Assembly (NCBI GenBank): GCA_965238275.1
Contig: OZ250186.1
Coordinates: 421,982-485,981, forward strand
Origin: Nitrosopumilus sp.
GTDB taxonomy: Archaea; Thermoproteota; Nitrososphaeria; Nitrososphaerales; Nitrosopumilaceae
Length of the DNA stretch: 64,000 nt
Direction: 5' to 3'
The notes beneath the pieces were generated by a model. The model had not been told where the DNA came from and ran no database searches. It worked only from the letters and a program-made list of their open reading frames with translations. Position numbers and translations under genes: made by a program. Of the stretch, positions 1 through 64,000 are shown one piece after another; the first letter of the stretch is position 1, and the number at the start of each line of letters is the position of its first letter.

Positions 1-763
1 AAAGGAGTACTCGGAAAGATCATGGGACGAGGTAAAAGCAGAGATCGACATGATGTCCAGATACATGCCGGAGACCAGAAGGGTATTTCTTGCAGACGGG
101 GACGCGCTGAACCTTGACACGGAATACATGATAAAGATTGTAAGGTACATCAAAGAAAAGTTCCGGCACATTGAGAGGATATCCTGCTATGCAATGCCGA
201 TGAACATTCTCAAAAAGACTCCCGACGAGCTGACAAGGATGAACGAGGCAGGCCTTGACATGTTCTATCTTGGAATCGAGAGCGGATCAGACGTGGTGCT
301 CAAAAAGGTGACAAAGGGCGCCATTGCAAAGACCATCATCAAGTCAGTCAACAAGGCAAAGGACGCAGGATACGTCATGTCGTGCATGATAATTCTCGGG
401 CTCGGCGGCAGGACGCACTCCAAGGAGCACATCAGGGGCACTGCAGAAGTAATCAACGCATGCTCGCCGCACTACGTGGGTGCCTTGACCCTGTATCTTG
501 AGAACGGGATAAAGCAGGAATTCCTTGAAAAGTTCAAAGAGCCGTTTGTCAAGATTAATGATGACGAGTCGCTTGAGGAGCTCCATGACCTGATCAGCCA
601 GATTAAGACGCAAGAGAGTGTCATATTCAGGGCAAACCACGGCTCCAATGCATATACAATCAAGGGCACCTTCCCGCAGGACAGGCAGGCGATGCTGGAC
701 AGGGTCGGGTGGATGATGCAGCACCCCGAGATTGTGCGCCCCCAGGGACTGCGCGGTTTCTAG
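1..763 (+). CDS. radical SAM-family protein, 5' end outside window
   Basis: Frame is open from base 2 with no stop. Motifs FLADGDALNL, GIESGSDVVLKK and IILGLGG are typical of the radical SAM barrel. The Cys triad would lie upstream of the window. Confidence 0.6.
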   Translation, partial: KEYSERSWDEVKAEIDMMSRYMPETRRVFLADGDALNLDTEYMIKIVRYIKEKFRHIERISCYAMPMNILKKTPDELTRMNEAGLDMFYLGIESGSDVVLKKVTKGAIAKTIIKSVNKAKDAGYVMSCMIILGLGGRTHSKEHIRGTAEVINACSPHYVGALTLYLENGIKQEFLEKFKEPFVKINDDESLEELHDLISQIKTQESVIFRANHGSNAYTIKGTFPQDRQAMLDRVGWMMQHPEIVRPQGLRGF

Positions 764-771
764 GAATTAAT

Positions 772-1071
772 CTAGAGGCGGTCTATGACCGGCGCCAGGT
801 TCTCAGGCAGGTCCGGCAGCTCCGTATGGCTTTCATTGTTTTGAAGAATCTCAGGACCAATGCGCCTTACCCGCTGTGTGCCAAGAAGGGTGTCGATGCT
901 CCTCTGAATGTCCTTCTCGGAGAGTACGGCCTTGAGCCTTTCAGTGACAGTCTCCTCGTCCTCATACTTTTTAATCGCATGCTGTACAAGGATTATCTTC
1001 TCCTCGTATGAGAAATCTGCCATGCCCCGGATGGCCTCCGGACTATTATAAATGGTTAAAATACATGACAC
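772..1071 (-). CDS. hypothetical small protein (likely start at MADFSYEEK, about 1023)
   Basis: 99-aa ORF fills the gap between neighbouring genes. No recognisable motif. Confidence 0.3.
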   Translation of the reverse strand: MSCILTIYNSPEAIRGMADFSYEEKIILVQHAIKKYEDEETVTERLKAVLSEKDIQRSIDTLLGTQRVRRIGPEILQNNESHTELPDLPENLAPVIDRL

Positions 1072-1086
1072 GCGTAACCATTCCAG

Positions 1087-1578
1087 ATGGCAGGCAAGCT
1101 GGAGATTGTTTCAAACGTACTGAGGATCAGGAGGTATGCCACAATAGCAGTAGTCAGCGGGCTGGGGCTGGGCGCGATATACTATCTTCTGACCATGTCC
1201 ATGCTGCCTGTGCACATTGGCATAGTATCTGAATTCATGCCGTTCTACCTTGCCTCATCCATCGCACTCACGGCCGCAGTGTCCGGTCTTGCGGGAATCA
1301 ACTTTGCCATGATGGCATTCAAGATCAGCAGGATGAGGATGATGAGGTCTGTAAAGTCAGACTCGTCTGCCGTGCTTGGAGGCGCGTTTGCAGCATTCAC
1401 CCCCGGGTGTCCTGCGTGTACTGCGCCCCTGGCAGTGATCCTGGGTGCAGTCGGAGGGCTGTCGCTGTTCCCCATGCAGGGCCTGGAACTAAAGTTCGTC
1501 TCAGTCGGGGTGCTGTGCTTTTCCATATGGTGGATTGCAAGGGGGCTTCAGACCCGCAGCTGCTGCAAGATAGGATGA
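1087..1578 (+). CDS. hypothetical multi-pass membrane protein with CPAC (CxxC) motif
   Basis: Four hydrophobic segments and FTPGCPACTAPLAV. No family recognised. Confidence 0.5.
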   Translation: MAGKLEIVSNVLRIRRYATIAVVSGLGLGAIYYLLTMSMLPVHIGIVSEFMPFYLASSIALTAAVSGLAGINFAMMAFKISRMRMMRSVKSDSSAVLGGAFAAFTPGCPACTAPLAVILGAVGGLSLFPMQGLELKFVSVGVLCFSIWWIARGLQTRSCCKIG

Positions 1579-1622
1579 CTCTTCACCGTCTGAGTTCCCG
1601 CGTATATGACACACGGCATCTC

Positions 1623-2138
1623 TCACTTGGGATTCCTCTCAAAGAAGAGCGCTGACTGCTTGAATCCCAGATTCTTGTAGAATCCGTGGGCGTCTGTCCT
1701 CTGGTTTCCGGATTCCAGCCTCATCCTGTGGCATTCCTTCTTCCCTGCAATATGCGCGCACTTGTCGACAAGCTTCTCCCCTATTCCCATCCCCCTATAC
1801 TCCGGGAGGACTACCATTTCCGGGATGTACATCTCGGGGGTCTTTTGGTTGAGCCGTGGCAGCAGAATCATGCTCATCATGCCTACAATCTTTACATCGT
1901 CAATCTCTGCCACAAGTACGTACTTGTCGGGGTCCATGATGTATCCCATGAGGCGTTTTCTGAACAGATCAACATCAGCATCCTCCTGCGGTTTTGGGCG
2001 TCCAAGATCGTAGAGCAGTCCGAGTATGACAGGGACATCAGCATCGGTGCCATCCCTGATGAGGCAATTCATAGGGTAAACAGGTCGTCTCAGGTATAAA
2101 GCCCATCCCCTTGGGCAATGCCGCCGCCGCCGCCGCAC
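1623..2138 (-). CDS. GNAT-family N-acetyltransferase (start ambiguous: GTG at 2138 or ATG at 2072)
   Basis: Acetyl-CoA motif region YRGMGIGEKLVDK and C-terminal HGFYKNLGFK. The N-terminal extension is encoded by a (GCC)n run and is doubtful. Confidence 0.8.
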   Translation of the reverse strand: MRRRRRHCPRGWALYLRRPVYPMNCLIRDGTDADVPVILGLLYDLGRPKPQEDADVDLFRKRLMGYIMDPDKYVLVAEIDDVKIVGMMSMILLPRLNQKTPEMYIPEMVVLPEYRGMGIGEKLVDKCAHIAGKKECHRMRLESGNQRTDAHGFYKNLGFKQSALFFERNPK

Positions 2139-2911
2139 TAGACCCTTGAAAAGAGGAGCTCAAGGCATTCCCCGAACCGCCCGTTCAATCTCTGAAGGCG
2201 GGTCTGGTCCATCTCAAGGGAGTCCCCGTCAAACCAAGGCGGTGCCAGATACATGCCCCGGTTCATCTCAATCTGAATCCACGGTACCGGGTTGTTGCCG
2301 TATGTCCTGGTTATGTGGCCCCCGTGGAACGGACTGTTAATGGAGACGTCCTTCCTGTCCACCTGGAACGACTCGGATATGCAGTCGGCCAGAAGATGTA
2401 TCATCTCCCCAGACGAGGTCCTGCCGTCCCAGTTTGATATGCAGAATTGCGGCCTGCCGCTCTTGTTCCCGTCCGGGGAGACATCAGGCGCATGCGAGGC
2501 CATGGAGTGGCAGTCAAGGCACACCTGCACGTCCAGCTCCCGGAGGCTCCTTTGAATCTCCCTATGGTACGGCATGTAGTACCTTTGAACCAGAAGGGAC
2601 CTGAGGGACTCGTCAGGCTCGGCGCCGGTGCGGTATATGGGCCTCTGATGGCACGTGGCGCTTTTTATCAGGCCGTCAGGATTCTGCGGGGGCATGGCAT
2701 GCAGGGAGCGGTTCAGATCAACAAATGTCCGCGCAACGTCAGCCTTTACCACGTGCTGCACCATCTCCCCCAGATCGTAAATCTCAGCCACAAACGGGTC
2801 AGAGTCATCAAAGAGATCCTTCCCAGTTATGGACAGGCGGCCCTGCAGCTCCTGCGGTGTCGCTGTTCCGCCGTGGGGTATTGACAGGAGCGCCGGCAGT
2901 GCCGTCGTCAT
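2138..2911 (-). CDS. N-formylglutamate amidohydrolase (FGase)-family protein
   Basis: SIPHGGT, FVDLNRS and LDCHSM motifs. ATGA start/stop overlap with the upstream GGT gene at 2908-2911. Confidence 0.7.
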   Translation of the reverse strand: MTTALPALLSIPHGGTATPQELQGRLSITGKDLFDDSDPFVAEIYDLGEMVQHVVKADVARTFVDLNRSLHAMPPQNPDGLIKSATCHQRPIYRTGAEPDESLRSLLVQRYYMPYHREIQRSLRELDVQVCLDCHSMASHAPDVSPDGNKSGRPQFCISNWDGRTSSGEMIHLLADCISESFQVDRKDVSINSPFHGGHITRTYGNNPVPWIQIEMNRGMYLAPPWFDGDSLEMDQTRLQRLNGRFGECLELLFSRV

Positions 2912-4539
2912 TCCGGCCCCTCTGCTGTTCCGTCGCGCCTGACCTCGGCGATCCCCTGGAATCCCCCCTCCCCGGTGTTCCTCTTCAGGACTGCGTGTAT
3001 CGCGCCCATAAAGAACGAGTACCTGTCCCGCACGTCTATCTTGTAGCCTGTCTTCTTCAGCTGTTTTATGATATCAGGGGCATGCTCGTCTTTCTCTATG
3101 CTGACCTTCCCGTCAAGGGAGCAGTGAATCCTGGGCTTTGACATGGCCACGTCAATCGGGTCTCCACCGTCAATCACGCGCGATATGAAATGGCTCACGA
3201 CTGAAAAGATTCTCGAGGAACCCGGACTCCCCAGGACCATCCACGGCTCGTGGTTGTAAAAGATGATTGCAGGGGATACGGACGTCCAGGGGATTGAGTT
3301 GGGCCTGAGATAGAACGGGTGGTTCGGGTTCTCAAACTCAAAGGCGGACATGTAGTTGTTGTACAGGAATCCGAGTCCGTCGGCTGCGGCCTTTGAGCCG
3401 TACACCAGCTCGATGGACTGGGTGATGCCCACGGCGTTTCCCTCCCCGTCCATCACCGAAAGATGCGTCGTATCCTCGATGTCAGGCAACTCCCTCAGCG
3501 GCAGGTCAGGATCAATGGAGTCCCGGATTGATTTTGAAAGGGATCTTGCAAACTTTCTGCTCAGGTGGGTCCTCTGGTCTATCTGGTGGTATGTCACGGG
3601 GTTGAACTTTCTCTGCGTCCTGTACAGCAGCGCCTTTCGGAACGTCTCGGCTACAAAGTGGTACGACTGCGGATCCCTTCCTCTAAGAAAGGACCTTTTC
3701 AGGTTTGCAAGCATCATCAGCACCAGCAGCATCGTATCGCCTGCAGAGGGGGGCGGCATGGTCGAGATCCGGATTCCGCGGTATCTTCTGCTGAGCGGCT
3801 TGCGCTCGACGGGTTCGGGTATCAGCGCAAGATCCTCCAGGTGCAGAAACCCGCGGTTGATCCTCATGTCCTTGTCAATCAGCCTGGCCACCATTCCGTG
3901 GTAGAACGAGCGGTAGCCGTTCTGTGATATGTACTTGAGGGTCTCTGCAAGATCCTCCTGGACGAACAGATCCCCGACGCCGTATGGCTCCATGCCGTCC
4001 TTGAGAAAGTACCTTGCGCCGGACCTGGATCCCACCCTGAAGAACTTTGCAAGGTTATTTGCCTGCAGCTTGTGCTGGAGTGGGGTTATCCTGTATCCGT
4101 TCCTTGCAATGCGGATCGCCGGCTCTGCCACGTCTGCCCAGTCCAGCCGTCCGTACGCCTCGCTGAGGTATCCCAGTGTCGCAACCGTACTGGGAACAGT
4201 CGTTGCCCTGTATCCGATGAACCTGTGGGAGTGCTTTTCATAGAACGTTCTGTGCGCAAGGGACGGGGCCCTGCTTGAGCCGTCGACTGCTACGGTCTTG
4301 CCGTCAATGTTCATGATGGCAAGGGACTGGCCACCTATTCCGGACGACTGGGGCTCGCAGACTCCCAGCGCAAGGGCCGTGGCACACGCAGCATCGACTG
4401 CGTTTCCGCCCTTTTCAAGCATGCTCACCCCCGCCCGGGTGGCCTCAGGAAATGCAGAGGAGACCATCCCTCCCCGGGCAACAGAGCATTTCTTGTCAGG
4501 GGACGGCCGGAACGAGTCCTCTATCCCTTCAATGTCCAT
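2908..4539 (-). CDS. ggt: gamma-glutamyltranspeptidase
   Basis: 543 aa. Autoprocessing/nucleophile region DTTHLSVMDGEGNAVGITQSIE and GSPGSSRI near the C-terminus. Confidence 0.9.
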   Translation of the reverse strand: MDIEGIEDSFRPSPDKKCSVARGGMVSSAFPEATRAGVSMLEKGGNAVDAACATALALGVCEPQSSGIGGQSLAIMNIDGKTVAVDGSSRAPSLAHRTFYEKHSHRFIGYRATTVPSTVATLGYLSEAYGRLDWADVAEPAIRIARNGYRITPLQHKLQANNLAKFFRVGSRSGARYFLKDGMEPYGVGDLFVQEDLAETLKYISQNGYRSFYHGMVARLIDKDMRINRGFLHLEDLALIPEPVERKPLSRRYRGIRISTMPPPSAGDTMLLVLMMLANLKRSFLRGRDPQSYHFVAETFRKALLYRTQRKFNPVTYHQIDQRTHLSRKFARSLSKSIRDSIDPDLPLRELPDIEDTTHLSVMDGEGNAVGITQSIELVYGSKAAADGLGFLYNNYMSAFEFENPNHPFYLRPNSIPWTSVSPAIIFYNHEPWMVLGSPGSSRIFSVVSHFISRVIDGGDPIDVAMSKPRIHCSLDGKVSIEKDEHAPDIIKQLKKTGYKIDVRDRYSFFMGAIHAVLKRNTGEGGFQGIAEVRRDGTAEGPE

Positions 4540-6185
4540 CTAGATCCTTCCCGCAGTGGGGGCATTTGCTCCCGCCGCCGCCGCCGCCGCCCTGCCTCTT
4601 CCTTCTCAGCTCCTCGGTAAACGCAGACGCCATGATGCCTGCCGGAATTGCATACACTGCAATCCCAAGTATGGCAACCCCGCTGGCAACTATCTTGCCC
4701 AGGACGGTAACAGGATAGGTGTCGCCGTACCCTATTGTATAGCGGCGAGCGAAAGTTCGTGCAAACAGATCTCTCTGTAGCATGTCCTGATGCCCTTTCC
4801 GGCGCTCTGTCAGATCTTCCAACATCATCCTCCTTGTTGCCGGGTCCAAGCCGGCTTGTCGAATCGTTCATTCCAGAACCATCCGATCCGTGATCCTCGC
4901 GCCTTGTGACGACCTCGACACCTGCAATGGTGCCTCCACGATTCCCGTGGGCTTGGCCGCCAGTCTCCCCCGTATGGAGACAGTCATTATCCAAAATGTT
5001 TTTTGCCGCGTTCTTGTCGGCATGGTGGTACCACCCGCAGGACACGCAGACAAAGGATTCGCCGTTTCTGGACTTCTTGTCCACTATTTGGCAGGCAGCG
5101 CATTTCTGGCTCGTGTACGTGTATTTCACGCGTTTTGCAACGCCGCCTTTCTTTTTCATCTGCCATTCAAGCTGACATCGAAACTCCCCCATCCTGGAGT
5201 ATGCCATCTCGCGGTTCAGCCCCGTCTTTGAAGCCGCCCCGTTGGATCGCCTCATCTTGGTCAAATCCAGGTCTTCCAAGAACAATGTAGACAGCCCTTT
5301 TGTTATCCGCCTGGCAATGTCGATCTCGTTGTGTTTTTGCCTGTTTGATATATTTTTCAATTCATGCGCTATCTTGCGGCCGATCTCTTTCCATCTTCTG
5401 GAGCCTGTCTGGCATCTTGATCTAAGTGATTTCAGCTGATCAATCCTGTCGCCGTCATGCCTCTTGCAGTCTCCCGGGACATTGTACAATTTTTCATTCC
5501 CATGCTCGTCTGCGACTGCCGCAAGGTGCCTGACTCCAAGATCCAATCCGGCCTTGCAGCTGTCGCCGTCGCCGTCTGTCACGGGTTCGGGATCCGGAAC
5601 CTCGATTTGCAGGCACAGTCTGAATTCGCAGTCAGAATCTTTCGTCCTGCGCGTGACTTTTTTCGTAACATCAATCATCTGGAATGACACGAGCCTGCCT
5701 TCCGGGATCTTTACGCGCGGCCTTACTTCCCCGAGTCCGGGCAGAAATACGGTGCCGTCGTCCCGCAGTTTTGGCTTTCCGCGTGAATTCAGCGAGCGCA
5801 GCCTGGTTGTTTTCCTGCCGCGCCTCATCAGGCCAGACGGCTCGGTCCACCTGTTGTGCCTGTACGTCTTCTTTTTCCCCAGCTTGATCTGTTTCTTGCA
5901 CCAGATGCGCTTGTTGTGCTTGAGCCGGTTTGCCTTGCGGAATTTGACTGCCGCCTGGAAAGCCTGTTTTGAGGCGGCCTCATGCATGCGGACGCTGTTG
6001 GTCAGGCCGAATTCCCTGCGCCATCCTGTTATCAGGTTGTTGACATCAAACTGCGTGATTCTGGGATGTGTGAGTTTCATCATGATCGTCATGTCGTAAA
6101 TGATGTCTGTTTCCCGAGAGCATTTCACGATCTTGCGCGACAGTTCCCGAGATTGTGTTATCTTGATGATTTTGCTGACAATCAT
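4521..6185 (-). CDS. tnpB: TnpB (IS200/IS605-superfamily RuvC-like RNA-guided nuclease); conserved core ends near 4983, remainder is read-through
   Basis: RuvC motifs GLDLGVRH, TLFLEDLDL and HADKNAAKNI. Zinc ribbon CAACQ...CVSCG. The ORF has no stop inside the element and runs through the end repeat into host DNA. Confidence 0.85.
   Translation of the reverse strand: MIVSKIIKITQSRELSRKIVKCSRETDIIYDMTIMMKLTHPRITQFDVNNLITGWRREFGLTNSVRMHEAASKQAFQAAVKFRKANRLKHNKRIWCKKQIKLGKKKTYRHNRWTEPSGLMRRGRKTTRLRSLNSRGKPKLRDDGTVFLPGLGEVRPRVKIPEGRLVSFQMIDVTKKVTRRTKDSDCEFRLCLQIEVPDPEPVTDGDGDSCKAGLDLGVRHLAAVADEHGNEKLYNVPGDCKRHDGDRIDQLKSLRSRCQTGSRRWKEIGRKIAHELKNISNRQKHNEIDIARRITKGLSTLFLEDLDLTKMRRSNGAASKTGLNREMAYSRMGEFRCQLEWQMKKKGGVAKRVKYTYTSQKCAACQIVDKKSRNGESFVCVSCGWYHHADKNAAKNILDNDCLHTGETGGQAHGNRGGTIAGVEVVTRREDHGSDGSGMNDSTSRLGPGNKEDDVGRSDRAPERASGHATERSVCTNFRSPLYNRVRRHLSCYRPGQDSCQRGCHTWDCSVCNSGRHHGVCVYRGAEKEEAGRRRRRREQMPPLREGSRWTLKG
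4529..4739 (-). pseudogene. minimal 2-TM K+ channel, C-terminal fragment (filter TIGYGD, TM2, poly-Gly, CPHC tail)
   Basis: Reverse translation from 4738 gives TIGYGDTYPVTVLGKIVASGVAILGIAVYAIPAGIMASAF, then GGGGGGGSKCPHCGKDLDGH. Joins in frame to fragment 6256-6430 when the insert is removed. Confidence 0.85.
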
Positions 6186-6255
6186 GCCTGTAATTGTAAT
6201 TTCATTTTCTTAAAAAGATACCCAAAAAAATTGCACGAACTTTCGCTTTTCACTA
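4740..6255 (-). mobile_element. TnpB-only insertion element, 1516 bp, 25-bp imperfect terminal inverted repeats, TA at both junctions
   Basis: Left end is TAGCGGCGAGCGAAAGTTCGTGCAA (4740-4764). Reverse complement of the right end is TAGTGAAAAGCGAAAGTTCGTGCAA (6231-6255). TA lies at 4738-4739 and 6256-6257. Removing the element plus one TA restores the host reading frame. Confidence 0.85.
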
Positions 6256-6430
6256 TAGTCAGCGTGACTATCCCCCACCACATCGATGCCGGAATGCTGG
6301 AGAAGACCTCCGGCTGCGCTGCGTTCTCTGCATAGTACATCAGGCTGGAGGCAAAGATCACGCTGAATAACCCCGAAAGGCCGACAAGGGCTGCAGGGGC
6401 TGCTGCTGCCAGTTCAGGTTCAAGGGCCAT
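6256..6430 (-). pseudogene. minimal 2-TM K+ channel, N-terminal fragment (TM1 and pore helix)
   Basis: MALEPELAAAAPAALVGLSGLFSVIFASSLMYYAENAAQPEVFSSIPASMWWGIVTLT. The ATG at 6428-6430 overlaps the upstream stop as TAATG. Confidence 0.85.
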
Positions 6431-8616
6431 TACGCAGCACACCTGTAGATTACGGAGGCGAGCAGCGAGGCCCTCTCGACGATGCTGTCATGGACTATGT
6501 ATTCCTGGGGGGTGCGGTACATGTGGCCTATTGGGCCAAAGCCGTCAAGGGACGGAAGCTCGGCGGGAACGTTGCTGATGTCTGATGACATTATCTGCTC
6601 GTGCCGCTTGATCTTGATCTCGTGCTTGCCGGCAAGGTCCTCGACCATTTCATAGAATGCCGTATCCGATGCCTCCTCGATTACCGGCGGCCTGCTCTGA
6701 ATCTTCTGGATGGTGACGTCGAGTCTTTGTGTGCCGGCCTCATGCTTCTTCATGATGTCCCGTATCCTGGCGTCAAGAAGCGTTCCCAGCTGAAGCGTCT
6801 TGTAGCTGCATATGAGTGAGAGGGTGGCATAGTTTGGGGTGTGGCCGTGCGTTCCCTGGGCCACAACAGAGGTGGTCCTTACCCTGTAGTCCTTTTCGTC
6901 CTTTGATATCTTTTCTATTGCAGATATCTTCTTTGCCAGTGAAGGAATTATTCCATGGATGTCTGATGACGTGTTGGATGCCGTGAAACGAATCTGGTAG
7001 TCGCCCCTCCCGTAGCATGTCGTGATTATTCCCCCTTCCTTGCTGGCAGACTTGAGACCCACGATATACTTTGATGTCTTGGAGTAGTGCCTTACCAGGT
7101 TCTTGCTGAACTTTCCCCCCAGGCTGTCATCGGTGGTGAGAAGTATGGCGCACCTTATCTTGCGCAGTCTTTTTGCAAAGCGGAGCGCATGCAGGGCACC
7201 CAGCATTACTGCCAGCCCGCCCTTGCTCTCGGCTATTCCGGAACCAAGTATCTTGTAGTCGTCCTCGTAGTAGTTTACCAGTTCGCTTGGGCCGTAGTGG
7301 GTGTCGGTATGGGATACTATCAGGATGTCGTTTTTGGGTTCGTTGTGGTTTTTGAAATAGCGAAAGTCCCCCACATCAAACTGCCTGTGGACGTGCTCCC
7401 TGAATCCCAAGTGCTTTAGCCTGCGGGACATGATCTCCCCGAGCTTGTTTACGTTGTCTATGTTGTATACGTGGGTGTTGAGGTTTACAAGATCCCTCAG
7501 TGTCTCCTTTATGCTGTGCAGGTGCCCCCTCAGGTACGTCCTTGCAACCACGCGCAGGGGCTGGGTCATGTCCGGCTCGCCTTCCATGTGGTGGGATGCG
7601 CCAAAGTAGCGCATCACGGCAACGTCAAGAATCTTGTTGATTAGCGAATCATACGTGTATCCGGTGGTCTTTGCAGCATGGTACAGCGAGCCGCCCATCC
7701 CCAGGCTGGCCATCGAGTTCAGCTCAAGGATGTAGAGGTTCTCGTCCTGATCCATTCGAAGATCCACCCTGCTGTAGTCGTTGAGCCCCAGGCATCGAAA
7801 CGCCTGCATGCACAGCTGCTTCATCTCCTGGGTCTTCTCGTCTGAGAGTTGCGCCGGACATGTCTTGTCTGTTCCGCCCTTCTTCATCTTGTCAGATATG
7901 GTCTGTATCTGGTTTGGATTGTCCAGGCTTATCTCGACTATCGGGAGTACGTCTATGTTGGGATTGTTCCCAATTACCCCCACTGCAAACTCCCGGCCCG
8001 GGATGAACTGCTCCACCAGGATCTCCTGCTGGAACTTTTCAATCTGCTTCTGTACTGCCTTTCTGAGGGAGTCCCAGTTGTCCACCACCTCCATCCCCAT
8101 GGAGGTGGATTCCAGCTTTGGCTTTACGATTACGGGAAATTCCAGATCATCAAAGGTATCCTCAGAGGTCTTGAACTCCCAGAATCCCGGGGTGGGGATG
8201 CCGTTTCTCTGCAGGATTATCTTGGTCATGACCTTGTCCTGGACGATTGCGTGTCCTGCAGGCCCCGAGCCTATGTATGGAATGCCAAGCATCTCCATCA
8301 TTGCCGGGACATGGGTGTACCTGTTCTGTCCCTGAATTCCGTATGCCATGTTAAAGACCATCCCCGGGGAGTCCCCTGCAACCACCTTGGGCATGAACTC
8401 GCGCAGCTCGTCTGCCATGTGGATGTCCCCCTCGATCACCTTGACTGTGTGTCCGCCCTTTTCCAGTGCCCGTGCGACACGCTCGACTGCCTTGGCGCTG
8501 TAGTGCTCCTTGGTGACTGTGCCAAAGACGTTGATGACATCATTTGGGTTTATCTCTTTTTCATTATAGATTAGCGCGACCTTCAATTGAGCTCTCTTCT
8601 CAAGCATTGTTTGCAT
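6430..8616 (-). CDS. fusion protein: D-Ala-D-Ala-ligase-like ATP-grasp domain plus M20-peptidase-like domain
   Basis: N-terminal half has the ATP-grasp pattern (VIVKPKLESTSMGMEV, EQFIPGREFAVGV, YILELNSMASLG). C-terminal half is M20-like (LIVSHTDTHYGP, GIAESKGGLAVMLGAL, DGFGPIGHMYRTPQEY). Confidence 0.7.
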   Translation of the reverse strand: MQTMLEKRAQLKVALIYNEKEINPNDVINVFGTVTKEHYSAKAVERVARALEKGGHTVKVIEGDIHMADELREFMPKVVAGDSPGMVFNMAYGIQGQNRYTHVPAMMEMLGIPYIGSGPAGHAIVQDKVMTKIILQRNGIPTPGFWEFKTSEDTFDDLEFPVIVKPKLESTSMGMEVVDNWDSLRKAVQKQIEKFQQEILVEQFIPGREFAVGVIGNNPNIDVLPIVEISLDNPNQIQTISDKMKKGGTDKTCPAQLSDEKTQEMKQLCMQAFRCLGLNDYSRVDLRMDQDENLYILELNSMASLGMGGSLYHAAKTTGYTYDSLINKILDVAVMRYFGASHHMEGEPDMTQPLRVVARTYLRGHLHSIKETLRDLVNLNTHVYNIDNVNKLGEIMSRRLKHLGFREHVHRQFDVGDFRYFKNHNEPKNDILIVSHTDTHYGPSELVNYYEDDYKILGSGIAESKGGLAVMLGALHALRFAKRLRKIRCAILLTTDDSLGGKFSKNLVRHYSKTSKYIVGLKSASKEGGIITTCYGRGDYQIRFTASNTSSDIHGIIPSLAKKISAIEKISKDEKDYRVRTTSVVAQGTHGHTPNYATLSLICSYKTLQLGTLLDARIRDIMKKHEAGTQRLDVTIQKIQSRPPVIEEASDTAFYEMVEDLAGKHEIKIKRHEQIMSSDISNVPAELPSLDGFGPIGHMYRTPQEYIVHDSIVERASLLASVIYRCAA

Positions 8617-8719
8617 GATCTAGTTTAAAAGGCATTGTTTAGTTTCATGGCCCGCTCATCCAGACTCTCTTCGTGAGGGGTTAACAGTTTTTTGGACTAT
8701 ACAGGAATCCCTCATTACC

Positions 8720-9932
8720 GGGTGTGTCCTAGAGACATATACCCCCGGATGACAAAAGATATGGATCGGCAGATCACGGCATCGCCTAATGACTACAAAG
8801 AAACGCGATCAACGACAATACGATTTGGTTCAGCAGTACCTGTCTGGTCTCATGCTGAATACCGTGCTGGGAATAATCAAGGAGCTTGGGAATCCGTACG
8901 CCGTCAGGCCCGGCCTGGGCGGCATGACTGCATATCCGCCTGGCGCCATGGCAGCTGTCTGCATCATGCTTGAGGCACAGCGCACGACCTACCGTAAGAT
9001 GGTCGGCATTCTCCGGAATAACGGCACCATGGCAGCCAAGATGGGCCTGGACCGGATTCCCTCCAAGAGCACGATAGCGCGCGCCTACGGCCTGATCCCG
9101 GAATGGTATCTGGCAGAGGCACACCGGATTGCCATCAGGGAGGTGGAGGCAGGCTCCCTGGCAGCAGACAGCACCGGATACTCGTACCTGCGGTTTGTCA
9201 GGTGGCTTGACGTCAGGACCGACAGTTTTCGCACCAGGAAGGGATGGGTCAAACTGCACGCAATCGTGGATATCCGCACCAGGGTGATAATCGACTGCAT
9301 GGTGACAGACAGCGCGGTGGCAGACATAAACGGGTTGTATGTGATGCTCTGCAGGCTAAGCCGGGGCACCGGCGACTTTTGCCTGGATTCTGCGTATCTG
9401 GCAAGGCTCATGTGCAACATGATATCTGCCATGGGAATGGTGCCCCGCATCAAGCCAAAGTCCAACACCGTACGCAACGCCAAGGGAAGCCAGTCGTGGC
9501 GCGAGATGGTGAGCCTGTACATGGATGATCGGGACAAATTTGATTCGCAGTACCACCAGCGGAGCATCATCGAGGCAGTCTTTGCCGCCCTCAAGAAGAT
9601 GTACGGGGATGGCACCAGATGCCGAAAACACGAGAACCGGGCAAATGAGGTTGCGATCCGCATCATGTGCTACAACGTCGAGCTCGTGGCCAGATTGCAG
9701 GCAAAAGACGGTAGGCTCACACAGGATCAAATCGCGATACTTGCAGCGTAACCGGCGCGTCTTGACACGCGCCTCCTAGCGGAGCCTCCGCACAGCGTCT
9801 TGGATTTGGGGGATTTTATGGGTTGTGGGGGATCGACGGTGCTGCACTGTTGATGCCGACGGGTTCTGGCACCAATCGTGTCTTTGACATCTTGGCACAT
9901 GGGATGGCATTTTTTATTACTAGGACACACCC
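8720..9932 (+). mobile_element. IS4/IS5-superfamily insertion sequence, 1213 bp, 13-bp perfect TIR, 9-bp TSD
   Basis: TIR is GGGTGTGTCCTAG at 8720-8732, with its complement at 9920-9932. Direct repeat CTCATTACC lies at 8711-8719 and 9933-9941. Confidence 0.9.
8789..9751 (+). CDS. DDE transposase (IS4/IS5-like)
   Basis: DDE-type pattern LAADSTGYS, FCLDSAYLA, YHQRSIIEAVFAALKKMYG. Confidence 0.85.
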   Translation: MTTKKRDQRQYDLVQQYLSGLMLNTVLGIIKELGNPYAVRPGLGGMTAYPPGAMAAVCIMLEAQRTTYRKMVGILRNNGTMAAKMGLDRIPSKSTIARAYGLIPEWYLAEAHRIAIREVEAGSLAADSTGYSYLRFVRWLDVRTDSFRTRKGWVKLHAIVDIRTRVIIDCMVTDSAVADINGLYVMLCRLSRGTGDFCLDSAYLARLMCNMISAMGMVPRIKPKSNTVRNAKGSQSWREMVSLYMDDRDKFDSQYHQRSIIEAVFAALKKMYGDGTRCRKHENRANEVAIRIMCYNVELVARLQAKDGRLTQDQIAILAA

Positions 9933-9934
9933 CT

Positions 9935-10015
9935 CATTACCGAGTTCTTTATATGATGCAGTGGAATCCATTACCAAGTTCTTTATATAATGTAGTGGAA
10001 TCCATTACCAAGTTC
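9935..10015. repeat. 34-bp tandem repeat, about 2.4 copies right of the IS plus a related copy left of it
   Basis: CATTACCRAGTTCTTTATATRATGYAGTGGAATC starts at 9935, 9969 and 10003. A related sequence ends at 8719. Confidence 0.85.
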
Positions 10016-10123
10016 ATGTGTTTCTGCCCCAACCGGATTCAGCCTCGGGCTGCATGGGTGACAAAACGGAAACAAAGCAGGGCGATAATGGATCGGATAC
10101 TTGTAATCGCTTGTTCCCCACGC

Positions 10124-10277
10124 TACTCATCCGTATCTTGTATTCCCTGTTGCAGCCTTTCGGACGCATTTTTGTTTTTCTTGTTTCTGCCCTGCATTAC
10201 TCATCCGTATCTTGTATTCCCTGTTGCAGCCTTTCGGACGCATTCTTTTTTTTGTTTTCCTTGTTTCTGCCCTGCAT
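10124..10277. repeat. tandem direct repeat, 74 and 80 bp units, T-rich tails
   Basis: TACTCATCCGTATCTTGTATTCCCTGTTGCAGCCTTTCGGACGCAT...TTGTTTCTGCCCTGCAT occurs twice back to back, starting at 10124 and 10198. Confidence 0.85.
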
Positions 10278-10540
10278 TTTTTTTATTGGAATTCATTAGT
10301 TATGGACGGGATTAGTGATCTAAAACGTTTCACTAATGATCTTTAAGACGAATGGTGTTTTTGACAAAAATACGGGAAATGCCATAAATGGTTAAAAGAA
10401 TTTAAACAGAAATTGCGTAAAATCAGGCCATAGTAACAACAAGTGATGAAGGGATTTGAACAAGCCAACAAACATTAAAAAAAGAAGCGATAATTATTGG
10501 GCGGAATTACGTGTCAAGTACGAAGATGGGAAACAACATT

Positions 10541-12024
10541 AGAAGCCATGCGTAATCCCTCCATTTCGTTGGGTTAAACCAGAAAAACCCAGAAAATATT
10601 AAAAATTCTGATTTAATTCCCGTCATGTCAAGCGTGTGGAAACCCGTCCTGCCAGAAATACAAAATAACGTGCGCAACCTTGCAGCACCACGATGTGCAC
10701 GGAATTAATTGTTTGAAACGGCGCTGCCGGGGACGTTTGCCTCTTCCCAGTTTATTACCGGCCCCAGCGTGCTACCTGAAGGAGGTCCTTTCTTCATCTG
10801 GTTCCACAGGAGGTCCAGGTTTACGAGTCCGGTTATTATGTTAAATTCCCTGTTAAAGTCGCCAATCTTTCCTTTGTATGGCGCGGTAAGCCGGCCGTAC
10901 CGCTTCAGCCTGCCGATGGAGTGCTCCACCTTTACCCTGGCCGAGTTGACGGCGTGGTTGTGCTCCTTTTCCTCCTTTGTAAAGCGCTTGTGGTTCTTGG
11001 TCTTCTTGTGCGGCTGCAGGGTGTTTGTGCCGGGCAGATCCTTTGCGATTCCCTTGTAGCCGCGGTCAGTAAGGGTGTGGATCCTGTCCTCTTCGGGGGT
11101 GTCCTCGTCGCACATCCTGTCCCACCATCTTCCAAATGGCAGCGGGCTCTCCCTGAGCAGCGTGATGTCGTGGACGGATCCCACGGTGCTGCCGGATATG
11201 GCGACTATCACCCCGTTTTCATTTATGCACACGGTGGTGTTGAGCGTGAATTTCTTCTTCTTGCCAGAATACATCATGCTCCTCATCTGTTTTTCGTCTG
11301 GCCGCTGCAGCGGACAGTGCGTGCCGTCGATCATCATGATGCCCCCGTCAGGCCCGGAAATTATTTTTTTGAGATCCTCTTTTGTCTCCGTGCCTGCTAT
11401 CTCCTTTGAGATGTTGGTAGCGGTGGGCAGCACCGCCTCAAGCACCTCGTCTAGCACATCGATATACCGGGACACGGTCGCCTGGTCTATTCCAAAGAAT
11501 GCCGCAAGCACGCCCTGCGTGGGGTTGCCCTTTTTGTACATCAGCGCCATGAGCAGCGCGTGCCTTGGGTACAGCTTGCAGCGGTTCCCGGGATCCGACG
11601 CCCTCGTCTCGTCACTCCTGAAGAGCGGGGATTTGCCGCTTTGCCTTATCCACGCCTCGGCCCTGTCAAGCATGTATTGGAACTGTTCCCTGCACTTCAG
11701 CGTCGCGTCATGAAGATTTTTCCCGACTCTGATGATCTCATCAAGGACCTCCACGCGATGCAGCAGGGCGGGCTCTCCTGCGGCTCCGGACTCGGAGCCG
11801 TCCCGTGTGCGCCACAGGCTTTGCTCGTGCCTGGCAGCTGCGTCCTGGCGCTTGATCATGTCTCTGAGAGCCTTGTTCTCTTTTTGCAGGTCACTTGTTT
11901 TCTGATTCGACAACAGTATGAACCGGCATATTTTGGTTTTAATTGAATGGATCATAAATTTTTGACAGCAGGGCTAACATGTCAACGCGGAGTTTGAAAA
12001 AGTTCTGGATTACGCATATTTTCT
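10541..12024 (-). mobile_element. IS5/Harbinger-like (DDE_Tnp_4) insertion sequence, 1484 bp, 18-bp TIR, 3-bp TSD
   Basis: TIR is AGAAGCCATGCGTAATCC (10541-10558). Reverse complement of 12007-12024 is AGAAAATATGCGTAATCC. ATT flanks both ends (10538-10540 and 12025-12027); this could equally be read as TTA. Confidence 0.75.
10705..11955 (-). CDS. DDE_Tnp_4-type transposase with N-terminal coiled coil and HTH
   Basis: FGIDQATVSRYI (HTH), MMIDGTHCPLQRP, YSGKKKKFTLNT, SVHDITLL, LTDRGYKG, ARVKVEHSIGRLKRY. Paralog of 51536-52741. Confidence 0.85.
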   Translation of the reverse strand: MIHSIKTKICRFILLSNQKTSDLQKENKALRDMIKRQDAAARHEQSLWRTRDGSESGAAGEPALLHRVEVLDEIIRVGKNLHDATLKCREQFQYMLDRAEAWIRQSGKSPLFRSDETRASDPGNRCKLYPRHALLMALMYKKGNPTQGVLAAFFGIDQATVSRYIDVLDEVLEAVLPTATNISKEIAGTETKEDLKKIISGPDGGIMMIDGTHCPLQRPDEKQMRSMMYSGKKKKFTLNTTVCINENGVIVAISGSTVGSVHDITLLRESPLPFGRWWDRMCDEDTPEEDRIHTLTDRGYKGIAKDLPGTNTLQPHKKTKNHKRFTKEEKEHNHAVNSARVKVEHSIGRLKRYGRLTAPYKGKIGDFNREFNIITGLVNLDLLWNQMKKGPPSGSTLGPVINWEEANVPGSAVSNN

Positions 12025-12612
12025 ATTATGACATACTTGCAGATGAAAGAAACGCAAAACCACACTTGCATATGGGCGTCACATTGACTGGAACGTATAT
12101 GTTCTGCAGGGACAGAGGCATGGTAACAGCGATGGTAAAAGAACAAAATCCAAAATGTATGGTAAAATGCCAGGAGAGAAAATATCCTATAAGAAAAATC
12201 CCGGAAAAATGGACATTGTATTTTCTACGGATATTGAGGGGAGTACACGGAGATCTACTGTTACTATTTTTGAGTTGAAAGAAACAACCCCAGAGATAAT
12301 GATTATTGTTGAAAGAATTCTGGTATTGGGGTGTGCTGGATGGAACCTGCTCCAAAATATCTTCAAGTTCATCAAGCGGCATGGCCCCGTATTCAATCAT
12401 GGTTCTATAGCGACGAGCACGAGTTCGTGTAGTCTGGCCTCCTTCATGATTAGTGGCTACAGGTCGTGGTTTTGTCTGGGGTATGTTTTGTCCAACGGTG
12501 TTCCAATCACGGCAATCGTGGCGGTACAGGTCAGGGAACATTTGGGCATCAACGGATTTTGCACAAATCCCGCGTCTCAAAGTTTAAATGGTTTTCAACA
12601 GCGCTGGTTTCT

Positions 12613-12687
12613 GGGCTCATAGTCCAGGTCGGTTATGACGTCGCCCTTACACGGCGAAGATCCGGGGTTCAAATCCCCGTGGGCCCA
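12613..12687 (+). tRNA. tRNA-Val (anticodon TAC)
   Basis: Hand-folded cloverleaf. Acceptor GGGCTCA/TGGGCCC. Anticodon stem TCGCC/GGCGA with loop CTTACAC. T arm CGGGG-TTCAAAT-CCCCG. Discriminator A. Confidence 0.9.
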
Positions 12688-12753
12688 CATACTTCCTTTT
12701 AATCCGCGCGCACACAAGAGAATCTACAAATTTGATGACGTCCTACGGGATTC

Positions 12754-13773
12754 GTGAGGACCATTGACTTTTTTTCAAGCCCCATCGGACTGGGCCACAT
12801 AACTAGGGACATTGCGATTGCGGCAAACTTCAGGGATATCTCTACAAACTTTGTCACAGGGAGCGGCGCAATCAAGATCCTAGACAGCCTGGGCATCGAA
12901 TCCACAGACGCATACGTTCCCCCTCCGTTTGTGGTGGAAAACGGCACCCTCAGAAACCCGGCAAGATGGCTGTGGAACTACTACAGGTACTACAAGAGAT
13001 GCAAGGACATCTCACACGGCATACTGCTAAGGGACAAACCCGACATGGTAGTCAGCGACGAGGACTTTGCCTCGCTTGCAAACGCCCAGGACATGGGGAT
13101 TCGGACCATACTTGTCACAGACATCCTGGAGACCCGCTTTACAGGCGGCCTGGCCTCAATAGTAGAAAAGAGGATGAACAAGTCGATGCACAGCATCATG
13201 GAAAAGGCAGAGGCAGTCATCGTTCCCGAACACGGAGACGACAGGGACAACATAAGGATGGTCGGCCCGATCGTAAGGCGCATAGACACCCCAAGGGACA
13301 AGCTGCGGAAAAGGTTCGGGTTTGAAAGAAAGACCATACTGGTATCAATCGGCGGAACCGATGCGGGAGTATTTCTGATTGAAAAGGTACTGGAGGTGAT
13401 TCCAAAAATTGATCCCGAACTGGACATCGTCCTGGTGTCCGGTCCCGCAGTCAGCAGAAGGTTCAGGGGGGTCAGGGATCTTGGATGGGTGGACAACCTG
13501 CACGAACTGATTCTTGCCTCAGACGTCCTGATATCGCTTGCAGGAAGGTCCACCATGGACGAGGCCCAATCCTACGGCACCCCGGCCATATTCATTCCCA
13601 TAAAGGGGCACTTTGAGCAGGAGGACAATGCAAAAAGGCATGGATTCTCCTTTGGGGATCTCAAAAGACTGGATGTATTGGTTGCAGAAAAACTCCAAGA
13701 ACGCAGGAATCCGGTTCTGGCCAGCGGTGCAGAGAATGCAGCCAGGATAATACGGCAGGCATTCAAAGATTAA
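12754..13773 (+). CDS. GT-B fold glycosyltransferase (GT1/GT28, MurG-like C-terminal domain)
   Basis: N-terminal SSPIGLGHITRDIAIA. C-terminal LAGRSTMDEAQSYGTPAIFIPIKGHFEQEDNA. Confidence 0.7.
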   Translation: MRTIDFFSSPIGLGHITRDIAIAANFRDISTNFVTGSGAIKILDSLGIESTDAYVPPPFVVENGTLRNPARWLWNYYRYYKRCKDISHGILLRDKPDMVVSDEDFASLANAQDMGIRTILVTDILETRFTGGLASIVEKRMNKSMHSIMEKAEAVIVPEHGDDRDNIRMVGPIVRRIDTPRDKLRKRFGFERKTILVSIGGTDAGVFLIEKVLEVIPKIDPELDIVLVSGPAVSRRFRGVRDLGWVDNLHELILASDVLISLAGRSTMDEAQSYGTPAIFIPIKGHFEQEDNAKRHGFSFGDLKRLDVLVAEKLQERRNPVLASGAENAARIIRQAFKD

Positions 13774-13802
13774 TAGAAGGTACCAAAAGTGCAGAGATTA
13801 CC

Positions 13803-15218
13803 ATGACAAGACTGGTCGTAGTCAAGTTCGGCGGCAGCGCCATTGGTCCGGACGGCGCATCCATACCCCAGATTGTAAGGCGAATCGGCCAGCTGGCAAA
13901 GAACGCCAAGGTGATTGCAGTGTTTTCAGCACCGCTAACCATCCACAACGAAAAGAGGCGCTCCCTTACAGACGTAGTACTGGAGCAGGGCAGAAACGCC
14001 GAGGCAGGAACCGTCCCGTCCCTGAACCTGGCAGAATCCGCCTATCAGAGGATCCTGAACATGGTCAGCGCTGCACACAGGGACGAGTGCAGGGAGGTAA
14101 TCGCCTCACACCTGGCAAAGGCGCAAAAGGCGCTGGATGAGGCCTATGAGAACAAAGGGTTTGCAGACGAGACACGCGCAAGGGCGCTGGCATTCTCAGG
14201 AGAGATCCTGATGTCCCACGTAATGAGATACATCCTGAACAGCAATAACATGCGGGCAGATTCGGTAGGATTTGACGACTGGCCGATAATCACCGATGAC
14301 AACGTAGAGTCGGCCAACTTTGTGGCCTCAGAATCCAGAAAGAGGATGGGCAGGATAACAGAGATGGTAAGGGACAACGCGATAGTTGCCATCGGCGGAT
14401 TCATCGGAAGGACGACAAACGGAATCGTCACCACGTACGAGCGGGGAGGCACTGACAGGACGGCAGTGGACCTTGGAATACTCTTCCACCGCATGTATGA
14501 TACCAGCGTAGATTTTGAAAAGGACAGCGCCGTGGTATCTGCTGACCCGAAGATAGTACGGGAACATCTAAGGGACGTCCCACACATGTCATACAATGAG
14601 GCGCGGCTTGCAGGAATGTTTGGAATGAAGATTCTGGATCCAATCGCGATAAAGGAGATTGTGGAGAACGGTGTGGACATGCCAATGACCATAACGGACA
14701 TGAACCGTCCGGACAGGGCCACCACCATCCAGAGGATGCCGGACACGCAGGGGACAGATCCCATCAAGATAGTGGCCGGAAAGGGAAACTGTGCAATACT
14801 TAGAATCGAGGTCCGCGCCGTTCACAGGCTGCTGGCATCTCTGGGAAACGACAAGCGCTACAGCGAGTTTGTGGTACTCTCGCCGTTCATCAAGGACGAC
14901 ATAGAGTTCTTTAGGATACTGTTCCTTGACGGAGACTATGTCAGGAGGAATGAAAAGTATCTGCTCAACTTTGATCCGCTTGCGGCCATCAGGTATGACA
15001 GGGGCGTGATCACCCTGATCGGCGATGACATGTGGAAGGTGCAGAAGGTTGTCTCAAGGACCAGTTCAAGGATAGGCCAAGAGGGGCTCAACATACTGAA
15101 CATGGACGCCCAGGAGGAGACCTCCCGGATAATCATAGTGATCGAGGATACGGGGGACAGCATCAAAAGGGCAATCATCGGGGTTCACGAAGAGATCACT
15201 GAGATTAATTCGAATTAA
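13803..15218 (+). CDS. aspartate kinase
   Basis: VVKFGGSAIG amino-acid-kinase N-terminus, 471 aa, C-terminal ACT-like region. Confidence 0.8.
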   Translation: MTRLVVVKFGGSAIGPDGASIPQIVRRIGQLAKNAKVIAVFSAPLTIHNEKRRSLTDVVLEQGRNAEAGTVPSLNLAESAYQRILNMVSAAHRDECREVIASHLAKAQKALDEAYENKGFADETRARALAFSGEILMSHVMRYILNSNNMRADSVGFDDWPIITDDNVESANFVASESRKRMGRITEMVRDNAIVAIGGFIGRTTNGIVTTYERGGTDRTAVDLGILFHRMYDTSVDFEKDSAVVSADPKIVREHLRDVPHMSYNEARLAGMFGMKILDPIAIKEIVENGVDMPMTITDMNRPDRATTIQRMPDTQGTDPIKIVAGKGNCAILRIEVRAVHRLLASLGNDKRYSEFVVLSPFIKDDIEFFRILFLDGDYVRRNEKYLLNFDPLAAIRYDRGVITLIGDDMWKVQKVVSRTSSRIGQEGLNILNMDAQEETSRIIIVIEDTGDSIKRAIIGVHEEITEINSN

Positions 15219-15364
15219 GGATAAAGGCGACACGGGTTTTCACCGCGTACGCCAACAAGGGTTTATTCTTGGACCAGTATCATGATTTAGTCCGGCGTTA
15301 CCCTGAACACGCGTTACCATATGTATACGGAATGAGTATTTAGAGTTGATCTATATAGAATGTA

Positions 15365-15568
15365 TTAGACACGCTCAGCGGCATACCACAGGATGATCCC
15401 GACGCCTATAACTGCATACCACTTGAAGTTTCTCCTGTCCGTGAAGATGTTGGGAGAGCCCAGATCGTCTCCTGCGTACGAGATGCGTATCCTTCGCATC
15501 TCAAATGCCTGGCCCACCAGCCCCACCGCAAGAAGGGCGATCGCTGCAAACCCAAGCGTCCACTCCAT
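15365..15568 (-). CDS. hypothetical small 2-TM membrane protein
   Basis: 67-aa ORF with two hydrophobic helices in an otherwise empty gap. Confidence 0.35.
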   Translation of the reverse strand: MEWTLGFAAIALLAVGLVGQAFEMRRIRISYAGDDLGSPNIFTDRRNFKWYAVIGVGIILWYAAERV

Positions 15569-15694
15569 GGGACAGTTTGCGGTGCGTCTGATTTGTACCT
15601 TTCAGGGAATGATAACATCAGATGCCACCAGACACGCACAAAATGCCAATTTGATGACAATTCTTTAAATTGATCATTAGCCATCCAATTTTTC

Positions 15695-16609
15695 ATGGAA
15701 GAAGTTGGCATGATATGGATGAACGGCAACATGGTGCCCTTCAGGGACGCAAAGATCCACGTCCTGACACACGCACTGCACTATTCCACATCGGTGTTTG
15801 AGGGAATCCGGTGCTACGACACGCCTGACGGCTCTGCCATATTCAGGCTGCCTGAACATGTTGACAGGCTCTTCAGGTCTGCCAAGATGTACTCTATGAA
15901 GATGGAGTTTTCCAAGGAGGAGATTACCGATGCCATTATCGACACTGTCAGGGCCAGCGGACTCAGGGAGGCATACATCAGGCCCCTGGCATACTACGGG
16001 TACGGGCAGTTGGGGCTGACCCCCACGCCGAACAAGGTGGACGTGGCAGTTGCATGCTGGGAGTGGAAGATGGGTGAGACTGATGCAGGCAAGTTCTCCG
16101 GGGCAAGATGCAAGATCTCCAGCTGGGCAAAGATCGATTCCAGGTCCCAACCCATGCAGGCAAAGGCCGCCTCAAACTATGCAAATGCCGCACTTGCAAG
16201 GATGGAGGCACTCAACAACGGATACGACGAGGCAGTAATGCTAAACCTGCACGGAAAGGTTGCAGAGTGCAGCGTAGAGAACATCTTTATCGTAAAGGAT
16301 TCCGTCATTGTGACGCCGCCGCTTACTGCAGGAGGGCTAAACGGCATAACAAGGAACAGCCTGTTCCAGATCGCCGAAGGGGACGGCAGGGAGATACAGG
16401 AGAGGGATCTTGACAGGGACGACCTGTATGATGCAGACGAGATATTCATGACAGGTACCGCAGCCGAGGTAAAGTCAGTTACCCAGGTCGACGAGATAAC
16501 GATAGGGAACGGGGAGATTGGGGAGACTACCAAAAGACTGCAGGGACTGTTTACGGATGCCGTAATGGGCAGGAACCAGAAGTTCCGCTCGTGGCTGAGA
16601 TTCGTCTGA
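15695..16609 (+). CDS. ilvE: branched-chain amino acid aminotransferase (class IV)
   Basis: MIWMNGNMVPFRDAKIHVLTHALHYSTSVFEGIRCY and later conserved blocks. Start may be at 15710. Confidence 0.9.
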   Translation: MEEVGMIWMNGNMVPFRDAKIHVLTHALHYSTSVFEGIRCYDTPDGSAIFRLPEHVDRLFRSAKMYSMKMEFSKEEITDAIIDTVRASGLREAYIRPLAYYGYGQLGLTPTPNKVDVAVACWEWKMGETDAGKFSGARCKISSWAKIDSRSQPMQAKAASNYANAALARMEALNNGYDEAVMLNLHGKVAECSVENIFIVKDSVIVTPPLTAGGLNGITRNSLFQIAEGDGREIQERDLDRDDLYDADEIFMTGTAAEVKSVTQVDEITIGNGEIGETTKRLQGLFTDAVMGRNQKFRSWLRFV

Positions 16610-16650
16610 CCGGCGATCTTTTTTATTCAGAGATTCCCACACAGAATATC

Positions 16651-16830
16651 ATGGATTCGTGCACGCCTGGCGACACCGAAAAGATCTGCTGGTTCTGCAG
16701 GAAGGGACGCCATGAGGACTGCATGGGAGAGATTCCGACGCAGGAGAGATCAGACGGGCCGCACGACTGCGCCTTTGGGACCAGCATGGTTCCATGCAAA
16801 TGCAATGTGTGCATGCGGCCTGCGCCATAG
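16651..16830 (+). CDS. hypothetical small Cys-rich (zinc-binding-like) protein
   Basis: MDSCTPGDTEKICWFCRKGRHEDCMGE...CAFGTSMVPCKCNVC, with 9 Cys in 59 aa. Confidence 0.3.
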   Translation: MDSCTPGDTEKICWFCRKGRHEDCMGEIPTQERSDGPHDCAFGTSMVPCKCNVCMRPAP

Positions 16831-16908
16831 AGGGGGGACCCCATACCGTCCTGAAATGGTGTGCCCGTCCTTGGAGGGAGGCAGTCTCCCAATCATGCAA
16901 CACCGTGC

Positions 16909-17754
16909 CTAGCACCCATGCTCCTCTTTCAGATATGAGAACGAGTCGTTGATCTTGGCCATGATTCTGTTTGATCTCTTTTTTTCCGGTGCAGATTTGT
17001 GTATGATTCCCTTTGAGGCGTCATATTTTTTTGCCAGCTCCCTGTATCTTGTCTTGATCTCATGGCATGTGGCATTTTTTGATATGCTGAATATTTCGTG
17101 TGGGGTTTTGGCACGCAGGATTCTGTCAGCCTCGGTCAGCTGCTCTGCGGGCCTTTTTGGGGGCGTAGTCTGCTGCCGCCCCTTCGGCACAGAACCGTAA
17201 TCATTTCCAGGAATACTGCCAAACCGGTTGTGGGAATCACGCAGTGTTCTGGCTACTTCATCCAGGATATCATACGGTATCCCTTCAAAGGTGTCATCAT
17301 CAAAGTATGACTGGGATGTTTCCTTCTTGGCCTTTTGTTCTGTTGCCTGTTCTGTTTTCTGGTCTGCTTTCTGATCTTTTTCCTGTTTGGTTTTCTGGCT
17401 GGTTTTCTGGCTGGTTTTCTGGCTGGTTTTCTGGCTGGTTTTCTGGCTGGTTTTCTGGCTGGTTTTCTGGCTGGTTTTCTGGCTGGTTTTCTGGCTTGCT
17501 TTTTGTTGGGAACCGTACTCTCCCTCATGCAGGTTGTGTCTAATGCCCATTCGATTCATTGCACATCTGGAATCATCACACGGATTGGTCACGGGCGTGT
17601 TCTCAATGATGTGATGTGGCTCATGATATATTCCCTGCCTGTTTAGCGGACATTTTGGATCATCGCAGGTGGACATTATACAGAATTGCCAGAACTCAGA
17701 AATAGGTGTTTTTAGGAGCCATGCAGCAGGCACCATGAGATAGCAGAAGTCCAT
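16909..17754 (-). CDS. J-domain-like protein with (KTSQ)n low-complexity linker and duplicated Cys/His motif
   Basis: C-terminal helix pattern EIFSISKNATCHEIKTRYRELAKKYDASKG...IMAKINDSFSYL. N-terminal repeats CDDPKCPLNRQGIYHEPHH and CDDSRCAMNRMGIRHNLHE. Confidence 0.55.
   Translation of the reverse strand: MDFCYLMVPAAWLLKTPISEFWQFCIMSTCDDPKCPLNRQGIYHEPHHIIENTPVTNPCDDSRCAMNRMGIRHNLHEGEYGSQQKASQKTSQKTSQKTSQKTSQKTSQKTSQKTSQKTSQKTKQEKDQKADQKTEQATEQKAKKETSQSYFDDDTFEGIPYDILDEVARTLRDSHNRFGSIPGNDYGSVPKGRQQTTPPKRPAEQLTEADRILRAKTPHEIFSISKNATCHEIKTRYRELAKKYDASKGIIHKSAPEKKRSNRIMAKINDSFSYLKEEHGC
17389..17496. repeat. perfect 12-bp tandem repeat x9 (GGTTTTCTGGCT), coding
   Basis: Counted directly. Encodes QKTSQKTS... 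on the minus strand within 16909-17754. Confidence 0.95.
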
Positions 17755-17848
17755 TCATGCAGACATGTTACCATGGTATGGCTTCAATGCTGCCTCAGTC
17801 ATCCCTGCAGTCACCTGCCGGATATTCCAAGACAATTAGCATCAAATA

Positions 17849-27267: not shown

Positions 27268-27802
27268 ATGACCCGGAAACTGCTTGTGCCGATCGTTTTT
27301 GGCCTGCTGCTTGTGCTGGCTTTGGTTCCAAGCGATGCATACTCGCATTCCATGTTCAACTCGGCTGAAAAGTTCAGTGATGATGCCAAAATCAGGCCAC
27401 AGGGTGCAGGTGGCCACGGCGCCTGAGTTCCCGCAGATAGGCGAGCCGTCCCAGTTCAGGGTAAGGGTCACTGATGCAGACTTTGAGGAGGTCGACAGTT
27501 TTGTCATGGGGATCCGCGTATTCTTCCATGACAAGCAGATCGATGCAATCCCCCCCACTGCCATTGAGGCGGGGCACTGGGACTTTGACTACACCTGGAG
27601 AAACCCGGGGAACCACATTGTAAAAGTCGACCTCTACGGCATAAGTGAGAACACAGACGTCATAACATACACGTTCAACATGGGAACCCAGAGTCCGTTT
27701 GGCTACATCTTCATACTTGCCATAACCATCGGGGCCATGTGCTTTGCAGGGGTCATGACATACATCTATCTGCCGTGGATCATCAAGAAGATCAGGCGCT
27801 AG
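27268..27802 (+). CDS. secreted, C-terminally anchored hypothetical protein; signal peptide and body lie in different frames
   Basis: ATG at 27268 gives MTRKLLVPIVFGLLLVLALVPSDAYS-HSMFN..., stopping at 27426. The body VQVATAPEFPQIGEPSQFRVRV...TM-KKIRR is in the +1 frame (27284-27802). Confidence 0.45.
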
Positions 27803-27884
27803 GATTCTGGATACTGCCCGCTCTCTTGATATCCCGGATGCGGCCATCATCTGCCGTGGAACCCCAAGGGAATGTGGCGCCGGG

Positions 27885-28328
27885 TCAGACCTTGGAGACT
27901 ATCTGCGCCCGGGCTATCCTGAATGCAAACAGCGTAGTCAGCAGCACCATGGCAAACAGCAGTATCCCTATTCCCAGGTGAATGGCGACAAGAACCGCAT
28001 GCAGTTTCAGATCGATTACCAGCGCGCCAAGCGTGATCTGCGTGATTACAAACACCGTGGCAAGCGTGCTTGTCGCCTTGATCTTGGCGTCTGCCTGCCG
28101 GTTAAGAAAGCTTGCAACCATCGTTGCAATTACCAGCGCACCGGTGGTCGCAGCTGCCAGCCTGTGAATCCACTCAATCAGGTACTCTTCTGACGGCATG
28201 ATGCCGTTGGGGCACAGCGGCCACTCAGGACACGTAAGGCCGAGGCCGGCAGCAGATATGTACCCGCCCAGAAACATCAGCGAGTACAGTACCATCATTG
28301 TTGCAAGGGCGAGGTACTGGATTGCCAA
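27885..28328 (-). CDS. ctaA: heme A synthase, short 4-TM archaeal type
   Basis: 147 aa, CPEWPLCP motif, conserved His in TM helices (IHRLAA, HAVLVAIH). Confidence 0.75.
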   Translation of the reverse strand: MAIQYLALATMMVLYSLMFLGGYISAAGLGLTCPEWPLCPNGIMPSEEYLIEWIHRLAAATTGALVIATMVASFLNRQADAKIKATSTLATVFVITQITLGALVIDLKLHAVLVAIHLGIGILLFAMVLLTTLFAFRIARAQIVSKV

Positions 28329-28330
28329 GA

Positions 28331-28912
28331 CTACTCTTCTACGATGAATGTGCCCTGCATTCCCTGCAGGACGTGTCCTGGGACTGTACAGATATAGTCA
28401 TAGATTCCCGGCGGTCCTGCCAGGAATGTGACGCTGCCATCCTCTCCGGGCCTCAGGGGGGCTAAAGCAGAGCCGATTCCGGACTCCCATATCACGCTGT
28501 TAAAGTCGTTGGGATCGCTTGCCACCCCGAATGCATGGAACGACCTGCCCAGATTGGTAACCATGACGGTCACCTCGTCGCCGGATTTCACTATAATGTC
28601 AGGGTTGCTCCCCTCCTCGCCTGGCAGCGCGTTGAATGCCAGAACCCTAAAGTCGTCAGACTCTACAAAGTTCATGACAAACTCGTGTTTGACGCCTGTC
28701 GGTGGTGCGGCCTCGCTTACCTCGACTTCGGGCTTTAGTGCCGCCTTCTTCTCTGCCATTATTGCAACGATCGGTGCGGGCTCTGATATCCAGTAGTCCC
28801 ACATGGAAAAGAAGATCAGGCCGCCTGCCACGCATATGCCCAGCATGATTGCCATCATCTTGCCCGTCCTGGCAGGCGTTGTCCGGTAGTAGGTCTGTGA
28901 ATCGTGCTTCAT
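28331..28912 (-). CDS. plastocyanin/azurin-like type-1 blue copper protein, membrane anchored
   Basis: SFHAFGV plus CTVPGHVLQGM (His, Cys, His, Met ligand pattern). Confidence 0.85.
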   Translation of the reverse strand: MKHDSQTYYRTTPARTGKMMAIMLGICVAGGLIFFSMWDYWISEPAPIVAIMAEKKAALKPEVEVSEAAPPTGVKHEFVMNFVESDDFRVLAFNALPGEEGSNPDIIVKSGDEVTVMVTNLGRSFHAFGVASDPNDFNSVIWESGIGSALAPLRPGEDGSVTFLAGPPGIYDYICTVPGHVLQGMQGTFIVEE

Positions 28913-28924
28913 CTTACATATCTC

Positions 28925-30469
28925 CTAGTGCGATGGGGTCTTTGCCTCAAACGGATAATAGTACTTTCCGCCCACGCCAAACGGGTCCTCTACGTTTGCA
29001 ATCTCCCCCTTGGCCGAGCTGTAAATCATGTTAATCAGGAACAGTACCATGCTGGCACCTATTATCATTGCGCCCACTGATGCTATCTGGTTCATGGCAA
29101 TCCACTCGGGTATTTCCGGATAGTCAAAGACCCTCCTTGGCATGCCGTACAGTCCCAGCACGTGCTGCGTAAAGAATACCATGACGGTCCCTATCATGGC
29201 CATGATAAAGTGGATCTTGCCCAGGGCCTCGTTGTAGAGCCGTCCTGTGACATAGGGGAACATGTAGTACAGGTATGCAATGGAGCCAAACGCGATGGTT
29301 CCCATCACAAACAGGTGGAAGTGTCCCACCACCCAGTACGTGTCGTGCGTGGTAAAGTCAAGCGGCATTGCGCTGTTTACGACGCCGCCTGCGCCTGCAG
29401 AGAAGAAGAGGGCAATCCCTCCGACTGACCACATCATCGGTGTCAAGAATTTGATTCGGCCGTTCCACATGGTGGCAATAAAGTTGAAGACGTGCATGGC
29501 AGATGCAGGAACCGCTGCAAGCGTTCCGACCATGAATACGGTCTTTTCCGTAAAGGACATTCCCGTGGCGTACATGTGGTGCGCCCACGAGGAGAAGCTC
29601 ACTATGGACAGCAGCACGAATGCAAAGATGCCAGAGTTGTAGCTGTAGATCGGTCTCCTTGAGAACCTGGGGATAATCTCGTACATCATGCCTATGGCAG
29701 GTATGACCAGCACGTACACCTCCGGATGGAAGGTAAACCAGAACAGGTGCGCATACGCGATCGGGTCGCCTCCCAGTGCGGGATTGAAGAATCCGCTGAC
29801 TCCCAAGCGGTCCGTGAGCAGCATGAGAAGCGCTGCTGCAAACGTGGGTATGGCCACAAGTATGATCAGTGAGGAGGTCAGAATTGACCATGCCAGGAGC
29901 GGGACCTGCCCTATGGACATGTCTGGATGCTTGCATTTGAGGATGGTCACTACAAAGTTGATGGCACCCAGCACCGAGGAGACGCCCAGAATCTTGAGCC
30001 CGAATATCCACATGTCAGCAGCCGGACCGGGCGAGCTGATGATGGAGTACGGGGGGGTTGCATACCAGGTAAAGTCTGCAAACCCGAGCCAGATGAGGGC
30101 CCCGGCGGGCGGAATCATCCAGAATGCAATTGCGTTGAGTTTTGGATATGCCATGTCCTTGTACCGGACCATTATTGGTACAAAGTAGTTGCCCACTGCA
30201 GAGGCAAAGGGGATGATGAAGAGGAATATGAGCGTCGTGCCGTGAACGGTGAATATTCGGTTGAATGTCATGGAGTCGGTGATTATCTGGGGGCCTGGAA
30301 GGAACAGTTCGACCCTGATCGCCAAGGCAAGTGCGCCTCCCAGAAACAGGAATGCCAGAGACGTTATCAGGTATAGCAGGCCGATATCTGTGTGGTGAGT
30401 CGAGAACATAACCTGCCAGATCGGCCGTGGGCGTTGCAGTTCTAGGGTCATCGGGTAATCCCTCCGCAA
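28925..30469 (-). CDS. coxA: heme-copper oxidase subunit I
   Basis: 514 aa, 12+ TM. WAHHMY, VGHFHLFV and GMPRR motifs. Confidence 0.95.
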   Translation of the reverse strand: MRRDYPMTLELQRPRPIWQVMFSTHHTDIGLLYLITSLAFLFLGGALALAIRVELFLPGPQIITDSMTFNRIFTVHGTTLIFLFIIPFASAVGNYFVPIMVRYKDMAYPKLNAIAFWMIPPAGALIWLGFADFTWYATPPYSIISSPGPAADMWIFGLKILGVSSVLGAINFVVTILKCKHPDMSIGQVPLLAWSILTSSLIILVAIPTFAAALLMLLTDRLGVSGFFNPALGGDPIAYAHLFWFTFHPEVYVLVIPAIGMMYEIIPRFSRRPIYSYNSGIFAFVLLSIVSFSSWAHHMYATGMSFTEKTVFMVGTLAAVPASAMHVFNFIATMWNGRIKFLTPMMWSVGGIALFFSAGAGGVVNSAMPLDFTTHDTYWVVGHFHLFVMGTIAFGSIAYLYYMFPYVTGRLYNEALGKIHFIMAMIGTVMVFFTQHVLGLYGMPRRVFDYPEIPEWIAMNQIASVGAMIIGASMVLFLINMIYSSAKGEIANVEDPFGVGGKYYYPFEAKTPSH

Positions 30470-30491
30470 TGAGCATCAGATAAAAGCGTTA

Positions 30492-30998
30492 TCAAGTCGA
30501 TGCCTCCTCGACGTACAGCGTTCCGCGCATGTTGTAGTGGAGCAGTCCGCAGTACTCCCTGCACTGGATGTCATGTTCTCCCACCGCGTCAGGGGCAAAC
30601 CATACCGTGTTGACCCTTCCCGGGACTGCGTCGATCAGAACCACGTAGTCGTGAATGTTAAAGGAGTGGATGACGTCAATGGCCGACACCTCGAACTTGT
30701 AGGCCTTGCCTGTCTCCACATGAAGCTCTCCCACCTCGACTGTGCCGTCCGGGTGCTCAAAGGTCCAGACCCATTGCTGTCCGGTCACCTTGATTATCTC
30801 GGCATCCTCCGGGACATGCTCGACCAGCCTCTCCACGTTCCAGGCCTCTGCCCCGACCCATGTCATAAGTGCAATTACAATGCCGATGTATATCCATTCA
30901 GGCCAGTTGGAGTGCGATCCCAATCCTACCAGTCCGTCCCTTCGTATGGAGTCGGCTTTGCCTTGGGGTGCGACTCCCTGAACCGCCAGATCTGCCAT
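30492..30998 (-). CDS. coxB: heme-copper oxidase subunit II, TM plus CuA cupredoxin part
   Basis: CuA site HDIQCREYCGLLHYNM. HSNWPEWIYIGIVIAL resembles the segment before TM2 of subunit II. Confidence 0.85.
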   Translation of the reverse strand: MADLAVQGVAPQGKADSIRRDGLVGLGSHSNWPEWIYIGIVIALMTWVGAEAWNVERLVEHVPEDAEIIKVTGQQWVWTFEHPDGTVEVGELHVETGKAYKFEVSAIDVIHSFNIHDYVVLIDAVPGRVNTVWFAPDAVGEHDIQCREYCGLLHYNMRGTLYVEEAST

Positions 30999-31186
30999 AT
31001 TATGGTGCCAGATACCACTGCACCCACAGTAAATGCCACAGTCATCATCCTAAAGAACAGGTTCCAGATAAGCACCCTGCGATCTACATATTTGCCAGGC
31101 TCATCGCCAGCGGCGAATGCAGCCTCCAGAGCTGGAACTGCCATCATAATTGCAAATACCAAGAACAGACCAATCATACCATTCAT
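30926..31186 (-). CDS. N-terminal two-helix segment matching the front of oxidase subunit II, in a different frame (overlaps 30492-30998 by 73 nt)
   Basis: MNGMIGLFLVFAIMMAVPAL...MMTVAFTVGAVVSGTIIWQIWRFRESHPKAKPTPYEGTDW stop. Confidence 0.55.
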   Translation of the reverse strand: MNGMIGLFLVFAIMMAVPALEAAFAAGDEPGKYVDRRVLIWNLFFRMMTVAFTVGAVVSGTIIWQIWRFRESHPKAKPTPYEGTDW

Positions 31187-31242
31187 TAGCGATTGACAGT
31201 CGTCTTATGTAAATTCTATTTAAGGGTTTACAAGATCCAGGC

Positions 31243-32890
31243 GTATGGACTCAGGTCCGTGCCTAGATTTTAATCGCTTGTGCATCAAATTAGACCATGC
31301 CGATTTATTGATCTCGGAATCCGCGAACCCACGTGAGCAAATCAGAGATATCGCTCCTACGCAGGGAGCTGGCAAGGGTAGTGACGGAGTTCGAGAAGTT
31401 TAAGAAAACGATGTACAAGACAAATGCCGAACTCACCAAGAAGGTGACGCTGCTCGAGATTGAAAACGACCGCCTGACCCTGGAGAATGCAGGATACCGC
31501 AGGAGGCTCCGCAAATACGAGAACCCCAACATGTCCTCGTCCACATATTCGTTGTACAACTCGGACCGCACGGCATTCAGGAAGCGGATGGACATGGAGG
31601 CCAAGATGGAGTCCGATGGCAGCGGGCCCAAGGAAGGAGAAAAGTCCGAATCGGAAGGCGGACCTGAATCAGAAGGCGAAGGCGCCGGAGACAAGACCCG
31701 CAAGGGACCGCCGGCAGGACACGCCGGCGCCTCGCACAAGAACAAGGCCGAGAGGACCGAGAGTCTGCCAGTGTGCAGGTGCGAAAAGTGCGGACGCGGA
31801 CACCTGGTCCGGATGCCGTCCATTGTCAAGATGGTGTATGATTTTCCCGACGACGGCGCCATGAGGATCGAGCGCGTCGCGTACCTGGTGGGACAGGGGT
31901 TGTGCAAGAGGTGCAATCACGTCAGCTCTGCCGTGCCTCCCACGATCCCCGGCACGTCGCTTGGCCCCAAGGCCCTGGGGTTTGTGGAGGAGTACTACGA
32001 CAAGAGGAGCACGGACTACACCGTATCATACTATTTCAAGGCGCTGTACGGGTTTGGCATATCGCCAAACGCCATATGGAACGCGCGCAAGGCCCTCAAA
32101 AAGATCCTCAAGGGCGCGTACGAGGGCATACTGGCCCACATCGCCGATGCCATATTCGTACAGTTTGACGAGTCCCACATGAAGATGAACGGGAAGAAGG
32201 GGTACGTGTGGCTGGTCACCACCGGCGACGCCACGTACCTGGTGGCCGCCCCGAGCAGGGCGGCCCTCGTGATAAACGCGCATTTTGCCCGGCTGCTTGG
32301 CAAGCCGGTGGTGGTGGATGGGTACACCGTCTACAACATGTTCCCAGTCAAGCAGAGGTGCTGGGTGCACCTGCTGCGCGCCGCAGAAGAGTACGCCATC
32401 AAGAACGGCGGCAACGATCTTGCCTGCTACCGCAGGCTGCTTGCCCTGTACCGGTCAGTCAAGGACAGGGAGTCTGCCGGATCCGGCGAGTGCCTGGACC
32501 TAGAAAGGACGGTGCTCCAAATCGCCTCGGACTACGGGGAGTCCCACGACTTCCGCACGACGCTTGAGAACGCGGCCCCGTGCATGTTCACGTTCCTCAG
32601 GCATCCGGGCATGCCGCCGCATAACAACGCAGCAGAGCTTGAGATACGCGACACTGCGGTGCTGCACAGGAACGTGCGGCACCAGCTGTCCGAACCCGAG
32701 GGGCGGGAGGTCTTCTCGGTGCTGATATCAGTGGCGCGCACCTGCCACAAGCAGGGCATCTTCCCGCGCCAAGCAGTCGAGAACATCATCATGGATCCTG
32801 GCTGGAGCATATTCAAGCCACCCGAACAATATCAGAAGGTTTCTGTACCCGCAGTGGCAGCGTAGCGCAGTTTGGCGACCTGAGTCCATA
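31243..32890 (+). mobile_element. IS66-family-like single-ORF IS, 1648 bp, 15-bp TIR, 8-bp TSD
   Basis: TIR GTATGGACTCAGGTC at 31243-31257, complement at 32876-32890. TSD ATCCAGGC at 31235-31242 and 32891-32898. Confidence 0.9.
31333..32865 (+). CDS. IS66-like DDE transposase with coiled coil and zinc ribbon
   Basis: CRCEKCGRGH...CKRCNH. VQFDESHMKMNGKKGYVWLVT, VVVDGYTVYN, QRCWVHLLR. Confidence 0.8.
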   Translation: MSKSEISLLRRELARVVTEFEKFKKTMYKTNAELTKKVTLLEIENDRLTLENAGYRRRLRKYENPNMSSSTYSLYNSDRTAFRKRMDMEAKMESDGSGPKEGEKSESEGGPESEGEGAGDKTRKGPPAGHAGASHKNKAERTESLPVCRCEKCGRGHLVRMPSIVKMVYDFPDDGAMRIERVAYLVGQGLCKRCNHVSSAVPPTIPGTSLGPKALGFVEEYYDKRSTDYTVSYYFKALYGFGISPNAIWNARKALKKILKGAYEGILAHIADAIFVQFDESHMKMNGKKGYVWLVTTGDATYLVAAPSRAALVINAHFARLLGKPVVVDGYTVYNMFPVKQRCWVHLLRAAEEYAIKNGGNDLACYRRLLALYRSVKDRESAGSGECLDLERTVLQIASDYGESHDFRTTLENAAPCMFTFLRHPGMPPHNNAAELEIRDTAVLHRNVRHQLSEPEGREVFSVLISVARTCHKQGIFPRQAVENIIMDPGWSIFKPPEQYQKVSVPAVAA

Positions 32891-33017
32891 CATCCAGGCG
32901 ACCCAGGATAATCTGGAATATGCAGGTGCAGTACGCAATTTCATGCACGGATCTAAAAGTTACCAGCGGGTCCCTCCCCCCTAGCAGAAGAGGCGATCCC
33001 GCGGAGTTTCAGGGTAT

Positions 33018-34487
33018 TCATTGGAGACCGGCACCCCTCCGACTGCCCGTATCCTGCTGCTGCTGCTGCTCCTCTGCTGCATCCGGTACATCCGTCTCCT
33101 GCGTGTCCGGGTCTGGCCGAACCACGAATATCTTCACGTTCCTCTTCAGTTCCTCGTCCAGTGCATCATGCCCCCTTCTGATGTCCTCTGAAAACGACCA
33201 GACATGGCACTTTTTGAACCCGAGTCTTGGCCACTTTGTCATGTTGTACCTGACATGCTCCAGATGCGATACGCACTCCGATCCAGACTCCAGTTCTATG
33301 CTTATCGGGGTGTCGGTGGAATAGTCGTATGCCACAAGATCCGTCTTGTCAACTGCCTCGTGTATCCTCTGTGACGCAACGGCAACAAAGTACCCCCTGT
33401 CCAGATAGTGGGCGACGGCCTTTCCGAACAGCTCCGGGATGTCTTGTGCCGTGCCTACTGCCCCGCAATCAAAACCAAAGTATTCCTTCTGTTTCTCTTC
33501 GGCAATGGCATAAGGGTCCAGCCGGCCGGTGCGGGGGGCCAGCAACCCGTCATGGATCATCTCGCGGAGCAGGCAAGAGACCGTGTCGCGGGGCGTCGTG
33601 CCTGCCACGCTGGCCCCGGTCGGGTTGTACCGACTAGTCACCTCCTTGAGGTTGAGCGGGCCTTTACGCAGCAGCAGCAACAACAGATGCCACTTTTCAC
33701 GCGAAAGAAACTCCGCATCCATGTTCTCCATCCACCTGTCCCTCTCCTCGAGGCGCACATCAAAGAGCGGATGCGTGTCCCCGTCCCGAGTCCTGTACCT
33801 TTCACGCTCGGATGCGACAAAACCGTTCCATTCCTCCCGGGTCATGTTGGGCCTGCATACCTGGCCCGACTCGGGATCAAAATGTGTCCAGAACTGAACA
33901 GGCAGCGGCTGCTCTCCCCCGGGCTTTGGCGCAATGCGCGCAGTCCAGCGGTATACTGGCTGTGTCGCTATCATGTTTTTGATGTCGTTGACATATTTTG
34001 GATCCCAGGCGCTTGCCAGCCGCTGCACATCATTCCCCTCAAGGTGCTCGGCCATCTGGATGCCAAAGTTTGTCGTAATGTTGCTCAGTTCATTCTCGTC
34101 AAGCTGCTTGAGGCTCTGGTGTGCAAGTATCAGTCCCAGTCCCTTGGACCTTGCCTGCGATATCATCGTCTCAAGCACGGATATGCCCTTCATCTTTTGG
34201 AACTCGTCGAGTGCCAGAACCACCTGTGTCCGTTCCCCGAGCGGCGTGGTGCCGGAGCGGTGCAGTATCTCAAACCACAGTTTCAGCACAAACGTCTGCA
34301 TCACCAGATTGATCACATTCATCGGGATGTCTGATTCGGAGAACCTCACCACGGTATAGTGCCCGGGCTTGATTATCTCGCTGAACAGTGCAGTGGATCT
34401 TCTCTGGCAGAACATGTGCTTCATCTTGGCGCTTGCGGCAAAGATGTCCAGCCTGTTCAATACTGGTTCAAACGACCTGGCATCCAT
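33018..34487 (-). CDS. chimeric protein: P-loop NTPase remnant (Walker B/TraG-VirD4-HerA-like, no Walker A) plus winged-helix plus Hjc-like PD-(D/E)XK-fold domain; possibly 5'-truncated
   Basis: VVLALDEFQKM...GLGLILAHQSLKQL. LLLLLRKGPLNLKEVT (wHTH-like). DLVAYD-x8-ISIELES. No GxxxxGK(S/T) anywhere in the ORF. Confidence 0.5.
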   Translation of the reverse strand: MDARSFEPVLNRLDIFAASAKMKHMFCQRRSTALFSEIIKPGHYTVVRFSESDIPMNVINLVMQTFVLKLWFEILHRSGTTPLGERTQVVLALDEFQKMKGISVLETMISQARSKGLGLILAHQSLKQLDENELSNITTNFGIQMAEHLEGNDVQRLASAWDPKYVNDIKNMIATQPVYRWTARIAPKPGGEQPLPVQFWTHFDPESGQVCRPNMTREEWNGFVASERERYRTRDGDTHPLFDVRLEERDRWMENMDAEFLSREKWHLLLLLLRKGPLNLKEVTSRYNPTGASVAGTTPRDTVSCLLREMIHDGLLAPRTGRLDPYAIAEEKQKEYFGFDCGAVGTAQDIPELFGKAVAHYLDRGYFVAVASQRIHEAVDKTDLVAYDYSTDTPISIELESGSECVSHLEHVRYNMTKWPRLGFKKCHVWSFSEDIRRGHDALDEELKRNVKIFVVRPDPDTQETDVPDAAEEQQQQQDTGSRRGAGLQ

Positions 34488-34545
34488 CCTTGGGGAAATA
34501 CTTTCGGATTACAACCACGAAAAAAGCTGCAACCCCGCAAAACCC

Positions 34546-35898
34546 TCATGCCCCCAGGTTGGCGTTTATCCTGTCGAGCTTTTGCAGGTTCCTCTCAGAA
34601 CCGATATCGCGCCTGTACTCCAGCTTGCCCTGAAGACACGTGTCTATGGCCCTGTCCACCAGGGATGATGCTGCGGGAATCATCTCGGATACTGCGCAGA
34701 ACGCGACCGCGCGTGATTTTTTGAGCGTCTTGTATCTGTGATCGCCTGTCCTCACGCACGAGGCAAAGAACGTCTTGACGCCCAAGCCGGCTATGGCCTT
34801 CTCGTCAAGGGTGAAATGGATCTCGTTGCTGCTTGCATCCGGATACTCCTTGGCCACCATATACTTGACGACGCTTGCCATTCCGTCAAAGGACACCGCA
34901 TCCTCTGACAGTGTCTTGTTCCACACGTGCACCAGCAGTTCGGAGAAGGATCCCTTGAGGACGCTGAGTATGTTGAGTACCTCGGGATCACCAAAGCGCC
35001 CGTTGAACTCCATGAATCTGATGCCGTTTTTCGTCTTGAAGAAGCCGCCGTTGAGGACACCAATAAACGGGTGGTCCTGCGATTCCATCTCGTCGATAAC
35101 GGTCTGCATGATGTAACGGCAGTCATCCAGATCCTTCCCGCTCATGAATGGCAGCCTTTTTTCCGAATTGGTAAAGCAGCCCATGCCGCCTGTTCCCGCG
35201 CCCCGGTCATCGTCATACCGGAACGGGTAGTCATAACTGGCAGGGCAGGCCACTAGGGTTCTGCCGTCGGTAATCCCCATAATGGTGAACTCTATTCCCT
35301 CCAGCCTCTCCACCAGCAACACCTTTTCGCTGCCGTTCCTCTCAAGGAGAAGGCAGGCGTAACCTGCGCAGTCCTGGTAGGTCGGCAGGTGCTCCGGCAT
35401 CACCTTGACGCCCTTGCCGCCTGTAAGGCCCTGTGGCTTTACCACCACGTCAATCCCTTTGGACTTGAATTCAGAAAGGGCCGCCTCAACCTCTTCTGCA
35501 CTTGAGACGATCCTGTGGAACGGCGTAAACTCCGGGCATACCTTCTGCATCACCCCAATGGAGTAGACCTTGTCCCATTCGATGCGTGTTGCAGCCTTTG
35601 TCCCGCCTATCGCCTTAAAGCCGTTCTCCAACAGCACGTCGACGACGCCGTTGGCCAGAGGCTGGTCGGCATTGACAAAGGTGTAGTCAATCCCATGCTC
35701 CCTTGCAAATCCCAGAACAGCCTGCGGGTCGTTGGCATCGCCGATCGCATATTCCCCGCCGGACCGCTCCACGCAGTGAATAATTGACGGGTTCTTATGA
35801 GACATTATGGCATAAAGCTGCGCATCTTCCATGAGACGCGTGGCAAAGATGCCCTCGCGCCCGCCGCTCCCAACAATGAGGAATTTTTTCCTGTCCAC
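34546..35898 (-). CDS. purD: phosphoribosylamine-glycine ligase
   Basis: FLIVGSGGREGIF N-terminus, ATP-grasp core, 450 aa. Confidence 0.9.
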   Translation of the reverse strand: MDRKKFLIVGSGGREGIFATRLMEDAQLYAIMSHKNPSIIHCVERSGGEYAIGDANDPQAVLGFAREHGIDYTFVNADQPLANGVVDVLLENGFKAIGGTKAATRIEWDKVYSIGVMQKVCPEFTPFHRIVSSAEEVEAALSEFKSKGIDVVVKPQGLTGGKGVKVMPEHLPTYQDCAGYACLLLERNGSEKVLLVERLEGIEFTIMGITDGRTLVACPASYDYPFRYDDDRGAGTGGMGCFTNSEKRLPFMSGKDLDDCRYIMQTVIDEMESQDHPFIGVLNGGFFKTKNGIRFMEFNGRFGDPEVLNILSVLKGSFSELLVHVWNKTLSEDAVSFDGMASVVKYMVAKEYPDASSNEIHFTLDEKAIAGLGVKTFFASCVRTGDHRYKTLKKSRAVAFCAVSEMIPAASSLVDRAIDTCLQGKLEYRRDIGSERNLQKLDRINANLGA

Positions 35899-35914
35899 AA
35901 TGCGGGGTTGAGTG

Positions 35915-36163
35915 TCAGATTAAAAAAAGATTCGGACTTGCGCCTGCCTGTACGTCGAGACCCGTATGGAACAGGCTCATCAAACCTGCCTGCATTGATA
36001 CCATCTCTGGCAGCGACGCAATAAAGTCGATTGAACCGCCCGTGATATCAATCCCGAGCATGAAGCGCAACATGCCGTCGACCAGAATTGTCCCGATTAC
36101 AGCCCCGCCAGCATAGAACAACAACGAGTGTCTTCTTTTAGCTTCCCCGTATTCCTCGGACAT
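35915..36163 (-). CDS. hypothetical small membrane protein
   Basis: 82-aa ORF with hydrophobic segments directly upstream of purD. Confidence 0.3.
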   Translation of the reverse strand: MSEEYGEAKRRHSLLFYAGGAVIGTILVDGMLRFMLGIDITGGSIDFIASLPEMVSMQAGLMSLFHTGLDVQAGASPNLFLI

Positions 36164-36298
36164 GGTACCATGTGACTCAAAACAATAAAAGGGCAGATTC
36201 GGGCAGAATGACTCCCCTGTGAGATGATTCGGTTATGGGGGTGACTTCCATGAGACTATTCTGGCAGCAGTATGCAGGCCGGGTTTTGCGATACCGGA

Positions 36299-36937
36299 CT
36301 AGACGGAGCTTCCGGACAGGTACTGGTTCCACCTCTCCCTGGCCTGCGGAAGCTCTGCAAGAAGCCACCGGTACCACTTTACAAATTCCCTGGTCTCGTC
36401 TTGAATGTACTCTTCAATCTCTGCGTATCTGCCGGTGCCATACCAGTTCGGCACCGACATGCCGCTCTGCCTCTTGCCGGTAATCTTGTCAAGGCCCGAG
36501 TCCTTGAACTCGCCGCGGTTCATCATGATTCCGACGCTGTGCAGGTCCACGCACGGATGCGACAGCACGTCTATCGCCGGCAGTCCGTGCATCCGGGATT
36601 TTGCAAGCAGGAACCTGTGCTCAAATCCCAGGTTGTAGCCGATGGGAATAAAGTCAAACTTGTACATGTTGGTTATGGGGGTGCCATAGACAAGCTGGGA
36701 GAGCATTCCCCTCTCCCCGAGTTCCCACTCCTTGAGGATGGACAGCTCGCCGACGGGCCTTCCCGTTCCGCGCTCCAGCTCCTGATACTGGATGGTAATG
36801 ATGCTGCTGTTGCCGGGATCCAGACCCGTAGTCTCTATGTCCAGATAATAATTGGCCATACTGGGGTTGGCCCTATCATGTTTAAATACGAATTGGCCCT
36901 CCTCCCGCACGGGGCCACACGCCAGGAAGCCACGCAT
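36299..36937 (-). CDS. DEDD-type 3'-5' exonuclease (RNase H-like fold)
   Basis: YYLDIETTGLDP ExoI motif. 212 aa. Confidence 0.7.
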   Translation of the reverse strand: MRGFLACGPVREEGQFVFKHDRANPSMANYYLDIETTGLDPGNSSIITIQYQELERGTGRPVGELSILKEWELGERGMLSQLVYGTPITNMYKFDFIPIGYNLGFEHRFLLAKSRMHGLPAIDVLSHPCVDLHSVGIMMNRGEFKDSGLDKITGKRQSGMSVPNWYGTGRYAEIEEYIQDETREFVKWYRWLLAELPQARERWNQYLSGSSV

Positions 36938-36981
36938 GGCGGTTCAGGCAGGATCCAGGGATGGGGCATCTACTACTACTA

Positions 36982-37614
36982 CTACCAGGACTGGTCAAAC
37001 CGGGCCGGATCCACCACGTTAAACCCGGATACCAGAAACTTCCCGTCACTCTCCCGAAAGACGTTGAGGGATCCGTTTGCTATTATCATCTCAAAGAGGT
37101 TCACGGGGGAGAGGGTGAGCGCACTTGAGAGCATCGCCTTTATGGGATCCATGTGGGTTACCAGCACCACGTTTTTGTCCGGATGCACCTCCGCGACATG
37201 GCTGACCATCCCCTGTACGCGCTTTTTGACCTGCACAAACGTCTCCACCCCGTTGTGCGCAATCTCCAGCTCCCCGTTGTAAAACTTTAGGAACACGTTT
37301 CCGTGATTCTCGTATACCTCATTGTATCCCATGCCGGTAAACTTGCCCATGTCAAGCTCAGTCAGGCGCTCGTCAATCACAACATCAATGGAGTTTGCGC
37401 GCCCCACGATTTGGGCAGTCTCACTTGCCCTCTGAATCGGGCTGGAATACACTGCAGATATCTTCATGCCGCCCAGCAGCTCTGCTGCGTGCTCTGCCTG
37501 CCCTATTCCCTCGTCAGTCAGCGGGAATCCCGGCGTCCTTCCTGCCAGGATCTTCTCTACGTTGTTTTTTGCCTGGCCGTGCCGCAGGAAGATAATATTT
37601 CCCAACCTGTCCAA
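36982..37614 (-). CDS. histidine phosphatase family protein (phosphoglycerate mutase-like)
   Basis: IIFLRHGQAKNN (RHG), SPIQRASETA, LVTHMDPIKA. Confidence 0.85.
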   Translation of the reverse strand: MDRLGNIIFLRHGQAKNNVEKILAGRTPGFPLTDEGIGQAEHAAELLGGMKISAVYSSPIQRASETAQIVGRANSIDVVIDERLTELDMGKFTGMGYNEVYENHGNVFLKFYNGELEIAHNGVETFVQVKKRVQGMVSHVAEVHPDKNVVLVTHMDPIKAMLSSALTLSPVNLFEMIIANGSLNVFRESDGKFLVSGFNVVDPARFDQSW

Positions 37615-37655
37615 GATTCAAATAGAGCTAATAATAACATTATCAGAGAATCATC

Positions 37656-38327
37656 ATGAAGATAGGCATTATTGGCGGAACCGGCGGAATGGGCAAGGGA
37701 TTTGCCCTGAGATGGTCACAGAACCACGACGTCATCGTCGGCTCAAGGGATGCTGCGCGGGCATCTGATGCTGCTGCAGAGTATACAAAGCTGGCAGTAG
37801 AGGCATATGGCAGAATAAATGGGACCATCACCGGAAACGACAACGCCTCAGTTGCCAGGGAAAGCGACGTGCTTATCCTGTCAATCCAGTATGATAATAT
37901 CGACTCGACGTGCTCTGCAATACTGCCTGAAACAAGGGAGGACTGCGTGGTGGTCTCCCCGATAGTCCCCATGACAAAGACTGACGTGGGATTCGAGTTC
38001 ATTCCAATCAAGGAGGGCAAGCCGTTTTCATACCAGATGGTCTCAAAGCACATCAGGGATCCTTCAAGGCTCGTCTCTGCGTTTCACGTGATATCGGAAA
38101 AAAAGCTTGCAAACCCCAAGCTGACGCTTGACTATGACATATTTGTCTGCGGGGACGGCAAGGAGGCAGTGAATACTGTCAACTCCCTGATAGGCGAGAT
38201 CGAGGGGCTCAGGCCGATCTATCTGGGGCCCGGAGAGCTCTCATACATGGCAGAGATTGCCACGCCGCTGCTCCTCAACGCAATGATACGCAACAAGATA
38301 AGAAACCCCGGCATCAAGATCGTCTGA
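37656..38327 (+). CDS. npdG: NADPH-dependent F420 reductase
   Basis: MKIGIIGGTGGMGKGFALRW Rossmann N-terminus. 223 aa. Confidence 0.75.
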   Translation: MKIGIIGGTGGMGKGFALRWSQNHDVIVGSRDAARASDAAAEYTKLAVEAYGRINGTITGNDNASVARESDVLILSIQYDNIDSTCSAILPETREDCVVVSPIVPMTKTDVGFEFIPIKEGKPFSYQMVSKHIRDPSRLVSAFHVISEKKLANPKLTLDYDIFVCGDGKEAVNTVNSLIGEIEGLRPIYLGPGELSYMAEIATPLLLNAMIRNKIRNPGIKIV

Positions 38328-38333
38328 ACGGAA

Positions 38334-38579
38334 TTGAGCCACGAATACTACAGGAGGGGCAGGAACTGGTTTACTGCAATCGGGGTGCTGTTTTTGGTCA
38401 TGGCCGGAATCGTGCTGATACAGCAGGTCCTGATATGGGGCCCCGAGTTTGCCCTGGACTTTCTGCTAAACGCAGAGTTTACCAACGAAAAGGTCTCAGT
38501 GGCGATGCTGGGGTTTGGCATTTTTATGATAGTGCTTGGACTGAGAAGGCATGGCAGCAGCAGCAACAGACAGGCATGA
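38334..38579 (+). CDS. hypothetical small 2-TM membrane protein
   Basis: 81-aa ORF with two hydrophobic helices. Confidence 0.35.
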   Translation: MSHEYYRRGRNWFTAIGVLFLVMAGIVLIQQVLIWGPEFALDFLLNAEFTNEKVSVAMLGFGIFMIVLGLRRHGSSSNRQA

Positions 38580-38961
38580 GTTTCTAGGAAGCCAGAAGAT
38601 ACTGCGCCTGGGGACAGTCGGGCCAGACGGCATGCCGCATGTGGTGCCGGTATGGTACTGGTATGGCCAGGACACGTTTCACATCGGGACAAACACCAAG
38701 ACCAAGAAGGCAAGAAACGTGATGAACAACAGCCGCGTCTCGTTCTGCGTGGATGTGGGGGTGAACGCGCCTGACATCTGCGGGGTCATGGGGTACGGGG
38801 AGGCCGGCCTCATCCGGGACGAAAGGGTCCGTCCCATTGCAGAGAGGATCCTTGAAAGGTACTACGACACCCTGGAGAATCCTGCCGCACAGGAGCTGCT
38901 AAGGGATACAGACTGCATAATAGAGATAGTCCCGCAAAACACCACTATGTGGAGGTTCTGA
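38551..38961 (+). CDS. pyridoxamine 5'-phosphate oxidase-family (F420/FMN-binding split-barrel) protein
   Basis: LRLGTVGPDGMPHVVPVWYWY, then KARNVMNNSRVSFCVD. Confidence 0.75.
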   Translation: MAAAATDRHEFLGSQKILRLGTVGPDGMPHVVPVWYWYGQDTFHIGTNTKTKKARNVMNNSRVSFCVDVGVNAPDICGVMGYGEAGLIRDERVRPIAERILERYYDTLENPAAQELLRDTDCIIEIVPQNTTMWRF

Positions 38962-40126
38962 CAAAGTCCTCGATCTTGGAGAGGGCCCGCTCCAGCACGT
39001 CCATTCCCGGAAGGTACACCAGCCTGAAGTGGCCGCTGCCGTACGTCGTGCCGAATCCGGAACCGTGCACCGTCAGGACTCCCTTGGACTCCAGCAGGTT
39101 CAGGACAAACTCCTTGTCGGTTCCAAGGGCATCGTTTTCTATCTTGGGAAACACGTAAAACGCGCCGGACGGAACCGGGCAGGACAGTCCCGGGATCTCG
39201 TTGAGCCTCTTTACCACAAAGTCCCTGTGAGTCCTAATCTGGGAGACAAAGTCTTGTATGTACCCCTGCGGGCCTCGGAGGGATTCAAGGGCTGCATACT
39301 GGAAGGGGAGGTTTGGGCCAATCCTGACCCTTGCCAGCTTGGGCAGGTGCTCGCGTATTGCCTCAAGCCTGGGGGACTGGTTGAATGCGATGTATCCCAT
39401 GCGCCAGCCTGTCATCAGGTGCACCTTGGAGAACCCGTTAAGCACGATTACCGGCAGATCCTGTGATACGCTGCCCACGCCTGCAAACTTGCCGTCAAAG
39501 ATTATCTGGTCGTATATCTCGTCGCATATGATGTACAGGTCGTGCTCGGCTGCGACGTTTACCACCTCCTGAAGGGACTTTTTGTCAAACACGGCACCCG
39601 TCGGGTTGTTGGGGCTGATGAGGCATATTGCAACGGTTCTTGGCGTGATCTTTGATCTTATGTCGTCTATGTCAGGCGTGGAGTGCTCCAAGTCCACTGC
39701 AAATTCCACCGGAATGCCGCCGTGCAGGCGGACGTATGATGCGTACGGCGGATAGTATGGTCCGGACAGTAGAACCTCGTCGCCATCCTCCACTATGGAG
39801 GACATTATCATGTCAAGGCCTTCGGAGACGCCGTTGGTGACCAGGATGTCGTCTGCGCCGGCTGTCAGTCCCTTGGATGCCTCCTTTTGTGCGATTGCCT
39901 CCCGGAGTTCGGGGATGCCTTCTGACGGCGAATAATAGTTGTCACCACGGTTAATGGCATCAATCAATGCCTGCCTGACGTTGTCTGGCGGCTGAAAGCC
40001 AAATTGTACCGGGTCGCCAATGTTCAGATAGTCGACCTGCATTCCCCTCTGCTGTACCTTTCTTGCCGCAAGCACCACGTCCCTGATGGCATATTCGACT
40101 TCTGCCACCTTTCTGGAGATCTTCAA
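38945..40126 (-). CDS. class I/II aminotransferase (Ala/Asp aminotransferase-like); proposed TTG start at 40126
   Basis: YAIRDVV, NIGDP, PNNPTG, PLP-Lys motif NGFSKVHLMTGWRMGY. The longer tracked ORF (to 40327) overlaps a tRNA on the other strand. Confidence 0.85.
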   Translation of the reverse strand: MKISRKVAEVEYAIRDVVLAARKVQQRGMQVDYLNIGDPVQFGFQPPDNVRQALIDAINRGDNYYSPSEGIPELREAIAQKEASKGLTAGADDILVTNGVSEGLDMIMSSIVEDGDEVLLSGPYYPPYASYVRLHGGIPVEFAVDLEHSTPDIDDIRSKITPRTVAICLISPNNPTGAVFDKKSLQEVVNVAAEHDLYIICDEIYDQIIFDGKFAGVGSVSQDLPVIVLNGFSKVHLMTGWRMGYIAFNQSPRLEAIREHLPKLARVRIGPNLPFQYAALESLRGPQGYIQDFVSQIRTHRDFVVKRLNEIPGLSCPVPSGAFYVFPKIENDALGTDKEFVLNLLESKGVLTVHGSGFGTTYGSGHFRLVYLPGMDVLERALSKIEDFVRTST

Positions 40127-40170
40127 AGTGTTTAGACAGGTATTTAGACACGTTAAAGTCTTATCTTTTT

Positions 40171-40245
40171 GGACTCGTAGCACAGTCAGGATAGTGCGGG
40201 CGGCTTCGGACCGCCAGGTCAAGGGATCGAAGCCCTTCGAGCCCT
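40171..40245 (+). tRNA. tRNA-Arg (anticodon TCG), with A3:C70 mismatch and A54 T-loop
   Basis: Hand-folded. Acceptor GGACTCG/CGAGCCC. D stem GCAC/GTGC. Anticodon stem GGCGG/CCGCC with loop CTTCGGA. T arm AAGGG-ATCGAAG-CCCTT. Confidence 0.75.
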
Positions 40246-40403
40246 CTTTATCTACACAATGATATCCGAGGATGGCGTGAATTACTACCGGCAGAATCTG
40301 CGCATATCCTATATGCTGTGGAGGCATCAGGATTTATGCCGAATCTCTCATCAAAAGCGGCACTCAGCTGACATTATAAGACGCAGTCTGCGCCGGTAAT
40401 AAG

Positions 40404-40895
40404 ATGAAGGTATCCATGTTCAGAATAGGACTGGCGCTGGTAATCATCGGAATAATCTGGATATCGCTCGTGTTTGCAGATGCCGGAAAGACCCACATGA
40501 CCACGCTCCTAAAGCAGTCAGAATCAGCCGAGGTGGGTATGGAATTCTCCGGTACGGGTATAGGATTCTATCGCATTCACATGCCAGAGTTTGCCGGAGA
40601 CAAAGTGTTTGCACAGGTACGGGATCCTGCCAACAACGTAATGCAGGAGCAGATGGTCCAGACAAGGATGTTGGTGGACTACTTTGAGTATGACGCAGAC
40701 GGAGGGCATTCGGTCATACTGACAAACATCTCCGGGGATCCGATTGTACTCGAGGCGGATCTTGGGGAGACGAACTCGCAAGAGATGATGCCTGCAGGAA
40801 TCATGATTCTGGCCGGATCCGCTGCCATGATGGTAATGGCCTATCTGAGGATTACCTCCTACAGCACCGAACAGCCCGACGAGAATATCTCATAG
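40404..40895 (+). CDS. hypothetical protein with N- and C-terminal TM segments
   Basis: 163-aa ORF, signal-anchor-like start and hydrophobic C-terminus. Confidence 0.45.
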   Translation: MKVSMFRIGLALVIIGIIWISLVFADAGKTHMTTLLKQSESAEVGMEFSGTGIGFYRIHMPEFAGDKVFAQVRDPANNVMQEQMVQTRMLVDYFEYDADGGHSVILTNISGDPIVLEADLGETNSQEMMPAGIMILAGSAAMMVMAYLRITSYSTEQPDENIS

Positions 40896-41461
40896 ACTGG
40901 TATGCACTGGATTACATGCCCGAATATCAAAACCAGATTGAAGCCAAGCCACACCACAAAGAACAGGAACGTCACCGCCGAAAACGGCAGCAACCACCTG
41001 AGCCTGGTATGTTCCATTCCCTTGAGGATTAGCAGCGCGCCCAGGGATCCCAAGACCAGCCCGAACTCAAGCGGCTGGTGTGACCAGGAGACCAGCCCGT
41101 CGATTCCAAACATGTCATGGGATATGGAATCGGCAAAGCCCGATGCCATCTGGATAGCACCGCCAACTATTACCAGTTTGATTCCGGTCCTGATAATGCC
41201 GCGCACCATGCCGCGCACCATGCCGCGCACCAGCAGAACGCCCCCCAGAATTCCTGCGCATGCAGTCATGGATACCCCGGTGTACACCACTATGTGCGGG
41301 GCACTCCAGAAGAATTCCGGCTCCTGCAGGATGTGCGATATGGCATCCCAGAACCCGGCAGACACGACCACCACGGGCCCTGCCACTGCAAGGATCGCAA
41401 GGGGCAGGATGGATTTGAACCCTGCAATCCTTGAACCGGCGATTCGCGGGAGCAGTCTCAT
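40859..41461 (-). CDS. hypothetical polytopic membrane protein
   Basis: 200 aa, about 6 hydrophobic helices. Contains GMVRGMVRGI, encoded by a 12-bp x3 repeat at 41198-41233. Confidence 0.5.
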   Translation of the reverse strand: MRLLPRIAGSRIAGFKSILPLAILAVAGPVVVVSAGFWDAISHILQEPEFFWSAPHIVVYTGVSMTACAGILGGVLLVRGMVRGMVRGIIRTGIKLVIVGGAIQMASGFADSISHDMFGIDGLVSWSHQPLEFGLVLGSLGALLILKGMEHTRLRWLLPFSAVTFLFFVVWLGFNLVLIFGHVIQCIPVYEIFSSGCSVL

Positions 41462-41505
41462 TCTGAATATACACCATAAATGGCATATTTGAATTGCAGG
41501 GCAAT

Positions 41506-41552
41506 AGAGGATTCTGTAGTGTTATGGGGTGGCAGATATGGATCTTCTCTGG
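41506..41552. repeat. dispersed 47-48-nt repeat, copy A
   Basis: AGAGGATTCTGTAGTGTTATGGGGTGGCAGATATGGATCTTCTCTGG. About 80 percent identical to 57274-57321, including 17 identical terminal nt. Confidence 0.7.
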
Positions 41553-42258
41553 ATTGAAAACGTGCCTATCAGGAAGTGGTGGTGGTGGTGGTGGTGGCAG
41601 CGACGTTCAAACCGCCGTCAGTCATGCCATCGGTATTGAAAGGCCCCGGCCCGTTTTGGTGATCAGGTCATGAAACACCAGAGTCACACTACTTGTTAGC
41701 TGGCAATGATGCTCAGATACTGCCTGTCTTTACGGCCATCTGAAAATTCGGAGATCATCCAAGACCCTTCAAACTCCAGCAGAATGACATGGAATTTGAA
41801 AATCTGACATTACGGCTTATATGCTAAAATCCTTAACTGGCCACATGGTTTTGAGGCAAGTAAAACCCATGGATGGCAAACAATGGGAACAGGTAACCAG
41901 TCAATTGAAATCAGGTTCCACTGAGAAATCCATCAGTACCGTGGAGGCTGCCCTAAAGCGTGCCAGTAAATTGAAAGAAGCGTAGCCCTCATTCGGGTCA
42001 TGGTTCCAGATATTATTGATTTTGGCAATGACATTTCTACTGTCATGCCCGACCCAGTCATGCCCAAAGACACCGAATTTGAATGCAAAAACATCATACA
42101 CGCAGTAGCTGCCACAACAATCCGAGCACTTTTGGCAAAAATTACACCAGTCACATGACTAAATCCCACATCATGCAGGTTTCATGCAAATGCCAGACAA
42201 ATGCATCAAAATACGCATTGGCCGGCGGGCTGACCAGCTGACAGAGTTGGCGTGTATT

Positions 42259-43248
42259 TTACAACCCGGCGGCGTTGGCAGAGGATTCCAGCACCAGCCG
42301 GTCTAACATCTCCCTGATTTTTCGGTGTCCGGGGATCTTTATCAGGCGCTGCTGGCAACATGTTATCGCCTTTTCGTACTCGCCCAACTCTGCTAGGATA
42401 TCTGCCTTGTGGATGTAGAGATCGTTCTCGTTCAGGTCTATGTCCAGCGCTTTATTGAGTATCTTTATTGCACCTGCCGGATCCCCCTCTCTGCGTACGA
42501 TTATGGCCAGGGCGATGTATGCCGGGATGGTAATTTTTTCCAGTTTTAGCGCCCTGAGGGCAAGCCTTTCTGCCTTCTTCATGTTGCCGATCATGGCCAT
42601 GACAATGGCACGGCCTGCAAGCATCCCTGAATCATTTCTGAACCTATAACTCCACTTGTCGTAGAGTTCTGCTGCCTCGTGCAGCCGGCCCATCTCAATC
42701 AACACTTCTGCCTTGTTGTTGATTGTTGAGACATCCGGCCTAGAAGCAAGATCCTCGTCGCACAGTGCAATTGCCTCATCAAGTTTTTTCATGTGTACAA
42801 ATATTGTGTCTCTGATGTCATTGACGCGCTTTCCTATTACTTGCTCTAGCCTCTCAAGCGTGCTTAGCGCCTCCTCGTATTTGCCATGGTTTATGGCAGA
42901 AAGCGTCTCGGTAAGAAGTACATGCCGTTGATCACTGCGCATCTCTATCATTCCCCTGACAAGGTCTGCCCTGAACTCGTCTGTGCCTGCAATACGTTCC
43001 ACATCAACACCCTCACCTATTTTTCGCCCATCGAGCTCTTTTCCCACCGCGTCTATTAAATTATCTAACGCGTCAAACCTGTGCAGGTCCGGCTCTCCCT
43101 CAATGCCGAACCGCCTTACCAACCCGTGATTCTTGGATGCGTGTGTATCACGTGAATGCCCTGCGCTTGCCTTGGATCCATTTCTGTGCTTCATCCGTAC
43201 CGGTAGTATACACGTGTGACATTTGAGTTTATGTGTAGTTGAGGCCAT
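42259..43248 (-). CDS. TPR-repeat protein
   Basis: Repeated 34-residue A/Y/L-rich helical units along the C-terminal 250 aa. Confidence 0.7.
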   Translation of the reverse strand: MASTTHKLKCHTCILPVRMKHRNGSKASAGHSRDTHASKNHGLVRRFGIEGEPDLHRFDALDNLIDAVGKELDGRKIGEGVDVERIAGTDEFRADLVRGMIEMRSDQRHVLLTETLSAINHGKYEEALSTLERLEQVIGKRVNDIRDTIFVHMKKLDEAIALCDEDLASRPDVSTINNKAEVLIEMGRLHEAAELYDKWSYRFRNDSGMLAGRAIVMAMIGNMKKAERLALRALKLEKITIPAYIALAIIVRREGDPAGAIKILNKALDIDLNENDLYIHKADILAELGEYEKAITCCQQRLIKIPGHRKIREMLDRLVLESSANAAGL

Positions 43249-43446
43249 GGCAATCCATACCTGCCGGCCGTTAATCCGGAAAATTCCATGGATGGGCCCC
43301 CAGAATGTCGTCTCAAAAATGGTTCACAAGAACACGTTATTTCCGGACACTGTAGCACAACAGGTCGGCGTGCAAGTCATTCACATTGCAACATAAAAAC
43401 GAGCAAACACGCCAACAGGGTCAACTATATTTAGACGATACGCGGT

Positions 43447-43695
43447 ATGACTCCCATGAGCCCGGGCATTGGATTAATGAAGAGGCGGCTGGAAAAGGAG
43501 CGCGATGCCGTTGCCCTGGCCGTATCAGGAATTGCAAAGAGATACGAGGTGGCGCCGGACGGCATCAGCACCCTTGAGACAAAGTACGACGATGACGCAG
43601 GCGACTGGTATGTGGCACTCGGATGGGACACGAAGAGGGCCGTAGTCAGGATGGACTCTGTCCAGGCGACGATAATCGAGATTAACGAGATCTGA
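43447..43695 (+). CDS. hypothetical small protein
   Basis: 82-aa ORF directly upstream of the mtnA-like gene. Confidence 0.35.
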   Translation: MTPMSPGIGLMKRRLEKERDAVALAVSGIAKRYEVAPDGISTLETKYDDDAGDWYVALGWDTKRAVVRMDSVQATIIEINEI

Positions 43696-43711
43696 TCTGC
43701 TCGTTTTAAAT

Positions 43712-44788
43712 ATGGAGCATTCCCTTCGGCATAAAGTGAACACCGCTTACTCGTCTCTTAGAACCGTGGAGTGGAAGGACGGCCGGGTAATAATGATCGA
43801 CCAGACCAGACTGCCAAACGAGCTTATTCTTGTAGAGTATGACAGATGGGAGCAGGTGGCAGAGGCCATCAAGACGCTTGTCGTGCGCGGGGCACCTGCA
43901 ATAGGGGTATCAGGCGCATTCGGCCTGGCACTTGCAGCACAGCAGAGTGACGCTGCATCCCGCGAGGAGATGCTGTCTGACCTGAACGTGGCAAAAAAGG
44001 CACTCTTTGAGACAAGGCCGACTGCGGTAAACCTCGGATGGGGCTTGGAGAAGATTATGGGTGTCGCACGGGCAGCAGACACGGTACAGCAGATAAGAGA
44101 GGACGTAGTCTCTGCTGCCAGGATGATGGCAGACGAGGACATCAGGATTAACCGCGCCATGGGGAAGAACGGCTCTGCGCTGTTTGATGACAACGATACC
44201 GTAATGACACACTGCAACGCAGGCGCCCTTGCGACAGTATCCTACGGGACCGCGCTTGGCGTCATCCGGGCCACCAGGGAGAGCGGAAAGAACGTCAGGG
44301 TGATTGCGACTGAGACGAGGCCCGTCCAGCAGGGCTCGAGGCTTACGGCCTTTGAGTTGAAGCACGACGGCTTTGACGTGAGGCTGATTCCGGACACGGC
44401 AGTCGGATACACCATGGCAAACGGGCTAGTCGACAAGGTGGTGGTTGGCGCAGACAGGATAGTAAGGACGGGGCACGTGTTCAACAAGATCGGGACGTAC
44501 CAGGTGGCAACCATGGCCAGGCAGCACAACATTCCGTTCTATGTGGCAGCCCCGCTATCCACCATAGACATGAAGGGGGACGCCAAGGATATCGTAATCG
44601 AGATGCGCAAGGGAAGCGAGGTTACGGGGACCGGTCCTGGCAGGACCGCCCCTGAGGACGTCGATGTGATCAACCCGGCCTTTGATGTGACCCCTCCAGA
44701 ACTAGTCTCGGGGATCATCACCGAGAAGGGGGTGGCGTTTGCGCCGTATGCAGAGTCCATCCCAAAGTTATTTGAAGCTAATTTATAG
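43712..44788 (+). CDS. mtnA: eIF-2B alpha/beta/delta-family isomerase (methylthioribose-1-phosphate or ribose-1,5-bisphosphate isomerase)
   Basis: MIDQTRLPNE, VRGAPAIGVSGAFGLALA, VGADRI. 358 aa. Confidence 0.8.
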   Translation: MEHSLRHKVNTAYSSLRTVEWKDGRVIMIDQTRLPNELILVEYDRWEQVAEAIKTLVVRGAPAIGVSGAFGLALAAQQSDAASREEMLSDLNVAKKALFETRPTAVNLGWGLEKIMGVARAADTVQQIREDVVSAARMMADEDIRINRAMGKNGSALFDDNDTVMTHCNAGALATVSYGTALGVIRATRESGKNVRVIATETRPVQQGSRLTAFELKHDGFDVRLIPDTAVGYTMANGLVDKVVVGADRIVRTGHVFNKIGTYQVATMARQHNIPFYVAAPLSTIDMKGDAKDIVIEMRKGSEVTGTGPGRTAPEDVDVINPAFDVTPPELVSGIITEKGVAFAPYAESIPKLFEANL

Positions 44789-44825
44789 AAAGTTTTTATT
44801 GTTTTTAAAATCCTACCTTTACAAT

Positions 44826-45467
44826 ATGAGTGCAGTTTCATCGCATGCAGTAGAGGATTCCCTCAGGCAGTGCATGGATCCCGAGGTTCCGCTAAACATA
44901 GTCGAGATGGGGCTCATCTACGGGATCGACGTGGCTGAAAACAACGACGTCAACATCAAGATGACCATGACGACTCAGGGCTGCCCGCTCCATGAGACCC
45001 TGGTGCAGGATGCTACAAGGTACGTAAAGAGGGTTCCAGGTGTCAACAACGTCAACGTGGACATCGTGTGGGATCCCCCATGGTCCATGGACAAGATGTC
45101 AGATGAGGCAAAGCAGAAGATAAAGAACATGGGTGCGGGGGGCATGAACACGCCGGCGCCGATAAACTACGACACCGCCCTTCCCCAGGGAGTCGGCAAG
45201 ATCGTCCAGCAGGAGGACGGCGCCATGGTGCTGCTAAACGAGCACGAGCAGGGATTCATGGTGAACCAGGCAATAATCGACTTTTGGAAGTCATGCAACG
45301 GGCACCGCAAGGTGACTGACCTTGTGGACATCTTTGCAAGCCAGACCGGGCTGCAGAGGGGCCAGGTGGAAAAGGAGGTAATGCAGCTGTTGCAGCAGCT
45401 TCGCGACGGAGGACTGATTGCCATTGCAGGCCAGCCCGAGGTCTCAAACGTCGAGTTCAAGAGATGA
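44826..45467 (+). CDS. fusion of DUF59/MIP18 (SufT-like Fe-S assembly) domain and PqqD-like domain
   Basis: N-terminal DPEVPLNIVEMGLIYGI...MTMTTQGCPL. C-terminal FMVNQAIIDFWKSCNGHRKVTDLVDIFA...LLQQLRDGGLI. Confidence 0.6.
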   Translation: MSAVSSHAVEDSLRQCMDPEVPLNIVEMGLIYGIDVAENNDVNIKMTMTTQGCPLHETLVQDATRYVKRVPGVNNVNVDIVWDPPWSMDKMSDEAKQKIKNMGAGGMNTPAPINYDTALPQGVGKIVQQEDGAMVLLNEHEQGFMVNQAIIDFWKSCNGHRKVTDLVDIFASQTGLQRGQVEKEVMQLLQQLRDGGLIAIAGQPEVSNVEFKR

Positions 45468-45473
45468 GACACG

Positions 45474-46124
45474 CTAAAAGGCGTATCTGGAGTCGGCTCC
45501 GTCAAACGTTATGGTGACGCCTGAGAGGTACTTTACGTTGTTTTGGATGATTCCCTTTACGAACCCGCCAATCTCCTCAGGCCTTCCCATCCTGCCCATG
45601 GGGAGGGACTTTTGAAACTCGGGGGTGTCCTTGAGGATGTCTTTTGTTCTGTCCGTGCTGATGAGGCCCGGTGCGATATTGATGCAGTTTACCTCCCTTG
45701 CCGCATAGTCTCTGCTTAGAACCTTGAGTACCTCTACGAACGCCGCGCGGTACGCAGACGAGATTACCAGGTTGGGGACAGCAGGCTCCCTTACCACGCC
45801 GGAGCTGACAAGAAAGATGTATCCGCCGTCGCGCACCCTTATGTTCTGCAGGATGATACAGAATCCCAGGAACAGCTGGTTGTGGTATCTGTTCCACTCC
45901 TCTTCGGTAATGTCTGCAAAGGGTTTGGGAGGTGGCCCACCGGTATTCAGGACCAGTATGTCGGTGGTTGGATGATCCTTTGTGAACCTGCGGACGCTGT
46001 CAAGGTCCGACGTGTCGATGTCGCTGCGGGATGCTGCAAGGACTTCTATTCCGATGGATTCCAAGGATTCAGATATTGCCCTGCCAATGCCTCTGGAGCC
46101 GCCAAGCACTATTCCATCAGTCAT
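45474..46124 (-). CDS. short-chain dehydrogenase/reductase family protein
   Basis: GGSRGIGRAI glycine motif. Rossmann pattern. Confidence 0.7.
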   Translation of the reverse strand: MTDGIVLGGSRGIGRAISESLESIGIEVLAASRSDIDTSDLDSVRRFTKDHPTTDILVLNTGGPPPKPFADITEEEWNRYHNQLFLGFCIILQNIRVRDGGYIFLVSSGVVREPAVPNLVISSAYRAAFVEVLKVLSRDYAAREVNCINIAPGLISTDRTKDILKDTPEFQKSLPMGRMGRPEEIGGFVKGIIQNNVKYLSGVTITFDGADSRYAF

Positions 46125-46208
46125 GAGATCATCAGGGCGTCCGGACGATTAAATCTCTTTGGCAGGTCAAGACGCGTTTTAGACCTTACTGCAGGATGGG
46201 ATTCATAG

Positions 46209-47255
46209 TTGAATTGTTATATCCCAAGAGACACAAAGAACGCAATGCTTGATGAGAAGACTCTGAAGAGGCTGGACTCAAAGGGAATGCATATGATTTA
46301 TGACAGGTGGCCGGAGACTGCCAAGAGTTCGTTTGAGTTTGAGCATGAAAAGATTGGATTTGACGGGGTAAGGGATATCGTGTTTGCCGGGATGGGTGGT
46401 TCCGGGGCCATCGGGGATGTCTTTGCGTCAATCCTGTCCAAGACCGACATCCACGTGAGCGTGGTCAAGGGGTACGTCCTTCCAAAGACTGCCACCAAGG
46501 ACACGCTGGTGGTGACCACAAGCATCTCCGGGAATACGATCGAGACGGTAACCGTCCTAAAGGAGGCCATGGATAGGGGATGCAGGATAGCCGCCTTTTC
46601 GTCGGGTGGAACAATGCAGGATGTCTGCACAAAGAATAGTCTAGAGTACAGAAGGATTGGAAAGATTCACTCCCCGAGGGCGTCGTTTATGTCATTCCTG
46701 TACGGGATGCTAAACGTGCTGCATCCCATCCTGCCCATAAGCGAGAGAGACATTCGTGAGTCACTCTCTGAGGCAGAGAGGTTTGGTGAAATGAACAACT
46801 CGGGTAACATGAATAAGAATAATCCTGCCCTGCAGATGGCAGAATGGATTGACGGAATGCCCATGATATACTACCCGTTCGGGCTGCAGGCAGCTGCCAT
46901 CAGGTTCAAAAACTCCCTGCAGGAGAACGCAAAGACGCACGCTGCAGTGGAGGATGTCATCGAGAGCTGCCATAACGGGATAGTCTCATGGGAGAGGCCC
47001 AGCGGATTCCAGCCAGTTCTGTTGCAGGGTAAGGATGACTACATCAGGACAAAGGAGAGATGGAAGGTATTCAAGGAGTACTTTGAGGAGAATGGGATCG
47101 ATTTTTGGGAAGTGCACTCCATACATGGCAACATACTCTCAAAGATCGTCACACTGGTATACCTCTTTGACTATTCCTCCATATTCCTTGCAGCAAAGAA
47201 CGGAATCGATCCCTCGCCCGTAAGATCAATTGATTTTATCAAGGACAGAATATGA
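46209..47255 (+). CDS. bifunctional phosphoglucose/phosphomannose isomerase (SIS domain)
   Basis: FAGMGGSGAIGDV, TTSISGNTIET. About 330-348 aa. Confidence 0.75.
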   Translation: MNCYIPRDTKNAMLDEKTLKRLDSKGMHMIYDRWPETAKSSFEFEHEKIGFDGVRDIVFAGMGGSGAIGDVFASILSKTDIHVSVVKGYVLPKTATKDTLVVTTSISGNTIETVTVLKEAMDRGCRIAAFSSGGTMQDVCTKNSLEYRRIGKIHSPRASFMSFLYGMLNVLHPILPISERDIRESLSEAERFGEMNNSGNMNKNNPALQMAEWIDGMPMIYYPFGLQAAAIRFKNSLQENAKTHAAVEDVIESCHNGIVSWERPSGFQPVLLQGKDDYIRTKERWKVFKEYFEENGIDFWEVHSIHGNILSKIVTLVYLFDYSSIFLAAKNGIDPSPVRSIDFIKDRI

Positions 47256-47360
47256 AAGATCATACAAAATCCACAGTCAACAAGATTCGATATATTGCTA
47301 TCACAAACATGCCAAATTAACTGTACTCATCCTCTGCGCTCCAACGGTTTGAAGGATTAA

Positions 47361-48290
47361 ATGGGTTCTACAGAGAGGAGATTCATGAATTTTGCCGTAA
47401 CCGGCGGTGCCGGATTCATTGGGAGCCACATTGTCAAACGTCTAGCCTCAGACGGACACGGTATTACGGTAATAGACAATCTGTCCCGGGGCAGCATATC
47501 CAATCTGGAGGATGTCGATGACAGGATAGACTTTGTCGATATGGATATTTGTGAGTACGGCAGGCTAAAAGAAACGCTTCGTAATATTGATGGAATATTC
47601 CACGATGCCGCCTTGGCATACATTCCTAGCTCATATGGGAATGAGGACAAATACAGGCAGGTAAACGTTGCAGGTACCGAGAACGTCTTTAGGATAGGCT
47701 TGGAGCACGGCATCAGAATAGTTTACGCCAGCAGTTCTACCGTGTATGGAGACGGGCATGGCATTCCAATCCAGGAAGACTCCGCACGAAGACCACTCAA
47801 TCCGTACGGCATGACCAAGCTTGAGGCAGAACTTGCAGCCGAGAGATACGTCAAGATGGGGGCACAGATAATCAGTCTGCGGTACTTTAACGTGGTGGGA
47901 CTAGGACGCAGGCAGGCATATTCGGCAGTCGTGCCTAGGTTTCTGGATCGGCTTAAGGAGGGAAAACCGCCGATAATCTATGGCGACGGCTCACAAATCA
48001 AGGATTTTGTGTTTGTGCACGATGTGGTACAGGCCAATCTTGCGGCAATGGAAAGCAGCATCAGGAACGGTTTCTTCAACATAGGTAGCGGCAGGTCAAT
48101 ATCAATCACAGATCTTGCACGCTTGATGATCAAAATCTCCGGCAAATATCTAGAGCCAAAATATGAAGACCCTAGGCCGGGAGACGCCAAGATGTGTGTG
48201 GCAGATATCTCCAAAGCCGACAAGCTGCTGAACTGGAGACCAAGCACGGTCATGGAAGAGGGACTGCTAAACCTTCTTGCACGTCCATAA
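47361..48290 (+). CDS. NAD-dependent nucleotide-sugar epimerase/dehydratase (GalE-like)
   Basis: VTGGAGFIGSHIV, PYGMTKLEAE (YxxxK). Confidence 0.85.
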   Translation: MGSTERRFMNFAVTGGAGFIGSHIVKRLASDGHGITVIDNLSRGSISNLEDVDDRIDFVDMDICEYGRLKETLRNIDGIFHDAALAYIPSSYGNEDKYRQVNVAGTENVFRIGLEHGIRIVYASSSTVYGDGHGIPIQEDSARRPLNPYGMTKLEAELAAERYVKMGAQIISLRYFNVVGLGRRQAYSAVVPRFLDRLKEGKPPIIYGDGSQIKDFVFVHDVVQANLAAMESSIRNGFFNIGSGRSISITDLARLMIKISGKYLEPKYEDPRPGDAKMCVADISKADKLLNWRPSTVMEEGLLNLLARP

Positions 48291-48568
48291 GCCCCGTTCG
48301 CGTGTGATGGTGTACAGTCTGGAAACTCAGAGATGGTGTATAATAGCATCCGGAGCAAACCTGCGTCCATTCTAATTTGCTACAGTAATCAGGTCTATGC
48401 CAATGAGATGCATAGTGTGTGCCAGAACAATCCGCTCACCCTTGGCTAAATTAATCCCACAGTCACGCGTCTCGTCAAACTTGGCATGGTTGAAATCACG
48501 GCTTGTACAGAAATCAGGTAACAGGCAAAACAAGAATTCGTATTATTCCACATGCACGAGCAAATTTT

Positions 48569-49446
48569 TCACGCCGGTGGCCAATCTACCAGATAGCCTG
48601 CAAGTCGGTTGCCCATCTCTTTTTCAAGGATTGTCGTTATTGCCGCTTTCAACTCATCTTGGGATGCAAAGTACCTTCCCGCCAACTGTCCCTTGAGATC
48701 CTTCCAGACGTTTTCGATCTGATTCAGCTGCGGCGTGCGAGGCAGAAGAAATTCCAGCTCGACGTTTCTGTCGGTACCGGCCACGTACTCTCTGACCTTG
48801 TGGGAATGGTGGTACGACGCGTTGTCCAGAACTATAGAATTTTGGGTAACTCTTGCAGGCATCCTCGAGGAATTCCTTGAAGGTATCAGAGTTTGCATGG
48901 TCTACCATACAGATGAAGAGCATGTCTGTGCCCATAATGCTAAGCAGGCAGACTGCCTTTTTCGAGAAGCCAGTATGGATGGTGTCGCGCCCTCCCGTGG
49001 ACCTCACCTGTAGCCAGATCCCTCCTGCGACATACCGATTGCGGTCTCATCTTCGACGAACATGGCATGACCGTTCCAGGCAAGTTCCCCTGCCCTCCTG
49101 CTAGCCTTGGCCTTGAACTCTTCTTGCTCGCTTTCTGAGGCTGACTTGAACGGAACCGGCCTAGTTTTTTGGTAGGAGAACCCGATCCTTTTGAGCATTC
49201 TTCGCAGCGTGCGCGCCTTGCAATCCTTCCAAACTCCCACCGGATCATCTCCCGTATCAAGTTGAGCTGCCAAGAGCCTGACTCGAATCCGTATTTTTTT
49301 GGCTGTAATTGAACCACGCCCGAACCGTCCTGAGAAAGGATTTGGGCATCATGCTTTCCTGCCTCTCGTGTCCGGTTGAACCGAGTCTTCAGTCCCCGTC
49401 GCCCCCGCATCCGCACCAGCCATTCACGCACAATCGAATACGGCAT
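48569..49446 (-). pseudogene. IS630/Tc1-mariner-family transposase remnant, multiple frameshifts and no N-terminal HTH
   Basis: Pieces lie in three frames: QLQPKKYGFESGSWQLNLIREMI, TLRRMLKRIGFSYQKTRP, VLDNASYHHSHKV...PRTPQLNQIENVWKDLK. Element boundaries were not resolved. Confidence 0.75.
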
Positions 49447-49545
49447 GACCAGTTTCTTGCATGTCTTCAGGATGCTGTAGCCATCTCTCCTTCATTACGT
49501 ATCATCATAAAGGCACTCCATTTCACCAAATGCTCAACATAGCGC
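49447..49545 (-). pseudogene. 5' fragment of a further GT2 paralog
   Basis: Reverse translation gives RYVEHLVKWSAFMMIRNEGEMATAS stop. Compare KHTLKWSAFMMVRNEEEMVADA in 49546-50403. Confidence 0.5.
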
Positions 49546-50403
49546 CTACCACATGGGCCTAATGAACAATTCCGTTTCCGTGTTATGCCACATTTGTGAG
49601 TTTAATCCAAGTTTTATCTTGGCGCGTTCGACGTAGTAGTGTCTGAACCACTTTGGAAATTGCTTTGGCAGTCGCTGGCCATCGTATGAGATGTACCCAC
49701 ACAACAAGTCCGTCGACCGCATCCACATACACTTGTATAAGATCAGCAGAAACGGTATTCCATGCTTGCGCATTGTAGCACCCTTGCGCCTCCAGACTGC
49801 TTTGTCGTAATGTGTTCCGGTCGGTCGCTTGCAGTGTCGCCGTATGTCTTTGTAGATGGCAGCCGGATGTCCGCCTAATATGGATTGTATCGCCAATATG
49901 CTTGCAGGGAATTTTGGCGGCACGTCGTGCGAGTGGAACCATTTCACGTTTACGACTAATCCAGGTTCCGGTGGCATGATAAGTGGTTCGGCGGGATCTT
50001 CGCCGCACGCAACCATGACGTTGTCTGTTCCCATTCTTTCAGTTATTCGCTCCATGTAGTCAGGCGGGATGTCCAAATCCGCGTCTATGCACACCACGTA
50101 GTCCATTCCTATGGCCGCATCTCGCATGAGGTCATCTCGTTTTGCCATAATTTCCTTTGAGGCCAGTTGGGGAGGATGGGGTGGCAAATGCGTCACAATC
50201 ACATCATCCATGTTATTTAGTATCTTGTCCGTGGAATCGGTGGAACCGTCATTGAGGACATGGATACGTGTAGGAGACACGGTCTGGTTTCGTATGCATG
50301 ATACTGCATCTGCTACCATCTCCTCCTCATTGCGTACCATCATAAAGGCACTCCATTTCAGAGTATGTTTGGTAATGTCCATATCATAATCTCCACCACA
50401 CAT
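49546..50403 (-). CDS. family 2 glycosyltransferase (paralog 1)
   Basis: RNEEEMV, NDGSTDSTDKIL, CIDADLDIPPDY (DxD). Confidence 0.8.
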   Translation of the reverse strand: MCGGDYDMDITKHTLKWSAFMMVRNEEEMVADAVSCIRNQTVSPTRIHVLNDGSTDSTDKILNNMDDVIVTHLPPHPPQLASKEIMAKRDDLMRDAAIGMDYVVCIDADLDIPPDYMERITERMGTDNVMVACGEDPAEPLIMPPEPGLVVNVKWFHSHDVPPKFPASILAIQSILGGHPAAIYKDIRRHCKRPTGTHYDKAVWRRKGATMRKHGIPFLLILYKCMWMRSTDLLCGYISYDGQRLPKQFPKWFRHYYVERAKIKLGLNSQMWHNTETELFIRPMW

Positions 50404-50629
50404 AATATAAGATATTTTATGAGGATAATGGGTGCTATCCGTCGTTCCGACAGTTGATGGAAATATGTCGAATTATAACGACCCGGTGCTGCTACACGAG
50501 GACATGATCTTGGTAGCGTACAGCTTCGAGTCTGACGGATCGGCATGGTAGTCCTCTCCACGTGACCTGAGTTGTTATCCACGGCACTACAGGGGCAGGT
50601 CAGTACGACCTAGAGGACGAGGAGATTTC

Positions 50630-51377
50630 ATGCCGATGCAGTGGGAGATGATGCAACATAGTGCCCGTTCTGATGCGTTGTTGGTTGGATTCATGTTAGA
50701 ATACTTCAGGAAAACGAATGTGTTAAGAAGGCATCAACTTAAGTGCATCAGCAACTTTTACGTAAAATACAAATACTCAAATTCATTAATTTCTACATTG
50801 GGACATTTAAAATACAATGCTAGGAATTGGCTTCGCCGGCATCCTCATTTACACGCATTCTATAGACAAAATAAATTTCGAATAATTACCTCTCAATTAA
50901 GAGGACTGCCTGATTTTGTTATTATCGGTGCACAGAAATCCGGAACCACCTCGCTGTATGACTTTGTTATCCGGCATCCAGAGATTGCTCCTGCCTTGAA
51001 AAAAGAGATGCACTATTTTTCTATAAACTATAAGTTTGGCGAACAATGGTACCGTTCTAATTTTCCAACCAATCTTTCAAGACGCTACTTTACAAAAAAA
51101 ACAGGCCAGAAGCTTCTCAGCGGAGAGGCCAGCCCGAGCTATCTTTTTTACCCGACGGTTCCTAGCAGAATGAAGAAAGTTTTGCCTGACGTAAAACTAA
51201 TCGTAATTTTGCGCAATCCCGTTGATCGTGCATATTCCCAATATCACCATTCGAGAAGAAAGGGTAGGGAAACATTGTCGTTTGAGAAGGCCATCGAATT
51301 GGAAGAAGAGAGGCGCGTCGAAATAATGAAACAGATGAGCACGGATCCGGATCTTGTTCATAGATACTACATAAATT
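50630..51377 (+). pseudogene. PAPS-dependent sulfotransferase, N-terminal part, interrupted by IS
   Basis: 5'-PSB loop FVIIGAQKSGTTSL and 3'-PB LIVILRNPVDRAYSQY. Frame ends at the IS junction. Confidence 0.85.
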
Positions 51378-53059
51378 AGATCTCATGCAGAATGTGCCTG
51401 ACTTAAAAAACTGAATTAAATTGGGTTATTCCCACGTGCAGCACCACATACGGCCGAATATCCACGGAACCGTAAAACATGCCAATCCAGGAACGGCAAC
51501 CGAAACATTAAGATCGGTGGTCTTTACGCCACACCGTGATGGCAATGCTGGCAGAACCGATCGTGCAGAGAATACGGCAGGAAAACGAGTCGCTCAGGGA
51601 ATCAGGAGAACTCCACAGGCAGAGGATCAGGGCCCTCAGGGAGGCACGCAGGACAGACCGACAGAAGGGCGAGGCCCTCAAGGAACGCCTGACTGACCAC
51701 TGGACCATCACGTCTAGGTTTCTTGACGACATCATAAAATATCCTGAATTCCTGCACGCCATGACGCTGCGCACCCCGGAAAGGTTTGACCACACGCTGA
51801 ACCGCCTCAAGGAGCTTTTGGAGCGGAACGGGGAGACTGCGCTCTTTTGGGAAGTTGGGAGCAGATCAAAAAACTCCGGAAGCAGGCGCATCCTGCCCCT
51901 GAGGCACGCGTACCTGCTGTGGCTGTTTCGGACAAGGCTGAGCATACCGCAGGAAGCCCTTGCCGCGATGTTTGGCGTCGACCAGGCCACCGTCTCCAGG
52001 TATCTCCCGTTGATGACCAGGCTGCTAGGCGAGACAGGCACGGCGCCGCGCAAAATCAGTGAGGCTGTACAAAAGGCCAAGACACTCGAGGAGAGCAAGA
52101 AGATAATACCCGGCAGGGGGGGAGGAGAACTGATGGTGGACGGCACGCACAACCGGGTCAGAAGGTCCGCGGACAAGGAGAGACGCAAAAAGACGTACTC
52201 TGGCAAGAAGAAGGCGCACACGTACAATACCAACATCGTGATCAACAAGCGCCGCGTGATAGTGGCGATAAGCAAGACCGTTCCGGGCAGCGTCCACGAC
52301 AAGACCCTGCTCAACGAGGATCCGCCAAACCTTGGAATCATTACGGCAAGGATGGGCCAGAAGGACGTGCCCGAAAAAGAAAAGCCTGACGTCCTGATGG
52401 ACAAGGGCTACCAAGGGACAAGAGAGGAATATCCCGGATGGCACATCAGGCACCCGCACAAGAAAAAGCGTGGAGCCGACAAAAAGACCGGCGGCCTGAC
52501 AAAGAAGCAGCGCGCCTACAACAAGAGGGTAAACAGCTCCCGTGTGGCCATAGAGCACGTTATCGGAAGCCTGAAACAGTACAAGAGGCTGACTGACCCG
52601 TACGACGGCACCGAGGAGGAGTACAACGACGAGCTCAACGCGATTGCGGGAATGGTAAACCAGGATCTGATGTGGGACGAAATAAAACTCAGGGACGCGG
52701 ACCTTCTCAAAAGGCTGGCCGAAAAAAGGGCGCGCCTCTGAGACAGGGCGGCACGAGCCGCCTGACGGAGTGAAAGGCAGGTGGCATCAGGCAGTGCAGG
52801 AATGTCGCGCACGGCATCCAATATTTGTGCAAATTCCCCCACCATTCCCCATGAAACAACCTGCCGCCCCGGGGACGGATGCCGCACATCCACAGGACGT
52901 GCCTTATTTTCCAATACTGGAAACTGGATTTTTCACATGGACGTGCAAGACAAATTTGTAAAATATACGGCAGACGAGATTTTCAAATATGGCCACGGCT
53001 AGCGCAGTTCTGACATGATTTTATGATTTGCCACGTCAGGCACATTCTGCATAGGATCT
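51378..53059 (+). mobile_element. IS5/Harbinger-like (DDE_Tnp_4) insertion sequence, 1682 bp, 25-bp TIR (2 mismatches), 3-bp TSD
   Basis: AGATCTCATGCAGAATGTGCCTGAC at 51378-51402. Reverse complement of 53035-53059 is AGATCCTATGCAGAATGTGCCTGAC. ATT lies at 51375-51377 and 53060-53062. Confidence 0.85.
51536..52741 (+). CDS. DDE_Tnp_4-type transposase
   Basis: MFGVDQATVSRYL, LMVDGTHNRVRRS, YSGKKKAHTYNT, SVHDKTLL, LMDKGYQG, SRVAIEHVIGSLKQY. Confidence 0.85.
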   Translation: MMAMLAEPIVQRIRQENESLRESGELHRQRIRALREARRTDRQKGEALKERLTDHWTITSRFLDDIIKYPEFLHAMTLRTPERFDHTLNRLKELLERNGETALFWEVGSRSKNSGSRRILPLRHAYLLWLFRTRLSIPQEALAAMFGVDQATVSRYLPLMTRLLGETGTAPRKISEAVQKAKTLEESKKIIPGRGGGELMVDGTHNRVRRSADKERRKKTYSGKKKAHTYNTNIVINKRRVIVAISKTVPGSVHDKTLLNEDPPNLGIITARMGQKDVPEKEKPDVLMDKGYQGTREEYPGWHIRHPHKKKRGADKKTGGLTKKQRAYNKRVNSSRVAIEHVIGSLKQYKRLTDPYDGTEEEYNDELNAIAGMVNQDLMWDEIKLRDADLLKRLAEKRARL

Positions 53060-53062
53060 ATT

Positions 53063-53364
53063 ATACATATCGTGCCAGAGGCGTTTACGCTGATCAGCTA
53101 GAAAACTGGTTCAGACATTACAGTAGGGAGCAGTTTTTGATTTTGGCCACAGAAGGCCTTCGTAAAAATCCACAGCAAACCCTAGATCAGATTTTTGATT
53201 TTTTGGGAGTATCTTCTTTTCAGATAGAGAATTTAAGGGATCTTAGCGTTGGAGATTACAAGGCGATGAACGAAGATATGCGCAAATTTCTCATTGAATA
53301 CTTCAAGCCCCACAACGAGAGATTGTTCAAGCTACTGCAACGCGGTTTTGATTGGGATAAATGA
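53063..53364 (+). pseudogene. sulfotransferase, C-terminal part
   Basis: YTYRARGVYADQLENWFRHYSREQFLILATEGLRKNP...IFDFLGV. Joins in frame to 50630-51377 after IS removal. Confidence 0.85.
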
Positions 53365-54357
53365 TCTGCAGATTCTATGCAGAATGTGCCTCCTATTCAT
53401 CATTGCGGTTTGGTGGAAGTGGATGATCTTTAGCGTAGTCTTTTGGGAGTATGAACAGTCCAACTCATCATTGCGGTTTGGTGGAAGTGGATGATCTTTA
53501 GCGTAGTCTTTTGGGAGTATGAACAGTCCAACTTCCGTATCCAAGAACGTTTGTTGTTTTAATCCTAATTTTCTCTTGGCACTCGCCATGTGAACGCTGT
53601 TAATGTATTGACTGTATTGTTTTGGTAATCTCTCACCCCTGTACGAGATGTAGCCCCAGAGAAATGACCAGTGACGATTGTAGAAGAAAGTCGGCAACAT
53701 CCACCAGAATGACGATCCGCGCATACGCTGGCTTCTTCCCCGAAAATTCCACACATCTGGGCCATAGTCGACTCCAAACGGCCTCTTGTAGCGTAATAGT
53801 ATGGTCGTGTATACTACGAATGGATGCCCGTCTATTATCGATTCTACATTCAAGAAAGGCAACGTTGCAGGTGAAGTTGAATGTGTATTGAACCATTTTG
53901 CGTTAATTACCATTCCAGGTACTATAGGCGAGATTTTGGGCATGGCAGGATCCGTGCCACATGCCACGACGACGTCATCCAATTCCATCCTCTTGGTTAT
54001 TCGCTCAATATAGTCGGGAGAAATGTCCACGTCCGCATCCATACGTAGTACGTAGTTCATGCCTTTAGCTGCTTTGTGCATGTGTTCATATCTATTTGCC
54101 GTATAACGCGGATCGGAATGCTGAGGCGGATGCGGTGGAGCATTGGTCACAATCACATCATCCATATTGTCTAGTATCCTGCCTGTAGAATCGGTGGAAC
54201 CATCATTGAGGATATGGATGCGTGTAGGAGGCACGGTCTGGTTTCGTAAGCATAATACTGCGTCTGCTACCATCTCCTCCTCGTTGCGTACCATCAAAAA
54301 GGCACTCCATTTCAGGGCATGCTTGCCAACGTCCATGTCATAATATCCATAATACAT
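53332..54357 (-). CDS. family 2 glycosyltransferase (paralog 2), C-terminus extended by a tandem duplication
   Basis: KWSAFLMVRNEEEMV, NDGSTDSTGRIL, RMDADVDISPDY. The tail after ...PNRNDE is repeat-derived. Confidence 0.8.
   Translation of the reverse strand: MYYGYYDMDVGKHALKWSAFLMVRNEEEMVADAVLCLRNQTVPPTRIHILNDGSTDSTGRILDNMDDVIVTNAPPHPPQHSDPRYTANRYEHMHKAAKGMNYVLRMDADVDISPDYIERITKRMELDDVVVACGTDPAMPKISPIVPGMVINAKWFNTHSTSPATLPFLNVESIIDGHPFVVYTTILLRYKRPFGVDYGPDVWNFRGRSQRMRGSSFWWMLPTFFYNRHWSFLWGYISYRGERLPKQYSQYINSVHMASAKRKLGLKQQTFLDTEVGLFILPKDYAKDHPLPPNRNDELDCSYSQKTTLKIIHFHQTAMMNRRHILHRICRSFIPIKTALQ
53370..53390. repeat. solo copy of the DDE_Tnp_4 IS terminal repeat
   Basis: AGATTCTATGCAGAATGTGCC matches the TIR of 51378-53059. 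No transposase is adjacent. Confidence 0.75.
53397..53532. repeat. perfect 68-bp tandem duplication
   Basis: TCATCATTGCGGTTTGGTGGAAGTGGATGATCTTTAGCGTAGTCTTTTGGGAGTATGAACAGTCCAAC occurs at 53397-53464 and 53465-53532. Confidence 0.95.
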
Positions 54358-54379
54358 AATATAAGATAGTCTATGAGGT

Positions 54380-54806
54380 TTTTAATGGTAGATCTCCTCG
54401 CTGGCTCTACAGAACAGTTCCATCTTGTCATCGGTCTAGAGTGAGGTGGCCTTGAGTTGATCAGATCTGTACTCATGCTTCGAAACTTCTCTTCAAACGT
54501 GATGGGCTTCCATGAATCCACCGGATCCCATTGGTGCATGTCTTCAAAGCGGGCTTTGTCCAAGAGGATCGCCACAGGTGTATCGAATCCTCCAATCGCT
54601 TGACAGGACACTCACAGTGTTCTCTGGGGCGGTTTGGGTAAACAGACCTGTCCGACCACACACCTTGATGTGTCGTTCGGAAACGTGATGAGGTTGAGCC
54701 TCTTCATGTAGTGGTACAATCATGGTAGACCGCACATGTCGTTTGGCGGAGTAGAAGAGAATTCTGTCCAAGCGTTCGTGCACAAGATGCTTCCAAAGGG
54801 AGAAAT
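54380..54806 (-). pseudogene. diverged sulfotransferase C-terminal fragment, frameshifted (approximate bounds)
   Basis: YFSLWKHLVHERLDRILFYSAKRH...MIVPLHEEAQPHHVSERHIKVCG parallels YTYRARGVYADQLENWFRHYSREQ...LRKNPQQTLDQIFDFLG. Confidence 0.45.
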
Positions 54807-54825
54807 AGATCCTATGCAGAATGTG
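54807..54825. repeat. second solo copy of the DDE_Tnp_4 IS terminal repeat
   Basis: AGATCCTATGCAGAATGTG abuts the sulfotransferase fragment at the same codon position as in 53053-53062. Confidence 0.7.
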
Positions 54826-54924
54826 TCTAACTCTGCAAATTGCAAAATCCTGTTGCCTGTACCCAGTGTGATCGTGCGTGGTGGTGCCTGAAAATTCCAC
54901 CTGCTCTGCATTCTACAAATTTAT

Positions 54925-56694
54925 GTAATTGTTTCGCTTTTTGAAGTACCCCGGATGGCCTAGCGGGCATCCATGGCGCCGGGAATAAATCTAATGATTT
55001 CGTGCTCGGGACGACAAAGCTAGACTGTCGTGATCTAAATGTGAGTGGGTGCTAGTTCCTTCGAGATAGCAAATGAAGAAACCAGCACACCAGACATGCT
55101 TGGAGGTGGAGGAATTTAAGGCAATACACGAGCCCTCCTTACACTTACCACAAATCCTTCCTGATGCCGGGGCGTGCATGAAACCAGAATGCAGGTGTTG
55201 TCGGTTCTGGACAAGGGTGCTTGGCGATACGATCGGCTTGACAGGCAAGATCTTGGAGGCTGCTGCCGCCGAAGTTGCAGGCAGGCCAGGCGCCAACTGC
55301 AAGGAGATCGAGGACCTGCAGGCACTCGTCTCATCCCTCACAGAGGACAACAAGAGGTACGCCAAGGCCAACAGGGAGCTTAACGCCAAGGCCAACAGGA
55401 TCAACATCCCCACCGTGACCAAGAAAAAGGCAGGCCCAAGGAAGGCCGGCAGGCCCAAGGGGCAAAAACCCACCATCAACTGCAGGCCAAAACGCGTCGA
55501 CCGCGTCGAGGAGATCGACTGCAAGGAATGTCCCGACTGTGGCAACGACAATCTTTCGGACGTGACTGACAGGTACGATCGCATCGTGACTGTCATGCGC
55601 GTCATACTGGAAAACGTCAGGTACGTCATCAAGCGGCGCTGGTGCCGCGGGTGCAAAAAACAGGTCTCTGGAAGGGTTCCCGGCGCGGCAAAACACGCGC
55701 GCCGTTCATCAAACTTTGATGCGGCCATGACGTCCCTGAACATGAACGGTTTGTCGCATGCCAGGGCCGCAGAATTTGGCAGTGACGCGTGGGGGCACAA
55801 AATCTCGCGCCCGTCTGCATACCGCGGCAAGATCAGGCAGGCAGAGCGCATGGCACCGGAGCGTGATTCTGTAAGAAAGCGCGTGTTAGAGGCGCCACAC
55901 CTGAACGCAGACGAATTCCACTGGCCGTTGGGCGGCAAACGCGGCTACGGGATAGTGGCCCTGGCAAAAGACGCCTGCCTCGTGGAGGTGACCGGCTCGC
56001 GGGGCATCAAGACGCTTTGCCACACACTCCCGGACTACAAGGGAACCATAACGCAGGACTCGTATGCAGGATGGCTCCACGTGGGATCGTGCCGCCAGAT
56101 GTGCGTGTGGCACCAGGAACGCCTGGTGCAAAAGGACGTCCTGACCAACCCCAAAGGTGACGTTCCAAAGTTTCTGGACAGGCTGTCGGCAATCCACGAT
56201 AAGATTTATCGCGCATCCAGAATCGAGGACGGGCACACGAGGATCGTCGCGGCCCACTGCATAGACGCGGAGCTGCGCGGGCTGATGAACGAACCGTTTG
56301 CAGACGATGGGCACGGCACCATCGCCAGACACAAGAAGAGGAACCCCCGGGAGGGATACTTTATGACCACCTGCCTGCACGTGGACGGCATCGAGCCGGA
56401 CAACAACGCAGTGGAGAGGGTCAACCGGAGGTTCGTGGCCATAAGGAGCGACGGGGGCGGAAACCGCTCCCAGAAGGGCATGGATGCCAACTCGATCCTG
56501 TTCACGCTGCTGGCAACTGACAGGATCAACGCGAACAGTTTCTTTGATCATCTGGTCCGCTCGTCCTCTGGAGACAGTTGAGGCATCATCTGACGGCACG
56601 TATGGTGCATCACGGGAAAAAAGATTCCACGGCAAGGGAAAGGCTGCACCTGCTCCACTGTTAGGCAGGCCACTTCAAAAAGCGAAACTGTTAC
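54925..56694 (+). mobile_element. IS66-family-like single-ORF IS, 1770 bp, 23-bp TIR (21/23), 8-bp TSD
   Basis: GTAATTGTTTCGCTTTTTGAAGT at 54925-54947. Reverse complement of 56672-56694 is GTAACAGTTTCGCTTTTTGAAGT. TSD AAATTTAT at 54917-54924 and 56695-56702. Confidence 0.9.
55073..56581 (+). CDS. IS66-like DDE transposase
   Basis: Paralog of 31333-32865. CKECPDCGND...CRGCKK. LNADEFHWPLGGKRGYGIVAL, TQDSYAGW, RQMCVWHQER. Confidence 0.8.
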   Translation: MKKPAHQTCLEVEEFKAIHEPSLHLPQILPDAGACMKPECRCCRFWTRVLGDTIGLTGKILEAAAAEVAGRPGANCKEIEDLQALVSSLTEDNKRYAKANRELNAKANRINIPTVTKKKAGPRKAGRPKGQKPTINCRPKRVDRVEEIDCKECPDCGNDNLSDVTDRYDRIVTVMRVILENVRYVIKRRWCRGCKKQVSGRVPGAAKHARRSSNFDAAMTSLNMNGLSHARAAEFGSDAWGHKISRPSAYRGKIRQAERMAPERDSVRKRVLEAPHLNADEFHWPLGGKRGYGIVALAKDACLVEVTGSRGIKTLCHTLPDYKGTITQDSYAGWLHVGSCRQMCVWHQERLVQKDVLTNPKGDVPKFLDRLSAIHDKIYRASRIEDGHTRIVAAHCIDAELRGLMNEPFADDGHGTIARHKKRNPREGYFMTTCLHVDGIEPDNNAVERVNRRFVAIRSDGGGNRSQKGMDANSILFTLLATDRINANSFFDHLVRSSSGDS

Positions 56695-56829
56695 AAATTT
56701 ATCTTGTTTTTTCATGTCAAAAATATACGATTTCCAGAGCTGGAAAATAAGACGTGTTCAGTGGAGGTATGGCATCTGTCCAAGGAAAATGACGGCACTT
56801 GATTTTTTCTGATCATCGGACAGATTCAA

Positions 56830-57273
56830 GATGCCAATCACGAATCAAGTCCCATGTTCGACGATGGAACATCTTTTCGTATTGCATAAGATCTGCAAAT
56901 GCACAATACAAATAATACCAACAATTTGTCAATTCCAACAATGGGTAATTCTAGGGATAAAGCTAGGGATTGGCTTCGCTGACATCCTCATTTATACGCA
57001 TTCTATAACCAAGCTAGACTTCGAAAAATTACCTCGAGTTTGAGGGGATTGCCTGATTTTGTTATTATCGGTGCACAGAAATTCGGAACTACGCTGTATG
57101 ACTTTGTTATCTGGTATCCAGAGATTGCTCCTGCCTTGAAAAAAGAGATAGATTATTTTTCTATAAAATATAAGTTTGGCGAACAATGGTATCGTTCTAA
57201 TTTTCCAACCAATTTGTCAAGACGTTACTTTACAAAAAAACAGGGCGGAAGCTTCTCAGCGGGGAAGCCAGCC
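56830..57273 (+). pseudogene. sulfotransferase N-terminal paralog with in-frame stop, damaged PAPS loop and 3' truncation (approximate bounds)
   Basis: DWLR-stop-HPHLYAFY...LRGLPDFVIIGAQKFGTT-LYD (one codon missing, S to F). Homology to 50630-51377 ends near 57272. Confidence 0.7.
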
Positions 57274-57321
57274 AGAGGGTTCTGTAACGTTATCGGGAGC
57301 TGGAATATGGATCTTCTCTGG
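57274..57321. repeat. dispersed 47-48-nt repeat, copy B
   Basis: AGAGGGTTCTGTAACGTTATCGGGAGCTGGAATATGGATCTTCTCTGG. See 41506-41552. Confidence 0.7.
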
Positions 57322-57331
57322 GGTGATCTAG

Positions 57332-58417
57332 TTAGTTGCAGACAGATTTCACAAAATCCAAGAATGATTTCTGAAACATGGAAGCATCATACCGTTCCAC
57401 ATGCTTTTGCAGGAAAGGCAGATGGTGATCATATTCCCCTGCAATGGCCTTCTCAACCTTCTCCCGCATCGCGTTCAAATCATTGGGCACGTACCGCAAA
57501 TCTGACACCGGCACCGTTTCTTTGGTTCCGCCAGCGTCAGGCACGACCGGCACGCATCCTGCCGCCATTGCTTCTACTACCGATATGCCAAAATCCTCGA
57601 TCATTGCGTGCAAGTACACCTTGGTGCCACGTAATCTGTCACTCATTTCCTTGATTGACACGTTTGGTACTAACTGCACGCTCGGATACTTTGCCCGTAG
57701 CATGTCACGGTGTGCCCGTTCTTTGGAATCACGCATTTGTCCCATGATGGTGTATGGCGACCCTAAGCGCGTCATGACATCGCATGCAAGTCCATATTGC
57801 TTGCGTTTGCCAAACGTTCCAACGCTGGCAACGCCGGATCTCTCTGTTTGATCCTTGGCCTTGAATTTCCCTATGTCAACGCCTGGATACATCACTGTTG
57901 ATTCACGACCCGTATCCTCGCGTACCACGCCAGCCGTGTATTGGGAATTTGTAATGACATGGACGTTTTTATCCTCCCTTATGCGCCGTCGCATCTTTTG
58001 CATTCGTCTCTCAAACATGCCGTAATACGGTTTGCGGACTCCCGCACCCGAGGAACGAACTCCGTACCCATATCCGAAATGGTTGTAGAGAATCACGGGT
58101 TTCTTTGTATCGGGAATGCCAATCAAAGAATCCGGGTATAACAGCACGTCACAATCATGAGCCAATTTGCCCACTCTCACACCGCTGCACCATTGCAATA
58201 CCTGCAGGCGGCCTAGATTAAACGGAAGAACTGATCTGCTCTTTCCAATGACGTTGCCCTGTTTGGCGAACGTGCACGTGATTACCTCGTGTTTTCCATT
58301 CAGGGCTTTTCTCATGTCGCTTATGACATGATGCATCCCGCCCCCTGTCGTCACTAGATACAATATCATGCCAATACGTAATCTGTCCACCAACAGGGTA
58401 TGACCTTGCCATGCCAT
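57332..58417 (-). CDS. family 4 (GT-B) glycosyltransferase
   Basis: EDFGISVVEAMAAGCVPVVPDAGGTKE (E-x7-E region). Confidence 0.85.
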   Translation of the reverse strand: MAWQGHTLLVDRLRIGMILYLVTTGGGMHHVISDMRKALNGKHEVITCTFAKQGNVIGKSRSVLPFNLGRLQVLQWCSGVRVGKLAHDCDVLLYPDSLIGIPDTKKPVILYNHFGYGYGVRSSGAGVRKPYYGMFERRMQKMRRRIREDKNVHVITNSQYTAGVVREDTGRESTVMYPGVDIGKFKAKDQTERSGVASVGTFGKRKQYGLACDVMTRLGSPYTIMGQMRDSKERAHRDMLRAKYPSVQLVPNVSIKEMSDRLRGTKVYLHAMIEDFGISVVEAMAAGCVPVVPDAGGTKETVPVSDLRYVPNDLNAMREKVEKAIAGEYDHHLPFLQKHVERYDASMFQKSFLDFVKSVCN

Positions 58418-58466
58418 ATTTTAATCACATCTTGTCATACTTTGCCTTGTGAAGCACAAGATAACC

Positions 58467-58592
58467 ATGTCCATTGAGGCCGACGTAATAAACTGGATCG
58501 ATTTCCAGATTGAGACAGGCAGGTTCCGCAACAGGAGTCATGGTTTTGAGCTGCGTACCCTATGTGTCCAATGTGGTTTGATGTTGTTTTAG
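58467..58592 (+). CDS. possible 41-aa ribbon-helix-helix (CopG-like) peptide
   Basis: MSIEADVINWIDFQIETGRFRNRSHGFELR resembles the RHH strand-helix-GRxxSRSE-helix pattern. Too short for the ORF track. Confidence 0.25.
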   Translation: MSIEADVINWIDFQIETGRFRNRSHGFELRTLCVQCGLMLF

Positions 58593-58626
58593 GTGGTGGT
58601 CAATTGTTCACTATAGATATATTTTT

Positions 58627-59958
58627 TCACATACGACTTTGTCCTATTGCCATGAAATTGACTCCTTCAAGTTTCACACCAAAAACCCTTCTAGCGTCTA
58701 TGATGTTGCAGGTTCTCATCGTTTTTATAAAGTCATTGGAGGTCAAATTTTTATATTCGTCCCATTCTGTTAAGATCACACAACAGTCAGAATCCATAAG
58801 AGAATTGTTCAGAGATCTAAAATATGAAATCTTTGTACCAAAAACTTCTTTAAAGTTTTTCAACGCCATGGGATCATGAACTCTAATTTTTAGATTATGT
58901 CTCAACATTTCTGTTACTATCTTAATAGATGCTGCTCCTCTTATGTCATCAGTATTTTTCTTAAACGCAAGTCCAAGGACGGTAACCGTGTTGTCTTTAT
59001 TCAAAACATTCTGCTCTTTCATCAATTCTATTATTTTAAAAAATTGTTGGTCGTTTATTTCTTTTACTGCTTTGAAAAAACTGGGGGTTTTTCCAATTTT
59101 TTCTGAAAAATTAATTAGGCCCACCAGATCTTTGGGTAGACAACTCCCTCCAAACCCTGGACCCGCTTTTAAAAACAGCGGACCTATTCTAGAATCCTTT
59201 CCGATGGCATATGCCACAGAGTTCACATCTGACTCGGGTATGTTCTGGCACAGTGTTCCTATGAAGTTAATGAAACTAATTTTTGTAGCAAGAAATGCAT
59301 TATTTGCATATTTTATTAATTCTGCTGTTGAGGGATTTGTGTGAAGAATCTCCGGAAGAGTCTTGTAGAATTTTCTATAGTACTGTTCCAAGATATGTGA
59401 ACTCGGTAGGTTATCTGAGCCGATCACAATCAAATGAGGTTTTAGCAAGTCATCCACAACACGTCCTTCCCTTAAAAATTCAGGATTAACAACCACATCC
59501 ATCTTCTTATCTTTAATCAGATCCTCAAAGACGGGTAGAATCAGGGTTTTAGTGGTCATGGGGGGCAGCGTACTCTTTATCACTAATAGGTGAAACTCTT
59601 TTTTCTTCCTCAGCGAGTCTCTGATATTATGTATGGCTGTCTTGATATAGGACAGGTCTATCTTGTTGTTTTTTAGTGGTGTCCCGACAGTAAGAAAACT
59701 CACATCCGAGTTTTGTATGGCGTGATCAATATCTGTGGTAAACTGGATCTTTTGCTTTCGCATGGAATGGATCAGCATTGTATCTAGACGTGGTTCAAAA
59801 AAATCCATCTTGCCTTTTTTGAGATTGGTGATTTTCTCACGACTGATATCAACACCAATTGTCTTGAAGCCTTTTTTTGCATTAACAATGGCCAATGAAA
59901 GTCCTACAAAGCCCAGCCCTATGACCGAAATTTTGTTTTTTGTGCGTCCGCCCGTCAT
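58627..59958 (-). CDS. ugd: UDP-glucose/GDP-mannose 6-dehydrogenase-family nucleotide-sugar dehydrogenase
   Basis: ISVIGLGFVGLSLA, catalytic GFGGSCLPKD. Confidence 0.9.
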   Translation of the reverse strand: MTGGRTKNKISVIGLGFVGLSLAIVNAKKGFKTIGVDISREKITNLKKGKMDFFEPRLDTMLIHSMRKQKIQFTTDIDHAIQNSDVSFLTVGTPLKNNKIDLSYIKTAIHNIRDSLRKKKEFHLLVIKSTLPPMTTKTLILPVFEDLIKDKKMDVVVNPEFLREGRVVDDLLKPHLIVIGSDNLPSSHILEQYYRKFYKTLPEILHTNPSTAELIKYANNAFLATKISFINFIGTLCQNIPESDVNSVAYAIGKDSRIGPLFLKAGPGFGGSCLPKDLVGLINFSEKIGKTPSFFKAVKEINDQQFFKIIELMKEQNVLNKDNTVTVLGLAFKKNTDDIRGAASIKIVTEMLRHNLKIRVHDPMALKNFKEVFGTKISYFRSLNNSLMDSDCCVILTEWDEYKNLTSNDFIKTMRTCNIIDARRVFGVKLEGVNFMAIGQSRM

Positions 59959-60800
59959 AATTCATTGTTGGCTTTTAAATACTTAAAGGATTCATTAATG
60001 CATTGAATGTATTTTTCAGGAATACCAACATCCAATCTTTTCTCTCCGGGTTTTAATTCCACAGCAAAGCATTTGCCGTCTGCAATTAGGGATTGGATTG
60101 CGTCGGTTAGTTGAACTTCACCCTTTTTATCCGGTCTCGTTCTCTCCAATTTCTCAAAGATCGATGGTTTGAAGATGTATGCGGCAATGACTGCTAGGTT
60201 TGTTTGTGGCTGCTCTGGCTTTTCTTCCAATGCATCTACACGGATAATCCCTGTTCCGATTCTTTGTCCCTCAACCACCCCGTAGGATGTTGGATCTTTT
60301 ACTTTGTCCACCAGAAACACAAGGTCTGCATCGTATGAAAAGAATGCATCCTCCAGCCTTCGAATATGGTCATTATTTGTAGATAGGATTACATCATCTC
60401 CGGCATGAAGCAAAAATGGCTCCTCTGAAAACAGCTTTGCCTTTAGTACGGCATCTCCGAATCCCTTTGGTGCTGGCTGCTGGACGTATGATATGTGGCT
60501 TGTCTGTATTTTTTTGTAAAAGTCCTGCAGATCATTGTTTCCAGAGTACCTGTCAGACCCATCTATTAGAAAATAGTCCTCAATGGATCTCTTTCCACGC
60601 CCTACAACAAAACAAAACTCCCGATATCCGCAATCATATAGTGATTCGTATATTATTTCAAGAATGGGTTTAAGAATAACGTTGCCATCTTTTGATTGTG
60701 CACATACTGGCAGCATTTCTTTTGGTGTTTCCTTGCTAAACGGCAACATCCTAGTTCCAAGTCCAGCAGCTGTAATAACGACTTTTTTTATTCTTCCCAA
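59955..60800 (-). CDS. sugar-1-phosphate nucleotidyltransferase (UTP-glucose-1-phosphate uridylyltransferase-like)
   Basis: VVITAAGLGTRMLPFSKETPKEMLPV. 4-nt overlap with the dehydrogenase gene. Confidence 0.85.
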   Translation of the reverse strand: MGRIKKVVITAAGLGTRMLPFSKETPKEMLPVCAQSKDGNVILKPILEIIYESLYDCGYREFCFVVGRGKRSIEDYFLIDGSDRYSGNNDLQDFYKKIQTSHISYVQQPAPKGFGDAVLKAKLFSEEPFLLHAGDDVILSTNNDHIRRLEDAFFSYDADLVFLVDKVKDPTSYGVVEGQRIGTGIIRVDALEEKPEQPQTNLAVIAAYIFKPSIFEKLERTRPDKKGEVQLTDAIQSLIADGKCFAVELKPGEKRLDVGIPEKYIQCINESFKYLKANNEL

Positions 60801-61270
60801 TTTTTCATATACACTAAATTCTATTTATAACTGCTTTTGTTGTCTCAGTGATACTTGTTTTGACTTAATGTGCACTTCAAAAAATCTCTAATTTATCTGC
60901 CGGAATACACCAGCAGAACATGTCTCAGGCAGATGTGCTCAAAAACGATTTTGGTGGTAAGAGGTCGCCTTTGCGAAGCGATTCCGTGCCTGATCTGCCC
61001 CGATTAATTACCAACTGAGCTACGTTTTCGGCTGTAAATGCCCATTTAATTGGCATTATTCTGGGTTTTTTCCGGGCGGGGAGGAGGGTCCGGCCGAGCT
61101 ATGTTTTGGCCGATCCGGTGATCGGGTTTGCGAAGTGGCCTTTTTTGGCGCGGCCGGGGCGCTGAGTTGTGCCGGGATCGGGTGACAGCCGGTACGGCAG
61201 CCTGACATGCGCCAGACTGCCGGCGCGACGGGTCTGCGTGGGGCAGTCAGGATGGCGGGTTTTGCAGGAT

Positions 61271-63070
61271 TTATGCGACTGTTGCTGCTGCTGCCGGAAT
61301 TTTTTCGACGAGGCCGTGCATATAGTCGACCAAAAAGTCGTGCGGGTTGACTCCGCGCCTCCTGCACGTCTCGCGGACGGTGGCCAGGACGGCGTGGTTG
61401 TATGCGCCGGCAAGGCTCTTGCTGCCGCCTGAGACCTTCCGGGATGCGACGCTGGGCCGCAGGGGACGCTCGGCATCGTTGTTATGGCACTTTGTGTTGA
61501 GGCGGATGAATGGGAACAGGTGGGTGATCTCGCGCCGCAGCCGCTTGACAAACCTCTTGCAGTGGGCGTCTGTGTAGCTGCCCGAGATCAGGCGCCTCAC
61601 CCGGGCCTGGAGGTTGCGCACCTTGAGGTTTCGCGCGGCCTTGTCGTCGTCCGGGTCAAGCCCCTTGTCCGGGTACCATGAATCGATGATTATCCCCTTC
61701 AGGGCCTTGGCAAACTTTTTGAATTCGGGTCCGGGGGATTTCATGGTCAGGGTGCGGAGGATCTCGCGGAGGTAGTGGTAGTGGCACTTTTGGTGGGTCT
61801 TGCCGATGCGGTTCCACGGGGCGTGGGAGTCGGAGGTGACGTGGCCGCCGTACCCTCCAAGCAGCGACACCAGGACGTCGCCTCCCCGGCTCTTGTCCAC
61901 GTGAAAGACAGTCGAGTCGTCACCTACCAGCACCCACAGCCAGTACAGTATCCCGGCTATCTTCCAGCTCGTCTCGTCGCCAAAGACATGCTCTGAGAAG
62001 AATATCTCCCCGAGCATCTCCTCGTAGAGGGGGTGGAGGGATCCCGTAACGGCGTCCACGTGGCTGATGACTGTCGACTTGGCAAGGCCTGCGTGGTGGA
62101 TTATGTTGATCAGACTGCAGATGATGCCGTAGGGGATGCCGTGCATCCTCATGGTAGTCTCCAGGCACGTCAGGCTGGCACCGAACCGCCCCCCTGGGAC
62201 GACCCCGGGGATCTCGGGGGCAAACTGCCTGCCGCATTCCCTGCAGTACCTGCGGACGACTGTATATTGGATGGCAGTCAGTTTCCCGTCGATGATCTCC
62301 TCGACTACCCGGAAGGTCACCTCGGTGGGCCCCGTCGAGAGGGCGTGGCCGTGCGGGCAGGAGTGCAGGTCGACTAACCTCTTTTCAGATATCGGGGGAG
62401 GGTTCCGGCCGGTGCGCAGGCAGACGACCTTCCTGAACGGGTCCGGCGCAGGCCCGGGCGACTCCCGGAGCCGCCTCTTGGAGCGGCGGCTTTTGATGTC
62501 CAGGTTCTCTGCTGCCAGCGCCGAGTTGGCCGCGCGCGCCTCCCTTAGCTGCGAGGCATGCTCGGCTGCCTGCCGTTCCAGGCGGGCTATCCTGTCCATG
62601 ACTGCCTGCGAGACGTCGCATCCCTGCAGGAGGGCGGCGTTTTCTGCCCTCAGCTTCTCTACCTCTGCACTCAAATTCTCCACATCTGTTCCCAGATTCT
62701 CTATCTCGGAGTCCTTTTGTTCTATCTCGGAGTCCTTTTGTTCTATCTCGGAGTCCTTTTGTTCTATCTCGGAGTCCTTTTGTTCTATCTCGGAGTCCTT
62801 TTGCACGTTCTCTTCTTCCAACAGTTTGATCCTGGTATCCATCTCCGTCAGCATCGCGCGTTCCCCTGAGAAGGCCTCTGCCTCCTCCCTCAACTGCTCG
62901 ATGTTTTTCCTCAGCGCCACGCTCTCCTCGTCCCGGGATTTGAGCATGGCAAGGACGGATTCGAAGATGGACTTTGTGTCGGTTACGGAGTTCCAGTCAA
63001 TCTTTTCCAAGTCGATTACAGGCACCATGCCACAACACTGGAAGGCATGATCCATAAAGCTTTTGGACAC
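61271..63070 (-). CDS. IS66-like DDE transposase with expanded coiled coil
   Basis: Paralog of the other two. CPHGH...CRECGRQF. VFGDETSWKIAGILYWLWVLV, HVTSDSHAPW, HQKCHYHYLRE. Confidence 0.8.
   Translation of the reverse strand: MSKSFMDHAFQCCGMVPVIDLEKIDWNSVTDTKSIFESVLAMLKSRDEESVALRKNIEQLREEAEAFSGERAMLTEMDTRIKLLEEENVQKDSEIEQKDSEIEQKDSEIEQKDSEIEQKDSEIENLGTDVENLSAEVEKLRAENAALLQGCDVSQAVMDRIARLERQAAEHASQLREARAANSALAAENLDIKSRRSKRRLRESPGPAPDPFRKVVCLRTGRNPPPISEKRLVDLHSCPHGHALSTGPTEVTFRVVEEIIDGKLTAIQYTVVRRYCRECGRQFAPEIPGVVPGGRFGASLTCLETTMRMHGIPYGIICSLINIIHHAGLAKSTVISHVDAVTGSLHPLYEEMLGEIFFSEHVFGDETSWKIAGILYWLWVLVGDDSTVFHVDKSRGGDVLVSLLGGYGGHVTSDSHAPWNRIGKTHQKCHYHYLREILRTLTMKSPGPEFKKFAKALKGIIIDSWYPDKGLDPDDDKAARNLKVRNLQARVRRLISGSYTDAHCKRFVKRLRREITHLFPFIRLNTKCHNNDAERPLRPSVASRKVSGGSKSLAGAYNHAVLATVRETCRRRGVNPHDFLVDYMHGLVEKIPAAAATVA
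62701..62805. repeat. 21-bp tandem repeat x5 inside the transposase gene
   Basis: CTATCTCGGAGTCCTTTTGTT x5 (last copy partial), encoding (QKDSEIE)5. Confidence 0.95.
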
Positions 63071-63515
63071 GCAGCGTCTGCCGGGAAATGCGGCGCAAAA
63101 GATCCGGCAGGTGAGCCTTGATTTGAAAACTGTCCTGCCTGCGGACCGTACTGATAACGTGCAATTAAATCGGGTATTTATGGTCGAAAACGTAGCTCAG
63201 TTGGTAATTAATCGGGGCAAATCAGGCACGGAATCGCTTCGCAAAGGCGACCTCTTACTTTTGGTGTCACATGAATTGTGGACACAAAAGACCAAAACGA
63301 ATCCCGGATGAATCCCGACAGAGATATCCCAAAACTGATTGAAAGCGCAACAAACACAACACAATTCATGGAGATAATCACATGTGCCGACAGTGGATGT
63401 TATGGTACGCACACTGTCAGGTGTAGAGTCTAGTATGGCCGACGGGTGTGACATTGTGTTAGATGGATATCAGGGCATGCCCACCTAGCACCACGTGTAT
63501 GGTAGATTAATTGAT

Positions 63516-64000
63516 ATGACCTACGAACGGATATTTTATATGAAATGGAACGCGTTCATGATTGCCCACAACGAGGAAAAATTCATAGAACAAACAATAC
63601 ATAGCATCAAAAACCAAACAATCCCGCCGGAGAAGATATACGTTGTTGATGATGGTTCGACTGACTCTACTGGCAGGATACTTGATGCCATGCCGGATTT
63701 GATAGTGGGGCATTTCCCGCCGCACCCGCCAAATCTTGCAAGTGACGATTTCTGGGATAAGCGGAATGCCCTGATGAAGGATGGCTCACGCAACGCAGAC
63801 TACATGCTTTCAATGGACGGAGACATCATACTCCCGGATGACTATATTGAGTGCATCACCAAACGCATGAAGGAAGATGATGTCAAGGTATCTAGTGGCC
63901 TTGATCCTGATGCGCTACGATTGATACCTCCTGAGCCTGGTCTCGTGGTGGATGTGTCATGGTTTTTAAAATCCGCCGCATTGCTGCCTTCGGTCATACT
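63516..64000 (+). CDS. family 2 glycosyltransferase (paralog 3), 3' end outside window
   Basis: ATG at 63516, open to the window end. KWNAFMIAHNEEKF, VDDGSTDSTGRIL, SMDGDIILPDDY. Not in the ORF track because no stop is reached. Confidence 0.8.
   Translation, partial: MTYERIFYMKWNAFMIAHNEEKFIEQTIHSIKNQTIPPEKIYVVDDGSTDSTGRILDAMPDLIVGHFPPHPPNLASDDFWDKRNALMKDGSRNADYMLSMDGDIILPDDYIECITKRMKEDDVKVSSGLDPDALRLIPPEPGLVVDVSWFLKSAALLPSVI

Follow-up and report, generated by a model that had tools for sequence, protein, structure and literature searches.

What mobilises a tnpB gene that is framed by inverted repeats and sits between two TA dinucleotides? Both Cas12 and the eukaryotic Fanzors descend from TnpB, which the textbook view ties to two kinds of elements, IS605 with its hairpin ends and IS607 with its serine recombinase. 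A locus of the archaeon Nitrosopumilus sp. has the anatomy of neither. The stretch of DNA analysed here (64,000 nt, referred to as the window; GCA_965238275.1, contig OZ250186.1, forward strand 421,982-485,981) had been described from its sequence as carrying, at 4738-6257, a TnpB-only element with 25-bp inverted ends and TA at both junctions, inserted in the selectivity filter of a K+ channel. That preliminary description offered two origins for the element, a non-autonomous transposon of TIR/TA type or an IS607-like derivative.

Structure of the element and of the interrupted gene

The sequence at 4738-6257 proved to be as described: a mobile element of 1516 bp (4740-6255, minus strand), whose single gene is tnpB, splits a K+-channel gene of the archaeal genome. 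A repeat search returned the arms 4738-4764 (TATAGCGGCGAGCGAAAGTTCGTGCAA) and 6231-6257 (TTGCACGAACTTTCGCTTTTCACTATA), which contain terminal inverted repeats (TIRs) of 25 bp. The TIR of the right end (RE, the tnpB-downstream end) occupies 4740-4764 on the minus strand (inward reading TAGCGGCGAGCGAAAGTTCGTGCAA, PWM score of 37 bits), and that of the left end occupies 6231-6255 on the plus strand (inward reading on the minus strand TAGTGAAAAGCGAAAGTTCGTGCAA, 33.6 bits). The ends are inverted repeats, as had been claimed, but they are identical at 21 of 25 positions, with the inner 17 perfect, and are not two perfect 25-mers. The 17-mer AGCGAAAGTTCGTGCAA was found at exactly two sites in the 64-kb window, one on each strand, even when up to three mismatches were allowed, the chance expectation being 0.22 matches. 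A TA lies outside both ends, at 4738-4739 and at 6256-6257.

The ORFs flanking the element match Ion_trans_2 and Ion_trans of Pfam. The N-terminal fragment of a 2-TM K+ channel gene, ending in ...SMWWGIVTLT, lies at 6258-6442 on the minus strand, as judged from the ORF, Pfam and an alignment of homologues; the C-terminal fragment, which begins with TIGYGDTYP... and continues to a CPHCG zinc ribbon and a stop codon, lies at 4529-4739 on the same strand (Ion_trans_2, 1.1e-7). Deletion of 4740-6255 together with one TA gives GTCACGCTGACTACAATAGGGTACGGCGAC, which is translated as VTLTTIGYGD and leaves a target site with a single TA. The rebuilt channel of 127 aa aligns with eight homologues without a gap at the junction between TLT and TIGYGD, and T56, L57, T58, T59, I60, G61, Y62, G63 and D64 are invariant. 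At the nucleotide level no empty site was found, and the protein database contained no intact K+ channel with more than 78% identity. The locus of P0059, looked up for an uninterrupted 'A-type' element, contained a chimeric element at the orthologous position.

Relatives and their insertion sites

The preliminary description had proposed to compare the junctions of other copies, and this comparison supported it. At least ten independent insertions of relatives (L001, L002, L117, L119, L120, two nested copies in L121, L123, L124 and L126), all in unrelated contexts, have the same inverted ends and TA at every junction; the DNA identity is 77-98%, and the TnpB identity spans 44-98%, with the lowest values at about 44-45%. 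Genomes with copies are represented by the ENA contigs ERZ26167216 ctg495273, ERZ25072670 ctg256733, ERZ25067264 ctg836449 and ERZ28763718 ctg124865. Every copy is about 1.5 kb long and has a single gene. In every subfamily each TIR reaches the very end of the element, and the two TIRs of an element match at 18-21 of 25 positions. The ends change together from one subfamily to another; three subfamilies, for example, have TAG at the left and the right end, and L124 has TAC at both.

TA was present in all 12 of the RE junctions compared. On the tnpB-upstream side the conserved flank is CTA (6256-6258, minus strand), not TA alone, a point that the preliminary description had missed. A C precedes the left-end TA at 10 of 10 independent junctions, compared with 17.5% of TAs in the background (binomial p = 2.6e-8), while the mirrored position at RE matches in 4 of 12 junctions (Fisher p = 0.0017). 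The target is thus wider than TA, asymmetric and orientation-specific, and the CTA flank fits the role of a transposon-adjacent motif (TAM) of TnpB.

As single-stranded DNA, the left-end TIR was predicted to form a hairpin no stronger than that of shuffled sequence (z = -0.17), and the left ends of three subfamilies folded no better than shuffled sequence (z = -0.17, -0.48 and +0.44). IS200/IS605 elements are marked by subterminal hairpins and lack TIRs. The present elements have terminal inverted repeats in four subfamilies, and canonical IS605 ends are excluded because the left end lacks a hairpin. Hairpin ends of that type, which had been named beforehand as an observation that would speak against inverted ends, do not fit the sequence better.

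The family is a narrow one: of 1.84 billion representative clusters, 25 match at E<=1e-30. Plasmids searched by tblastn contained only distant TnpBs (<=27% identity), and ISXfa1-type TnpBs were among the best matches there, at 26% identity. The lineage is absent from the metagenome contigs, where neither the protein alignment A2 nor the 25-bp TIR pattern had matches, and from the viral contigs, where the TIR and A2 had none either. A scan of 596 Gb of genome contigs with the 16-mer GCRAAAGTTCGTGCAA, for which so much sequence should contain hundreds of chance matches, yielded 114 loci (L003-L116), all of them unrelated bacteria with single hits.

TnpB and its gene

The tnpB reading frame (4521-6185, minus strand) starts with an ATG at 6185 and encodes 554 aa. 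It has no stop codon inside the element and runs through RE into the channel gene, where it ends at 4521; homologues are 479-554 aa long, depending on the flank, and the conserved core comprises residues 1 to about 400 (to about position 4985). The ORF matched OrfB_IS605 (2.9e-12, 47.3 bits, cut-off 30.5) and Cas12f1-like_TNB (1e-14, 54.8 bits, cut-off 26.3) of Pfam, and guided_TnpB of NCBIfam with 116 bits, above the cut-off of 100. The RuvC triad D215/E304/D390 and the zinc finger C362/C365/C380/C383 are invariant or nearly so in 17-19 relatives, and the catalytic motifs align with GVDLG, VEDL and DRDENAA of solved TnpB-like proteins. Judging by these residues, TnpB is a catalytically intact, active-looking nuclease. 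Two other NCBIfam models stayed far short of their cut-offs, IS607_TnpB with 96.8 bits and IS200_TnpB with 62.4 bits. In a profile search, the closest natural relative with a solved structure was mimivirus L79, deposited as "TnpB-like protein L79", which we take to be an IS607/Fanzor2-like protein. About 20 nt upstream of the ATG an A/T-rich box, TTTTTAAGAAAA, can be read (6205-6216, minus strand); a TTTTTAAG-like box occurs at the same position in all subfamilies and is probably an archaeal TATA-type promoter.

A guide-RNA scaffold that contains the right-end repeat

The final ~240 nt of the element (4738-4980, minus strand), which overlap the 3' part of the tnpB frame and extend to RE, form a predicted guide-RNA (omegaRNA/reRNA) scaffold with strong covariation. 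An alignment of ten copies (A4) contains 55 consensus pairs, 25 of which have compensatory changes; 98% of its cells are paired, compared with 33-45% when the partners were slid, and the observed covariation was reached by none of 500 shuffles. The last stem contains the RE repeat: the outer half of the RE TIR pairs with an upstream CGGAAAGRGC (helices 9-10 of the conserved structure). The preliminary description had seen both TIRs but had missed that the one at RE belongs to this scaffold. A predicted structured RNA at the 3' end of tnpB, extending to the right transposon end, is the arrangement by which OMEGA systems are recognised. Rfam contained no family that matched the element at gathering thresholds, nor one that did so at E<=5. 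Transcription of the flank below 4738 would supply the guide.

Search for the mobilising enzyme

None of the copies, in about 12 loci, contains a transposase gene. Other transposases in these loci belong to separate or nested insertion sequences with ends of their own, such as the intact IS630 in L120 that is nested within the element and interrupts the start of tnpB. A DDE linkage was seen in 0 of about 12 loci, and a serine-recombinase TnpA was absent from all copies and from the neighbouring genes seen there. The degenerate IS630 that had been pointed out at 48.6-49.4 kb of the window is real, with DDE_3 and HTH_33 on frameshifted ORFs. As a partner of the element it did not hold up: besides the frameshifts, its termini are unrelated, and the window has no other match to the 17-mer. 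Both this remnant and the IS630 of L120 were compared with the element for shared ends, and the termini of both proved to be unrelated to its own.

The proposed search for a cognate TnpA, serine recombinase or IS630 with matching TIRs found none in the ~137 kb sampled. Within this DNA no autonomous IS630 had the TIRs of the element, the only extra TIR match being a solo site at 12408, and a rough regular-expression scan of the ~137 kb of archaeal DNA detected neither a serine-recombinase motif nor a Y1 motif. The most likely candidate for the mobilising enzyme is a TA-specific DDE transposase acting in trans, and an enzyme of the IS630/Tc1-mariner type may be put forward as the leading candidate.

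Proposed mechanism and alternative explanations

From these results, a hypothesis regarding the origin and maintenance of the element may be proposed, to which we assign about an even chance: a non-autonomous TIR/TA transposon, with a complete OMEGA module as cargo, was inserted by a trans-acting transposase. Of the two origins offered at the outset, this one fits the anatomy best, since the TIRs are terminal, symmetric and co-evolving, TA is present everywhere, the rebuilt target has a single TA, the left end has no hairpin and no transposase lies inside. The element would be a recently mobile archaeal DNA transposon carrying the TnpB nuclease and its guide-RNA scaffold, and most likely a transposase supplied in trans would bind the two identical ends and integrate at TA. 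The tnpB transcript would pass the RE repeat, as the last scaffold stem, and the TA into the flank, the sequence of which would serve as the guide. When the element is lost from a site, 5'-C-TA followed by the guide match would be restored; TnpB would then read CTA as the TAM and cut, and recombination with the sister chromosome would reinstate the element. Because a C would be needed before the left-end TA, only insertions in that orientation would persist.

Several observations count against this proposal. No transposase with matching ends was found in the ~137 kb, the two IS630s there having unrelated termini. Symmetric DDE insertion alone does not predict a one-sided flanking C, and selection by TnpB has to be invoked for this reason. 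The IS607_TnpB model gives this TnpB a higher score than the IS200_TnpB model does, both scores being far below the cut-offs, and the closest natural solved relative of the protein in the profile search is mimivirus L79. Finally, according to a 2026 review, the usual partners of OMEGA modules are scarless HUH or serine enzymes (PMC13565253).

Some of these points lead to an IS607-type derivative, in which a serine-recombinase TnpA encoded elsewhere would recombine a TA core at the ends with a target TA. One TA would then belong to the element and nothing would be duplicated, and a CTA TAM would parallel the GGG of ISXfa1 over its GG core. A dinucleotide shared by both junctions looks identical in sequence to a 2-bp duplication, the asymmetric target resembles the (G)GG preference of IS607, and the model scores and the ISXfa1-type TnpBs among the best plasmid matches (26% identity) point the same way, although both NCBIfam scores fall far short of the cut-offs. 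The ends, however, argue otherwise: those of IS607 are described as not inverted, with unrelated termini and short direct subterminal motifs (PMC6188088), and serine-associated TnpBs have asymmetric ends (PMC10691335), whereas the TIRs here are exactly terminal in every subfamily. The alternative is weakened by these descriptions and by the GG cores of IS607, and with no serine-recombinase motif in the scanned ~137 kb we regard it as unlikely. An origin within the tnpB-only IS1341 group of IS200/IS605 has far less to recommend it. A Y1 TnpA acting in trans would have moved the element in single-stranded form and inserted it 3' of ...CTA without duplication, the apparent TIRs being similar subterminal hairpins. 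The element is tnpB-only like that group, its invariant flank is on the left side only, as in IS605 target sites that double as the TAM, and the sequence could formally be read as that of an element ending in ...CTATA, for a left flank of ...CTA and an element ending in ...TA give the same sequence as a TA duplication. Yet left-end folding in three subfamilies does not surpass that of shuffled sequence; the ends are complementary, not identical, on one strand, since the 17-bp core that they share is no palindrome; the family is defined by the absence of TIRs; and the ~137 kb scan gave no Y1 motif. This explanation is already disfavoured, and we consider it very improbable.

There may also be no dedicated transposase, the element spreading through a host or unrelated enzyme that acts on the conserved ends, or through repair of TnpB breaks by copying of the element. 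The tnpB-only layout is kept down to 45% TnpB identity with no partner in about 12 loci, and so narrow a family is in keeping with this. On the other hand, when the ends are precise and the adjoining dinucleotide stays the same at many unrelated sites, this is the mark of a site-directed recombinase or transposase. Cutting guided by RNA can restore the element but cannot pick new TA sites, trans-acting partners of solo TnpBs are on record (PMC10691335), and the sample per genome is small. We give this explanation little credence, less than the IS607-type one. The stronger claim, that an archaeal TA-inserting TIR lineage has stayed tnpB-only over more than 50% protein divergence with no cognate transposase anywhere, likewise has a slim chance of being right. 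If it were, mobility would rest on an unrecognised activity, either of TnpB/omegaRNA itself or of a host enzyme on the ends, and the RE repeat would be both a recombination site and a guide-RNA stem.

If the transposon reading with a trans-acting transposase is correct, the family would be a natural system for the coexistence of RNA-guided homing with a cut-and-paste-type transposase. It also offers a small archaeal nuclease, with a core of about 400 aa, and a predicted short TAM, CTA, that contains the junction dinucleotide.

Comparison with known systems

With IS630 and Tc1-mariner the element shares TIRs of ~25 bp, insertion with TA on both sides and a single TA in the rebuilt target. It differs in having no DDE_3 transposase and in its one-sided target preference; IS630 itself prefers CTAG. 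With the IS1341 group it shares a single tnpB, a size of ~1.3-1.5 kb, a guide RNA, here a predicted one, encoded at the 3' end, and a target or proposed TAM on the left flank, whereas the subterminal hairpins of IS200/IS605 contrast with its TIRs and hairpin-free left end. As in IS607, IS1535 and ISXfa1, the same dinucleotide stands at both junctions, the TAM (GGG in ISXfa1, CTA as proposed here) would consist of the core dinucleotide and one 5' base, and the scaffold takes in a flanking nucleotide that is fixed. Unlike IS607, which carries a serine-recombinase tnpA, has no TIRs and usually uses GG, the element has no tnpA, exactly terminal TIRs and TA.

A TIR-bounded, TA-flanked tnpB is a rare arrangement, but one already reported in prokaryotes, as TnpBs in inverted-repeat DDE-type elements, solo copies included, were described in 2023. 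The branches DDE-1 to DDE-6 of DDE-associated TnpBs have inverted terminal repeats, DDE-6 combining IS630 with an HTH protein (Altae-Tran et al. 2023, PNAS, PMC10691335). The ends of IS630-linked TnpBs are symmetrical, and some solo TnpBs share ends with transposase-bearing copies, implying mobilisation in trans (PMC10691335). The preliminary description, which had named a TIR/TA context as one alternative and eukaryotic Fanzors as an analogue, overlooked this precedent. The present TnpB resembles those of the DDE branches (PMC10691335) in being prokaryotic, in lying between symmetric inverted terminal repeats and in the position of its 3' end near a transposon end. It differs in its archaeal host and in that the repeats enclose neither a DDE nor an HTH gene in any family member examined. 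Three features documented here are not documented for the DDE branches (PMC10691335), namely the TA junction, the CTA bias and the pairing of a TIR within the scaffold.

A parallel in architecture is found in Fanzor1 and Fanzor2* of eukaryotes and their viruses, which are carried by TIR transposons, Tc1/mariner among them (Bao & Jurka 2013, PMC3627910; PMC10711439). The guide scaffold of Fanzors includes the TIR and the target-site duplication (TSD) (Yoon et al. 2023, PMC10711439), and the guide starts beyond them for that reason. On the reading proposed here, both cases would have in common a TnpB-family nuclease as the sole gene, a non-autonomous TIR transposon as its carrier, a short TSD and a TIR in the scaffold. 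The present element differs in being prokaryotic and in its canonical RuvC triad, and its similarity to mimivirus L79 is distant. With inverted ends, a TA junction and a terminal repeat in the predicted guide RNA, the family is a clear-cut prokaryotic case of the Fanzor-like arrangement.

The interrupted channel gene and the ends of the element

The tnpB element spans window positions 4740-6255 (1516 bp), and its sole long open reading frame, on the minus strand, begins with an ATG at 6185. Domain matches show that its flanks are the parts of one split 2-TM K+ channel gene, and a TA lies outside both ends; in these points the sequence is as the preliminary description had it. The 25-bp inverted ends that it reported are present as well, but the left-end (LE) repeat upstream of tnpB, TAGTGAAAAGCGAAAGTTCGTGCAA (6231-6255, read inward), and the right-end (RE) repeat downstream of it, TAGCGGCGAGCGAAAGTTCGTGCAA (4740-4764, read inward), agree at only 21 of 25 positions, the inner 17 being perfect. 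The 17-mer had no further match in the 64-kb window, with up to three mismatches allowed. When the element and one TA were deleted from the sequence, the reading ...VTLTTIGYGD... was restored as claimed, and the rebuilt protein aligned with eight homologues without a gap at the junction, TLTTIGYGD being invariant. The putative duplication of the TA is read from this gap-free restoration; an empty site at the nucleotide level was sought among related loci and proteins and was not found.

A narrow archaeal family

A protein search yielded 28 relatives, several of them on common 1.1-2.3-Mb archaeal contigs; the host is taken to be an archaeon because the genes beside the relatives include a thermosome subunit, TFIIB and MptE. 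Each element is about 1.5 kb long and carries tnpB as its only gene; the stretch from the LE repeat to the ATG contains a TTTTTAAG-type box that is conserved. Full-length copies in unrelated contexts are 77-98% identical at the nucleotide level. The preliminary description had proposed comparing the junctions of other copies, and the same inverted ends with an outer TA were found in every copy examined. The architecture is kept in more distant subfamilies, at locus L123 (45% TnpB identity; cgccTA/TAGTGACACGCCAAAGT...GCTCGTCACTA/TAcatg) and locus L124 (56%; tgtcTA/TACTGACGCGCAAAAGTTC...GCGCGTCGGTA/TAatgg). Since LE and RE are alike within each subfamily (18-21 of 25 positions) and vary jointly between subfamilies, e.g. 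TAG at both ends versus TAC at both, the comparison indicates true terminal inverted repeats (TIRs), recognised symmetrically, rather than a chance similarity.

The family is narrow: at E<=1e-30 only 25 representative clusters were obtained among 1.84 billion proteins, and searches of the JGI metagenome and IMG/VR collections with the TnpB alignment and the TIR pattern did not find it. Three loci (L001, L122 and L126) lie on one 1,135,675-bp contig, to which, we infer, the window also belongs, as the 554-aa product of its tnpB frame is recorded on a contig of equal length; with the window copy counted in, there are probably four or more copies in this genome, and they represent three subfamilies.

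Traces of older events were also seen. A solo TIR-like site at 12406-12432 (plus strand), gttcTA/TAGCGACGAGCACGAGTTCGTGTAG, has a TA before it; on one side of it a minus-strand ORF starts (~12398), and on the other is tRNA-Val (12613). It scores 25 bits against the weight matrix built for the family, a level at which ~0.01 hits would be expected in the DNA searched. No guide-RNA homology adjoins it, and it is therefore probably the remnant of an old copy. Locus L121 (2382-5384) and L126 (~2934-4517) represent one orthologous position in two genomes. The element in L121 is of the 77% type, and a second copy (90% to the window element) sits in inverse orientation at GATAC/TA/GAAGG in its guide-RNA region. 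In L126, tnpB is chimeric (product P0059), with the N-terminus of one type and the C-terminus of the other; it terminates with an RE of the window type, after which come TA and the final 78 bp of the older element. These structures suggest that an element was inserted into a palindromic CTAG and that the copies later recombined.

The nuclease and its guide-RNA scaffold

The element ORF matches Pfam OrfB_IS605 and Cas12f1-like_TNB and exceeds the NCBIfam cut-off for RNA-guided endonuclease TnpB. The RuvC residues D215, E304 and D390 and the four cysteines of the zinc finger show little or no variation in 17-19 relatives and line up with the catalytic motifs of TnpB-like proteins of known structure, so the nuclease looks active. 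In the window subfamily, no stop codon of the tnpB frame falls within the element, and the frame continues across the scaffold region and RE into the flank, which varies; hence the products range from 479 to 554 aa. The tail (window 4521-4739, minus strand; homologues P0001-P0006) would be different at every insertion; it is predicted at ~80 aa, and a G or A directly behind the RE-side TA would end it at once. P0025 (276 aa, encoded on a 1.89-Mb contig) is the product of a host-like ORF that runs into a 5'-truncated copy, of which only the last ~95 codons are left. The part retained is the guide-RNA region with RE, and scaffold-only remnants therefore exist in these genomes.

The last 243 nt of ten copies were aligned. 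The consensus fold comprises 55 pairs in 11 helices, with compensatory changes at 25 pairs; 98% of the alignment cells are paired, compared with 33-45% when partners were slid by 1-3 columns, and the observed covariation was reached by none of 500 shuffles. No Rfam model matches the RNA. In helices 9 and 10, the outer half of the RE repeat (TTTCGCTCGCC) pairs with CGGAAAGRGC ~45 nt upstream, with the compensatory variants GAGC/GCTC, GAGA/TCTC and GUGC/GCGC. Owing to this covarying pairing, the RE repeat is at once a transposon end and the last stem of the predicted guide-RNA scaffold.

A one-sided target site

The base before the LE-side TA is C in 10/10 independent junctions, while C precedes 17.5% of TAs in the window (p = 2.6e-8). 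On the RE side, where the corresponding base is the one that follows the TA, the complementary G occurs in only 4/12 junctions (Fisher p = 0.0017), and the target is thus C-TA on one side. A purely symmetric transposase would not yield such a bias, which is expected if TnpB needs a motif in the LE flank. The base five positions before LE (window 6260 and the other loci) is G or T in 10/10 flanks (KNCTA); this pattern was spotted post hoc and may be due to chance.

Transposition chemistry

With its terminal TIRs of ~25 bp, the TA at either junction and the single TA of the restored target, the window element bears the three marks of the IS630/Tc1-mariner group. Elements of the IS200/IS605 type are defined by subterminal hairpins and lack TIRs and duplication; this origin is disfavoured, since the shared 17-mer of the ends is not palindromic and, in three subfamilies, LE folds no better than shuffled DNA, so that at LE the hairpin which the preliminary description had set against its own reading did not appear. 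It had left the choice between a TIR/TA-type transposon and an IS607 derivative recombining at a shared dinucleotide. The latter would look exactly like the observed TA, the GGG motif of ISXfa1 includes its GG core as CTA would include TA, and of the two type-specific models the one for IS607 gives TnpB a somewhat higher score than the one for IS200, with both scores far below the cut-off. However, the two ends of an IS607 element are described as neither inverted nor related to each other; they carry short direct motifs, and the dinucleotide is usually GG (PMC6188088). Serine-associated TnpBs have asymmetric ends (PMC10691335). The window element differs in these points, which makes this derivation improbable. 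A TIR/TA element moved by a DDE transposase fits best. A TnpB census contains six branches that are linked to DDE transposases and bounded by inverted terminal repeats, among them one associated with IS630 (PMC10691335; also PMC13565253), and solo TnpBs with matching ends (PMC10691335).

Crude motif scans of ~137 kb revealed no serine or Y1 enzyme, and no partner transposase with matching ends was present in the ~137 kb examined. The degenerate IS630 noted earlier is indeed there (48569-49446, minus strand), with DDE_3 and HTH_33 on different frameshifted ORFs, no clear TIRs left and ~65% DNA identity to an intact IS630 nested in locus L120. The latter (1128-2496; 363 aa; HTH_32, HTH_33, DDE_3) lies just past the tnpB start codon of a host copy 81% identical, whose tnpB start it interrupts; its junctions read AAACGCG-TA-GTACCGGCCAC...GTGGCCGCTAC-TA-CGCGTT. 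The ends of both are unrelated to the TIR, and both were rejected as the partner, the former being frameshifted and the latter a nested insertion with ends of its own.

IS110 elements (DEDD_Tnp_IS110 and Transposase_20) lie inside the LE TIR in L001 (~1657-2947) and L122 (~1250-2953), at the same position in two tnpB subfamilies (AGCGAAAG/TTCGTGCAA and CGCAAAAG/TTTGTGCAG). In their 5' non-coding region, the right half of the target is present as its reverse complement (CACGAACTT) and the left half as a copy that changes along with the target (GCGAAAG at 1745-1751 of L001; GCAAAAG at 1338-1344 of L122). Such a region resembles a bridge/seek RNA aimed at tnpB-transposon ends, comparable to the targeting of Tn21 TIRs by IS4321/IS5075.

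Proposed mechanism and relation to known systems

The observed borders, TIRs, TA junctions, RNA structure, catalytic residues and CTA bias may be brought together in a cycle for which we infer the kind of transposase, the reading of CTA as a transposon-adjacent motif and a homing step. A transposase acting in trans would bind both repeats and integrate the element at TA. Transcription from a predicted LE promoter would give the tnpB mRNA and a ~240-nt scaffold whose last stem is the RE repeat, the RNA going on over TA into the flank as the guide. Upon loss of the element, the site would read C-TA-[guide match]; TnpB would read CTA and cut, and recombination with the sister chromosome would put the element back. 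Insertions without C would be unprotected and lost, leaving the one-sided bias.

This kind of arrangement is already published, for prokaryotic TnpBs in DDE/TIR elements and for Fanzors in TIR/TSD elements. The present case adds a lineage from archaea in which tnpB is always the only gene, junctions at which the TA and a preference for CTA are explicit, and covariation evidence for the TIR as part of the scaffold. Fanzor elements are described as making the same dual use of an end repeat, and IS607 TnpBs as treating their fixed flanking nucleotide likewise (PMC10711439).
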